Below are positions 1 through 64,000 of a stretch of DNA of 64,000 nt, piece by piece. The notes beneath the pieces were generated by a model. The model saw nothing but the letters and a program-made list of their open reading frames with translations, was not told the DNA's origin and did not search any database. The position numbers were made by a program, and so were the translations under genes. Origin of the DNA: an uncultured Phycisphaerales bacterium. Lineage in GTDB: Bacteria; Planctomycetota; Phycisphaerae; Tepidisphaerales; Tepidisphaeraceae. Where the stretch lies: positions 2,976,001 to 3,040,000 of the forward strand of contig CAVWVQ010000003.1 of assembly GCA_963758525.1 (NCBI GenBank), given 5' to 3'. Numbering within the stretch: position 1 is the first letter of the stretch; each line of letters opens with the position of its first letter.

Positions 1-624
1 CAACTCAACGTTGCCATCACGCCGCAATTGCAGCTCATGGCATACAAGGACGGCTACACGATCATCCGCTCCGGCGCCCTCAAGGGGGACGGATGGAATG
101 ACATCGGCGCGGGCCTCAAATGGCAATTCCTGCAGGATTACCGAGATCAGCTGTTCGCAGCCGTCGGCGTCGGATACGAGTTCCCGACCGGCGAGAGCAG
201 GGTGCTTGGAAACAAGGAGAACTTCCAGGTGTGGGTCTCCGCGGACAAAGGCATTGGCAACTTCCACCTCGGCGGAACCGTCAATTACCTGCAGGGGGAC
301 GGTGAGCAGGGATTGTTTGGCACGGCCGAAGACCTCGCCGTGCATGTTCACGGCGATTATTTTATCGTGAACTGGCTCAGCTTCGTCGGAGAAGGCAACT
401 ACTATCACCAACTGCGCGATCGTAACGCCGCGCTCCCTATTCAGGGCGGAGACCTCACACAACTGGGAGGCGGCAAAGGCGATGACATCGCCACCTTTGC
501 GGTTGGATTCGAATTGCGTCCCGTCGACCATCTGGCCGTGCGGGCCGTCTACGAGCGCAACGTGCTGCATAACAGCGATATCTTCGACAACCGCGCGACG
601 GTCTCGTTGATTCTTTCGTTCTGA
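1..624 (+). CDS. Outer-membrane beta-barrel-like protein, 5'-partial
   Basis: Frame open from base 1 to TGA at 622-624; alternating amphipathic strands; ends in C-terminal Phe (VSLILSF). Confidence 0.55.
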   Translation, partial: QLNVAITPQLQLMAYKDGYTIIRSGALKGDGWNDIGAGLKWQFLQDYRDQLFAAVGVGYEFPTGESRVLGNKENFQVWVSADKGIGNFHLGGTVNYLQGDGEQGLFGTAEDLAVHVHGDYFIVNWLSFVGEGNYYHQLRDRNAALPIQGGDLTQLGGGKGDDIATFAVGFELRPVDHLAVRAVYERNVLHNSDIFDNRATVSLILSF

Positions 625-648
625 ACCACGCGGTGCCGCGGGCGAATC

Positions 649-2870
649 TCACTCTGCCGCCAGTGCTCCATCGAGCCGTAGCGGCTTGTCCCCGGCCAGC
701 GGCAGGGTGATTTGCCTGTGCCTGTACTGAACGGTGCATGACGTCGGCGTTGGGCTGCGGAGCGTGAGGGAAGTCAGTTCGCCGCCTTTCCACGCGATAT
801 CAACCTCTATGTTTCCCCGGGCACGCAGGCCATGCACGGATCCCGCGGGCCAGGCGGAGGGAAGCGCGGGAAGGATCTGAAGCGTGCCCGTCTGGCTCTG
901 CAACAGCATCTCGGCGATGCCGACGCAGGCCCCGAAGTTGCCGTCGATCTGAAACGGCGGGTGAGCGCAGAATAGATTGCTGTAGACGCCTCCCCCGGCT
1001 CCATAGTTCATCTTCGCGCCTTTGCCGACGATGTGGAGAAAGTTGTGGAGGAGCGTGTGGGCGTGGTCGCCGTCGAGCAGGCGCGCCCAGAAGTTGATGC
1101 GCCAGGCCATCGCCCAGCCGGTGGAAAGATCGCCGCGATGGGTCAACGAGACGGCGGCGGCCTTGGACAGATCCGGCGTCGTCAGAGGTGAGATCTCCCG
1201 CCCCGGATACAGCGCGAACAAGTGAGAGACGTGGCGGTGCGTATCGTTGGGGTCGTCCCGGTCCGTCATCCATTCCTTGAGCTGTCCCCATTTCCCCACC
1301 GCCGGTTTGGCCAGCTTGTCGCGCATCGCCACCACCTCGGCGCGGAAATCGGCGTCACAGTCCAGCACCTTCGACGCTTCGATGCAGTTGTCGAACAGAT
1401 TCCAGACGATCTCCTGGTCATAGGTGACGCCCGGCTCCTCGGGGCCGTGCTCGGGCGACCAGCCGTCAGGGGTCACCAGCGTTCCGTCGGGAAGGGCAAT
1501 GAGGTGGTCCTGCCAGAATTCGCAGACCTCCTTCATCACCGGATAAGCGACATTGCGGAGAAACTCCTTATCGACGCTGAACGCGTAATGTTCCCAGAAT
1601 TGCAGGCAATACCAGGCCGAGCCGGGCGGATTCCACTTGAAGCTGCCCGCTCCGAAGATGTTGTTTTCCGTCTGCACGGTCCAGCCGCGAACCGACTTCT
1701 TCGGCACCGCCGGGGATTTCACGCCGTTGAGATAATACGCGTGAGTCTGCTCCTTTCGCACCTCGCGCAGCGAGTCGACATAAGTGAAGAACGGCATGGC
1801 GCATTCGGACAGATTCGTCTCCTCCGCGGGCCAATAGTTCATCTCGATGTTGATGTTGGAATGATAATCACACTTCCATGGCGGATTGTTCGAGTCGTTC
1901 CACAGTCCCTGCAGATTTGCCGGCAGCGCCGTACGCGATGAAGAGATCAGCAGATATCTTCCAAACTGAAAGAGCAATGCCTCCAGCGCCGGATCACCCT
2001 GCTTCGCATAGGCGATGAGCCGCTGGTCGGTCGGCAGCGACTCTGCCCCCGTCGGCGCCGCGCCAGATCGATCGCGACCCGGCTGAAGAGCTTCTGATAA
2101 TCCGCGACGTGCTCGGCCAGGAGCTGATCGAGCGGCATCTTCGCGGCCGCCTCAAGCCCGGCCGTCAGACGCGCATGCGGAGGATCACTACGCCAGTGCC
2201 TGGATCGCTGATTGATGTAGTTGGTTCGCGCATTGAAGAAGATGACAAAGCCGTCCGCATGATCGAGTCGGATTCCGTCACCGCCGGCCGAGAGCGTGCC
2301 GCCCTGATGGATGACGATCAGTTGCGATTCAAACTGCAGTCCGTTCTTGAGCGCGCCGCCGGCGGTGATGCGATTCCCCTCGGCTGTCGACGGATTGCCG
2401 TGCGCATCGGCAAATGTGATCAGCCCCGAATACGCGCCGGGCTTGTCGGCCGTGAACTGAAAGATCATCGCCTCCGCCGGATGGCTGGCGAAATAGCTGC
2501 GGCGATACGCGATGCCGTCGGCGTTGTATTGGACGCTCTGAATCGCTCGCGAGAGATCCAGTTCCCGGCGATAGCCGGACGCGGCGCCATGCGAAAGTTC
2601 AATCTTGATGTCGCCCAGACTCTGATATTCGCCGGTCGCGTTCTCGTCTCCTTCCCAGAGTGAGTCTTCGTTCACCTGCAGCCGCTCGTGCTGGGGATCG
2701 CCGAAGATCATCGCGCCGATCCGCCCGTTGCCGATCGGCATCGCCTGTGTCTGCCAATCCGCGGCCGGTTCGGTATACCACAATGCCAGCTTCACAGCGG
2801 GAGCGGATGGCGCAGCGTTCGCCGTCGCCCACATAACCAGGCTCGCGAGGATCGGGATCGCCAAAGACAC
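649..2870 (-). CDS. Glycoside hydrolase family 95 (alpha-1,2-L-fucosidase-like), split by one frameshift at ~2063
   Basis: N-part: signal peptide, LWYTEPA..W..AMPIGNGRIGAM, QVNEDSLW. C-part: LFQFGRYLLISSSR, PANLQGLWN, NINIEMNYWP, HRHVSHL, HPPFQIDGNFG. Confidence 0.9.
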
Positions 2871-2929
2871 TACTAAGTTGGAGTTCAGGAGTCGTTCCTT
2901 TCCGTTCCTTGCCCGGACACGGCGCGTCG

Positions 2930-2977
2930 TTGTGCAGGCGTCTCGCGCCGGAGCAGGCTGGAAGTCTGTCCTACAAC
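2930..2977. repeat. REP-like palindrome, related to 14969-15013
   Basis: ttgtgcaggc...gagcaggctggaagtctgtcctacaa resembles ttgtggtgcaggc...gagcaggctgggagcctgcaccacaa. Confidence 0.45.
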
Positions 2978-3119
2978 TCGCGCAACCGGTTCGTCACAAT
3001 ACCCGGGTTCCGCCAGAGAACGTACCCGGCGAGATCATGGTCGTCGATGCTGTCAGTAGCGGATCTGACTGCCGATGGTGGGGCGATCCAACTGATCGCT
3101 TGATCGCCGCGTGCCGCTG

Positions 3120-3240
3120 TCACGAAATGGATCCCAGCGTCAGCACGAAAATCAGCGTCGAGTTCGCCGGAATCCATCCCTTGCGCGTCGCTCCGAATTC
3201 CCTGAGCCGGCGGGATCAGCACGATGCGTTCGCTGCTCCG
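3120..3240 (-). pseudogene. C-terminal remnant of an FKBP-type peptidyl-prolyl isomerase
   Basis: With one frameshift reads ERIVLIPPAQG/FGATRKGWIPANSTLIFVLTLGSIS*, matching the FKBP R.l.IPP..GYG.....IP.NSTLIF.v.L terminus; no N-terminal part present. Confidence 0.65.
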
Positions 3241-3242
3241 GA

Positions 3243-3665
3243 TCAGGTGCAGACAAGGTCGGTTTCGACATTCGATTCTTCAGCAACCTTCAGAAGCTTG
3301 CGATAGGTTATCGTTGCAACATCTTCTGGACCGAGATCACTCGTCCACAGTTTTGCCCGGAAGAGGTGAACGAGACGCACCCGCCCGTCATGAATTTCGA
3401 TCTTGAACCCGGGCACCTTTTGCACCACGTCCCGGTAAAAGCGGGAGACGCTCTTGATGAGTGATCCGACAATTTCGTCGGTCTCGTGGCTATAGTATAC
3501 GGTGACAAGATCGTCGATGCGCTCGCCATAAAAGCTGTCTGGCTTGGCGATGAATTCGATGCAATCGCCGTCCGGGTCAAACGTCGCCGAGGGCTCGAAT
3601 GGCGGTGCCTTTTCAGCGAGCTTCAGCATGTGTTCCGCGAATTCCGCGCTGGACATGGCACTCAT
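3243..3665 (-). CDS. Putative antitoxin-like protein (DUF2283-like)
   Basis: FDPDGDCIEF...ERIDDLVTVYYS..TDEIVG motif; ATG at 3665 overlaps the upstream stop (ATGA). Confidence 0.5.
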   Translation of the reverse strand: MSAMSSAEFAEHMLKLAEKAPPFEPSATFDPDGDCIEFIAKPDSFYGERIDDLVTVYYSHETDEIVGSLIKSVSRFYRDVVQKVPGFKIEIHDGRVRLVHLFRAKLWTSDLGPEDVATITYRKLLKVAEESNVETDLVCT

Positions 3666-4099
3666 CGCAGTCTCCGGTTGAAGCGTGTGGCATGGTCTAT
3701 TGGAAGCTGCGGATTGTCGGGGTCGCACTTCTCCCATCGCCAATTGTATGCTATTCGCTCATTGTTGATAAACACAAGGTACACTTCGTCTGGAAACGGC
3801 GGGCCTTTTGACCCATCGATCCGATAACTGCTTGCAGGCAGACCGCAGTAACACCGCCAGCCAGCTCCCGATTCGTAACGATCTTCGTCCTCGTCCAATC
3901 GGATGCCTTCGAAGACTGATGTGGGATCGAGCAGAATGCCGGGGAGAATATATGCACACTCGCTGGCCTGTACGATCCCCCGTCTGGCGACGGCGTGCAT
4001 TCGGCGGTACGAGATCTGGACCTTGTAGAACCGTCCGCTCTCGGGTTCGAGAGCGTCAAGAAGGATGTTATCGCGGCGCGATCCGCCAGCGGGAGCCAT
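3662..4099 (-). CDS. Putative toxin-like protein (possible BECR/RelE-like RNase fold)
   Basis: 145 aa; L.DP..VFEG....W.CY....VYLVFIN pattern; coupled to the DUF2283-like gene; more AT-rich than flanks. Confidence 0.4.
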   Translation of the reverse strand: MAPAGGSRRDNILLDALEPESGRFYKVQISYRRMHAVARRGIVQASECAYILPGILLDPTSVFEGIRLDEDEDRYESGAGWRCYCGLPASSYRIDGSKGPPFPDEVYLVFINNERIAYNWRWEKCDPDNPQLPIDHATRFNRRLR

Positions 4100-4106
4100 C
4101 GCGCGT

Positions 4107-4134
4107 AAGGTACACGTCCCGAGGGATCTTGCAA
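4107..4134 (-). promoter_or_regulatory. Candidate sigma70-type promoter giving a leaderless transcript
   Basis: TTGCAA-16 nt-TACCTT-7 nt-ATG(4099) on the minus strand. Confidence 0.35.
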
Positions 4135-4172
4135 GTTATCCACGAACCCAGGCGAGTTTGCTCTTTTCCCCT

Positions 4173-5429
4173 TCACTTCTGATACAGCGGCAAATACCGA
4201 TACGGCACGCACAGCGCCAGAACTGCCATCGACGTTCGGTACGCATCCCCCGCTTCCTGTTCCTGGCCGCTGCCGCCCGCGAAGCTGCCGTTGGGTTGCT
4301 GAAGCGTGAGCAGCGTGTCTCTCAATCTTGGATAGAGACTGGACCAGTAAGTTCCGCCAAGTTGATTGAGTGCCTGGGCATTGTAGTAGATGGCGTAGTA
4401 GTAGAACTCCATGCCGGGGTTGTCGGGCGGATTTTTGACGAGCCAGTCGCCGGCGGCTTTGGCCTCGGGGGAATCGTGCTGGCCGAGCAGTTCCATGGAG
4501 AGGATGCCGGTGCCGCTGCGGGCCTGGTTAGGGGGGCCTCCGGGTTGATAGCTGAACCCGCCGCCGTTGGCGGCGCTGCGGCGGACGTATTCCCGGCCGG
4601 CCTCGAGCGCGCTGCGGGGGACGGCCGCGCCGCAGTTGGCGGCGCCGCGAAGCGCCATCAGTTGCCACCCGGTGCAGGAGATATCCGAGTCGGGGCTTGC
4701 GGGCTGATAGCGCCAGCCGCCCTGGTATTGGGGAGCCTTCTGAACCGCCTGCGCGTCGAGCGTGAGCTTGACAGCTTTCGCCAACGCCTTCTCAATTTTC
4801 TCCCGGCGAGTGTCGTCGACCATGCCATAGACTTCCGAGAGCATCACGGAGCTGATGCCGTGCTCATACATGACCGCGTTGCCCCCCTCGGCTTTCGAGA
4901 GCAGGCCGCTGGGGCGCTGCATGCTGATCACATAATCGATCGTTCGATTGAGCAATTCGCCGTAGGGCCCCTGGCCCGGAACATTGCCGCGGGCGAGAAA
5001 CGCCATGACTGCCAGCGAAGGGACTGCGGTGGAGGATGCCTGACCCGCTTGCCAGGTGCCGTCGGGGCGCTGCGCATCTTTCAGAAAGAGCAGGGCACGA
5101 TCGACAGAATCGCGCACGTTGGCCGGCACCGGCTCGTCTTCCTCGGCACGCAAAAAGGGACAGAGGGTGAGAAAGACGATGAGGATAGGCACGAAGGGGA
5201 AAGGCACGGAGGGGAAAGGCACGAAGGCACAAAGGCACGAAGGCACGAAGGCACGGAGGTCGAGGGGAGCGTTTCCAGGTGCCCCATGTCGTCGTCGATG
5301 CGTTCGCTGCCTCCAAAATCCCACCTGATCTCTTCCCCCTTCCTTCCCTTCGTGCCTTCGTGCCTTCGTGCCTCCGTGCCTTTCCCCTCCGTGCCTTCGT
5401 GCCTTCGTGCCTTTAGCCATCATCATCAT
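4173..5429 (-). CDS. Prenyltransferase/squalene-cyclase-repeat protein, exported; N-terminus encoded by an inverted repeat element
   Basis: FL..AQRPDGTW, GGWRYQP....SD.S.TGWQLMAL, QQPNGSF repeats; ATG 5429 overlaps the upstream TGA. Confidence 0.8.
   Translation of the reverse strand: MMMMAKGTKARRHGGERHGGTKARRHEGKEGGRDQVGFWRQRTHRRRHGAPGNAPLDLRAFVPSCLCAFVPFPSVPFPFVPILIVFLTLCPFLRAEEDEPVPANVRDSVDRALLFLKDAQRPDGTWQAGQASSTAVPSLAVMAFLARGNVPGQGPYGELLNRTIDYVISMQRPSGLLSKAEGGNAVMYEHGISSVMLSEVYGMVDDTRREKIEKALAKAVKLTLDAQAVQKAPQYQGGWRYQPASPDSDISCTGWQLMALRGAANCGAAVPRSALEAGREYVRRSAANGGGFSYQPGGPPNQARSGTGILSMELLGQHDSPEAKAAGDWLVKNPPDNPGMEFYYYAIYYNAQALNQLGGTYWSSLYPRLRDTLLTLQQPNGSFAGGSGQEQEAGDAYRTSMAVLALCVPYRYLPLYQK
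5187..5413. repeat. Inverted arms of tandem octamer (AGGCACGA)n / (TCGTGCCT)n
   Basis: Left arm 5187-5259, right arm 5347-5413, ~87 bp spacer. Confidence 0.9.
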
Positions 5430-8400
5430 TGCTGCTCCGCGGTTGCGCCATTTTCGGCTTGCTCGCGCGCGATCCTGACATAGTAGTTCTTGATCATCTC
5501 CCGATACGAAGCGGGCCCGCTTTGCTGGGCGGCGTTGAGCAGCTCTTTGCGCATCAGCGTGGGGAGCCGCGCCCAGTCGCCGGCGCTGATCCCCATTGAT
5601 TTCACGGCTTCGGGCGCGCCGCTGCCGCCGGCTTCCTGCGGAGCGATTCCGTTCACGGAAACCAGCGCGGGCATCGGAACGCTCGTCGGCTTGCCAGGCT
5701 TGCCCGGCTCCTGCCCGGCCGTTTGCGCATCATCGGGCTGTCCTTGGTGCGGCTGTCCGGGCTGCGCCTGCGCGTTGGCCTGGGCGGCTTGCCGCAGCGC
5801 GTTGGCCGCTTCCTGAGCGGCTTGCGGATTGGGCTGCAACGCCTGTGGCTGAACTGCCGCCGCCTCCTGCGCGGCTTGCGCCGCCTGCTGGCGCGCGTGC
5901 TCGGGAGTTTGCTGGGGCTGATCGGCACTCGCCTGATCTCCTGCATCGGGATGCTCGCCATCTGCGTGCCCCTGGGCGGCCTGGGCTTTCCCCGAATCCG
6001 GATGGCCCTGGTCGGAATCCGGGTGATCGTTGTTCGCATCCGAGTGCGACTGCTCGGCATCGGGATGCGCCGCATCGGCGTTGGCCTGCTCGGCGTGCTC
6101 CAGGCCGCGAAGAGCAGTCTGCGCCTGAGCCAGCGCCTGCTGCGCCGCCTCCTGATGCTCGGCGGCGTGCGGGGCGTCGCCGTGCTGCTCGGCCCCGGCG
6201 GCCTGCTGCTGCTCGCGCGCCGCTTGCTGCAATTGCTTCTGCGTTTCCGCCGCGCAATGCGCGACATCGCTGTCGTCGGCCTGATGCGCCTGCTGCGCCA
6301 GTGCGTCGGCCTGTCGCGCGTCCTGGTTTGCCTGGTCGGCAAGTTGCTGCTGTTCTTGCGCCGCCTGCTGTTGCGGCTCCGCGTTTTCGCGGGCGTGCGC
6401 TACCGCGGGCCGCTCTTCGTCGGCGGCGTGCGCAAGCGCGTCCTGCGCGGCGGCGAGCTGCTTCGCCTGTTGCGCGGCGTCGTCTGCAGACTGATGTTGC
6501 TCCGCTTTCGCTTCCGCCTGGTCGGCTTTGGCGTTGTCTGCCGCGGCGCGGGCGAGTTCCTTCGCCGCTCGATGCAGTTCCTGGGCCGCCTGGGCGAGAT
6601 CCTTCGTTGACTCGTGATGATCTGCCGCGTGTTCGGCGGCTTGCGCGTCCTGCGCCGCCTGCTCGGCATCGTGATGGGCCGCTTGTGCTTCTTCCTGAGC
6701 ATGCGGGTCGTTGGGGTGCAGTGCATCGGCCTGCTGCTCGATCGCCTGCGCGGCGGCGGCGACGTGCTGCTCTGCCGCGTCGTTCGCGTCCGGCGGGTCC
6801 GGCTGATGCGCGTCTCGCGCCAGCTCATCTGCCGCGTGGTTTGCCTGATCCTTTGCCTGTTGGGCTGCCTGGGCGTCTTGCTGGTCCTTTTGCTGCGCGG
6901 CCTGCTGCTCGGGCGTGTGGTTCGGGTCGTGCGCGGCTGCCTGCTGCTGAAGTTGCCGGGCATTCTGCCGAAGCTGATCGGCCTGCTGCTTCATCTGCGC
7001 GGCAGCATTGTCGGCATCGTTCCGGTTCAGCGCCGCGATAATGCTTTTCTGCTGATCCGCGTTGGGCGGCTGCGCTTGGGCCGCGTCCAGCGGCTGCTTC
7101 TCCTGCCGGGCAAAACGCTGAATTTCGTCGTTGAGCTTCTGCTGCTGATCGGCCAGCTTGTTGGCGCGATCCTGTGCCTGCTGAAGCTCGTCCTGCTTGG
7201 CGGTCTGATCCTGCTGGCGGGTCTGCTGATTTTGCAGATCGGTAATACGATTGGCCAAATCCGCCAGATGTTGTGCAACCTGCTGCGCGCGATCATCGCG
7301 CAGGGCGGGATTATGCTGCAGCGCCTCCTGCAGCTTCTGCATGGCCTCGCGCTGCCGTTCCTCGTTTCGAGCTTTCTGCTCCGGATGGTCGGCAAAACCC
7401 TTGGCGGCTTCCGCCTGCAGGTGTGCCGCCTGCTGAAGATCGCGCTGCGCGGCGGCCTGCTCGCGGGCCGGCTGAATGTCATTGCGAATCTGCTGCAGTT
7501 TGTCGCGCGCCTTGGCAATCTGCTGCTGCGCGGCAGCCGCCTGCTCGTTTCTCTGCTCAGGACGATCCGCCGCCAGCTCCGCTTTGGCCGCATCCTCCGC
7601 GGCATGCCGGATCTCCTGCGCGGCCACGTCATCAGCCTTCTTTGCCACGTCCGCAAAAGGTGTGTCGGCCTCGTGCTGCGCCTCGTCGTGCAGTTCTTTG
7701 CTCGCCTCAGCCAGATGCTGTTCGGCTGCCTGCGCGTTCTCGCGATTCTGATCGACCATCGGGTTGTTCGGATCGTTGTTGCGCAGCGCCGCGCTCCTGG
7801 CCTCGGCTTCGTTGAGCTTCTGGATCGCCTGATCCAGCGCGCGGTTTAACTCGCGGGCGGTGCGCTCGTCCTGCTTTTGGGTGAAGCTCTGCGCGTTGCG
7901 ATCGATGATGAGCGTCTGCCTCGCGGAAAAGGCGGACTGCGGATCGGGATCGCGGTTGTCGGAAGCCTTGAGCTGATAGGTAATGCGATTGGGATTGTCG
8001 GCGCTGCTCTGTGCGATGATCGAAGCAATGTCCAGCACAAACGTCTGTTTGATCTGGCGACGATCGCCGGCGGGCAGATGCAGCACGCGCTCCTCCGGCG
8101 GATTCTCGTCGGTTCCGACCAGCGCCACGATCGACGCGACGCCAAAGTCGTCCGTCGCCAGATACCCAACGGGAACGGTGTCGTCCGGACGAACCGTTTC
8201 CGATGCGCCCGGCGTAAGAATGCTGATCGTTGGCGGCTGATCAAAATGCGCGATGATGTTGCGAAGTTGGTTGTCCCGGTTCGTCAGATCAAATTCGTTG
8301 CAGAGCTGAATTCGATACTGCGCGCTGCGGCTGATGATGAAGCTTGCCTGATAGTCATTGCCCGTCAGCGGCGTCAGGGGAACCACCGTCCGCGTGGGCT

Positions 8401-9478
8401 TGTCCTCGTCGATGAGCACCTGGTTCTGGTGATCGGCTTGATCGACGAGCCTGCCGGAAGCGTGAATGGTGAGGGTGACTTTTGTCCCCGCGAGGGCCTC
8501 GATTGTGCCATCGCTGGCGGCAGCGATTTTTGTCTCGATGCCGGTATACGCCGGGAAGTCATAGCGAAGATCGACGCTCACCACGCCCGGTCTTGGATTG
8601 ACCTTCGCGGTAAACCAGGCCGAATCGACTGAATCCGTCCGCACCATGTACGCGAACCCCTGCTGCAGATCGGAGAGCTTCGCCTGAAATTCGCGCGGAC
8701 GGATGGGATCGAGCGCGCGGGAGACGGTCTGGCCCGAGGGATATTTGATCACAAGCGCTGCGTGGTCGGTGCTTGCCGATTCGCTGGCCGCTTCCTTCGA
8801 CAGCTTCGCGGTAATCTCCAGATCGTCACCCTGCGCCAGCGTCACATCTCCGGGATGAACTGCAATCTTCGAAAGCGACGCCGGAAGCCCCGCGCCCATG
8901 GGATTGAAGAGCCGAAAGAGGCCCGCCTCGACCGGCAGCGGATGGATGAGGGCGAACAGCAGCCAGGTCAGGAGCACGGGCGCCAGATAGATTCCCCAGC
9001 GCGTCACGCGCCCGGTGCGGATGATCATCTCGGGATCGATTCCCCCCGCGTCCTTCTCCGCCTGGCGAAGCAGATGCGACAGCAGCGCCGCCGAGCCGCG
9101 GAATCGATCGTCATTTTCATCGGCCAGTTCGACGGCGCTGCTGAGCCGTTCCTGCATCCCCGGGGCCGACTGCTCAACCTGCAGCGCTGCCTGGCTGAGG
9201 CTCCAGCGCCGCAGCGCCGGCCGCAGAAATCGAATCGCCGTCCACAGCACCGCGCCCCACGTGGCAAACGCCAGCGGCACGCGCAGCACGCGCGGCATTC
9301 CCTCAAAATATCCGAGCATCAACGCGCCCAGCAGCAGGGCGATCAATCCAAAGGTGAGCGATTGAAGCGTTCCCACCGCGGCGACGACGATCCAGTGCCG
9401 CCGCGCGATCTCGCGAAGCGGTTTGCGAATCAGCTCCGAAATCCCGACGGAGCTAATCGGCCCAGAGAATGCTGACAT
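5426..9478 (-). CDS. Large membrane-anchored coiled-coil protein (DUF4175-like, planctomycete type)
   Basis: 3 N-terminal TM segments, ERLSSAVEL, ATDDFGV, long Q/A-rich coil, C-terminal W..LP...YREMIKNYY. Confidence 0.75.
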   Translation of the reverse strand: MSAFSGPISSVGISELIRKPLREIARRHWIVVAAVGTLQSLTFGLIALLLGALMLGYFEGMPRVLRVPLAFATWGAVLWTAIRFLRPALRRWSLSQAALQVEQSAPGMQERLSSAVELADENDDRFRGSAALLSHLLRQAEKDAGGIDPEMIIRTGRVTRWGIYLAPVLLTWLLFALIHPLPVEAGLFRLFNPMGAGLPASLSKIAVHPGDVTLAQGDDLEITAKLSKEAASESASTDHAALVIKYPSGQTVSRALDPIRPREFQAKLSDLQQGFAYMVRTDSVDSAWFTAKVNPRPGVVSVDLRYDFPAYTGIETKIAAASDGTIEALAGTKVTLTIHASGRLVDQADHQNQVLIDEDKPTRTVVPLTPLTGNDYQASFIISRSAQYRIQLCNEFDLTNRDNQLRNIIAHFDQPPTISILTPGASETVRPDDTVPVGYLATDDFGVASIVALVGTDENPPEERVLHLPAGDRRQIKQTFVLDIASIIAQSSADNPNRITYQLKASDNRDPDPQSAFSARQTLIIDRNAQSFTQKQDERTARELNRALDQAIQKLNEAEARSAALRNNDPNNPMVDQNRENAQAAEQHLAEASKELHDEAQHEADTPFADVAKKADDVAAQEIRHAAEDAAKAELAADRPEQRNEQAAAAQQQIAKARDKLQQIRNDIQPAREQAAAQRDLQQAAHLQAEAAKGFADHPEQKARNEERQREAMQKLQEALQHNPALRDDRAQQVAQHLADLANRITDLQNQQTRQQDQTAKQDELQQAQDRANKLADQQQKLNDEIQRFARQEKQPLDAAQAQPPNADQQKSIIAALNRNDADNAAAQMKQQADQLRQNARQLQQQAAAHDPNHTPEQQAAQQKDQQDAQAAQQAKDQANHAADELARDAHQPDPPDANDAAEQHVAAAAQAIEQQADALHPNDPHAQEEAQAAHHDAEQAAQDAQAAEHAADHHESTKDLAQAAQELHRAAKELARAAADNAKADQAEAKAEQHQSADDAAQQAKQLAAAQDALAHAADEERPAVAHARENAEPQQQAAQEQQQLADQANQDARQADALAQQAHQADDSDVAHCAAETQKQLQQAAREQQQAAGAEQHGDAPHAAEHQEAAQQALAQAQTALRGLEHAEQANADAAHPDAEQSHSDANNDHPDSDQGHPDSGKAQAAQGHADGEHPDAGDQASADQPQQTPEHARQQAAQAAQEAAAVQPQALQPNPQAAQEAANALRQAAQANAQAQPGQPHQGQPDDAQTAGQEPGKPGKPTSVPMPALVSVNGIAPQEAGGSGAPEAVKSMGISAGDWARLPTLMRKELLNAAQQSGPASYREMIKNYYVRIAREQAENGATAEQQ

Positions 9479-9705
9479 GGGAAGCCTCCCGGAGCGCGCA
9501 TGCCGCTCACAGCGACATCACATTAGTTTTGCTACTGCCTGATAGGAAGGGCGTTGCGGAGAATTCGCAGGATTGGCGATCTGAACGCGACGGAACCTCC
9601 TCCAAATGCGCCTATCGGAAAAAGATTGGATTCGCCCGCCGATTTTCATACACTGCGGTGCTGAAAGCAGGGGAGCCGCGACGGTTTCGAGAAAGGATCC
9701 TTTTT

Positions 9706-10731
9706 ATGCCGCTGATGACCACCAAGCCGATGTTCGACCTTGCCTATGACGGCGGGTTTGCCGTTGGCGCTTTTAACGTCAACAACATGGAATTGGCCCA
9801 GTCGATCATCGACGCGTGCGCCAAGGAGAGCAGCCCGCTGATCCTGCAGATCAGCAAAGGGGCCCGCAAATACGCCAACATTCGCTACCTCAAGCACATC
9901 ATTGACGCGGCTGTCGAGGATCACCCGGAACTGCCCATTGCAATTCATTGCGATCACGGCGACACGCTCGACCTGATTCAGACCTGCGTCAACGACGGCT
10001 ACACCAGCGTCATGATTGACGCGAGCCATCACCCGATGGAGGAGAACATTCACACGACCGCCGCGGCAGTGAAGATCGCTCACGCGGCCGGCGTGGTTGT
10101 CGAGGCGGAACTCGGAATGCTCGGCGGGATCGAGGAAGACGTCGTCGGTCTCGATGCCGAGGAGTATGAAAAGAACGTCGAGAAGTTTCTGACCGATCCC
10201 GACGAGGCGGCGACGTTCACGAAGGCGACTGGAATCGACAGCCTTGCGGTCGCGATCGGGACCAGTCACGGCGCCTACAAGTTCAAGCATGAAGCGAAGC
10301 TGGCGTTTAACCGCATCGAGCAGATCATGAAAACGTGCCCCGGCTTGCCGCTGGTGATGCACGGCTCGAGCAGCGTGCCGCAGGAATTTATCGACCTGGT
10401 TAACAAGTATGGCGGCGCAATGCCCAACGCCAAGGGCGTGCCGGAAGATCAGATCGCGATGGCGGTGCAGAAGTATGGCGTCTGCAAGGTGAACATCGAC
10501 ACCGATCTTCGCCTGGCGATGACCGCCAAGATCCGCGAGGTCTTCGCGACCAAGCCCGCCGAGTTTGATCCGCGCAACTACCTCGGGCCCGCCCGCGAGG
10601 CGATCACCAAGATGGTGCAGCGAAAGCTCCACATGCTCAACAGCGCCGGCAAAGCCGAGGCCATCAACAAGCATTGGGAAAAGAGCGGCAAGCCGCTGCC
10701 ATTGTTCTATCAGAAGCATGCGGCGGCGTGA
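9706..10731 (+). CDS. fba: Class II fructose-1,6-bisphosphate aldolase
   Basis: AVGAFNVNNME, HCDHG, SVMIDASH, EAELG, AIGTSHGAYK, LVMHGSS, KVNIDTDLR; AAAGGA before ATG 9706. Confidence 0.95.
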   Translation: MPLMTTKPMFDLAYDGGFAVGAFNVNNMELAQSIIDACAKESSPLILQISKGARKYANIRYLKHIIDAAVEDHPELPIAIHCDHGDTLDLIQTCVNDGYTSVMIDASHHPMEENIHTTAAAVKIAHAAGVVVEAELGMLGGIEEDVVGLDAEEYEKNVEKFLTDPDEAATFTKATGIDSLAVAIGTSHGAYKFKHEAKLAFNRIEQIMKTCPGLPLVMHGSSSVPQEFIDLVNKYGGAMPNAKGVPEDQIAMAVQKYGVCKVNIDTDLRLAMTAKIREVFATKPAEFDPRNYLGPAREAITKMVQRKLHMLNSAGKAEAINKHWEKSGKPLPLFYQKHAAA

Positions 10732-11951
10732 GATTTCAGGGCAGAAATGTCCAATGCCCAATGGCCAACAAAGCACCAAACCCCAATGCCCAAGGTTGGT
10801 TCTTCCCGTTGGTCCTTGTGGCTTGGGATTTTGTTGGCCATTGGGTATTGGCCATTTCTTCGTCCCTGGCGTCTCTCTTTTCGGAGCGGCGCGCAGGCAA
10901 AAAACAGGAACAGACCCAGTGGCCCTTTGCGCATGCCGTCCTTCTGGTCAGCCTGCTGAGCCCAAAGGTCTTCGCCGACTGGTCTGAGCCGAAGGACGGC
11001 GTGTTTACCGAGCAGCAACTGACGGCATATCTCGACACATCGAAGGAATGGATCGCCACGATGAAAGCCGCGGGGAAGCCGGTGGAAGGGTCGCCATCGG
11101 GATTCACCGCGCTGGTGCTCTACGCTCGGGGCAGTCAGCAATTCCACGATTCCCTGGCAAAGCATGGGCTGGAAGAAGCCGAATTTAACTGGCTCGGCAG
11201 CAAGACGTGGGAGGCCTGGAGCGCGATCGACGCCGATCAGATGGCCGCGCAGGCGGACGCCGACATGGCTTCTGAATCCAGGAAAAACGTCGACCATTTG
11301 GCGGATGACCAAGCCCGACTCGCGGCGTATCAAAAGGCGCTGGCGGAGGGGCGCAAGGTCATGAGCGCCGACGAGCGCGACGCTGCGATCAAGCAGGCGC
11401 AAAACGAGCAGCAATCCTCCACCGAAGAAGCGGCTCAACATGCCGAGGAAGCCAGGAGCGCTGCCGCGGATGCGGCCAAGTCGGATGCGGAATCCAAGGC
11501 TGACGACGCCTTGGCGACTGCTCCGCCGTCAAGCATCAGCGACGATGAGAAAGGGGCCTTCATCGACGGAAAGAAAAACGATGCGCAGGCGGCACGCGAC
11601 AGCGCGCAGGAAGATCGGATGAAGGCCGCCGATGCGAAGCAGGCCCAGGCCGACGCGGAGGCGAAAGCCGCCGTCGCGGCCGCGACGGCGCGCCAGCCGG
11701 ACGTTCCTCAAACCGAAGAGGAAAAGGCCGACTTCAAGAAGCAGAACCAGCAGATGATCGCCCAGCTCCAAGCGGATATCAGCGCCGCGCAGGATGCGAC
11801 AAAGCAACTGGCCGAGACCGGCGACGCAACCCGCAAGGCGCTCATGCAGCAGCGAGCGAAGATCCCCCAGGCCAATGTTGATTTGCTCAAGAAGCATCTG
11901 CACGACTTCGCCGATGTCTGGCAGATCAAAACGTCCGCGGAAACGAAATAG
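10728..11951 (+). CDS. Exported Ala/Gln/Lys-rich coiled-coil hypothetical protein; start uncertain
   Basis: GTG 10728 overlaps the fba TGA; signal-like AVLLVSLLSPKVFA-DW; long helical region. Confidence 0.65.
   Translation: MRFQGRNVQCPMANKAPNPNAQGWFFPLVLVAWDFVGHWVLAISSSLASLFSERRAGKKQEQTQWPFAHAVLLVSLLSPKVFADWSEPKDGVFTEQQLTAYLDTSKEWIATMKAAGKPVEGSPSGFTALVLYARGSQQFHDSLAKHGLEEAEFNWLGSKTWEAWSAIDADQMAAQADADMASESRKNVDHLADDQARLAAYQKALAEGRKVMSADERDAAIKQAQNEQQSSTEEAAQHAEEARSAAADAAKSDAESKADDALATAPPSSISDDEKGAFIDGKKNDAQAARDSAQEDRMKAADAKQAQADAEAKAAVAAATARQPDVPQTEEEKADFKKQNQQMIAQLQADISAAQDATKQLAETGDATRKALMQQRAKIPQANVDLLKKHLHDFADVWQIKTSAETK
10745..10858. repeat. Inverted arms of degenerate heptamer (CCAATG(C/G))n / (CATTGG)n
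   Basis: aaatgtccaatgcccaatggccaacaaa ... tttgttggccattgggtattggccattt. Confidence 0.8.
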
Positions 11952-11979
11952 CATGTCGCGATTCATGATGTCTCCCCAA

Positions 11980-12014
11980 GGTTAGCCGCGACGCGCAGCG
12001 GAGCGCGTCCGGAA
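11980..12014. repeat. Dispersed ~35-bp repeat (second copy 26634-26667)
   Basis: ggttagccgcgacgcgcagcggagcgcgtccgg vs ggttagtcgcgacgcgcagtggagcgagtccgg; both downstream of + strand stop codons. Confidence 0.6.
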
Positions 12015-12020
12015 CCTTCC

Positions 12021-12137
12021 CCGTGGCATGGGCGTCCCGCCCATGTTAGCGACGCAAAACTGAAGAGAATCCCTCGATATCAAGTGTTGTCTTACTTCCA
12101 TGCCGCTGGCACGGGCGAGACGCCCCTGTCACACGGG
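12021..12137. mobile_element. REPIN/MITE-like REP doublet (inverted copy 40298-40423, half copy ~35141-35189)
   Basis: CATGGGCGTCCCGCCCATG ... CACGGGCGAGACGCCC arms with shared spacer motifs TTAGCGACGC, CGATATC, TTGTCTTACTTC. Confidence 0.7.
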
Positions 12138-12186
12138 AAAGTCCGGTCGCACGAAACGAATCCCGCGACGCGAAGTATTCCCTAAC

Positions 12187-14262
12187 GTGAAACCAACAGT
12201 AGCGACGGCGTTCCTGATTGCAGCCGTAATCGGCAGTTCGACATTGGCGGCCGATCCTAAATCCGCGCCTGCGAATCCAGCCCGCCTGATCCCTCCCGCG
12301 GCTCCTGCCGACAAGCTCTTATCCATTGACGATCTCCATGATATCCAACAGGGCCTCGACGCGCTCGCGAAGGAAATCGACTCCTTGCGGACGGGGCTCG
12401 CCGCCAGACCGCAACTGCTGGCGTATCTGCCGGACGTGATGATTTTCGAGAAGGCCGTCCGATTCCCGCTTGCCGATCATGAACTTGTCGACGCTAAAGA
12501 GGCGCGGGCCGCGATTGCCGAGGGGATGAATCGGGCCAAGGCATTGCACGATGGAAAGACGCCGTGGGAATCGCTCAGCGGCCTGCGCGGTTACGTCTCG
12601 TCCATCGACGGATCGATCCAGCCTTATCAAATCGGCTTGCCCGCGGAGATCTCCGTCAATCACGTGCCCTGGCGGCTTGACATGATTTTTCATGGCCGCG
12701 ATGAACTATTGACCGAGCTGAAATTTGTCAGCGGCAAGGAGGGGCCGACCACCGGCAAGATCGTCCTCAAGTTGTACGGCCGCTACTGCAACGCCAGCAA
12801 ATTCGCCGGTGAGGTCGACGCGCTCGAGGCGCTGGCGGACGTGGAACGGCGTTATTCCGTCGACACCGACCGCGTGCTCGATATCGGATTTTCGATGGGC
12901 GGCGCATCGGCCTGGCAATTTGCCACCCACTACACCGATCTGTTCGCGGCGGCGTCCCCCGGCGCGGGATTTGCGGAGTCGGCCCAGTTCCTTCACATCC
13001 ACCACGACGAAGCGATGGCGCTCCCGTGGTACCAGCGAGTTCTGTGGCACCTCTACGATTGCACGGACTACGCCGTCAATCTCAATCAGCTTCCGATGAT
13101 CGCCTATGCCGGCGAAATCGATCCACAGAAACAGTCGAGCGACATCATGATGTCGGCAATGGCCGCCGAGGGGTTGACGCTCCGGCGGTTGATCGGGCCG
13201 AAGACCAAACATGCTTATGAGAAGGCAACCAAAGTGGAACTGGATAGGGACCTGGACGCGATTATCGCTGCTGGTCGCACTCGAACTCCCGAAACGATTC
13301 GGTTCACCACGTGGACGCTGAAATACAACCGCATGGATTGGATCACCATCGACGCACTGGATCGCCACTGGCTTCGGGCGCGGGTCGACGGCAGCTTCGT
13401 GCAGCCGACGGACTGTTGCGGGATCGGCTATGTGCTCAAGACGCAGAACGTCACGGGGTTGACGCTGAGCTTCGGGCCGGGTGAATCGCCGGTTGAGAAG
13501 GGAAAGCAGCCGGGCATCGAAATCGATGGCACAAAATTGATGGGCGCGGCGGTGGCCGACGACACCAGCTGGACCGGGCATTTCAAGAAAACTGCCGATG
13601 GATGGGCGATAGCGCCAGCCGCGTCCAGCAGCGGCTTGCACAAAGTGCATGATCTGCAGGGACCGATCGACGATGCCTTCATGTCGCGTTTCGTGTTTGT
13701 CCGTCCGACAGGCACGCCGATGAATGCGACGACCGGAGCATGGGAGTCCGAGGAACTCGACCATGCGATGAGGGAATGGCGTCGCCAGTTTCGCGGCGAG
13801 CCACCGGTCAAAAACGATGATCAGATCACCGCCGATGACATCGCCGCGGGCAACTTGATCTGTTTCGGCGATCCGTCGAGCAACAAGATCCTGGCCCGCG
13901 TCGCGGACGAGCTCCCGATCCAGTGGACCGCCCGGCAGATCACCGTGGGCGATCAGTCCTTCCCGTCCGATCATCACGCCCCGGTGATGATCTATCCGAA
14001 TCCGCTCAATCCCGATCACTATCTGGTGATCAACAGCGGCTTCACCTTCCGCGAGAACGATTACATCAGCAACGCCAGGCAGACGCCCAAGCTGCCGGAT
14101 TACGCGGTGGTGGATGTGAACGTTCCGGTCTCCAGAACGTCCCCGGGCGAAATCGCGACCGCCGGCTTTTTCGATGAGCAATGGCGTCTGCAACCGGACG
14201 GAGGAAAGCAGATTCTCACCGCGGCCGCGACAGATCCGCCCGGGACACAGCCGGCCAAGTAG
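12187..14262 (+). CDS. Exported alpha/beta hydrolase (prolyl oligopeptidase/esterase-like)
   Basis: Signal peptide from GTG 12187; FHGR, GFSMGG nucleophile elbow, GEID, KHAY. Confidence 0.8.
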   Translation: MKPTVATAFLIAAVIGSSTLAADPKSAPANPARLIPPAAPADKLLSIDDLHDIQQGLDALAKEIDSLRTGLAARPQLLAYLPDVMIFEKAVRFPLADHELVDAKEARAAIAEGMNRAKALHDGKTPWESLSGLRGYVSSIDGSIQPYQIGLPAEISVNHVPWRLDMIFHGRDELLTELKFVSGKEGPTTGKIVLKLYGRYCNASKFAGEVDALEALADVERRYSVDTDRVLDIGFSMGGASAWQFATHYTDLFAAASPGAGFAESAQFLHIHHDEAMALPWYQRVLWHLYDCTDYAVNLNQLPMIAYAGEIDPQKQSSDIMMSAMAAEGLTLRRLIGPKTKHAYEKATKVELDRDLDAIIAAGRTRTPETIRFTTWTLKYNRMDWITIDALDRHWLRARVDGSFVQPTDCCGIGYVLKTQNVTGLTLSFGPGESPVEKGKQPGIEIDGTKLMGAAVADDTSWTGHFKKTADGWAIAPAASSSGLHKVHDLQGPIDDAFMSRFVFVRPTGTPMNATTGAWESEELDHAMREWRRQFRGEPPVKNDDQITADDIAAGNLICFGDPSSNKILARVADELPIQWTARQITVGDQSFPSDHHAPVMIYPNPLNPDHYLVINSGFTFRENDYISNARQTPKLPDYAVVDVNVPVSRTSPGEIATAGFFDEQWRLQPDGGKQILTAAATDPPGTQPAK

Positions 14263-14473
14263 TGCTGACGACTCGCTCGCCGTCAGGGTTTGAGCGGTAT
14301 AAAGCTGGACCGCAATTCTAACTGTAACCTTCGGCTCCTCCGCGCGTCCTAGAATATGAACGATGGCAGCGGAAACGAAAAATAAACGCCTCGAATAATC
14401 ATTCGATCGTGTGGACGCGGAGAACTTCATGCGCCATATATCGTATGTCTGATGTAACGAGCCTCCTTCCCTG

Positions 14474-14511
14474 GGCGCCGTGGTTTCCGAGAGGACCACG
14501 GCGCCTTTTTT
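14474..14511 (+). terminator. Intrinsic terminator
   Basis: GGCGCCGTGGT-loop-ACCACGGCGCC followed by T6. Confidence 0.75.
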
Positions 14512-14592
14512 ATGCGCACGAACGTCCTTTGAGCCGCCGCCCGCAGGGGCCGCGATGTGCTTGCTCGCACGCCGGCTGCTCCCGCACCCTGA

Positions 14593-14967
14593 TTAGTAGC
14601 ATGACATCACTGTGGCGATCCAATGCGGTTCTGCGCGTACGAGATCGACAGCGAACTCGAGCACAGATCCACCCCTCGCTCCGATCAGCTCGATTGTGAT
14701 TTGATTTGGTGGCGTATCACGAATGATGAAACTTCCCGCTTCGATTCTTCGCACGCTCCCGCGATTACCCGTCAGCGGCCCCTCGTACGAGAGATAGTCC
14801 CGTCGATGATCCGCCAAGCGGAGCAGCGGAGTCGGCTGATCGATGGGCCAGGCGTCGCTCCGCCAGGTCGAGAGCAATCCGCCCGGCGCGGTTTCAAACA
14901 TCAGATCAAAGTGCGGAGCATCAATGCCCTCGTGGCGGAGAATGACGTAGCGAAGAAAGGTCTGCAT
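14593..14967 (-). CDS. Stand-alone LigD N-terminal (phosphoesterase-like) domain protein
   Basis: YVILRH...HFDLMFE...TWR...DHRRDYLSYEG....RGSV. Confidence 0.75.
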   Translation of the reverse strand: MQTFLRYVILRHEGIDAPHFDLMFETAPGGLLSTWRSDAWPIDQPTPLLRLADHRRDYLSYEGPLTGNRGSVRRIEAGSFIIRDTPPNQITIELIGARGGSVLEFAVDLVRAEPHWIATVMSCY

Positions 14968-15021
14968 GATTGTGGTGCAGGCACTTCAGAGCAGGCTGGG
15001 AGCCTGCACCACAAAAAGCAA

Positions 15022-16089
15022 TTATGCCATCAGCACCGGCGACGGCACATACGCGCTGCGCACCCGCCCGCTCGGATCGACGCTGCTCTTGAGATCACAG
15101 GGATGAGCGTCGGCGCCCAGGCCCCAGTCGCGGGCGTAATCCTCCGCGATCTGCAGCAATTCCGCCTGCGAGAGGTTCGGCTTCCCCGTCGATTCCGCGG
15201 CTTCCTGAATTTCATGCTCGTTGAGAAATGTGCCGGTGATGCTCGTCAGCGCCGAATCCATCAGCAGCCATTTGCAGGCAAGTTGATGCACGGTCATCCC
15301 GTGATCCGAAGCGTAATGCCGCACCAGCTCCAGTTTTTTGAGGCCGTAGATCTTCCAGGATTGATCGCGGAACTTGCGGTGATCGCTCTCGCCGATGGTG
15401 GTGTCGAGTTTGACGACGTCCTTGAGGATGCTGCTGTTGTCGTGGACGCGGGCAAGCACGCCCGCGGCATGCGACCGCGCGACTTCGCAAAACTCCCGCC
15501 CCGGATTCTGCTCGAAGAGGTTGTAGACCGTCTGCACGGCTTTGGCTCCGTGATCCATCACCGCCTTGATCCCCTCCTCGCGCCATCCGATGGCCGGGCC
15601 GAGTGACACGCCCCAGACTTTGATTTTCCCTTCGTCCTTCACCTTTTCCAGCTCCGCAAACAGGTCATCGCGAAACTGCGGCAGCTTGATGTTGTGAGCC
15701 ATGTAAAGATCGATGACATCCACGCCGAGACGCTGCAATGATCGCTCCAGGGCGAGGCGCATGAATTTGGGGGAAAAATCCTGCTTTCGTTCGCTATGGC
15801 TGCCAGGCGTTCCCGGGTCGTTGTAAAAGTCGTAGCCGAACTTGCTGCCGATCTCGACCTGATCCCGCCGCACGGTTTTGAGGAACTTGCCGAAGACCGT
15901 CTCCGCCCGGCCGTTGCCGTAGGCGTCGCCGTTGTCGAAATAGGTGACGCCTTGATCGAATGCGAATTTGCACATCTCCATCGCGCGTTCGTCGGTGTAG
16001 TGTCCCCACCAATCGACACCGAAGATCCAGCAACCGAGAGAGACCGCCGAGACTTCCAACGCGGTATTTCCGAAGCGACGTCGTTCCAT
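15022..16089 (-). CDS. Aldo/keto reductase
   Basis: LEVSAVSLGCW, FDNGDAYGNG.AE, SKFG, SLQRLGVDVIDLYMAHN, GKIK.WGVS, YNLFEQ. Confidence 0.9.
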   Translation of the reverse strand: MERRRFGNTALEVSAVSLGCWIFGVDWWGHYTDERAMEMCKFAFDQGVTYFDNGDAYGNGRAETVFGKFLKTVRRDQVEIGSKFGYDFYNDPGTPGSHSERKQDFSPKFMRLALERSLQRLGVDVIDLYMAHNIKLPQFRDDLFAELEKVKDEGKIKVWGVSLGPAIGWREEGIKAVMDHGAKAVQTVYNLFEQNPGREFCEVARSHAAGVLARVHDNSSILKDVVKLDTTIGESDHRKFRDQSWKIYGLKKLELVRHYASDHGMTVHQLACKWLLMDSALTSITGTFLNEHEIQEAAESTGKPNLSQAELLQIAEDYARDWGLGADAHPCDLKSSVDPSGRVRSAYVPSPVLMA

Positions 16090-16690
16090 GATGAGATCAA
16101 TATACGGAGGAAGGAGCCAGAAGTCAGGAGCCGCAGCTGCGAGGGACGAGCGCGAATTTCCGGGCGGGAAGGAGCAAACTGCGTAGAGGACACCAGAGTT
16201 CCGAATCATCGAATTGCTTCTGCGTTATGAAGTCGGGTGATTCGATGGGACAGCCGCGTCTCCCGCTTCGTTAAAATGGCGAATCAGGGCGGGGTGAGTA
16301 TTTAAGCAAATCGAAGTTTGAGGGAGCGCACTTAGGGGAAACCCCGACAAGGAGGTGTGCTGTTAGAATTCACGACGGCTTGAAGCACCTGATGGAGAGC
16401 AATCCGGCATCGGAGCGTCACCGATTTCACGAAGTCCGCCAGCGAGCGACGCGGGTTTGGGTGTGTGCCGGAATATGCCCCGCAAATCATATTCGTGTGC
16501 GTAATTTTGTTATTGCGAAATGCAGACGCGTTTCTACAGTAGACGACATTTATTATAGGACGTGAACACCCGGCTGCGGAGACGGAGTTTCGCGAACGTC
16601 ACGCCCTTTTTGAGTTCCATAGGGACCAAACCAATCCAGGCTTCGCCGAATGAGCGGCTTGGGAGTGGTTCACATCAAGCGAGGGAAATC

Positions 16691-19600
16691 ATGGCGCTCG
16701 GTAATCGTTGGAAGGTGTCGCGGTATGCCAAAGAGAACCGTAAGCGGAAGGGCACTCGCCCACGGGTGGAAGGGCTGGAACTTCGCAGGCTGCTCTCGGC
16801 CGTTAATTGGATTGGTGGCGCTACTGGCGATTGGGACACTGCCGCCAACTGGAGCAATGGCACGACCAATGCAGTTCCCACCAGTGCGGATGACGTGACG
16901 ATCCCGAGCAACGTCAGCATTACCCATACCACCGGCGCCACCGACTCGGTGAACTCGATCACCTCCGGCGCCGGCGATACCTTGAACATCAGTGCGGGCA
17001 GCATCAGCATCGCTGCGACGTCGACGCTGGTGAATTTGGACCTCTCCTCCACGTTGAGCATCGCCGGCGGGACCACCGTCACGATGAGCGGGTCGGCAAG
17101 CCAATGGACTGCCGGCATCATCAACGGCGGGGGCACGCTGCTGACACGGGCACGCTGACCCTCTCGAGCGCCAGTGACAAGGACCTGCGAACCACGCTCG
17201 AAAACAAAGGCACCATCGTCGATAGCGCGGGAAATACGCGCTTCTACAACGGCATTCTTCAGAACGACGCGACCGGCATCTACGATTTTCAGAACGCGGC
17301 GCAAATCGACATGGCCAATGATGGCGGCACCAATGCCTTCAGCAACAGCGGAACGCTGGAGCATTCCACCGGCGCTGGTGCAGCGGTGTTCGACGGCAGC
17401 GTGCCATTCAACAACGCCGCGTCCGGCAAAATCACCCTGGGCGCGTCTGTGGGCTCTGTGTTGCTGGCGGGCGGCGGGACCGATTTGGGCGGGACGTTCA
17501 CCGTCGGGACAAGTTCCATCCTTGATCTGACGGACGGGTCCAACCCCACCTTCACGGGAACTTACACCGGCTCGGGCGGCGGCTTCGTGCAGTTGAACAG
17601 TGGCACCATCACGATCGGGTCCGGCGGCGCGACCTTCAACTTTCCGCAGAGCTTGTTCCAATGGAACGGCGGTTACATCAGCGGGAGCCCCACGCTGACC
17701 AATGCTTCCGGCGCTTTCATCAATCTGGATACCTCGACAACCAAGTCACTTCGCGCCCCGCTGGAAAACAAGGGTACGATCATCGACAACGCGGGAAACA
17801 CCGACTTCTACTACGCCACCCTGCAGAACGACGCCGGCGCGGTGTACGACTTTGAGAACGCAGCCGCCGTTCACATGGCCAACGATGGCGGTACCAACGC
17901 CTTCAACAACAGCGGAACGGTCAAAGCCGACGGCGCCGGGACCGTAAACTTCGACGGGAGCGTGCCTTTCAACAATGCCGCCGGGGGCAAGATCACGTTG
18001 GGTGCTTCCGCCGGCACGGTCTCCCTGGCAGGCGGGGGGACCGACTTGGGCGGCACGTTCACCGTCGGGTCTGGTTCAGTCCTGGATTTGACCGGCGGGT
18101 CCAACCCGACCTTCACGGGTACTTACACCGGCTCAGGCGCTGGCTTCGTGCAAATGAACACTGGCACCATCACGATTGGTTCCGGCGGCGCGACCTTCAA
18201 CTTCCCGCAGAGCTTGTTCCAATGGAACGGCGGTTACATCAGCGGGAGCCCCACGCTGACCAATGCTTCCGGCGCTTTCATCAATCTGGATACCTCGACA
18301 ACCAAGTCACTTCGCGCCCCGCTGGAAAACAAGGGTACGATCATCGACAACGCGGGAAACACCGACTTCTACTACGCCACCCTGCAGAACGACGCCGGCG
18401 CGGTGTACGACTTTGAGAACGCAGCCGCCGTTCACATGGCCAACGATGGCGGGACCAACGCCTTCAACAACAGCGGAACGGTCAAAGCCGACGGCGCCGG
18501 GACCGTAAACTTCGACGGGAGCGTGCCTTTCAACAATGCCGCCGGGGGCAAGATCACGTTGGGTGCTTCCGCCGGCACGGTCTCCCTGGCAGGCGGGGGG
18601 ACCGACTTGGGCGGCACGTTCACCGTTGGGTCCGGTTCAGTCCTGGATCTGACCGGCGGGTCAAATCCCACTTTCACGGGTACTTACACCGGCTCCGGCG
18701 CTGGCTTCGTACAAATGAACACTGGCACCCTCACGATCGGTTCCGGCGGAGCAACCTTCAATTTTCCGCAGAACTTCTTCCAATGGAACGGCGGCTTCAT
18801 CAGCGGCGGCCCCACGCTGACCAATGCTTCCGGCGCGTTCATCAATCTGGATGGTACCAACGATAAAGACCTTCGCACGACGCTCGACAACAAGGGCACC
18901 ATCATCGATAACGCGGGAAACACGCGCTTCTATTACGGTGTTCTCGACAACGACGCAGGCGCCACATACGACTTCCAGAACGCCGCGGAGGTCGACATGG
19001 CCAATGACGGCGGGACCAACGCCTTCAACAACAGCGGCACGCTGGAACACTCCACGGGTGCCGGCACCGTGGTTTTCGAGAGTGGTGATCCGTTCAACAA
19101 CGCCGCGGCGGGAAAGATTACCTTAGCGGCAAATGTCGGCGGCATCTCCCTGGGCGGCGGCGGAACCGACGCCGGCGGAACATTCACCGTTGGTGCAAAC
19201 TCCGTACTCGACTTGACCGATGGCTCCGCGCCCACCTTGACCGGCACTTACACCGGATCGGGGGCCGGAACCGTACTTATGGCCACCGGCAGTCTCGATG
19301 TCGATACTGCAGGTGCGACCTTCAACTTCCCCGCGGGTCTGTTCCGGTGGGAAGGCGGAACCATCGCAGCAGCGGCTTCCAACAGCAACGTCCTGCTCAA
19401 CACCGGCTTTATCACGCTGTCGACTTCTACTGACAAGCTTCTGCGTTACAACCTGACTCTCGAGAATCAGGGGACCATCACCGACAATCAGGGGAATCTG
19501 CGGTTCTACTACGGCACCGTCCAGAATGACTCCGGCGGCGTGTTCAGCTTCACCAACGACACTGCGCAGGGAGAGGTTGACCTGACAAACGACGGCGGCA

Positions 19601-22600
19601 ACAACGCATTCAATAACCTGGCCGGCGGAACGGTGATCAAGTCGACCGGCGCCAGCAACGTGGTCATCGACAGCGGTGTCCCTTACAGCGGTGCCGGTAC
19701 CACTCAAGCCAGCGCCGCAATACTGGAGATCGACGGAACGACTCTGCCGCAGGACTCGTCCGGGGCGCTGACTGGCGGTACCTGGATCGCGAATAACGCC
19801 ACGCTGTCGCTTCCATCCGAACCAACCGTCTCGACCATTGGCTCCGGCGCCAAGGTAACGCTCATTGGTTCGGCAGCCTCATTCCCGCTGGTCGCCCCGG
19901 TCTCGACCGTGAACGGAACACTCGGCGTCCTCGCCGGCGCAACATTCACGACCGCAGGCGCATTGGCCAACACTGGAACTATCTCCGTCGGCGGGAAATT
20001 AACCGTTTCCGGCGACTTCATGCAAAACCTCGGCAAGTCCGGAGCCGGTTCTGGACTACCAGGTCTCCACCGCACCGGGCGGGAGCGGCGCGCCGCTCCT
20101 GGCGGTCACCGGAAACACGACGCTGGGCGGCAACCTGCAGGCCGAGCTCACCAACGGCTTCGCCGGCACAGCCAACGCCAGCTACACCGTTGCCAGCTTT
20201 GCCAATCCGACTACCGGCAGCTTCGCGTCCACGTCCGGCGTAGCGCCGGAGTTCCGCGCCACGATCAATCCGACGAGCATCGTGCTCGCTGTCGGAACTC
20301 CGCCGGCCATTACCTCGGCGTCAAGCCAGACCACCCTGGTCGGACAGCCCGAGAGTTTCACTGTCACCGCCAATGGTTATCCGCCCTCGACCTTCAGCGA
20401 AACCGGGACACTGCCGAGCGGGCTGACGTTCAATGCTTCCACCGGCGTACTGAGCGGCACGCCCGACTCGGGGACGGCCGGTCTCTACAATCTCACGTTT
20501 GGCGCATCCAATGGCGTGACTCCGCCGGCGAGTCAGGCATTTGCGCTCACCGTGGCGAAGGTGGCGACCACCACCTCTCTGACCAAGAACACCACCGCCG
20601 CCACCAAATTCGGACAAAGCGTCACCTTCACGGCGACAACCGCTGTCGTCGGCACGGACGCATTCGCACCGGGCGGGGCCGTGACCTTCAAGGATGGCAC
20701 CACGCCGCTCGGAACGGGCACGATCAGCGGCGGCATTGCAACTTTCACCACCACCGCTCTGGCTGTCGGCAGCCATTCGGTCACCGCCGTGTATGGCGGT
20801 GACGCCAATTTTATCACCAGCACGTCCAACGCCTTGAGTCAGACCGTCACCAAGGCGGCTACGACCACCGGCTTGACCTCGAGCGTTCCTGCGGGCGCGG
20901 CCTTCGGTCAAAGCGTGACCTTCACGGCCACCCCTGTCGCAGTGGCTCCGGGAGCGGGAACGCCGACCGGTACGGTTACCTTCAAAGACGGCACAACAAC
21001 ACTCGGAACCGGGACGCTCGCTGGCGGCGTCGCGACGTTCGCCATCGCTTCGCTGAGCGTCGGCGTCCATTCGATCACCGCGGTCTACGGCGGCGACACT
21101 GACTTCACCACCAGCACTTCAAGCGTATTGAGCCAGATGGTGAACCAGGCCGCCACGACCACGAAGCTCACCAAGAACCCCACGACCGCGATCAAGTTCG
21201 GTCAGAGCGTCACATTCACCGCGACGCCGACACCGAGCAGCCCCGGCGCGGGAACGCCCACCGGCACCGTCACGTTTAAGGACGGCAGCACCACGCTCGG
21301 AACCGGCGCGCTCGCCGGCGGGATCGCGACGTTCACCACCAGCGCACTGGCCGTCGGCGGCCACTCGGTGACCGCGGTCTACGACGGCGACACCGACTTC
21401 ACCACCAGCACATCCAGCGCCGTGAGTCAGACGGTTTCCAAGTCTTCGACGACCACGGGACTCGCGCAGAGCACCGCCTCCACCGAATTCGGCCAGAGCG
21501 TGACCTTCACGGCCACCCCTGTCGCCGTGGCCCCGGGAGCGGGAATGCCCACCGGCACGGTTACCTTCAAAGACGGCACAACGACACTGGGAACCAGCAC
21601 GCTCAGCGGCGGCGTCGCCACGTTCGCCACCAGTTCTCTAACCGCCGGCAGTCGTTCGATCACCGCCGCATACGCTGGCGACGCTGATTTTACGACCAGC
21701 ACTTCCCCGCCGCTCATGCACACGGTCAGCCAGGCCGGGACGAACACGACGCTCACCAAGAACACCACGACCGCCCTCAAGTTCGGCCAGAGCGTGACCT
21801 TCACCGCGACCATGGCCGTCGTCGCCCCCGGCGCAGGTACGCCCACCGGCACGGTCACGTTTAAGGACGGCAGCACCACGCTCGGAACCGGCGCGCTTGC
21901 CGGCGGCGTCGCAACGTTGGCGACCACGGCGCTTCCGGTGGGAAGCAACTCGATCACCGCCGTCTACGGCGGAGACACCAATTTCACCGCCAGCACCTCC
22001 AGCGCCCTGTCCCAGACCGTCCAGCAAGCCTCCACGACCACGACGCTCACCAAGAGCAGCACCAGCGCCCTCAAGTTCGGCCAGAGCACCACCTTCACCG
22101 CCAAGCTCGCCGCCGTCGCTCCCGGCGCGGGCACGCCGACCGGCACCGTCACCTTCAAGGACGGCTCAACCACCCTCGGCACCGGCGCGCTGGTCGGCGG
22201 AGTCGCAACCTTCACCACCACCACGCTCCCGGCTGGAAGCCATTCGATCACCGCCGTCTACAACGGCGACACGAACTTCAAGACCAGCACCTCTGGCGCC
22301 CTGAGCCAGACCATCACCCAGTCCGCCACGACCACCACGCTGACCAAGAGCTCCACCAGCGCCCTCAAGTTCGGCCAAAGCGTCACTTTCACCGCCACCC
22401 TCGCCGCCGTCGCCCCCGGCGCCGGGACGCCCACGGGCACTGTCACGTTTAAGGACGGTTCCACCACGCTCGGCACCGCCTCTCTCAGCGGCGGCGTCGC
22501 CACGTTTACCACAGCGTCGCTTCCGCCGGGAAGCAACTCGATCACCGCCGTCTACGGCGGGAACACCGACTTCACCACCAGCACCTCCAACAGTTTGTCC

Positions 22601-22912
22601 CAGACCGTGGACCAGGCGGCCACCACCAACAAGCTGACCAAGAACACCACCACCGCGATCGCATTTGGCACGAGCGTGACGTTCACCGCCACTCTGACCG
22701 CGGTGAGTCCCGGCGCCGGAACACCGACCGGGACGGTCACCTTCCTGGACAATGGCAGTTCGATCGGCACCGGGTCCCTCATCGACGGCGTCGCGACGTT
22801 CACAACCACAACGCTTCCCGTCGGCAGCAATTCGATCACCGCCACCTACGGCGGTGACACCGACTTCACCGGCAGCACCTCCAGTGCGCTGAGCCAGACG
22901 GTTCACTCCTGA
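16691..22912 (+). CDS. Giant LEPR-XLL surface protein 1: beta-helix-like ~187-aa repeats, putative Ig, ~8 Big_3 repeats; frameshifts at ~17144 and ~20026
   Basis: VEGLELRRLLS; WIGG..GDW..AANWS; ORFs 16562-17158, 17104-20802 and 20282-22912 join by single-base shifts; FGQSVTFTA..PTGTVTFKDG..HSITAVYGGD repeats. Confidence 0.8.
17150..19330 (+). repeat. Intragenic tandem repeat, ~561-bp period, ~4 units; two middle units near-identical
   Basis: Identical shadow ORFs at 17661 and 18222 (offset 561). Confidence 0.85.
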
Positions 22913-23287
22913 GCCGGGGTGTGCCCATTTTTCCGGGAGCGTATGAACCGGCGACAAGTCATTCGGCTCCGCGCTGTCGGGATGCTGTAAACGCCTCGGC
23001 AAAACGAGCGGTCAAACCCCTGAGCGATGTCGCTTTAGACCGAAAAATGCAGCCGAAAAATATACTTGCTTTGCAACACAGCCTTGGTAGCATCCCGGGC
23101 GTATTTCACACCTGTTGGGCATTGGTTTTCGCTCCGATCGGTGCAACACGGCCGGCTGCATGGGGCATCCGGTCTGTGCTCATTTCTCACCCTATTGACC
23201 CCGCGGCAGATTGCTCGAAGACGAAGAACCGGCCACGCATGCGAAACCTTGTCATCGACGCACTTCCGGGGCAGGAAACGGTACGCC

Positions 23288-26200
23288 ATGATCGTCAAGA
23301 AGTGTCACGGTGCTTCCAAATCTTTAAGCCGGAAGCGGGCCATCCACCGCTGCATTGAGATCGAAGTCTTGGAATGCCGGCGGTTGCTGACGGCGATCGT
23401 TGTCACTACCGCCATCGACTCCTCGCCCCATACCGGTGAGTCGCTGCGCGACGCGATCGTCACCGCCAACGCCGACGCCCTCGCCGGCACGTCGGATACC
23501 ATCACGTTCGACTCCAGCCTGAACGGCCAAACGATCACGCTCACCCAAAGACAACTGGAGTTGAGCGGCGCCGGAAGCGGTCTGATTACGATCGACGGCG
23601 CCAATCAGATCACGGTGAGCGGCAATGGCGCAAGCCGGGTCTTCGACGTCGACTCGGGCGTACATGCGATGATCAATGGGCTGACGATTACAGACGGCGT
23701 CGATCAGAGCAGCGACGGCGGCGGTGGAATCTACAACGCCGGCACGTTGAAGGTTACCAATTCCACGTTCTCGTCCGACACCGCGAAGGATGCCGGCGGC
23801 GGTGGCATTCAAAGTTTTTCCGGCTCTCTCACCGTCAGCACCTCGACCTTCACGGGGGATTCCACGAACGGCGCCAACGGGGGCGGCATCAACGTCTTCT
23901 TTGGCACGGCGACGGTCACGGGGTGCAATTTCTTCTCAAACTCCGCCGAATACGGCGGCGCCATCGGCGCCACTTATGACACGTTGAGCGTCAGCAACTG
24001 CGTGATAGGGGGAAACACCGCGGGATACGGCGGAGCCATCTATACTGGCGGCTCGGGCGAGATGGCGACGATCACCAACTGCCAGTTCCTAAACAACACC
24101 GCGGGCGCGGACGGGGGCGGAATTGATAACGATACATCCAGCACGGTGACAGTCAGCGTCTCGACGTTCGACAATAATTCCGCGGGCGCCGAAAGCGGCG
24201 GCGGGGGCATCGACAGCATCGGCACGCTGATTGTCAGCAACTCCGTCTTCACCGCGAACTCCGCCGGCTTCGGAGGCGGGATCTATAGCGACGGACCGAT
24301 GACGATCAGCAGCAGCACGCTTTCTTCAAATGCCGCCACCTACGGGGGCGGGGGCGGACTCTACAGCGATTCCAGCGCCGCGACAGTTGCCAACTCCACG
24401 TTCTCCGCCAACACCGCCGAGGAACCCGGTGGTGGCATCCTGATTGATGACACTCTGACAATCGTCAATTCCACCATCTCCGCAAACTCATGCAACGGTT
24501 CGGGCTACGAGGGGGGAGGGATCGCCAATGGCGGGACGCTCACTCTGTTGAGCACAATCGTCGCCGGCAACGCGAACATCCCTGACATTTCCAACGGCGC
24601 CGATGAGGCGTATGGCACGGTTAACCCCTCCAGCAACCATAATCTCATCGGCGACGGCGAAAATCTCTCCACGGTCAGCAACGGGACCAACGAAAATCAG
24701 ATCGGAACCACCTCCAGCCCGCTGCCGCCGAGGCTCTACCCGCTCTACTACAACGGCGGCGCCACGCAGACGATGGCCTTGCAAGGCGGCAGCTCTGCAA
24801 TCGATGCCGGCGGTCCGATCACGGCACTCAGCGCAGGTTCAGCCGCCACCGATACAACAATCTCCGTCAACCTCGGATCGGCGGTCTGCAGCACGCCCGG
24901 CAATTATCTGATCAAAATCGACGGGGAGCAGATGCTGGTCACGAACGTGAGCGGCAACACGCTCACCGTCGTCCGCGGCTACAACGGAACCACCGTCACG
25001 ACTCACGGCAGCGGCGCCAATGTCTTCTGGATGAATGATCAGACCGGCCAGCCGCGCGATGGCAATCCGGACATCGGGGCGTACGAATATGTGTTCGCAC
25101 CGTACAGCACGGTTGCGCCGCTTCCAGCTGTCGAAAGTACGACCAGTTTTCTGGTCACCTGGTCGGGACATCCAGCCACCAACGGTCCGTCCATTTCCAG
25201 CTATTCGGTCTACTATTCCGACAACGGCAGCGCATACATCTGGCTGATGAACACGACCGCCCCGGCCGCCGTTTTCTCCGGCGTCGACGGCCACACCTAC
25301 GGCTTTTGGAGCGCTGCCACCGACGCCCTCGGCAACGTTCAGCCCTATGCGACCGCTCCGCAGGCTTCCACCACCGTGCATGTCAACTCGGCTCCAACCA
25401 TCACCAGCTCCAGCCACAGCACTTTTACGGCGGGCGCCAACAAATCGTTTGCCGTCACCGCCAGCGGCTATCCCGCTTCCACGTTCAGTGAAACGGGGAC
25501 ACTGCCTGGCGGGCTGACGTTCAATACCACGACCGGAGTGCTCAGCGGCACTCCCGCCGCCGGGACCGTCGGCACCTACAACCTCACGTTTGGCGCGTCC
25601 AACGGCGTGGGAAGTCCCGCGAGCCAGGCCTTCACGCTGACCGTCGCCAAGGCGTCCAGCACCGCGAAACTGACGAAGAACACCACGACAGCCACCAGGT
25701 TCGGGCAAAGCGTGACCTTCACGGCGACGATTGCCCCAGCGGGAACCAACGCCATCACCCCTTCCGGAACCGTCACATTCAAAGACGGCTCAACTACGCT
25801 CGGCACCAGGACTCTCAGCGGCGGCGTCGCGACTTTCACCACCAGTTCGCTGAGCGTAGCCAGCCATTCCATTACCGCCGTCTACGCCGGCGACGGCAAC
25901 TTCACCACCAGCACCTCCAGTGCCCTGACACAAACGGTCAGCAAGGCTTCGACAACCACAACCCTGACCAAAAACACAACCGCCGCCATCAAGTTTGGGC
26001 AGAGTGTGACGTTCACGGCAAAACTTGCCGCGGTCAGCCCCGGCGCCGGCACGCCCACCGGCACCGTGACGTTCAAGGATGGCTCGACCACGCTTGGCAC
26101 TCGCACGCTCAGCAGCGGCGTCGCCACGTTCACGACCACGTCGCTCCCCGTCGGCAGCAACTCGATCACCGCCGTCTATGGTGGCGACGGCAACTTCAAC

Positions 26201-26539
26201 ACCAGCACGTCGGGCGCATTGAGCCAGACCGTGAGTCAGTCAGCAACCACCACCAAGCTGACCAAGAACACGACCACCGCCATCCATTCGGGCCAGAGCG
26301 TGACGTTCACCGCTACGCTGGCGGCAGTGAGTCCCGGCGCGGGGACGCCGACCGGCATCGTCACGTTCTATGACAACGGCAGCACCATGCTCGGCACCGG
26401 CACGCTCAGCGGCGGGATCGCGACACTGACCACGACGACACTCCCCGTCGGCAGCAATTCCATTACCGCCACGTACGGCGGCGACACCGACTTCACCGGC
26501 AGCACGTCCAACGCGCTGAGCCAGACGGTGACAAGCTGA
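23288..26539 (+). CDS. LEPR-XLL surface protein 2: CSLREA-like start, GGAI/FxxN beta-helix, choice-of-anchor-Q-like, putative Ig, 3 Big_3
   Basis: IEVLECRRLLT, ESLRDAI, GGGI/GGAI repeats, NGGATQTMAL..GSSAIDAG...DIGAYE. Confidence 0.85.
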   Translation: MIVKKCHGASKSLSRKRAIHRCIEIEVLECRRLLTAIVVTTAIDSSPHTGESLRDAIVTANADALAGTSDTITFDSSLNGQTITLTQRQLELSGAGSGLITIDGANQITVSGNGASRVFDVDSGVHAMINGLTITDGVDQSSDGGGGIYNAGTLKVTNSTFSSDTAKDAGGGGIQSFSGSLTVSTSTFTGDSTNGANGGGINVFFGTATVTGCNFFSNSAEYGGAIGATYDTLSVSNCVIGGNTAGYGGAIYTGGSGEMATITNCQFLNNTAGADGGGIDNDTSSTVTVSVSTFDNNSAGAESGGGGIDSIGTLIVSNSVFTANSAGFGGGIYSDGPMTISSSTLSSNAATYGGGGGLYSDSSAATVANSTFSANTAEEPGGGILIDDTLTIVNSTISANSCNGSGYEGGGIANGGTLTLLSTIVAGNANIPDISNGADEAYGTVNPSSNHNLIGDGENLSTVSNGTNENQIGTTSSPLPPRLYPLYYNGGATQTMALQGGSSAIDAGGPITALSAGSAATDTTISVNLGSAVCSTPGNYLIKIDGEQMLVTNVSGNTLTVVRGYNGTTVTTHGSGANVFWMNDQTGQPRDGNPDIGAYEYVFAPYSTVAPLPAVESTTSFLVTWSGHPATNGPSISSYSVYYSDNGSAYIWLMNTTAPAAVFSGVDGHTYGFWSAATDALGNVQPYATAPQASTTVHVNSAPTITSSSHSTFTAGANKSFAVTASGYPASTFSETGTLPGGLTFNTTTGVLSGTPAAGTVGTYNLTFGASNGVGSPASQAFTLTVAKASSTAKLTKNTTTATRFGQSVTFTATIAPAGTNAITPSGTVTFKDGSTTLGTRTLSGGVATFTTSSLSVASHSITAVYAGDGNFTTSTSSALTQTVSKASTTTTLTKNTTAAIKFGQSVTFTAKLAAVSPGAGTPTGTVTFKDGSTTLGTRTLSSGVATFTTTSLPVGSNSITAVYGGDGNFNTSTSGALSQTVSQSATTTKLTKNTTTAIHSGQSVTFTATLAAVSPGAGTPTGIVTFYDNGSTMLGTGTLSGGIATLTTTTLPVGSNSITATYGGDTDFTGSTSNALSQTVTS

Positions 26540-26939
26540 CGGGCGCATGACTGAGAGGCTTCTATAGCTTCGAAGCCATCGCGGCGCGGTACCGCGCAGA
26601 ACGTTGTCGGTCCGAGCTTCCGGAAGATCAGGAGGTTAGTCGCGACGCGCAGTGGAGCGAGTCCGGGAAGAGCTCAATGCGGGATTTGGCACAGCATCGC
26701 CGGCGGGGTTGGATGACTCTGCGTCGTTCCGGGTTGAGAGGTGAGATCGCCGCGAGAAAAAACGAAGACGCAAAAAGAGGGGGTGATGTTACGGATTGAA
26801 TGAAGCGCCGTGCGTCGCCGAACGCCTACGGAGCTTGCTCCATAGGGTCTTCCCCCGGAGAAATCCCAACCGCAAGGCGTGCCGGTGTTCAAAGGGCTGC
26901 GGACTTCATCCAAACCGGACCGCTGTATTCTGCGAGCGA

Positions 26940-27065
26940 TCACTTCGCCGACGATCGCATGATCCGCGAAAGCAATTCCGGCGGATGAACGTTGAGCGCC
27001 TGTCAGTCCCGAATGAACATCGTGTAGGTCAGCTGGGATTTTCCCCGTCGGACGCTGTTGGGTTC
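26940..27065 (-). pseudogene. Degenerate XRE-type HTH fragment, copy 2
   Basis: SVRRGKSQLTYTMFIRD*QALNVHPPELLSRIMRSSAK* with an in-frame stop. Confidence 0.65.
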
Positions 27066-27312
27066 ACAGCCGTTCCGGGTCGAGGGCCTTTGTGGAATTT
27101 CATCGCCTTCCGGCCGCAGCGTTTGCCCATTCGGCGAGATGCGATCCAGAGCACGAAGAAAAATTGCCACAAAGGGCACAAAAAACGCAAATGGGAATGC
27201 TGTGGAAGGACGAGTAGCGAAAACGATGAGATCGCGTCCTAATTCTTCTTTTTTGACCTTCGCGTGGTTTCGCGGCAATAGACCTTGCGGCATTTCGGAG
27301 CGGCGAAAAATT

Positions 27313-27504
27313 CTACTTCGAGGCGGATCGCATGATCCGCGCAAGCAAATCCGGCGGATGCACATTCAGCGCCTTGCAGAGCCGAATGAACATCGCCACG
27401 GTCGGCTGCGATTTTCCCCGTTCGACGTAGCTGATATGCACGTCAGTGCGTTGACGCTTCTCGATCGCGCGAACAATTTTGTTCGGCCGATTACCCTTGA
27501 CCAT
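27313..27504 (-). pseudogene. 5'-truncated XRE-type HTH regulator, copy 1
   Basis: HISYVERGKSQPTVAMFIRLCKALNVHPPDLL; helices 1-2 not recognisable. Confidence 0.65.
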
Positions 27505-27572
27505 GAGCGATTTTTAAGTAAAAGTGCGGTCGCTACGATGGTGCAGCGCAAATCAAAAGGGAGGTCTTCGTG

Positions 27573-30500
27573 ATGCCTCGCAAAAGTCGCCGCGGAAACC
27601 GACCGAATTCTAGGTCGCAGCCCTCCACGCTGCTCGGACATAGCCGGTTTCAAGTCGAACATCTCGAATGCCGCCTTCTCCTGACCATCACGCCGAATCA
27701 AGCGATAACTTTTGTCAACGACACTTGGGGGCTAACGCAGCTTAGTACAGACGCAATATCCCAAACACTGGGCAAGAGCTATTCGCCGCAAGCAGTCAGC
27801 TTTATGACCTTGGTCGATACACTGGTGCATGGAACCTTGATCTCGGACGACATCATTTCTGGACAATATTCGAAGGCCGCGAGCGACGCAGCCAACTGGG
27901 GCATTGATCTTGGTAGTGAGGCCGCCCTTGAAGCAATCGGGTTGGCAGGGGTTGGTGACGTGGCGCAATTGGCCGCGTTTCCTATTCAATTTGGGTTAAG
28001 CGAGTTTTATCAAGCCGTCCAAGATCACTCATTTGGGTACCAGGCGCAGCTTTTCTTCGACGCCGTCGCCGCCGGAAATGACCCGAGCCAAATTATTGCC
28101 GCTGCCAGCAATGATCCTCCTAACGTGCTGGATGGCGATTTCTTTACGACGAGCGAGGGGTGGCTCGTAAATCAGCAGACGAACTATAACACGCCGGCGA
28201 CAACGCTTGGCGGGACGATGACCGCTCCGCAGTTTTTTGAATTGCTTCAAAGCGAGTATGAACTCCTCAACGCGCAACAGGTGCTCTCCGCGAATAGCAA
28301 TCAATTGAAGCTAGCATTTCAGGCGGCGGCGACCACCGCGACACCCGGCGACCCCACTATTCTGAGCGCTTATTCGTCACCTGCGGTTGTATCCGCCGGC
28401 AGCCCAACTTCCATTGCGTATTCAATCAGTGCTCCCACCGCAACGAATGTTTTGCTTGGTGCCAGCCTCCAACCTGTTGGCGGTGGCGCGGAAGTATCGC
28501 TTTCGTACGCACTTGGCCCTGCGGTGCCGTTGCACGCTGGTGGGAACTCGCCCTCGCGACAATACACTGTGCCAGCCGGAACACCCTCCGGTATTTACAA
28601 CCTTGACGTCAAACTCTGGCAGGATGAGAACGGCGATGCGACAATCGACAACGGCGACGTGCAGCTCAGCCAGCTAACAGCACAGAATGCGGTAACCATA
28701 CAGCCAACACAAGTGGTGACGACCGGCCAAGCGATGATTAGCTCCGTAATCCCGCCTTTATCAATTTCGTCTAGCCCGCAAACACTAAAGGTTCTTGGCA
28801 CGGGTTTCAGCTCTTCGTCCACGCTGTCGTTCATATTCAACGGCGGCTCACCGATTCCAAGCACGGCTGCACAATTGCATTGGATTAGTCCGACGGAAAT
28901 CGACTACGATTTCTACACCGGACCATCGCCTGGACGATGGTCTGTTTATGAAACCGATGCCAGCGGTTCATCGGCTCCGTTCGGCTTCAGCGTAGGCGCC
29001 GCCGCGATTGACACAACGCCGCCGACAGCCGCGCTTTACTTTCCGTCTAGCGGGTCTTCTGTCTCGCAGTCAACGCTCAACGCCGGCGGATTTTTCCAGG
29101 TAACGTATTCGGACCTCGGTACCGGCGTGAATACCGCGGCGATCACCAGCAGCGGACCGACGTTCGGACTGCTCGGCTCCGCCGCCGCTGGCGTCACGAT
29201 GCTCCCGTCTCCGCCAACTTTGGTCTCCCGGACCACGTCGACTTACCGCTACGGCTTCACGGGATCGTTTGGGACCGGTGCCGTGACCGTAGGTTTCGTC
29301 GGCGGCGCCTTCCGGGACAATGCCGGAAATGGAAACATTGCAGCAAGTCAGACCTTCACTGTCACTTCGAGTGCCGTGCAAACGGGGGGGCTCCAGGAAA
29401 CGATCACTCCACAGACGGCTATCGCCGCTGGCGCCCAGTGGAGCGTGGACGGCGAGAACTATGTGAACAGTGGGACGGTCATTTCAGGTCTGTCGCCCGG
29501 GACACATACGCTTCAGTTCAAGCCCATCAGCGGGTGGACAACGCCCGCGACGCAGACCGTCACAGTCGCAGCCGGGCAGACAACGCCGTACAGCGCGGTT
29601 TACTCGCAGCAGCAGTCCGGCCCCTACTACTTGAGCGTTCTGTCGGATAACGGCAACGTATACCGCAGTCCCATCGCCTCGTATTACGCTGCTGGAACTA
29701 CCGTTACCCTCGATGCGGCGCCAAATGATGGATACAAATTCAATGGATGGAGCGGCGGTGCCAGCGGAATGCAGAATCCGCTCACCATTACTTTGAATTC
29801 AAATCAGTCAATTACCGCGAATTTCGTGGTAGCGGCCAGCACCTTGGGCGCGATGCAAATAACTATTACGCCGGCGGCCGCGGTGGCGGCCGGCGCGAAG
29901 TGGCGCGTGGGCGGCGGCCCGTGGCTGGACAGCGGAGCAATCGCCACCAATTTATCGATTCCCTGGGCCACCGTGCAGTATCTCGCGGCCCCAGGATTCA
30001 CACAGCCGAATGACGAGTTTGTGCCGACAGTCGCGGGCCAGACAACAGTGATCACTCGCCAGTACGCGGCGTTGCCGCAAGTCGGAAATCTTCAGGTGGC
30101 GATTCCATCGGCGGGAGCGACGGCCGCCGGCGCTATGTGGCGAGTCGATAGCGGCACCTGGTTGAGCAATGGCGCGCTGGTTTCAGGATTGGCCGCTGGA
30201 AGTCATCAGGTGGACTTCGAGCCTGTCCCGGGCTGGATCACTCCCGCGAGCCAGACCATCATGATCCAGACCAATCAGACAACGTTGGCCAGTGGCGACT
30301 ACGCTCCAGCAGGCGGGGCTCCTGCAATCTCGTCGATCGGACCAAACACGGGCCCGCTCGCCGGCGGTACGACGGTCGTCATCACCGGCGTCAATTTCGC
30401 GGCTCCGGCGAGCGTTACGTTCGACGGCATCGCAGCTACGAACGTCACCGTCAATAGTGCCAACCAGATCACGGCAACGTTGCCGGCGCACTCCACGTAC

Positions 30501-33500
30501 GGCACTGTCGGAGTCAGCGTCACCGTCCCGGGCGGCACTGCCACCAGCCCCAATGGCTTTACCTACGTCATCCCGCGCGGTAATGGATTGCAACTTGTCG
30601 GCCAGATCGGCGGAGCCGTCAATGCGGTTGCGGTGCAGGGTTCATACGCCTACATCGGCGAGGGTGATGGGTTCGATGTCGTGAACGTATCCAACCCCTC
30701 TGCGCCGGCCGTCGTCGGTCATATTCCCTTGCCGGCGCTTCCGCAGAACATTGTCGTATCTGGTTCCTATGCATACGTCGCGGACGCAGACGGCGGCTTG
30801 CAGATCGTGGATGTGACCAACCCGTCGGCGCCGGCTGTCAAGGGATTCTACGATCTGGGTAGCGCGACGGGGGTGGCGATAGTTGGAGCGAATGTTTATG
30901 TGGCCGACGGGAGCGCCGGTCTAAATATCTTTGATGTCTCGAATCCGGCAGCGCCGCGCTGCTCTCGACAATCAGCACGGGCGGGGTAGCCAACGACGTG
31001 GCCGCGGGAACTTCAGGGTCGAGCGTGTTTGCTTATGTCGCTGACGGCACGGCTGGGATGCGGATTGTCGACGTGACAACCCCAACGGCTCCGGTGTGGC
31101 GCGGCGTGGTAGCGGGCGACGACGTTACGATTACGCTACAGGGCTCGCGGGTCTATGTCTCTAGCGGTGACATCCAGATCGACGATGTGAGCAATCCGGA
31201 TGCGCCCGCTATTCTCAGCGCATATGCCGGTCTCGGTTCAACCGATCTAGCCCCGTCGAACGGATACATTTATTCTGCGAATGCAGTAGTTCTCGATGTG
31301 TTCAACTTTAGTAATCTCAGCAACCCTACCTATCAGAGTTTCCCAGTCCCTCTCAACGGCCTCATCAATCGACTCGTTGTCTCCGGTAATACAGCTTACC
31401 TGGCTGACGGGAGCGAGGGCTTAGGCGTAGTGAGTTTGTCGAATCCTGCCGCGCCTGTGAATCTCGGGACTTACGTTCCATCCGCGGGCGTTGCTTACGA
31501 TGTAAAGGCGGTGGGCACCAATGCCTACGTGGCGGCCCAGGGGAATCTTCAAACATTCGATGTGTCGAACCCTGCTGGTCTCGTCGCAAGCGGCGATCTC
31601 GCATTCCCGAATATTCGGCACCTTGACGTGGCGAATAATCACGCGTTTCTTGCTGGCTCCGGCGCCGGCCTTGGTATTGCCGACATTTCCAGTCCCAGCA
31701 GCCCTCAACTTATCGCAACAGCCTCGAATTCGACTGGATCGCCAACTGATGTGGCCGTCGCCGGAGGACTCGCATATACCTCCGGGTTCACTCCGACCTC
31801 GGGAGCTGGCTTCGATGTATTTGACGTCTCTAACCCCGGCAGCCCCCAACACGACGGGAATCTCGTCACAAACGCTGCCACCGGCAACGAGGGATACGGA
31901 GTGACGATCAATGGCAGCCTCGCGCTCGTCGCTGAATCGGGCGGAACGTTGCGGATCATTGACGTTAGCAATGCAACCTCCCCGACTTTAATCGCTTCTG
32001 CTGCGACAGCCGGCGAGGCATGGTCAGTTGCGGCCTCGGCGGACGGACATTACGCTTTCGTTGCTGGCAGCAATTTCGTTCAAATCTTCGACATCAGCAA
32101 TCCTTCGTCGCCCGTCGCAGTCTCCACCTACCCGATCAGCGGGGTTGGGTTTGGTGTGGCCGTGGCCAATGGGCTGCTGTATGTCGCTGGCGGCGCAGAT
32201 GGGGTGCTGGTGCTCGACCCGACTAATCCGGCAGCCCCGCAACTGATAGCGTCTTACAAGTCGGCTTGGGGTGCCTTTGATGTATCCGTGGTCGGGAGCA
32301 ACGTCTACGTCGCAGACGGCGAGGGTGGTATCGACGTCCTCACCCTCCAGGATTTGCAGCCGCCGTCAGTCGCGATCACGAGCTCCTCTTCCGGCTCTGC
32401 TTACTCAACTTCGACCGGCACGATTAATCTCAGCGGCAGCGCATCGGACAACGTGGGCGTCACTCAGGTTACATGGTCGAATAGCGACGGTGGCAGTGGG
32501 ACCGCGACTGGAACGGCAAGCTGGTCGGCACATGCAATTCCACTTCAAGCAGGCGTTAACGTGCTCACGGTGACAGCAATCGACGCGGCTGGGAACCAAG
32601 GCACGGCCGTGCTCAATGTCACCTACACGCCGGTTCAATCTTCACAGACTATTACGTTTAGCGCCGTCGCAGCTCACACGTTTGGAGATCCACCATTTGC
32701 GCTCAACGCAATCGCGAATTCCGGGCTTCCTGTGAGTTTCAGTGTTGTCTCAGGGCCGGCGACCCTACTTGACAATACGCTAGCGATCACCGGCGCGGGA
32801 ACCGTAGTGGTCAGCGCCACGCAGGCCGGAAACGCGTTCTTCAGCGCTGCTGCGCCTGTCAGCCAATCGTTCGCAGTCAACGAAGCAAGCCAAGCCATCG
32901 CCCTCGCGACTCCGAGCGGTCTCACATTCGGCAGCGCACCGTTCGCCGAAACCGCTACGGCTGACTCCGGATTGCAGGTGTCGCTGAGTGTTGTCTCCGG
33001 CCCCGCGACCGTTACAGGAAATCTGGTTACGCTCACGGGGGCCGGCGGCGTTGTACTCCAAGGCTCGCAAGGGGGTGACGCAAATTATAACGCCGCCGCG
33101 AACCAGACCGTTTCATTCAATGTGGCGCAGGCTCCGCAAACGATTTCCTTCGGCACGCTCAGCAACCAGCATGTTGGAGACGCGCCGTTTTTAGTCACTG
33201 CGACGACCAGTTCCGGCCTGGCACCGACTTTCAGCCTGGTGTCAGGACCGGCAACAGTGTCGGGAGGAGTCGTCACGATTACCGGCCCGGGTACCGTTAT
33301 TTTGGCTGCGGCACAGAGCGGCAACACCAATTATCTGCCAGCCACGAGCGTCAATCGGAGCTTTACTTCACTGCCGGCACCGGTCGTTACCACGCTAACA
33401 AAAAGCAGCACCACCACCCTCAAGTTCGGCCAGAGCGTAACGTTCACCGCCGCAGTCAGCTCCGGCGCCGGGACGCCCACCGGCAGCGTTACGTTCAAGG

Positions 33501-35002
33501 ACGGCGCTGCCGTGCTTGGGACCGGCAGGCTCAGCGGCGGTACTGCCACGTTCACGACTGCCTCGATGGCGGTGGGAAGCCATTCGATCACCGCCGTCTA
33601 CAGCGGAGACGTGAATTTTGTGGCCAGCACGTCGCACTCGCTCACGCAGACGGTTAGTCAATCGACGACGACGACGAAGTTGAGCAAGAATTCCACGGCC
33701 GCGATCAGGTTCGGGCAGAGCGTGACGTTTACAGCGACTTTGGCCGCTGTCGGCCCCGGGGCGGGAACGCCGACGGGTGCGGTTACTTTCCTGGAGGGAG
33801 CGACTGTTCTGGGCGTCAGTCCTCTCGTCAACGGCGTGGCGACCTTCACGACCGCGACGCTCGCGGCGGGAAGCAATTCGATCAAGGCTACGTATGGCGG
33901 AGATACGAACTTTGCCGGCAGCACGTCGGGCGCGATCGCCCAGACCGTTACTCAGTCCGGGACGACCACCACGCTGACCAAGAACACGACGACTGCCATC
34001 AAATATGGGCAAAGCGTGACGTTTACGGCGACGCTGGCGGCCGTCAGCCCCGGCGCGGGCGTGCCGACGGGCGCGGTCACCTTTATGGACGGAGCCGGCG
34101 TCCTCGGGAGCGCGGCGCTGGTTAATGGCGTTGCGACATTCACGACCGCGACACTTCCGGCGGGGAGCAATGCGATCAAAGCCCGGTATGGCGGAGATGC
34201 CAACTTCACCGCCAGCACGTCGGGTTCGCTGACGCAGACGGCGCAGCCGATTACCTACGAGGCCGAGAAAGCCGTCCTCGGAAACGGGACCGTCGCCGCG
34301 CAGGACAACATCGGCTATACCGGCAGCGGCTACGCGGACTTTGGCGCAAAGAATTCCACCGTGCAGTTCACAGTGAACGCGTTCGCGGCCGGCACGGCAA
34401 CGCTCTCGTTCCGGTATGCCAATGGAACCACGGCGGCGCGCCCAGTGAGCGTCACCATTAACGGCACCCTCGTCGGCTCGATTGCATTCTCCCCAACCGG
34501 CGCTTGGACGACCTGGGCCACGACCGCGTTGAACGCCGCGTTGCTCGCCGGGAGCAACACTATTTTGCTCACCGTCACAGGCGTGGCGGGGCCGAACCTT
34601 GACTCGCTGGCCGTCAGTCCGGTGCCTCCGTTGATTTACGAGGGAGAAAGCGCTGTTCTCGGCGGCGGCACCGTCGCCGCGGTGGACAACGCGGGCTACA
34701 CCGGCGCTGGCTACGCCGACTTCGGTCACAAGAATTCGACTGCGCAGTTCAATGTCGTCACCAGTGCGGCCGGCGCCGCGTTTCTGACGTTCCGCTACGC
34801 CAACGGCTCGACCGCGGCACGCCCGGTGAGCCTGTCAGTCAACGGGACGGTGGTATCCACGCTATCCTTTGCCCCGACCGGGTCATGGACCAACTGGACG
34901 ACGACGACACTGAGCACGCCGCTCTTGAGCGGCAGCAATGTGATCCTGCTGACCGTCACCGGCAGCGATGGGCCGAACCTGGACTCGCTGACTGTCAGTT
35001 GA
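27573..35002 (+). CDS. Giant LEPR-XLL surface protein 3: unknown helical N-domain, InlB-B-like repeat, IPT/TIG, LVIVD repeats, Big_3 x3, two C-terminal CBM6/35-like modules; frameshift at ~30957
   Basis: GGAGG RBS; VEHLECRLLLT; GP.AGGT.V.ITG.NF; YAYVAD...GLQIVDV..P..P; YEAE...GYTG.GYADF...FRYANG...GPNLD. Confidence 0.85.
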
Positions 35003-35679
35003 TGAGAAGACCGCGAGCAGGCTCGGCGGCTGCGCGGGGAGCCGCAGTGAAAAGAAAGGTGCCGCGAAGGCGCACGCAGCAAGACACGAAGAGAAGAAGA
35101 GATAAGCCTGTGGGGGCACAGCGCCCCGATCGAGCGCAACTTGTCACTTCCGACGCAACCAGCACGGGCAAGATGCCCGTGCCACGGGGACGCGCGCAGT
35201 CCCAGAACTTGGCGAGGGGGGGCCGGGGTTCTTCTCCAGACAGCTGTTTGCCATATCGTTCAAGCTTCGCCTCGAACGGCTGTAAAAAGCGCGGGAGGGC
35301 CGCGTCCTGACCATCGAGCAGGCACGGCAGGAACTGCGAACTCATTCAGGGCCGTGAGGCGCTTCTGGAACTGCAAGGGCTCCAGTTCGTTGGCATTTGC
35401 GATTTCCTTCGCGTTTGTCTTCGCTGCTTCGCGTCTTCGCGGCTCTTTTCTGTCTTGCCCGCGTCTGGTCCTGCGATAAACCGGGCAGCGCTCTGCATCG
35501 CAAATGATTTTTTGCCGTCCTCGTCGGCTCGGCGTGCTAACCGTTACAGATCGCCCAGCATGGAAATGCCGCAAGTATGGTATTTGCATTACAGAAAAAG
35601 ATCGCGTGCCAAGTCGCGTAAAGTGCGTATCCTCTCGCTCGCGTTTCGGATTCGCCAATGTTGAGCTGAGGGAAGAAGT

Positions 35680-38204
35680 ATGTCTGATCTTGCGCATCGT
35701 CGTGGGAGAAATCAGCTCGGGTTGAGCCGGTTCGGGAAGCGGAAAGCGCATGCGGTGGCGGAGCTTCTCGAAGGGCGCCGATTGTTGTCGACCAGCACGC
35801 TCAGCGCGAATGATGCGATTGCGTTCCAGCAGATTGTGATCGACAAGAGTCCCGGGACGGTGCCGGTCGTCAAGCGGCTGGTGGACATCACTAACAGCGG
35901 ACATCAGGACGCGGTCATCGGGCATGAATCGACGCTCGGCGGCGGCGGCCTGTTCTGGTATCAATATCCCGTCTCGGGCAATCCCAGCGCCACCTGGTCC
36001 AAGTACACGATCGACGCCAAGGCAGACGTCTACGAGTCGATCTGTGCCGCCGACATCAGCGGGCACGTCGACGCCCATGGCAACCCCGTCAACGATCTGG
36101 TGGTGTGTGAAAGAGGCACCGTCGTCTGGTATGAGAATCCCCTGGGTGACCAGAAAGATCCCACCACCAGTGCCTGGACGAAGCATGTGATCGGAACCAT
36201 CTCGCAGGGCGACACGCACGAGATGTATCTCGCAGACCTGGACGGCGACGGCCAGCTGGACGTGGTTTGTAATACATCCATCTTCTTTCGAAAGCCCTCG
36301 GGCGGTTGGATTCAGATCGCGACTGCCAACTACAATCGCACCGAGAAAGGCTTGTCTCTGTTCGATTCAGGCTCGGGTCTGGGAGCTATCGATTTGCTGG
36401 GCACCGGTAACAGCCCCAATTTTCAGCTCGGCTGGTACGAGAATCCGCGCGACGCGGGGAATCACACCGGCAACGCGCAGTCCGACCCGTGGGTTTTCCA
36501 TCCCATCGGGCCGGCGTACGGCAACTACGTCACCGGCGACGGCATCTCCTATGCCGCGATGGACGTCAACGGCGACGGGCATGAAGACATCATTACCTGC
36601 GACGGCGAATATGCCCAAGGCGACGGTGATGATAACGGCGGAAATGCACTGACCGGCGGGCTGATCTGGTGGCAGTCGCCCGCGAACCCAGCCACCGGGA
36701 CCTGGATCAAGCACACGATCGACGCGAGCCTCGATGAAGTCCACAACCTGATCGTCGCCGACATGAACGGCGACGGTACGCCGGAGATTCTGACCTTTGA
36801 GCAGGATCAATCGCCGCTGGGGCGACTGATGATCATTTACAACGAGGGAGGCACCGGGCAAAACTGGCTGGAGCAGGTGATCGCGTCGGATGCCATGCCC
36901 GCGTCGGGCGGCGGCACGGGAGGGCAGAACGAAGGCGTCGGCGATGCCAACAGCGATGGCAGCCTCGACATCCTCACTTCGCCGCACGGCTTTTATTCGC
37001 AGATCAATCCGATCAGCCTGTATCTCAATCTGAACACCATCGACGCCGTCGTCAAACCCAAAATCACCAGCGCGTCCGGCTCGACGAGCGTGAACGCTGG
37101 CGGTTCAGTGACGTTTGCAGTCTCCGCGACGGGCACCGGGCCATTGACGTATCAATGGCAGCAGAACGGAGCGGACATCGCCGGCGCGAACGCCAGTTCC
37201 TACACCATCACGTCCGCTCCGGCCAGCGACGATCAGTCGGTCTTCCGATGCATCGTCGGCAATCCCGCGGGGCTGATCCCCAGCCCCGGGGCGACGCTCA
37301 GCGTCGTGCAAGGCCCGCAAACCGGCACGACCACAAAGCTGACCAAAAGCACCACGGCGGCCATCAGATTCGGCCAGAGCGTCACGTTCACCGCCGCGCT
37401 TTCGCCGGTGAGCCCCGGCACTGGCACTCCCACCGGGACTGTCACCTTTATGGACGGGGCCACTCCGCTCGGCACCGGCTCGCTCAGCGGCGGCCTTGCC
37501 ACGCTGACCACCGCATCGATGCCGGCGGGAGTAGACTCCATCACAGCGGTCTACGGGGGCGACGCGAACTTCGCCGCCAGCACGTCGAGCGCGGTCAAGC
37601 AGACGGTTCAGCAATCGGGCACCACTGCAAAGCTGACGAAGAATACAACGACGTCAATCAGGTTCGGCCAGCGCGTGACATTCACCGCAACGCTGGCTGC
37701 CGTCGCCCCAGGCGCTGGCACGCCCAGCGGCACGGTCACGTTCAAGGACGGCTCGACCACGCTGGGCACCGCAATGCTCAGCGGCGGCGTCGCGACGTTT
37801 GCAACATCGTCGCTGCCGGTGGCGAGCAACTCGATCACCGCCATCTACGGCGGCGACACGGATTTCACCACCAGCACGTCGAGCTCGGTGACACAGACGG
37901 TCAACAAATCGTCGACCACCACGCAGCTGAGCAAAAGCACCACCACCCCGATCCGCTCCGGCCAGAGCGTGACGTTCACCGCGACCCTCGTGGCGGTCAG
38001 TCCGGCGCGGGGACGCCCACGGGGATCGTCACCTTTTTCGACAGCGGCAGCTCAATCGGCACCGGCACGCTCAGCGGCGGGATCGCGACGTTCACCACCA
38101 CGATGCTGCCGCTCGGCAGCAACTCGATCACGGCTATGTATGGTGGAGACGTGGACTTCAGCGGAAGCACGTCCAACGCGCTCACTCAGACGGTTACGAG
38201 CTAA
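35680..38204 (+). CDS. LEPR-XLL surface protein 4: FG-GAP/VCBS propeller, Ig domain, Big_3 x3; frameshift at ~38003
   Basis: AELLEGRRLLS; DLDGDGQLDV, DVNGDGHEDI, WYENP; PLTYQWQ.NG; the true C-terminus SNALTQTVTS lies in the frame ending at 38204. Confidence 0.85.
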
Positions 38205-39546
38205 GAGGTCTAATGGGCAGCGCACGAAAAAGATTTTTTGGTGCCATCGTCACGATCAGATATGCCGCGAAAAGCAGAAGAATCGCCCGCAGCGGCATGG
38301 CGTAGCGGTTGTACACCTGTGTTACGAGATACGGCACGATCGCCAGCAGCGCGATGCCCAGAAGCGACACGCCCCGATGCTTGAGCCGCCAGGCGGTCCA
38401 GGCGCCGGCGAGGCCGAGGGTGACGACCAGAGCGTTAATGAGGTAACGGTCGTAGTCGAAGTCTCGCCACAGGTACGCGCCGGTGCGGCCGGTGTCGTTG
38501 ATGAAGGCGTGAACCGATCGCTCGCCGCAGAGAAACCAGAATCGTGCTGGCGAGGCATGATACTCTTCGGCGAAGCGTCGGCCGCAAAGGGCGAAGTATT
38601 TGTTTTCCCCCAGGCCGAGCACGAGGCGGTGCTCGGCCGCGTTGCGGGAGGGATGAGCATCGAGCACGGCCAGCGTCATCCAGCCGTAGCTGCAGGGCTG
38701 ATTCGCGAGCCAGAGTTCGACGTTGGCATTGCCGCGGACGAGGAGGACGCGATCGAAAGTTCGGTAATTGCGAATGGTCCACGGCAACAAGACCGCGCAC
38801 GCCGCGATCGCCGCCACGAGGGCGAGGAACGCCTGGTGAGGCCAACTCCGCCTCGAGGCGATTCGTGGCGACTGTGCTAGTTTCACAAAACGGTTCCCAC
38901 GCGCTGCAAGCAGCACGATCGCCGGACATGCGAGTACGTAGCTGGTGTTGGTCAGCAGCAGCAACCCGAGGGTCGCGCCCAACCCGGCGAACTCTGTTAT
39001 CGTCACTTTCTCGCTGCCCGCGAGTTGCAGTGTCCAGCAGAGTATCCACAAGAACATCGCCAGCGCCAGGTAGTTGTCCCAGAGGCTGTCCACCACGTGG
39101 AGAAACATGGGATGGACGAGGAATAGCACTGCGGCCAGCGCGCCGACGTTGCGATTGGAGAATTGCTTCCCCAGCACAAACAGCGCGGCCGCGCACGCGG
39201 CACGACAGAAGATATTGAAAACGACAATCGAGCTGAGCACCGCCTGGCTGTGATCGCCGCAGAGCCGATAGGCCAACGACATCACCAACGGATAAACCGG
39301 GGGACACCAACTGGTGGGCGGCGCGTGCGACGTGTCGTCGAACGGACTGAGAAAGCCATCCCCCCTGGCCAGATGCCGGGCGATGTGATCCTCCTCGCTG
39401 AATCCGTCTTCGAACTGATGTGCCGGCGTAAGGAGATAAGCGAAGCCGCTCAGCAATGCCGCGGCGACAATCCAGCGCAGCAGACGGCCGTCGCTGAGCG
39501 AACCGCGGGCAGTCGATGTTTGGGGATGGATCGCGAGCGTCGTCAT
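38194..39546 (-). CDS. GT-C (ArnT/PMT-like, family 39-type) membrane glycosyltransferase
   Basis: IARHL..G.GF, PPVYP, multiple TM segments, PWTIRNY, RYAMP. Confidence 0.8.
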   Translation of the reverse strand: MTTLAIHPQTSTARGSLSDGRLLRWIVAAALLSGFAYLLTPAHQFEDGFSEEDHIARHLARGDGFLSPFDDTSHAPPTSWCPPVYPLVMSLAYRLCGDHSQAVLSSIVVFNIFCRAACAAALFVLGKQFSNRNVGALAAVLFLVHPMFLHVVDSLWDNYLALAMFLWILCWTLQLAGSEKVTITEFAGLGATLGLLLLTNTSYVLACPAIVLLAARGNRFVKLAQSPRIASRRSWPHQAFLALVAAIAACAVLLPWTIRNYRTFDRVLLVRGNANVELWLANQPCSYGWMTLAVLDAHPSRNAAEHRLVLGLGENKYFALCGRRFAEEYHASPARFWFLCGERSVHAFINDTGRTGAYLWRDFDYDRYLINALVVTLGLAGAWTAWRLKHRGVSLLGIALLAIVPYLVTQVYNRYAMPLRAILLLFAAYLIVTMAPKNLFRALPIRPLSS

Positions 39547-39650
39547 ACGGGCAGCCAAAGGAGTTATCGGGATCGGGGTGAGGTAGCTTGAAGGTTGGTC
39601 TGCCGGTCCGGCAATGTGCAGCCGGAAATTCGCGCGCCCGCAGTCGGCGG

Positions 39651-39720
39651 GTAGGGCGGGATTCATCCCGCCGCGCGTTTTGTAAGACTACGGACCGCGG
39701 CGGGATAAGTCCCGCCCTAC
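39651..39720. repeat. GTAG-type REP doublet (REPIN-like)
   Basis: GTAGGGCGGGATTCATCCCGCC ... GGCGGGATAAGTCCCGCCCTAC. Confidence 0.8.
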
Positions 39721-39819
39721 AGGAGACCGACCTGCGAATTCAGATGGAATGCACCACTAATGCCCTTACGCGAACCGCGCCGGCAATCTCCCAGGCTCCG
39801 CGCGAATCCATGAAGAGGG

Positions 39820-39917
39820 AACACGAATCTGCACCAATGGGCACGAATCCTCACGAATAAACGCGGGGAAACCTCCTTCGTGAAGATTCATGCGAAATGC
39901 GTGTCGATTCGTGTTCT
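39820..39917. repeat. Inverted short-period repeat (CACGAAT)n / (ATTCGTG)n
   Basis: acacgaatctgcaccaatgggcacgaatcctcacgaat ... ttcgtgaagattcatgcg...gattcgtgtt. Confidence 0.6.
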
Positions 39918-40031
39918 GCATTATTCGTTCACTGCGTACCGGGCGGGATCGCGCAGGGCCATTTAAGTTAGAGTGAGGGCCAGATCGGGGAAAGGCGTTG
40001 AGAGGCGCCAGGACGCTTGCACACAACGCAG

Positions 40032-40071
40032 CCCCCACCCCAACCCTCCCCCGGAGTACCAGGGGAGGGGG
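40032..40071. repeat. C-rich palindromic intergenic element
   Basis: cccccaccccaaccctccccc-ggagtacc-aggggagggg hairpin. Confidence 0.55.
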
Positions 40072-40297
40072 AAAGGCCAGGCCCGCGGAAAATATTACAC
40101 TCCCGCGGCCGGCTCATAATCAACGTGTGGCTCATAATCGGCGTTGCCTTGGACTATTGCGTGGGTATGCTTTGCGTATGGTCTGCAACCTTTTCACCCG
40201 CCGTTAGCTGCCTCGGAATTGCAAGTGAGCTCTGAACCTTCGTCCGCCACCAGGAGGAGTGTTAGAGCGAGTCGAATTCCTCGCGGCAGAACCGTCC

Positions 40298-40423
40298 CCG
40301 TGTCGTGGGCGTCCCGCCCATGCTAGTTGCATGAGAAGTAAGACAAATCGGATATCGCAGGTTGATCCACCGCTTCTTTTCTTTCCGCGTCGCTAACACG
40401 CGCGGGAGGCCCGTGCGACGGGG
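40298..40423. mobile_element. REPIN/MITE-like element, inverted copy of 12021-12137
   Basis: Reverse complement aligns by eye with the 12021 element in both arms and spacer. Confidence 0.7.
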
Positions 40424-40452
40424 AAAGTTTCTCTTTTTTTCACGGAGTCATC

Positions 40453-41550
40453 ATGGCCGCCCCGGCCTCGCTCATTCGCAAGCTCGAAGAAATGCAGGGT
40501 CGTTACGAGCAGTTGCAGGCGCAGCTGAACGATCCCGAAACACAGTCCAACCCCCATCGGATCATTGCCGCCAGCAAGGAATCGGGGCAGCTCGGTCCGC
40601 TGGTGGGAAAGTATCGCGAGTATCTCACGGCGACGCGCGACCTGGAATCAACGCGCCTGCTCGCTCAAAACACGGATGACGCCGAGATGGCGGAACTTGC
40701 GGCGTCGGAATTGCCGGGAAACGAAGCGAAAGTGGAGGCGCTGCTGAGCGGATTGAAGGACGAATTTCTCGCCGCCGAGCAGGCGCCGGTTGAATCGTTC
40801 TTTCTGGAACTTCGTGCCGGCACCGGGGGGGAAGAGGCCGGGCTGTTCGTTCGTGACCTGTTTGAAATGTATCGGCGGTATGCCGATGTGAAGCGCTGGC
40901 GGTTTGACGTAAGCGATTTCTCGGAAAGTGAGCGAGGCGGATTCAAGGAAGTGATCGTCAACGTGAGATCGCCCGACGCATACCGGCATCTGCGGTTTGA
41001 AGGGGGCGGGCATCGCGTGCAGCGCGTGCCTGAAACCGAGGCGCAGGGAAGAATTCACACCAGCGCCGCCACCGTCGCGGTGCTGCCGGAACTGGCGGAC
41101 GTGAAGATTGAGATCAATCCCAAGGACGTTGAGGAATTCGGCTGCCGGGGGGGAGGCCCGGGCGGTCAGAACGTGAACAAAGTCGAAACCGGCTGGCGGA
41201 TACTGCATAAGCCCAGCGGATTGCAGTTCAAAATGACAGAGCACAAGAGCCAGGCGATGAACAAGGAACGCGCCTGGGCGCTGTTGCGGGCGACCTTGTA
41301 TGAAACCGAGCGCGCCAAGCAGCACGCGGCAGCCACACTGGCGAGGAAGACGATGATGGGCAGCGGCGACCGGTCGCAGCGCATCCGAACGTATAACTTC
41401 CCGCAGAATCGCTGCACCGATCATCGCCTGGGGGGAGAGGGAGGCGGCGAGAAGAACTTCAATCTCGAACAGATCATGCAGGGCCAGATGGACCCGCTGA
41501 TCGACGCACTGCTCGAACTCGACAAGCAACAGCGACTGGCGGAACTGTGA
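40453..41550 (+). CDS. prfA: Peptide chain release factor 1
   Basis: ELRAGTGGEEA, HRVQRVPETE (PxT motif), GRIHTSA, GPGGQNVNK, RIRTYNFPQNR.TDHR. Confidence 0.93.
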   Translation: MAAPASLIRKLEEMQGRYEQLQAQLNDPETQSNPHRIIAASKESGQLGPLVGKYREYLTATRDLESTRLLAQNTDDAEMAELAASELPGNEAKVEALLSGLKDEFLAAEQAPVESFFLELRAGTGGEEAGLFVRDLFEMYRRYADVKRWRFDVSDFSESERGGFKEVIVNVRSPDAYRHLRFEGGGHRVQRVPETEAQGRIHTSAATVAVLPELADVKIEINPKDVEEFGCRGGGPGGQNVNKVETGWRILHKPSGLQFKMTEHKSQAMNKERAWALLRATLYETERAKQHAAATLARKTMMGSGDRSQRIRTYNFPQNRCTDHRLGGEGGGEKNFNLEQIMQGQMDPLIDALLELDKQQRLAEL

Positions 41551-41573
41551 AGAGACTGATACAGATCTGCCGT

Positions 41574-42938
41574 CTACCGCGACACCGATCCTAGTGCATA
41601 GTTTTTGATAAATGTTGTCAGCTCAGTCGTCGGCCGGCGACGTGCCTCATCGAGGATTAATGCATTGCGAAAACGTCCCAATTGCAGATACGCACGGTAG
41701 TCATCGGGCATCGTGACGTGCAGGCTCTGCAGGCTCGTCTGGCCGCTCATGACACGCTGGAACGATTCCTCGCGATAGTAATCTTCCCGCCCTCCGCCAG
41801 CTTGTTTGAGAGCGGCGGAGAGCCACGTGCCGGGATCGGATGCCGGACCCTTTGCGATCGCCGAAAGCAACGCGCGCTCCTGAGGCGTCACGATTTCGAT
41901 CCGGCCGATCATCAAGCGTTTCACATCCGCATCGATCGAGAGCTGCAACGGCAAGACGCGATCCGTCCATGTGGCCGGGACCATAAAAAAGAGTCGCAGC
42001 CCCGGCCGGCGGAAGTAGGAAGCTTCCCAGGTGTTGAGCAGGGCGTCCGCCTCATCAACGAACAAGCCGCGATGGATCATCTCGGTCTTGAGGGCTGCAC
42101 GAATGAGGGCAACGTTGTCCGCCGAGTATTCGCGATCAGCCAAGGTCGCGGGGGCGAGCATGCTGTCGACTTGCTGTCCGTTGGGTCTGCCGAGCGATCG
42201 CATTGCGCAACGACCGTCGGCTTTCACGTCAACGAGCCAGAGGGTTCGCATTGCATCGGGCGAGTCCGCGTGAATCGTCAGGTCCGAGCCGCCGCTGTCG
42301 AGCGACACGTGCAGCGGCGGAGCAATGTTCCCCACGCCGCGATAGAAAAGAAAACGCTCGCTCTCCTTCTTGCCGGTGGTGACGCCTGCAGCTGCGACCG
42401 CCCGGGGCGCGAGCCAGACCTGGGCGTTCGTCTCGGGCCCTGGGAGATCCGAGCCGACGACGAGCCCGCGCCACGCCAGCGTTCCGCTGGTCGCGGCATC
42501 GAGGGTCCCGGACCGGCCGTCGAATCCGATGCGTTCGATGCCCGGGGCGGAAACTTCCGCGTCGGGGTAATACTGCGTGAGCCAGCCCCCGTGAAACGTA
42601 ACATCGACATCGAGCTTCATCGATTTGGGACCATTCGCCGGAAGGTGAAAGTAAATCACTGGCGTCTCAAGCCGGACCAGCACGTCGGGATCGCATCGCG
42701 GCACGCCCTTGAAGAGCACGGCGGGCACCTCTGAAGGACCGTTGATCAGGCGGTGAAGATCATGGACGAACGGGGGCAGCGGCTCGTCGTCGGTGTTGAT
42801 GCCCCCAATTGGCGTCCCGCTTTCATCCTCCAGAGAAGTGAAAGTGCCCCACTCATGGACGATCAGGCGCTCATCTCCTCGCGCCGACGCGGCCAGGGAA
42901 ACCGCCAACAGCGCGACCGCCAATGGACTTCGGACCAT
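41574..42938 (-). CDS. Exported conserved hypothetical protein
   Basis: Signal peptide; VHEWGTFTS, RLETPVIYF, ERFLFYRGVG motifs. Confidence 0.7.
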   Translation of the reverse strand: MVRSPLAVALLAVSLAASARGDERLIVHEWGTFTSLEDESGTPIGGINTDDEPLPPFVHDLHRLINGPSEVPAVLFKGVPRCDPDVLVRLETPVIYFHLPANGPKSMKLDVDVTFHGGWLTQYYPDAEVSAPGIERIGFDGRSGTLDAATSGTLAWRGLVVGSDLPGPETNAQVWLAPRAVAAAGVTTGKKESERFLFYRGVGNIAPPLHVSLDSGGSDLTIHADSPDAMRTLWLVDVKADGRCAMRSLGRPNGQQVDSMLAPATLADREYSADNVALIRAALKTEMIHRGLFVDEADALLNTWEASYFRRPGLRLFFMVPATWTDRVLPLQLSIDADVKRLMIGRIEIVTPQERALLSAIAKGPASDPGTWLSAALKQAGGGREDYYREESFQRVMSGQTSLQSLHVTMPDDYRAYLQLGRFRNALILDEARRRPTTELTTFIKNYALGSVSR

Positions 42939-43163
42939 GCCCGCTCCCGTGATTGAGGGGTTCGATCAACACGAGCATGCATCCACGGGAAAAAAGTTTC
43001 AAGAAATCCGCGCGGGCCGGCAGGGCGGGCGGGGCTGAGCCGGCTGAGCCTCTTGCCCCTCCCCCGGTATTCCGGCTTTCCGCTCTGAATTGCAAGCTCC
43101 CGGAAAGTCGGGCACGCCCGGCAGGGCCGAGGCGTGCGCAACGCGCAGCCGCGCCGGTTGTTT

Positions 43164-47149
<3,986 letters not shown>

Positions 47150-47169
47150 GGGAATTCCTCGGCTTTGTT

Positions 47170-48315
47170 TCAGTACGCAAAGGTCACATGCGCCGAAATT
47201 GCGTCCAGATCGCCGGTCTGGTCGCTGAAGTCGTGACGATATTCGCCGCGCAGCTCCAGCCCGCGGTAGAGCTGCACCGCGGCTCCGCCGCTGACTTCGT
47301 GACGGTGCTGCGCGACGCCGGTGACGATTCCCTGGTTGTCGTCCAGGAAGCTCCACCTCGCGAAGATGCGCCAGCGGTCGGTGATGTCGTAATTCCCCAG
47401 CAACAGCAGCCCGCCCCAACCGAGCGTCCCGCCCGACGGACCGTCCAATGCCAGCAGCGCTTCTCCGTCAATGGTCAACGCTGCCGTGGCAAGCCAGGCA
47501 GCCCTGGCATCGACAAAGTAGAGCGTCCCGCCGCGCTCGGCATTGAATTCGGGGCCGTTCCAATTTTCCAGAATCGACGCGCTATAGACCTCTTCGTCGT
47601 CCGACTCCGGCTCGGAATAGGTACCGCCGTCTGCCTCGCGAGGGTACTCTTCCTTCCGGAAGCCTGGGCCGATCCAGTTGGTCAGCGCCAGGTCAAGTTC
47701 GTGCGTCGGACGATACTCGAGCGTGAGCCCCGCCGAGGGCGGTCCCTCCAGGTTCGAGCTGCCCTCAAAATTGGCCGCGATGAAGGGGCGTGCTGTAATG
47801 TGCGTATTGCCCAGGGGCTGCGTGAGCATCACGCCGAGCAGGTCCTGTGGCTCGGCGCCAAAGAGCAGGCTGGTGCTGCCGCCAAGGCGATCCCATGCAT
47901 TGCGCGCCTCCGCGCCGAAGGACGCGTTAAACTTGCCAACGGTAAGGAGCGTCGCGTATTTCTCGGAGAGGTTGGCGGTAATGAATGCCTGCTGGAGCTG
48001 GCCGCGCGGGGTTCCATTGGAATCGAGGAAATGCACGTCCGCGGTGGCGGCAAGGTGATCGCCAAAGCGCTGCGTGGCACCCAGAGCAAGATCCAGATCC
48101 CAATAGTTGTCTCGATTGTGCGGGATCGCCGGGGTGTAAGAAGTCCATCCCCAGACATTAACATCGAGATTCTGCGCGATGGCCGGGGGAAGCAACTTCT
48201 CAAGGGAAGGGCCCTGATCGTCACCCGCCTCCTGCGCAAAGCAGGGCGCGAAACTGAGGAGGGCGGTCAAGAGGATGACGGCGTGATATCGGCGCATTGC
48301 AAGGCGGTTCGTCAC
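47170..48315 (-). CDS. Outer-membrane beta-barrel porin-like protein
   Basis: Signal peptide, LQQAFI, GKFN..FG.E, LRGEYRHD, terminal aromatic (VTFAY). Confidence 0.7.
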   Translation of the reverse strand: MTNRLAMRRYHAVILLTALLSFAPCFAQEAGDDQGPSLEKLLPPAIAQNLDVNVWGWTSYTPAIPHNRDNYWDLDLALGATQRFGDHLAATADVHFLDSNGTPRGQLQQAFITANLSEKYATLLTVGKFNASFGAEARNAWDRLGGSTSLLFGAEPQDLLGVMLTQPLGNTHITARPFIAANFEGSSNLEGPPSAGLTLEYRPTHELDLALTNWIGPGFRKEEYPREADGGTYSEPESDDEEVYSASILENWNGPEFNAERGGTLYFVDARAAWLATAALTIDGEALLALDGPSGGTLGWGGLLLLGNYDITDRWRIFARWSFLDDNQGIVTGVAQHRHEVSGGAAVQLYRGLELRGEYRHDFSDQTGDLDAISAHVTFAY

Positions 48316-48461
48316 GAACGCCTAGCAATTCAATCGGCGGAAAGCAGACATGGAATTACGGATATAAGTTATATCCGTGGTGCGCAGCGTTATGGTCAGT
48401 ATCAATCCGGCATCCGGAGCGGACGGGGATAAAAAGGTGAGTCAGAGCGCTGAGAACGCGA

Positions 48462-48710
48462 TCAGCCGGCGAAGACTTCGTAGCCGATGTTGGCGTGCTG
48501 CTCGCCGCCGGTCGCTTTGGGCTTTGCGGGCTTGTGCACAACCTTCGGCTTTGCGACCTTGTGCGGCTTCACGACGATCTTCTTCAGCGTCACAGGCGTG
48601 GTGGGGATGGTGATCTGAACCAGCGAGGCGCTGAGGAGTTGCCGCGACTCAAGTGTCTCCACGCGGGAGATCACTGAGCCTGAACCAATTTGACGTCGCT
48701 TGAGTCCCAT
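48462..48710 (-). CDS. LEPR-XLL micro-protein with a Lys/Pro/Val-rich cargo
   Basis: MGLKRRQ...VETLESRQLLS then about 55 aa; clean TGA. Confidence 0.65.
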   Translation of the reverse strand: MGLKRRQIGSGSVISRVETLESRQLLSASLVQITIPTTPVTLKKIVVKPHKVAKPKVVHKPAKPKATGGEQHANIGYEVFAG

Positions 48711-48868
48711 GATGTCACTCACTTCCGATCACTGCTGTCGCCCAACGCAAGTGCAGCTTACCCGAACTTTGGCAAGAGGGCGAGGGGAAAATGAGCACAA
48801 CCAGCCGCCTGGACGTTAATTTAGGTTATTTGGACGTGCGGTACACGGCCGGCAGGCAGTTTCTGCGC

Positions 48869-49914
48869 CTATTTGACGCGGGCGGCGGTTTTCAACTTCT
48901 CGATCTCGTCTTGCAATCTTCGAACTTGCGTCCGTAAATCCGGCAATTGGCGGAGAGCCGCCTGCTCGCGGAGGCTCTGCCGATGCGGAATTGCCGGCGT
49001 TCCACTGACGATCATCTTCGGCTCAACGTCCTGGGCAACTGCACTGCATGCCGCCGCCATCGAGCCGTCTCCCATTTGAATGTGATCGCGTACCGCCGCC
49101 TGGCCGCCCAACACAACGCCGGCGCCAAGCTTGCAGGACCCGGCAAGACCCACCTGACCCACGATGATGCAATGCGGCCCAATCTGCACGTTGTGCCCGA
49201 CCTGCACCAGATTGTCGATTTTGCTGCCCCGGCCGATGCGCGTTGCGCCAAACTTGGCTCGATCCACACAGACGCATGACCCGATCTCAACATCGTCTTC
49301 GACGATCACCGCGCCGATGTGCGGAATTTTGACGTGCTGCTTTCCATCCCAGCGGTACCCGAAGCCGTCCATCCCGATCACGCTGCCAGCGTGAATCGTA
49401 ACCCGATTGCCGATGGTCACGCGCTCGCGCACCACCACGCCGTGGAACAATTGGCAATCGTCGCCGATCACAACATCGTCGCTGAGCACGACGTTTGCCT
49501 GCAAGACGCAACGCGACCCCAGACGCGTGCGCGCGCCGATGATCACATGGGGACCAATTGCCGCATCGGCCGGAACGACCGCGGAATTTGCGACGTGAGC
49601 CGTCACATGAATGCCCGGCAAGGGCCGCGGAATCGGAGCGGCAAAGAGCGGCAGCACTTTCGCCAGTGCCAGTTCCACGTCATCGACGACCAGCGCCGGC
49701 CGGCTCCACGTTTCCGGCAGACGCACCTTGCGCCCGCGAGCACCGCGGCCGCCAATGTCGTGTCGAGCTGCGGCAAATAAGCGTCAGACGAGAGCAGCGA
49801 TAAATCGCCGGCCCCGGCGTCGCTCAACGCGGCAACGCCAGTAATCGTCATCTCGCGCGCACCGGCGGGTTCGGGAACGCCCAGAAGTGAGGAGATTTCA
49901 AAAAGTGACGGCAT
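48869..49914 (-). CDS. lpxD: UDP-3-O-acylglucosamine N-acyltransferase; frameshift at ~49735
   Basis: ITGVA.L..AG.GDLS; hexapeptide repeats; IG.DGFGY, KIPHIG.V, KIDNLVQVGHN; follows skp. Confidence 0.93.
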
Positions 49915-49928
49915 CTTTCCGAAGTCGC

Positions 49929-50567
49929 CTACTTCCCGGCTGCCTTTTCCTTCGCATACTGCGCGTCTAACAGCGTCAGCACTTCGTCGCTGATGTCCGC
50001 CTTCTTCGACGTGAACAATACGTCTTTCTGGTTGATCACCGCGCGAAGCTGATCGAAAGTCATCCCTTCGGTGTTGCTCAGATCCGAGCCTTGATCGGCA
50101 AGCACCACGTCAATGCCGTCCTGCTTGGCAACCTGCGCGACGGCAGACTGGATCTTGTTGAAGAGCAGGATCATCGTGTCCTTCTGATCTCGCTCGGCCT
50201 GCAGACGCACGAGCTTGCCCCACGAATCAAAGTCGGCCATCGCTTTGTCCAATGCGTCTTGTGCCGTCTTGAACTGCGGATTGTCGGGGGCAATTTCGTG
50301 CAGCCCGTCCTCCATGCCCTTGATCTTGGTGCGGCGATCATTCTCCTCGGTGGAAATCTCCTGCCGTTTCGCTTCGAGCTTGGCCTTGAGATCCTTGGTC
50401 TGCTGCATGTCGCTGAAAATCCGGGCAGTGTTCGCAACCGCAACATGCGGGAGTGAGCCCTGGTCAGCATGCGAAACGCCTGGCAAGAGCATGACCAGCA
50501 TCGCGGTCAGGAACGCGGGCGCTCCGCCAAGGGAAATTGCGACTGCGGAGCGAGGGTCAGACTTCAT
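49929..50567 (-). CDS. skp: OmpH/Skp periplasmic chaperone
   Basis: VAVAN..RIF, coiled coil, I..AV..VAK..GID.VL, DISDEVL; lies between bamA and lpxD. Confidence 0.85.
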   Translation of the reverse strand: MKSDPRSAVAISLGGAPAFLTAMLVMLLPGVSHADQGSLPHVAVANTARIFSDMQQTKDLKAKLEAKRQEISTEENDRRTKIKGMEDGLHEIAPDNPQFKTAQDALDKAMADFDSWGKLVRLQAERDQKDTMILLFNKIQSAVAQVAKQDGIDVVLADQGSDLSNTEGMTFDQLRAVINQKDVLFTSKKADISDEVLTLLDAQYAKEKAAGK

Positions 50568-50584
50568 GGAAAATCCTTTCACGG

Positions 50585-50709
50585 TCAGGGTTCAGGGGTC
50601 AGGGTGTCAGGGGTCAGGGTGTCAGGGTTCAGGGTTCAGGGTTCAGGAGGGAAGGTCTTCTCTTGCTGAACCCTGAACCCTGAACCCTGACACCCTGAAC
50701 CCTAACCCC
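50585..50709. repeat. Inverted arms of tandem heptamer (CAGGGTT)n / (AACCCTG)n
   Basis: ~8 units left, ~5 units right, ~18 bp spacer; fills the bamA-skp gap. Confidence 0.9.
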
Positions 50710-50724
50710 TCCGTTTCTCACAAG

Positions 50725-53110
50725 CTACTGGAGCAAACCAAAGGAGAAACTCAGGACCTCCGTATTGTCCTGCGAGCTCTTGGTTACGGGGAAGCCAAAG
50801 TCGATTGCCAGCGGAACTTGTCCAAGGAACGGCAAAGTGAGTCGCACGCCGGCTCCGACGCTGCTGCGGATTGTACCGAAGCGGACGCCACTCTCAACGT
50901 CGCCCGCGTCGGAGAAGACCACGCCGCGGAGGTTTTCGCCGTAGATGGGGAAGTTCAGCTCGACGGTGCCCGTCAGCGAGAAGTTGCCGCCGACCGGATC
51001 ATCCCCCAGCCCGCCGCGCGGGCTGACCCCGCGGTAACGAAACCCGCGCAAGCTTCCGATCCCGCCGCCATAGAACCGCTCGTAGAAGACCGAATCGCCG
51101 CTGATGAAGCCCGCGTTGGCATGGAAGCCCAGCACGGTGCGACGATCGATCAGATCTTCGAAAACTGATTTATAAGCGTCGTAGCTGGCCTGATACTTTT
51201 GGAAATGGAGGTCGCCGCCGAGCAGTCCGTAGCCCTCGACGCTCGCCTGTGTGACCGTCCCTTTATAAGGGAGCACGCCGGGATTGGTCGTATCGCGCCG
51301 CAGCTGCGCCGAGACGCTGGTCAGCGGATGGTGGCCTTCCGCCTCGAGAATCTCAAAAGGTCTGAATCTGGCGTCATCGATCCGGCCGATTTTCACTTGC
51401 TCCGCGCAGACTCAGCGAACCCGACCAGATGTAATCGAACCGCTTGCCGAACGAAACGCGGTCGCCGAGCCGTCGGTCGTCGTAATGCTCCCGAATGCGG
51501 TCGTGCAGATAGACCTCGTCGGAGAAGCTGTACGGCTGATCAAACATCCACGGCTCGCTGAAACGCAGCGACGCGTTGGTCTGAATCGTTCCCGGCTCGA
51601 AGCTGGCGCGAAAGTCCTGGCCCGCGCCGGTGAAAGCGTGATCGGAGAAGGTGTCGCGCCAATCGTTGGGAATGTTCGTGATGTCGAAGTTTCGCTGCTC
51701 GTAGGTGATATTGCCGCCCACGCCCCCGTTGCTGTTGATCCCCGCGCCGATGTTGAACGACGCGGTGCGATTCTCCGTCACTTCCACCAGCAGATCGCGC
51801 ACCGCCGGATCTTCGCCGATCGGGGTCATCTTGACGTCGCTGAAGTACGGCAGCGCCTTGACGCGATCCTGCGCGTCCTGCATCTCGCCGGAGTTGTAGA
51901 GGATTCCCGGAGAAAAGGCGTGAAACTCCCGCAGCACCAGCTTGTCCTGGCTCTTGTTGTTTCCCTTCACGTAGATGTTGCCGATCCGGAACGGCTTCCC
52001 CTCGTGCACGACATAGATCAGCTCCACCTTCCCCGGCTCATCGAGATACACCGTCTTAGTGTCGACGCGGAGATAATCCTCATCGCTCGATTGCGGCTCG
52101 TAGATAAAGCCAAACGGGCTGTAGTCTCGCACGATCTTTCGCACGTCGCGATCGAGCACTTCGCTGTCGTACGGGCTGCCGCTGGTGAGCTTTAATCCGC
52201 TGCGCAGCGTCGCTTCGCCGAGGCGGGTGTTCCCCTGGAAGCTCACGCGGGCGACGTCGTACCTGCGGCCTTCGGAAACCACGAAATCCACTTCCAGCTC
52301 CGACTGGTCCGGCGACCAGACGAGCTTCCGTCCGACCTTCACGTCGAAAAAACCCTTGTTCTGATAGAAGCGCCGCAGGGAGGCAATGTCCTCATCCACC
52401 TCCTGCGGGCTATACGTTCCGGGCCGGAAGATGAAAATCCACGAAGACGTTTTGATCTGGTCCTTCAGCTTGTCCTTGTCGAACGAGCGGACTCCCCGGA
52501 AATCGACATTGCGGATACGAACGCTTGGCCCCTCGACGATATTGAAGATCAGCTCGCCATGCGTCAGCGCGTCGTCGGAGACGCTCACTTCGGTGAACGG
52601 ATAATTCTTCTCGCGATAGGTCGATTCGATCGCCTGCTTGGAGAGTGCGATCCGAAAGTTATCGATCGCCTGCCCTTCAATGGTGTCGATCGCGTTTCGG
52701 AGTGTCTGATCGTCGACGTGCTTGTTCCCGTGGAAGCGAATGGCCCGAAGCAGCTTCTGTTCAGTGACAATAAAGACCACAACCACGCCGCCCGTCTTCG
52801 TCGGCTCGACCTTCGCTTCCACGTTGGCAAACTTCTTCAGCTCGAAGACGCGCTGGTAATCTTCCTGCACCGTGGCGGGGTCGAACTTCTCGCCCTCCCG
52901 CGTTCGGATGAGGTTTCGAACGATCGCGTTGGAGACAGTGGTGTTGCCGAGAATCCTGACCTCTTCGACGATCCGTCCCTTGAGATCCGGGGAAATCGCC
53001 GGCGGCGCGGGAAGCGTCTGCGAGAAAGCGAAGGGAGAGAGCGAGAGAAGACAGACAAGGCAGGAGATGCGGGCGAGATACGTCGCTGATCGAGGCTGGG
53101 TTTGTTTCAC
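50725..53110 (-). CDS. bamA: Outer membrane protein assembly factor BamA; frameshift at ~51404; start approximate (GTG 53110)
   Basis: POTRA repeats (I.F.GN, Y...GFF), ERFYGGG..SLRGF, R.SVGAG.R, C-terminal FSFG. Confidence 0.92.
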
Positions 53111-53415
53111 GCTCGCTCTGGTCCGCAAAGAGTCACGATCAGCACACTTTCGAGGCGTCACGTCTGTCACGCTATAAGCGTCGCGAAGTGTAACGGAGGG
53201 GAAAGCGATGTCAAAAACGCCGGGAGGGCATCTGCTTGCGTTGCTCGTCACATTTCCCCGGCTCGAGACCGTCACAGGATGTGCCATCGCGAGGATCCGC
53301 CGCCTCGCCGTGGAGCTGAAGCTCGCCGAAGTTTACGCCGGCGTCGATTTTCAACTCGCGCCCGACTGATGCGGCAATACGCTATCCGTGTGGCAGCCTA
53401 TCGAATTAGAATGCC

Positions 53416-54730
53416 TTGATGATCCGCAAGGAAATCCTGGCTTTGCGCTGCTTGCACCCCGTCGTTGCTCTCGCGCTAATTGGTATTCTGTGTCCTCTCG
53501 CCCGAGCCGGGGAGGCGACGCTGCAAACGCGCGCCGATGACATCGCAAGTCTCTTCTCGGATAACCCCGGCCAATATGGCCGCGTCTTCGCTCCCAGCTT
53601 TCTGGCCGCGGTTCCGTCCGCGCAACTGACAACAATCTTTCGCCAAACATTTCAACAATGCGGACGATGCAGGGCGGCAAAGCTGCTCCATGCGCCGAAT
53701 TCGGACTCGGGAGAATTTGAGTTCGTATTCGAAAAGGGATTTTTATCGTGCGCTCAACTCGTTATCGATCATGCTGCTCCTCACCTTGCCATCGGGTTCT
53801 TCATCGGTCCGGCTCGGCCTGACGCAAAATCGCTGAATGATGTCATTGCACAGCTCCAGAGCCTGCCCGGCGCCACATCACTCCTGGTGGCAGTGATAAA
53901 ACCCGACGGCCTCCACCCGATTGCCCAGCTCAACGCCGACAAGACGATGGCTGTCGGCTCGACATTCAAGCTGTATGTGCTGGCCGAGCTGATTCACGAA
54001 ATCGACACGCAGCAACGCCACTGGGCCGATGTCATTGACCTCGAACCCTCGGCCCGCTCTCTGCCGAGCGGCTTTTTGAACAAATGGCCCGCAGGCGCGC
54101 CGCTCACGCTTCACACACTGGCAGCGCTGATGATCTCGCAGAGCGACAACACCGCCGCCGACCAATTAATTCATCTGCTGGGTCGCGACAACATCGAGAA
54201 GATGCTTTCCGTCACAGGACACCATCAGCCGCAGCGCACGATCCCGTTCCTCACCACGCTGGAAATGTTCAAACTGAAGGGCGAACCGAGTGGAAAGCTC
54301 GTCGCTGATTATCTCGCCGCCGGCGCCGCGGACCGTTTGAAATTGCTGAATGGCCGCGTCGCGGAGTTTTCCCGCGATGCGATCGAGCTGCCGTCGAAGC
54401 CAAGTCATATCTCCGATGTCGAATGGTTTGCATCCGCCACGGACCTTGGAAATGCGATGCATTGGCTGCTCGATCACACGCAAGACAAACCCACCGCACC
54501 CGCGCGAGATTCTCGCCATCAATCCGGGACTCGCGTTGTCCAGGCAGGATTGGAACTACATCGGCTACAAGGGCGGCTCCGAAACGGGCGTGCTGAACAT
54601 GACCTATCTCCTGCAAACCCGCGACAAACGCTGGCTGACGTTCTCCGCCAGTTGGAATGATCCGCAAAACGCACTCGACGAGCCGAAATTCTTCGGGCTT
54701 GTGCAACGCGCAATCGAACTGGCGCAGTGA
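53416..54730 (+). CDS. Serine hydrolase of class A beta-lactamase/PBP-like fold; frameshift at ~54503
   Basis: GSTFK (SxxK), SDN, YKGGSE.GV. Confidence 0.8.
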
Positions 54731-54818
54731 ACTGCGTCGAAAATTGACGCATGAAGCGCTAGGGATATCATACCTTTCCTAAAGGACGCTCTTCACTTTC
54801 GCAAAACGGGATCGGTGC

Positions 54819-55897
54819 ATGCAATCTGGCGGACCTGGAAGTCAAGGCGGCGGCATCTCCGGTACCGGCCAGACGCGCCAGGTCGGAACGCGCGAGCAGT
54901 TCTCCGCTGAAGAACTTGCCATCGTCATGTCTCACTTTGACATCGGCGTGCTCGACTCGATCGTCGATTATCCGCGCGGCTCCCGCAAAGCCCCCAAGCT
55001 CCTGGTTGTCAGCGAGCAGGGCAAGTTCCTTCTCAAGCGCCGCGCCCGCGGCAAAGACGATCCGTACAAGGTCGCCTTCTCCCACGCGCTGCAGCTTTAC
55101 CTGGCGAGCAAGCAGTTTCCCCTGCCACATCTTGTCGGCACCAAGAAGGACAACAATTCGATGCTCCAGTGGCGCAACGCCGTGTACGAGCTCTTCGAAT
55201 ACATCCCCGGCCAGGGATATCCCCAGACGCTCGAAGCCACCTTCGACAGCGGCCGGGTGCTCTCGCTGTATCACAAGCTGCTGCAGGATTTTCAATCTGA
55301 GTGGAAGCCCTCCGGCGGCAGCTACCATCTGGCCGCCGCGGTCGAACAGGGCCTGGCGCTATTCCCAACCAGGTGGGCGATGCCGACGCCGGGCCGCTCC
55401 TCGAATTTCTCCTCGAAAGTTATCGCCACGCCGCCCAGATGGTCGAGAGCCTCGGGCTGGAGCGCTGGCCCAAGCAGATCGTCCACGCCGACTGGCATCC
55501 GGGAAACATGCTCTTCCGCGACAACCATGTGGTCGCCGTCATCGACTACGACTCAGCACGTCTTCTCGCCCGCATCATCGACGTCGCCAACGGCGCGTTG
55601 CAATTCTCCATCATCGGCGGCGATGAAGACGTCTCCAAATGGCCCGACAAGCTGGACGAGGGCCGATTCAAACGCTTCCTCCGCGGCTACGACCAGGTCA
55701 TGCTCCTCTCCGAAGCAGAGCTGCGTTCCATCCCCTGGCTCATGGTCGAAGCCCTGATCGCCGAAGCCGTCTTCCCCATCGCCGCCACCGGAACCTTCGG
55801 CCGCATGGAAGGCTTCGCCTTTCTGGAAATGGTTCAACGCAAGATCCATTGGATGCAAAAGTCCGCCGACAGCCTCGTCGAGCTCGCCGCCGGCTAG
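54819..55897 (+). CDS. APH/homoserine-kinase-II-like phosphotransferase; frameshift at ~55358
   Basis: FLLKRR, ELFEYIPG, IVHADWHPGNMLF, IDYD. Confidence 0.8.
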
Positions 55898-55911
55898 AGG
55901 CGATTTCATAA

Positions 55912-56003
55912 CCCCCCACGCCGAGTCTGAGGTACTGCGAAGGCTCGGATCGAAACGCGCGAAAATCCGAGCCTTCGGAGTACCTCAGACTCGGCGTGGG
56001 GGG
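55912..56003. repeat. Long hairpin, 39-bp arms with one mismatch
   Basis: ccccccacgccgagtctgaggtactgcgaaggctcggat / atccgagccttcggagtacctcagactcggcgtgggggg. Confidence 0.85.
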
Positions 56004-56067
56004 CGGATTGTCAGTTCGGAGCCGTGCTCTTACCCGCGCGACGCTGCCAATCGCGTTGGTCGCGCGT

Positions 56068-56877
56068 ATGATTACCGCGATGTCTTTGTTTCCCCGGTCT
56101 CCGTGCTTGCCGGCAGTATTGCTGCGCGGATGGTTGTGCGCAGCGATGACCTGCGCCGTCGCGTGCGCCAGTGCCGGCGCTGAACCGGTGACGCAACCCG
56201 CAACCCAGCCCTCTGCCGCGCTCGATGCCATCAAGCGCTCGTTCGAACAGCTCTCCGATGACGACCCCGGCGTTCGCGATGAGGCGTCAACCTGGTTGAT
56301 GCAACTCCGCCGGGACGATCTCCCGGCTTTGCGCAAAATCGTCCAGGACGCATCGCCGCTGACGCCCGCGCAGGTCGAAGCGTTGCCCGACATCGTCAAC
56401 CAGGTCTATCTCTCCGGCGACCACTACGACTCACAATCGGATGCCGGCTTTCTGGGAATCCAGACCCGCGCCGTTGATATCGCGTCCACAAAGGGCGCCG
56501 CCGACGATCGCAACTACAAAGGAATTCTGGTGCTCAACCGCGTCCCGGGATTCTGCGGCGCGCGAGCGCTCCGCAACGGCGACGTTATTATCGGAATCGC
56601 CGACATGCCCGAGCTCGGCTTCATCGATCCCGACAGCTTCCGTGAAAACATCAAGCAGCATCACGCCGGCTCTACCGTCCGCTTCCAAATCCTGCGTCAC
56701 GGCCAAGTCCGCGAAGTCGCGGTCACGCTTGACCCTCGCCCCGTGATCGCCGAGCAAGAGGACCTGCTCCTCGATATGGTGCAGAAACGGCAGCACGCGT
56801 TCGAGAGTTATTGGCAGGCGACTTTTGCACCGCTGCTAAAGGAAGAAATATCCTCCGCGGATGCCGCGACGAGATAG
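56068..56877 (+). CDS. Exported PDZ-domain protein
   Basis: Signal peptide, TQPATQP linker, L..DD..VR..A HEAT-like helix, GFLGI, LR.GDVII. Confidence 0.75.
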   Translation: MITAMSLFPRSPCLPAVLLRGWLCAAMTCAVACASAGAEPVTQPATQPSAALDAIKRSFEQLSDDDPGVRDEASTWLMQLRRDDLPALRKIVQDASPLTPAQVEALPDIVNQVYLSGDHYDSQSDAGFLGIQTRAVDIASTKGAADDRNYKGILVLNRVPGFCGARALRNGDVIIGIADMPELGFIDPDSFRENIKQHHAGSTVRFQILRHGQVREVAVTLDPRPVIAEQEDLLLDMVQKRQHAFESYWQATFAPLLKEEISSADAATR

Positions 56878-57178
56878 TGGCTCCGTGCGTCCAACTGCCA
56901 AATCCGCGAATGGCATTCCGAACGCCGGATGCGTTTGCCTCTTTCGTCGCTTGCTGGGACGCGTCCTTTCGAGCGGCAAGAGAGATTGTTGCGAAAAAAA
57001 CGCAGGCGACAAAAAATGTGCGCGGCGCACGAAGCCTTTTTACAGATTGTTGCGCGCGGTAAGCCGCAAACTGAAGAGCCGCGAAGGAGCGAAGAAAAGA
57101 CGCGAAGGAAAGACAAACAAAGAGAATTGCGGGCCGCTTTCTTCGCTTCTGGCCTTGCTGCTTCGCTGCGGCTGGCTA

Positions 57179-57442
57179 TCACGCGTCCGGCGTGCGCCCT
57201 GCGCGCGTCTTCCGGAAGCCGATGAACATTTAAATCAGGCCCCAGGCAATCATGCCGTAGTACAGCGTCCAGATACCACCGTCGGCGGCAGTTGCCGACC
57301 AGTACGTCAGCCCGCTGCAGGTGATCCCGGCCAAGGCGATGGCTGCGCCGAAATACAGATCGAAACGCCCGCTCACCTTTGCCGGACCACGTGGCAATAC
57401 AGAGGTGAAGGTTGCGTCTGCTCCCACCGCGCAGCGGTTTAG
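57179..57442 (-). pseudogene. Degenerate small membrane-protein gene in the cassette downstream of attC2
   Basis: FDLYFGAAIALAGITCSGLTYW..DGGIWTLYYGMIAWGLI*MFIGFRK with in-frame TAA. Confidence 0.5.
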
Positions 57443-59378
57443 GTGCGCCTGCGAGCGTACCAGCATAGAGAGGTGCAAGTCCTCTCCGGGCATAGCGTTC
57501 TCCAGCCCGTAACTGAAAGTAACTGCGTGGCCGTGAGGCCAGGTGGAGAGCAACTGGAGGTGAACGACCAGTCCGAAACACAAGTGAACTCGATTCGGCC
57601 TGAAACGGTGACGAGCCTGCCTAAAAGTGGCGAAGTCCAGACCCGCGAGGGAGCGATGCATCTTTCAAGGGAAGCCCGGTGAGCTGAAGGGTAACGTGCA
57701 GAGAGGCGACGAGCCTCTCGTAAAGCGATGCCGGGGCCGTGAGGGTGATTGGAGTCGGAATGGTTGGAAGTGCTGGTGCGTGAAGCAGGGAGACCTGTTC
57801 CGGAAAGCGAACGGAGTTCATACGCCGTAACCAGTCGGCGTCGAAGAGCCGCCGGGGCAGGAGTCAGAGCGTCCGTAGTAGCGACGAAACGCCTTAACGG
57901 GCGTGGAGCCAAGGGACGCAGGAAAGTGGATGCGGGATGAATAGACCAATGGAACAACAATCGGCGCGAGTGCCCCGACTCGGGGCTAAGCAAGCCGAAG
58001 AATCCCATCGCATCGCGGGCGCAGGCTCGCGATGGGCATGGGCGGAACCATCGGTCTGGACAGCGCGCATGTTGCAGGCCCTTGAACAAGGGGTCAAAGG
58101 AGGCATCTGGTTCAGCCTGATTGATAAAGTCTACAAACGCAGCAACCTCTGGTCGTCATGGAGTAAGGTGGCGGCCAACAAGGGAGCGGCAGGCGTGGAC
58201 CATGTGACGGTGAAGCAGTACGAGCGCCATGTGGAAAAGCACATCGAGCATCTGACGGAAGAACTGAGGGCCGGGACGTATCGGCCCAAGGCGATCCGCC
58301 GGTGCTACATCCCCAAACCCGGCAGCGCCCAGGGGCGACCGCTGGGGATACCGACTGTGCAGGACCGCGTGGTTCAGGGCGCGCTGCGTCACGTGCTGGA
58401 ACCGATCTTCGAGAAGGACTTTCACGAGCACAGCTACGGCTTTCGCCCCGGAAGGGGATGCAAAGACGCGCTGCGTCACGTGCAGAAACTTTTGGACGAC
58501 GGATACCGGTACGTGGTAGACGCGGATCTGAAAAGCTACTTTGACACGATCCCGCACCGGCAGTTAATGGAGCGGGTGAGCCAGAAGGTGGCCGACGGAC
58601 GAGTGCTGAAACTGATCGAATCATTCCTCACGCAAGGCGTGCTGGAAGGACTGGACCAGTGGACGCCCGCATCCGGCGCGCCGCAAGGCGCGGTGCTCAG
58701 CCCACTGCTGAGTAACGTCTATCTGGACCCGCTGGACCATCTGATGGCCCGGCAGGGATTCCAGATGGTGCGCTACGCGGATGACTTTGTGATCCTGTGT
58801 CAGAGCCAAGAGGAGGCCGAGCGGGCGCTGGCCGAGGTGCAACGATGGACGGCGCAAGCCGGTCTGACGCTGCATCCGGAGAAGACACGAATCGTCGATG
58901 AGCGACAAAAGGGCTTCGACTTCCTGGGCTATCACTTTGGCCAAGGTCAAAGAGAACCCGGGAGCAAGAGCCTCAAGAAACTCAAAGACACCATTCGTGA
59001 AAAGACCCAACGTCGGAACGGCACTCGAATGGTCTGCATCATCGGCACGGTCAATCAGACGCTGCGTGGCTGGTTTGGCTACTTCAAACACAGCCGACGC
59101 GAGACGTTCGCTCCGCTGGACGCGTGGATCCGTATGAGGCTGCGAAGCATCTTGCGGCGACGCCACGGCGGGCGTGGACGTGGCGGTGGTCGTGACCACT
59201 ACCGCTGGCCCAATGCATACTTTGCCAAGCTGGGACTTTTCTCGCTGTTACAAGCCCATCGCTTGGCCTGTCAACCCGCTCGAACGGGAACCCACTGACT
59301 GGAGAGCCGGATGCGGGAGAACCGCCAGTCCGGTTCGGCGGGAGGGGAGGCCGGGAAACCGGCCTTCCCTACCCCGAT
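57443..59378 (+). mobile_element. Complete group II intron
   Basis: 5' GTGCG at 57443; domain V GAGCCGGATGCGGGAGAACCGCCAGTCCGGTTC (59304-59336); domain VI ending CCCTACCCCGAT; removal restores GGTTTAG|TTCAAC. Confidence 0.92.
57937..59298 (+). CDS. ltrA: Group II intron reverse transcriptase/maturase, no endonuclease domain
   Basis: NKGAAGVD, RPLGIPTVQDR, SYGFRPGR, DLKSYFD, PQGAVLSPLL, YADD, FDFLG, X domain LRGWFGYF. Confidence 0.95.
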   Translation: MNRPMEQQSARVPRLGAKQAEESHRIAGAGSRWAWAEPSVWTARMLQALEQGVKGGIWFSLIDKVYKRSNLWSSWSKVAANKGAAGVDHVTVKQYERHVEKHIEHLTEELRAGTYRPKAIRRCYIPKPGSAQGRPLGIPTVQDRVVQGALRHVLEPIFEKDFHEHSYGFRPGRGCKDALRHVQKLLDDGYRYVVDADLKSYFDTIPHRQLMERVSQKVADGRVLKLIESFLTQGVLEGLDQWTPASGAPQGAVLSPLLSNVYLDPLDHLMARQGFQMVRYADDFVILCQSQEEAERALAEVQRWTAQAGLTLHPEKTRIVDERQKGFDFLGYHFGQGQREPGSKSLKKLKDTIREKTQRRNGTRMVCIIGTVNQTLRGWFGYFKHSRRETFAPLDAWIRMRLRSILRRRHGGRGRGGGRDHYRWPNAYFAKLGLFSLLQAHRLACQPARTGTH

Positions 59379-59487
59379 TTCAACGGATAGAGTTCTCTGG
59401 CCGTCCACGCGACGCGGCCGGGAACGTGAAACTGAAGACAAGCTAACGACGCGACGCGGGACGGTCCAGAGCAACGCGGGGTTATGC
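59379..59487 (-). other. attC site 2, R' core interrupted by the intron
   Basis: Minus strand: R'' GCATAAC, 5 nt, L'' GTT(G)CTCT, GG(A)CCGTCC ... GGACGGCC, L' AGAGAAC, R' GTTGAA|C. Confidence 0.8.
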
Positions 59488-59503
59488 CGCAACTCCGGAT
59501 CGC

Positions 59504-59863
59504 CTAGCAGACCGGCCCGGCAAGAAAAAATGTGACGGCAAGATCGATAAATACGGCGATTGCCGGACATAGGAAAATCGCCAGAAGATATAGTGCTTTT
59601 GCCCCGCCGGACGCGCCAGTTTGGATTAGCAAGAAATGGACAAAGGAGCCTAATACGCACATGCAATCGATCGCCAAGCAGGATAGCCAGATCGCGCCAA
59701 CCCGCTGGTAATTGCTGCCCGCTGCGAACTGCAGGACGATGCAGACGATGTTGATGATGGCAACTACAAGGACAAGATGCCCAGCCGAACGCCGAAGCCG
59801 ACGATCGCTCTCCGATACATTCCCTGGCGACGGGGTCGAGTAGTCGAGCACGCGTTGCCGCAT
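59504..59863 (-). CDS. Gene-cassette small membrane protein (3 TM)
   Basis: 119 aa between two attC sites; ATG lies inside the core GTTATGC. Confidence 0.7.
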   Translation of the reverse strand: MRQRVLDYSTPSPGNVSESDRRLRRSAGHLVLVVAIINIVCIVLQFAAGSNYQRVGAIWLSCLAIDCMCVLGSFVHFLLIQTGASGGAKALYLLAIFLCPAIAVFIDLAVTFFLAGPVC

Positions 59864-59948
59864 AACGAAGAGGACTTTATGCAGCGTGCGGCCAAAACCA
59901 TGACCAGACGGAACCGGTTCGTCGCACGCTGGATAAAGTCTGTTGAAC
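59860..59948 (-). other. attC site 1 (atypical L boxes)
   Basis: Minus strand: R'' GTTCAAC, GACTTTAT-C-CAGCGTGCG ... CGCACGCTG-C-ATAAAGTC, R' GTTATGC. Confidence 0.65.
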
Positions 59949-60106
59949 TGAACCGATCGTCAGTTTCTATGGGGATTGTATCGAGTTGCCGGGGCGGTGT
60001 CCCGCTCGGACTGATGCATGCCGCGGTTTGCGCCGCTGCATGATTCTTGGGAGAGGCGTTGCCGTGCGACTCCGCTCTGCTGGATTGTCGCCTTGAACCA
60101 CCGGGA

Positions 60107-60285
60107 AATCAAACGGGGACAGCCGTCTATTATTTTTCATCGCTGCCTCACGCTTTCTGCGCCCCACGCCCCGATTCAGCCCATGGTACGCGATTCCACC
60201 AGGAGCGATGCGGGCCGTCCTCGGCATCTCTCCACTTGAGCCGATCAGCCGCCGTTTGGAAATAGGCGGCCGTCCCCGTTTGATT
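60107..60285 (-). mobile_element. Internally deleted RAYT/Y1 (HUH) transposase remnant between 25-bp inverted repeats
   Basis: MPRTARIAPGGIAYHGLNRGVGR from ATG 60227; inverted repeats 60107-60131 and 60261-60285 (23/25 match). Confidence 0.75.
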
Positions 60286-60353
60286 CCCCCAAAACCGCAC
60301 GTCTGGTCTTCTCCCGCACGTTGCTCGTCTTCTGCTAACCAATGTGGAAAGTT

Positions 60354-60451
60354 CACCGCAGAGGGCGCAGAGTAACGCTGAGGCAGAAAAGACGACGAGG
60401 CTGCAAGTCGCTTTTCCCTTCCCTCTGCGCTCCTCCGCCTCCTCTGCGGTA
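60354..60451. repeat. Inverted short-period repeat (CGCAGAG) / (CTCTGCG)
   Basis: accgcagagggcgcagagtaacgctgagg ... cctctgcgctcctccgcctcctctgcggt. Confidence 0.7.
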
Positions 60452-60956
60452 AACATCGCATCCGATTTGACGGATTGTGGCACGGATCGCCTGACGGCGT
60501 CGCCGGTGATTGCGATTTGTCTTTTGGCCGCCATGAGTCCCGCATCAAAGATCTGAGCCCCAGCCGCTTGGCGATCTCGCGAGTCCATGAACCGCCGCAA
60601 AACGGGGCAGCGCGGTTTGAAGCGTTGGCTTATGCCGGGCTGGGACAAATAATGTGACATTTCGTGACATTACGTGCCATTTTTTTGGGTGAACTGAGTT
60701 GCGGGCTTCCGGATGGCAAAATCCGGGGCGACAGTAAATGTCGCATCGCGAGGCGGGGATTTCGTAGATTGACGGCGTGAATCGGGGCGGTGGAGAAGCC
60801 GGCAGCACGAAGCCAGGAGTTCAGGAGTCAGGAGTTTGGGCACGCCCGCGGCATCGGGGCGGCAAAAACATGCGGTATGTCTTGCTCCGGTGGGCCATCG
60901 CCCTAAAATGGCCGCCGGCGGATTCCGGACGCAGAGGAGATTGGACTTTTTGGCGG

Positions 60957-62450
60957 ATGTTTGAGCAGTACCAGGTCAACGGGCTCTTCGACGAGATGTT
61001 CGAAGCGCCGGGCGAGCCGCGGAAGCACTATTCCGCCGTGGCTTCGCGGCTCAAGGCGCTGGGCCCGGCGGCGTTTGCGCGGCGAGTGCGCATGGCGGAC
61101 CTCACCTTCCGCAATCAGGGGATCACATTCACCGTCTACAGCGACCGCCGGGGCGTCGAGAAGATCTTTCCGTTCGACCTGGTTCCCCGGCTCATCCCGG
61201 CCGATGAATGGGACCTGATCGAGCGCGGGCTGACCCAGCGCATCACGGCGCTGAATCTGTTCTGCCAGGATATTTATCACGAGCAGCGCATTCTGCGCGA
61301 GGGGATCATTCCGCCGGAGCTGATTTACGGCGCGAAGATGTTTCGGCGGGAGATGTTCCACGTGAATGTTCCGCGGAACATCTACATCCATATTTGCGGC
61401 ACGGATCTCATTCGCGACAAGCAGGGGAAATATTTTGTTCTGGAGGACAACGGGCGCACGCCGAGCGGCGTGAGCTACGTGCTGGAAAACCGGGCGGTGA
61501 TGAAGCGCGTTTTTCCCGCGCTGTTCAGCGCGTATCGCGTGCGGGCGATCGAGGATTATCCGCACAATCTGCTGCAGTGCCTCAAATACGTCGCGCCAAG
61601 CCGGACGGATGAGCCGAGCATCGTGGTCCTCACTCCCGGCACCTACAACTCGGCCTATTTTGAGCATAGTTTTCTGGCTCGGCAGATGGGCGTCGATCTG
61701 GTCGAGGGGCAGGATCTGGTTGTCGACAACTCGTTTGTCTACAAGCGGACCACCGCAGGGCTTCGGCGTGTTGATGTGATTTACCGCCGGCTCGACGACG
61801 ACTTTATCGATCCGCTCTGCTTCCGGCCTGACAGCATTTTGGGCTCGGCGGGGCTGATGAACGCGTATCGGTGCGGCAACGTCGCGCTGGTCAACGCGGT
61901 CGGCACCGGGGTCGCCGACGATAAGGCGATCTATCCGTTCGTTCCCGACATGATCAAGTTTTACATGTCGCAGGAAGCGATACTTCCTAACGTGCCGACG
62001 TACATCTGCGCCAAGCCGGCGGATTGCAAATATACGCTGGAGAATCTCGACAAGCTGGTGGTCAAAAGCACCAACGAATCGGGCGGCTATGGAATGCTGA
62101 TGGGCCATCAGTCAACCAGGGAAGAGCAGGACAAATTTGCGGAACAGATCAAGGCCGACCCGCGAAATTTCATCGCGCAGCCGGTCGTGGAATTGAGCCA
62201 GCATCCCAGTCTTGTCGAGGACCGCTTTGAGGGACGCCGAATCGATCTGCGGCCGTATATTCTGTACGGCGAGAAAGTGATCGTCATGCCCGGCGGGCTG
62301 ACGCGCGTGGCGCTGCGCAAGGGGAGCCTGGTGGTGAACAGCTCCCAGGGGGGCGGCAGCAAGGATACCTGGGTGCTGGAGGATGCGGAGGGATCCGAAC
62401 CGACGATTTCCGAGACCGCGGAAGCGGCCGAAGCCAGAGGCAGCTCATGA
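60957..62450 (+). CDS. Circularly permuted type 2 ATP-grasp protein
   Basis: [61 protein letters not shown]. Confidence 0.92.
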
Positions 62451-63454
62451 CCGAGATGAATGTTCAGGTGTCTCCGCGGCTTTCGCTGCACCGCGCCGCG
62501 CGGCCGATGCTGGCGCGCGACGCCGACGCGATGTACTGGATGAGCCGGTATGTGGAGCGCGCGGAGCACATCGCGCGTCTGCTGCTGGTCAATTCCAATC
62601 TGCTGATCGACGTGGGCGATCTGGCGCCGCGCCTGCAGCAGCAGCAGTGGGAAAGCGTGCTGACGATCATGCACACGCCCCCGCCGCCCGCCGACGGGTT
62701 GGACATCGGGCCGCGCATTCAGCGCTACATGGCATTCGATCACGACAACCCCAACAGCCTGGTGAGCTGCTTCACCCGCGCCCGCGAAAACGCGCGGGGC
62801 ATTCGCGAGAACATTTCGGCCGAGATGTGGGAAAGCCTCAACACGCTCTACTGGTCGATCACCTCCGATGAAGCGCCGGCCCGGTTCGAGGACTCTTCGG
62901 ACGACTTTTACCGGCAACTGATGATCGGGTCGATGCTCTATCAGGGGCTGACCGATCAGACGCTCGCCCACGATCAGCGCTGGCAATTCGCGCAGCTTGC
63001 CAAGTACCTGGAGCGCGTCGATGTCACGTGCCGGGTGATCGAGGCGAAGTTCAACATTCTGCGGGACACCGAATTTCTTGAGAACGCCCTGCGCAATATT
63101 CACTGGATGGCGGTCCTGCGAAGCTGCTGCTCGATCGAAGGGTATCGGCGCAATTACGTCGGCGACATGGACCCGTCGCGCGTGGCTTCCTATCTGATTC
63201 TCGAGCGCCACTTTCCGCGCAGCATTCGTTATGGGGTGATGATGGCGCACTGCGCGATCGCCGCGATTCGCTCCGAGGTGAACCCGCTGGCGATCGATCC
63301 GGCGGAGCGAATTCTGGGCCGGCTGAACGCGCAGCTCGAATACGCCGAGCCGTCGGAGATCTTCAGCGAGGGACTGCCGAGCTATTTGCAGAAGATTCAG
63401 GACGCGATCGCGGAGACTGCTGTCGCGGTGCAGAAAGCGTACTTTCTGCACTAG
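62447..63454 (+). CDS. Alpha-E domain protein
   Basis: [48 protein letters not shown] overlap with the ATP-grasp gene. Confidence 0.92.
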
Positions 63455-63676
63455 AGCAGGGGGTTGCAAAACGGGCTCTAGGCGCGTCGCAGCTTGCCGC
63501 AATTGCCAAAATCGGTGCATAACTGGAAGATTTCGATGCCCTGTTGAACAATTTCGCTGGCGGGGGTATCGCTTGTGCGCAATGTTTCTGAGCGGGGCTA
63601 AGATCATGCTGTCTGTACGAAAGCTCGCGACAGCGGACCGTTAGCGGCGGATCGTCAGAGGCGCTGGAGAAAACGT

Positions 63677-64000
63677 ATGCATCGAATTCGAATTGGTCAC
63701 AAACCCCGCCGCATCCATCGTGCGCCTGCCTTCGAGACGCTGGAGTCGCGCCACCTGCTGTCAGCGGCATCGAGCATCTATCTGCACGATGACATGCAGA
63801 TTCTGAAAAATGCGTCCAGCGGGACCACGGTGCAGGGGTTCACGCCAAGTCAGATCAAGAAAGCCTACGGCTTTGACAGCGTCACCTTTAACAGCGGGGC
63901 GGTGACCGGCAACGGGAGCGGTCAGACCATCGCGATCGTGGATGCCTTCAACGCGCCGTATATTTCCAGCGATCTGGGAGTGTTCGACGCGCAGTTCGGC
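63677..64000 (+). CDS. LEPR-XLL S53 (sedolisin/kumamolisin-like) peptidase, 3'-partial
   Basis: Not in ORF track; reads MHRIR...FETLESRHLLS...FTPSQIKKAYGF...GSGQTIAIVDAF...SDL.VFDAQFG. Confidence 0.8.
   Translation, partial: MHRIRIGHKPRRIHRAPAFETLESRHLLSAASSIYLHDDMQILKNASSGTTVQGFTPSQIKKAYGFDSVTFNSGAVTGNGSGQTIAIVDAFNAPYISSDLGVFDAQFG

Follow-up and report, generated by a model that had tools for sequence, protein, structure and literature searches.

The group II intron described here is intact, falls outside class C and lies in the terminus of an IS91-family element. We put at about 80% the probability that it recognises a small DNA hairpin in this terminus together with 5 + 1 paired bases, and that its position in an integron attC site is second-hand. 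Sequence comparison makes it likely that, though not IIC, the intron finds its target through a hairpin much as IIC introns do, and that it has specialised on the end of an IS91 element resembling a cassette. The intron lies in the window, by which we mean the whole 64,000-nucleotide stretch that was analysed; the source assembly is 91% complete and 6% contaminated.

An intron in the end of a cassette-like IS91 element

The intron (57443-59378, plus strand) is 1936 nt long, runs from GTGCG to CCCCGAT and lies antisense to the cassettes. It has the GUGYG...AY ends, the domains V and VI and the ORF with RT and X that define group II introns. Domains V-VI match Rfam RF00029 at 59302-59378 with 50.5 bits; domain V (59304-59336, plus strand) contains the anticipated AGC triad at 59305-59307 and a 5-nt GAGAA loop, and the branch A of domain VI is predicted from the sequence at 59371 (plus strand). 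The RT/maturase ORF (57937-59298, plus strand) is intact and encodes 453 aa with YADD at residue 280. Its product scores 403 bits with TIGR04416 (cut-off 300) and comprises RVT_1 and GIIM domains, and a protein-family profile search returned no match to an endonuclease family. On these features the window intron is an intact, endonuclease-less and presumably mobile group II intron. A promoter and terminator scan gave signals at chance level.

Removal of the intron rejoins ...TCTATCC GTTGAA|C TAAACC on the minus strand, and the original prediction of a full intron splitting GTTGAA|C beside a well-formed attC is borne out. The attC of the upstream cassette (59384-59487, minus strand) has R'' GCATAAC, L boxes with extra bases and extends up to the G of R'. 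It shows the R''/L''/L'/R' boxes, a hairpin with extra-helical bases and similarity to the sites beside intI. The interval 59487-59378 scores 87.6 bits (E 1.5e-28, a rough value) and is the sole match in the window to a narrow, home-made covariance model. This model was trained on eight plain attC sites of the source genome; it is not that of IntegronFinder. Sites of the same family accompany a true intI on contig C1, whose product scores above the TIGR02249 cut-off. The G|TT crossover falls at 59384|59383, with the intron 5 nt beyond it. As had been proposed, the insertion is at the R' end and not at R'', with a junction (TTTAG|T) unlike the TTGT/T of IIC-attC introns.

The locus reads, in order, as the right-end relic of an element, a cassette of 119 aa, the attC and the intron-bearing left-end relic. 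The left-end relic (57393-57442, minus strand) is 86% identical over 50 nt to a full IS91/tyrosine-recombinase element on contig C2; the element body is absent here, and with it the IS91 transposase. The right-end relic (59860-60103, minus strand; 78% over 242 nt) derives from another copy of the element and finishes in an attC-like site, GTTCAAC-long inverted repeat-CTCTTCG|TT (59948-59860). The cassette ORF between them (59504-59863, minus strand) is hydrophobic and without a Pfam family, and the cassette begins with G|TTATGC, complementary to its own R''. The five bases TTGAA (59379-59383, minus strand) that follow the crossover are the first of the element and double as the remainder of the attC R' box. 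Judged by these alignments, the G|TT crossover is followed by sequence of an IS91-family element, which also supplies the 5' exon in its entirety. The part of the original prediction that placed the intron past the crossover, in the downstream unit, thus stood, whereas what it had called the downstream cassette is the terminus of this element.

The intron-free element on contig C2 is 2.5 kb long and encodes a tyrosine recombinase and an IS91 transposase. Among NCBIfam models the recombinase scores best with that of integron integrases, at 197 bits against a cut-off of 265 that it does not reach; the Y2 HUH transposase of this full copy matches NF033538 with 419 bits (cut-off 125). Each unit begins with G|TTGAAC TAAACCGC and finishes with GTTCAAC, a long inverted repeat and CTCTTCG|TT. 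A 13-bp stretch of one end (GTTGAACTAAACC) is complementary to the other (GGTTCAGTTCAAC), and once joined the ends take on an attC-like layout; a tandem junction on C2 shows this directly. By its ends, the element, like its 287-bp derivative, is bounded as an integron cassette is. We had considered the 287-bp unit an ordinary ORF-less cassette and dropped this idea, its ends being shared with the 2.5-kb element.

For IS91 elements, PMC13181058 describes terIS as a palindrome in subterminal position, adjoining a GTTC-type cleavage site, and names the single-stranded bottom strand as the active intermediate. The present element has such a palindrome beside a GTTC-type site and no target duplication; the GTTC/CTTG target expected beside oriIS was not found. 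Its right-hand flanks start with TTAT in the source genome and with TTAG or TTGT in genome G331, which is the integron-type G|TT junction, and its junctions look more like those of an IntI-type crossover than like the GTTC target of IS91. In G331, five 2.6-kb copies occupy dispersed G|TTAG (four) and G|TTGT (one) sites, are bounded by G|TTGAAC...hairpin-G|TT, and have an attC-like right end and no duplication. The terminus is present in 18 of 400 other genomes of the phylum. Of the 28 terminus loci returned, about three are probably chance matches, and none of the 26 with enough flank has an attC upstream according to our own heuristic, which detects the sites of the source genome. Because the terminus recurs without attC at these 26 loci, and at dispersed G|TT sites in G331, we read TTGAAC as the terminus of the element, which completes an R' box wherever the element lands on an attC. 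A search for the recombinase in 301 genomes of the class (E 1e-60) retrieved only the source genome and one more.

The source genome holds four full copies of the intron, including that of the window, which differ by 1-2 bases, as well as one 3' fragment and one decayed relative. The four full copies follow four different attC hairpins, yet have exactly 20 nt of 5' exon in common. This common exon is the start of a repeated unit present in eight 287-bp copies, three with the intron and five without. Together with the 2.5-kb element, six intron-free units begin with it. Among RNA sequencing runs, none contained the locus above a share of 0.07. Among contigs from four DNA sequencing runs none skips the intron; one contig of run X3 goes from an intron-free element end into another attC-like start, which lends weak support.

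Class and relatives of the intron

As had been proposed, the intron is not of class C. In a quick tree of 77 rows the intron family and class C form separate clades (99 and 99), and in a careful tree of 24 rows, with three long outgroups left out, the two clades are each at 100/100. Forcing the window sub-clade together with two integron-borne class C introns was rejected (AU p 3e-48, LG+G4). The reference introns came from plasmids, with labels from Supplementary Table 3 of Miura et al. 2022 (PMC8919778); of the seven class C references, five were labelled from that table and two by integron context, the insertion position of these two being taken from the papers. The trees were built without a g6 reference, and L178 and L182 had no usable ORF. 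The window protein does not group with the D, E or F reference, each class being represented by one reference on a long branch. Class E had been our initial guess from the N-terminus and was rejected by the trees.

Inside the intron family (100/100) lies the intron of pBN3 from Paraburkholderia aromaticivorans, labelled Unclassified (52% identity). By protein phylogeny, the window intron groups with the "Unclassified" (U1-U3) introns of Miura et al. We assembled 160 homologue loci, the best 80 of 323 in genomes and the best 80 of 582 in metagenomes, with intron boundaries located by script. The AGC triad is found in the window and in 116 of the 141 loci with a located 3' end, the other 25 being unmatched by the pattern; no CGC triad was seen among these 141. 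The C-terminal 122 aa, aligned to solved class C proteins, covered only the thumb. Among the groups g1-g6 (PMC3552965; PMC4244168), the RNA of g6 resembles class C (PMC4244168), which fits poorly with the AGC domain V of the window intron. The 5-nt domain V loop is like that noted in IIE/IIF introns (PMC3753933).

The closest relatives (L086-L090, 87-94% identity) have the mini-hairpin of the element as 5' exon in five of five cases. By tblastn, the recombinase gene comes next after the exon in three of the five, and in a fourth the opening codons of the gene can be made out. Four have a located 3' end, which abuts an attC in one, the element's own hairpin in reverse in another and neither in two. 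A hairpin of this kind also precedes the introns of a second sub-clade (L080, L082 and L083, 53-55% identity), which insert in non-attC contexts and use a different position in the terminal tetranucleotide; in L082 and L083 the intron lies ahead of the recombinase gene. Grouping L082 with the window sub-clade was rejected (AU p 0.0004), which suggests two separate adoptions of the element-end target within the intron family. A DNA search of 60 relatives found other family members behind hairpins. One match into the 3' exon, in genome G003, proved on inspection not to be an attC. A search of viral contigs for the pattern of the intron/terminus junction gave two matches, neither an intron, and the same junction with one mismatch allowed gave no exact match in 401 genomes; its matches in 45 genomes were at about the level of the reversed control and were discarded.

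Target recognition and competing explanations

The EBS1 loop CUAAA (57621-57625, plus strand; intron positions 179-183) pairs with IBS1, the exon end TTTAG (57438-57442, plus strand), as had been predicted. Across the family it covaries with the exon end: a run of at least 3 bp is found in 93 of 103 de-duplicated rows from the best 160 loci, and the mean run of 4.43 compares with 1.36 for shuffled exons, with no other position alike. EBS3 (A, 57748, plus strand) pairs with the first base of the 3' exon (T), and is Watson-Crick in 85 of 91 rows, including 19 of the 24 where the 3' exon base is not the usual C. We found no EBS2. The largest excess over shuffled exons at any position is 0.25 bp, and the EBS2-IBS2 pairing that marks the IIB-type classes (D, E and F) is not seen.

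Upstream of the splice site lies a DNA mini-hairpin, ACCGC-GCA-GCGGT (57426-57438, plus strand), which ends 4 nt before it. Its pairing is kept by compensatory changes (GCCGC/GCGGC) in L089, L082 and G331. Hairpins were scored in a further set, also of 103 non-redundant exons from homologues, for which 45 nt of flank was present. Of these, 88 have a hairpin of -5 kcal/mol or lower whose end lies 0-8 nt ahead of the splice site; the controls gave 19 of 80 and 26 of 85. Perfect stems of at least 5 bp are present in 73 of the 103 (11 of 80 in controls), are mostly of 8 bp, and in 50 of these 73 end 3-4 nt from the splice site; the size range of the script for stem geometry excluded the 13-nt hairpin of the window. 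The rows behind the hairpin and EBS counts are related to one another, and the counts overstate independence. With a hairpin upstream of the splice site, a short IBS1, an IBS3 and no EBS2, the comparative picture is that of class C. By comparison, the rule of the family is a hairpin plus a short IBS1 plus IBS3, class-C-like but with no spacer. In the window, the mini-hairpin may be at once the structural target and the subterminal palindrome of the IS91-type end. Its stem of 5 bp is shorter than the usual 8 bp of the family, and therefore something else may help.

What the intron recognises could also be the folded, attC-like junction of the excised element, at its bottom-strand R box, in place of the mini-hairpin. 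In that case the intron would genuinely target an attC fold, with a polarity opposite to that of IIC-attC introns. The 13-bp complementarity of the element ends and the tandem junction on C2 agree with such a fold, and the insertion point lies within the R box that the excised circle would form. By contrast, the family rule calls for a hairpin just upstream, the pairing of the mini-hairpin is conserved through compensatory changes, and the second sub-clade, which inserts in non-attC contexts, shares that hairpin yet uses another position of the tetranucleotide. We regard this explanation as unlikely. The attC-like fold of the circle and the mini-hairpin are not separable as targets by sequence alone.

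The recurrence of the junction might instead reflect one old insertion into the element end, carried passively ever since by an intron that no longer homes. Two of the other copies in the source genome do have 906 bp of 5' flank in common at 99.3% and are probably one event duplicated. The window copy differs by only 1-2 bases, yet its left end departs from the 287-bp unit after 20 nt, so that there were at least two insertions in this genome; L086-L090 lie in further, different element ends, and the intron ORF is intact. Passive carriage is accordingly quite improbable in our view.

Slightly less probable still is the proposal, made originally, of a second intron lineage that targets attC R' cores. 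All four full copies, the 3' fragment and L088, which comes from another sample, do end at GTTGAA| in cassette arrays. However, at the attC sites of this family that are not followed by the element end, none of nine carries the intron, and in L086 and L089 an intron of this lineage follows the same 5' exon with no attC there. Scoring the flanks with the attC model, a check that came with the proposal, succeeded at the rejoined site of the window and failed among the homologues, where one of 90 loci (87 of the 160 and three others) holds a site of the window attC family under the narrow model. A general attC heuristic passed two of 120 3' exons, one of them weakly (the distant L113, -12.3 kcal/mol). 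Homologues thus insert at sites unrelated to attC, an outcome that the proposal itself had named as refuting it, and the proposal is largely refuted. The closest relatives follow the element end whether or not an attC adjoins it, and attC is not the target of the family. A chance EBS1 match at an arbitrary site, also raised originally and compatible with a pairing of only 5 bp, is refuted by the change of the EBS1 loop with the exon end across the family and by the recurrence of the same junction in other samples.

Proposed mechanism and known systems

Comparison shows that introns of this family pair through EBS1 (4-5 nt) and EBS3 (1 nt), have no apparent EBS2 and lie about 3-4 nt behind short hairpins, the window sub-lineage doing so at hairpin-TTA-G|TTC of the element's left end. 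We infer that the RNP, whose protein is without an endonuclease, reverse-splices into the bottom strand of the element when this is single-stranded and folded; the intron lies on the strand of the active intermediate. Replication, rolling-circle transposition or cassette recombination could each provide the single-stranded moment. The element would integrate at G|TT sites, the R' of attC among them, by its own IntI-related recombinase or by the host IntI. With the G|TT crossover spared, integron-type recombination could still move the intron as part of either the full element or the 287-bp derivative. By contrast, the insertion splits the GTTC site at which the IS91 transposase terminates, and termination there may fail.

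Similar to IIC-attC introns of the S.ma.I2 type, the window intron has no endonuclease, lies antisense to the cassettes on the bottom strand of an attC junction and combines an upstream hairpin with a short IBS1, an IBS3 and no EBS2. It differs from them in forming a separate protein clade, in its AGC instead of CGC triad, and in its insertion at the R' end, as those introns insert at R'' after the attC stem (PMC7923331, PMC3001079). The upstream hairpin is a 5-bp IS91-type palindrome and not an attC stem.

The E.r. structure (PMC10190682) offers a closer comparison of the recognition logic. In the available part of that source the DNA stem-loop is called exclusive to IIC, with a stem of about 12 bp and a spacer before IBS1, and EBS2 is proposed to have evolved to replace it. 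The window family likewise relies on a stem-loop, EBS1 and EBS3 without EBS2, and places EBS1 near the start of domain I, at position 179 against 184-187 in that structure. In contrast, its stems are mostly of 8 bp and end 3-4 nt from the splice site, so that IBS1 abuts or overlaps the stem; its EBS3 follows EBS1 by about 125 nt, and its domain V is AGC-type with a 5-nt loop.

A broad non-C family with a hairpin of different geometry makes the idea that EBS2 replaced the stem-loop testable with natural intermediates. A wider reading is tentative, and we hold it at somewhat less than even odds: a third mode of target choice, in which a widespread AGC-core lineage, intermediate between IIC and IIB, would read spacerless DNA hairpins without EBS2. 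At least two of its sub-lineages would be hyperparasites of self-integrating IS91-recombinase cassettes, splitting the termination site, sparing G|TT and riding from attC to attC. The clean covariation of EBS1 in this family suggests that these introns may be retargetable. The nesting of an intron in an IS91 end in a cassette array would be a route into integrons that requires no targeting of attC, and it calls for caution, as an intron "in the attC R' box" can have been brought there by an IS91-recombinase element that mimics R' at its end. Knowledge of antibiotic-resistance integrons is unchanged by the finding.

Earlier publications report introns outside class C in cassette arrays and describe a cassette formed by an IS91 element; the target rule was not found in print. 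The open full-text literature, with subscription papers, ISfinder and the intron database mostly outside its scope, yielded neither introns homing to IS91 ends nor the EBS rule of this family, and the portions seen of PMC5737581, PMC7306698 and PMC4424553 make no mention of introns at IS91 ends. According to Miura et al. (PMC8919778), U1, U2 and g6 introns often lie directly after terminators. The pBN3 intron, for which their table gives none of U1, U2 or U3, falls in the window clade, while the accessible part of that paper gives no RNA structure, EBS/IBS rule or link to IS91 or integrons for the Unclassified introns.

The non-C introns reported from cassette arrays are UHB.I2 and H.ha.F1/F2 (PMC7923331) and CL1 and E introns in Shewanella integrons (PMC9229058). 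Like the window intron, they lie within attC arrays, and a role of the hairpin has been speculated upon; they differ in being of CL1 or class E, with no target rule shown in the parts of these papers available. Those of PMC7923331 have the same orientation as the cassettes and are mostly truncated, unlike the window intron. For the host element, the nearest precedent is ISShvi3, an IS91-like element that adjoins an attC and forms a cassette structure (PMC9229058), although the available text does not describe the ends, the G|TT insertion rule or the intron invasion for elements of this type. The recombinases of IS91 elements are close relatives of IntI (bioRxiv 10.1101/542381), and, in keeping with IS91 elements that have an upstream tyrosine recombinase, the host element encodes both proteins and is cassette-like at attC.

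Full-length and short copies of the element

A full element of the IS91/tyrosine-recombinase type, with cassette-like bounds, lies on contig C2 of the source genome (C2:272503-274989; loci L004 and L238). Both of its genes fall within a single frame of 676 aa; the homologous recombinases are separate proteins of ~290 aa, and an assembly indel may be the cause of the single frame. A 287-bp derivative that lacks an ORF but retains both element ends is present eight times, at C2:268000-277000 and C1:203955-209534, interspersed with ordinary cassettes; two of the copies stand in tandem. The middle of this derivative is AT-rich and may carry a putative promoter.

Ends, junctions and rearrangements

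In G331, another genome with element copies (L240-L244), the site of each of the five copies is G|TTAG or G|TTGT; all carry the mini-hairpin at both ends, and two of the five are located within short TTAGC-type tandem repeats. At L087 (3114-3200), a locus of a close intron relative, the element body is reversed relative to its own attC-like hairpin, a layout suggestive of an inversion between the two 13-bp inverted ends. At a second such locus, L086 (2074-2356), a GTT without a hairpin is followed by the left end of the element, a junction that could represent a secondary site or one of the attI type. At C1:204806-204866 and C2:274989-275030 the left end is joined midway along an attC stem, and half sites remain. 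We also note that the C1 array contains a truncated second copy of the 5' part of intI (C1:205970-206284), adjoining a transposase-like ORF; an intron copy there has its 5' part replaced by this ORF.

Other features of the window

A short frame inside an inverted repeat (60100-60330) gave no family match; its start resembles REP-associated tyrosine transposases. Several genes appear to be split by frameshifts (43164-46320, 50725-53287 and 54819-55897; sensor kinase, BamA-like and APH-family, labelled from by-eye sequence reading except for APH), a pattern hinting that the assembly contains indel errors.

Additional group II introns

Degenerate fragments of another member of the family, related to the window's intron, occur at C3:2745193-2745877 and C3:832840-832914, with an unrelated 7-bp hairpin preceding the 5' piece. 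A second, unrelated AGC-type intron (C3:870414-871755; 40% identity) groups loosely with a class F reference (support 92/86). The pBN3 family member (L166; NZ_CP022993.1) is flanked by tyrosine recombinase genes and is present in five copies on one plasmid.
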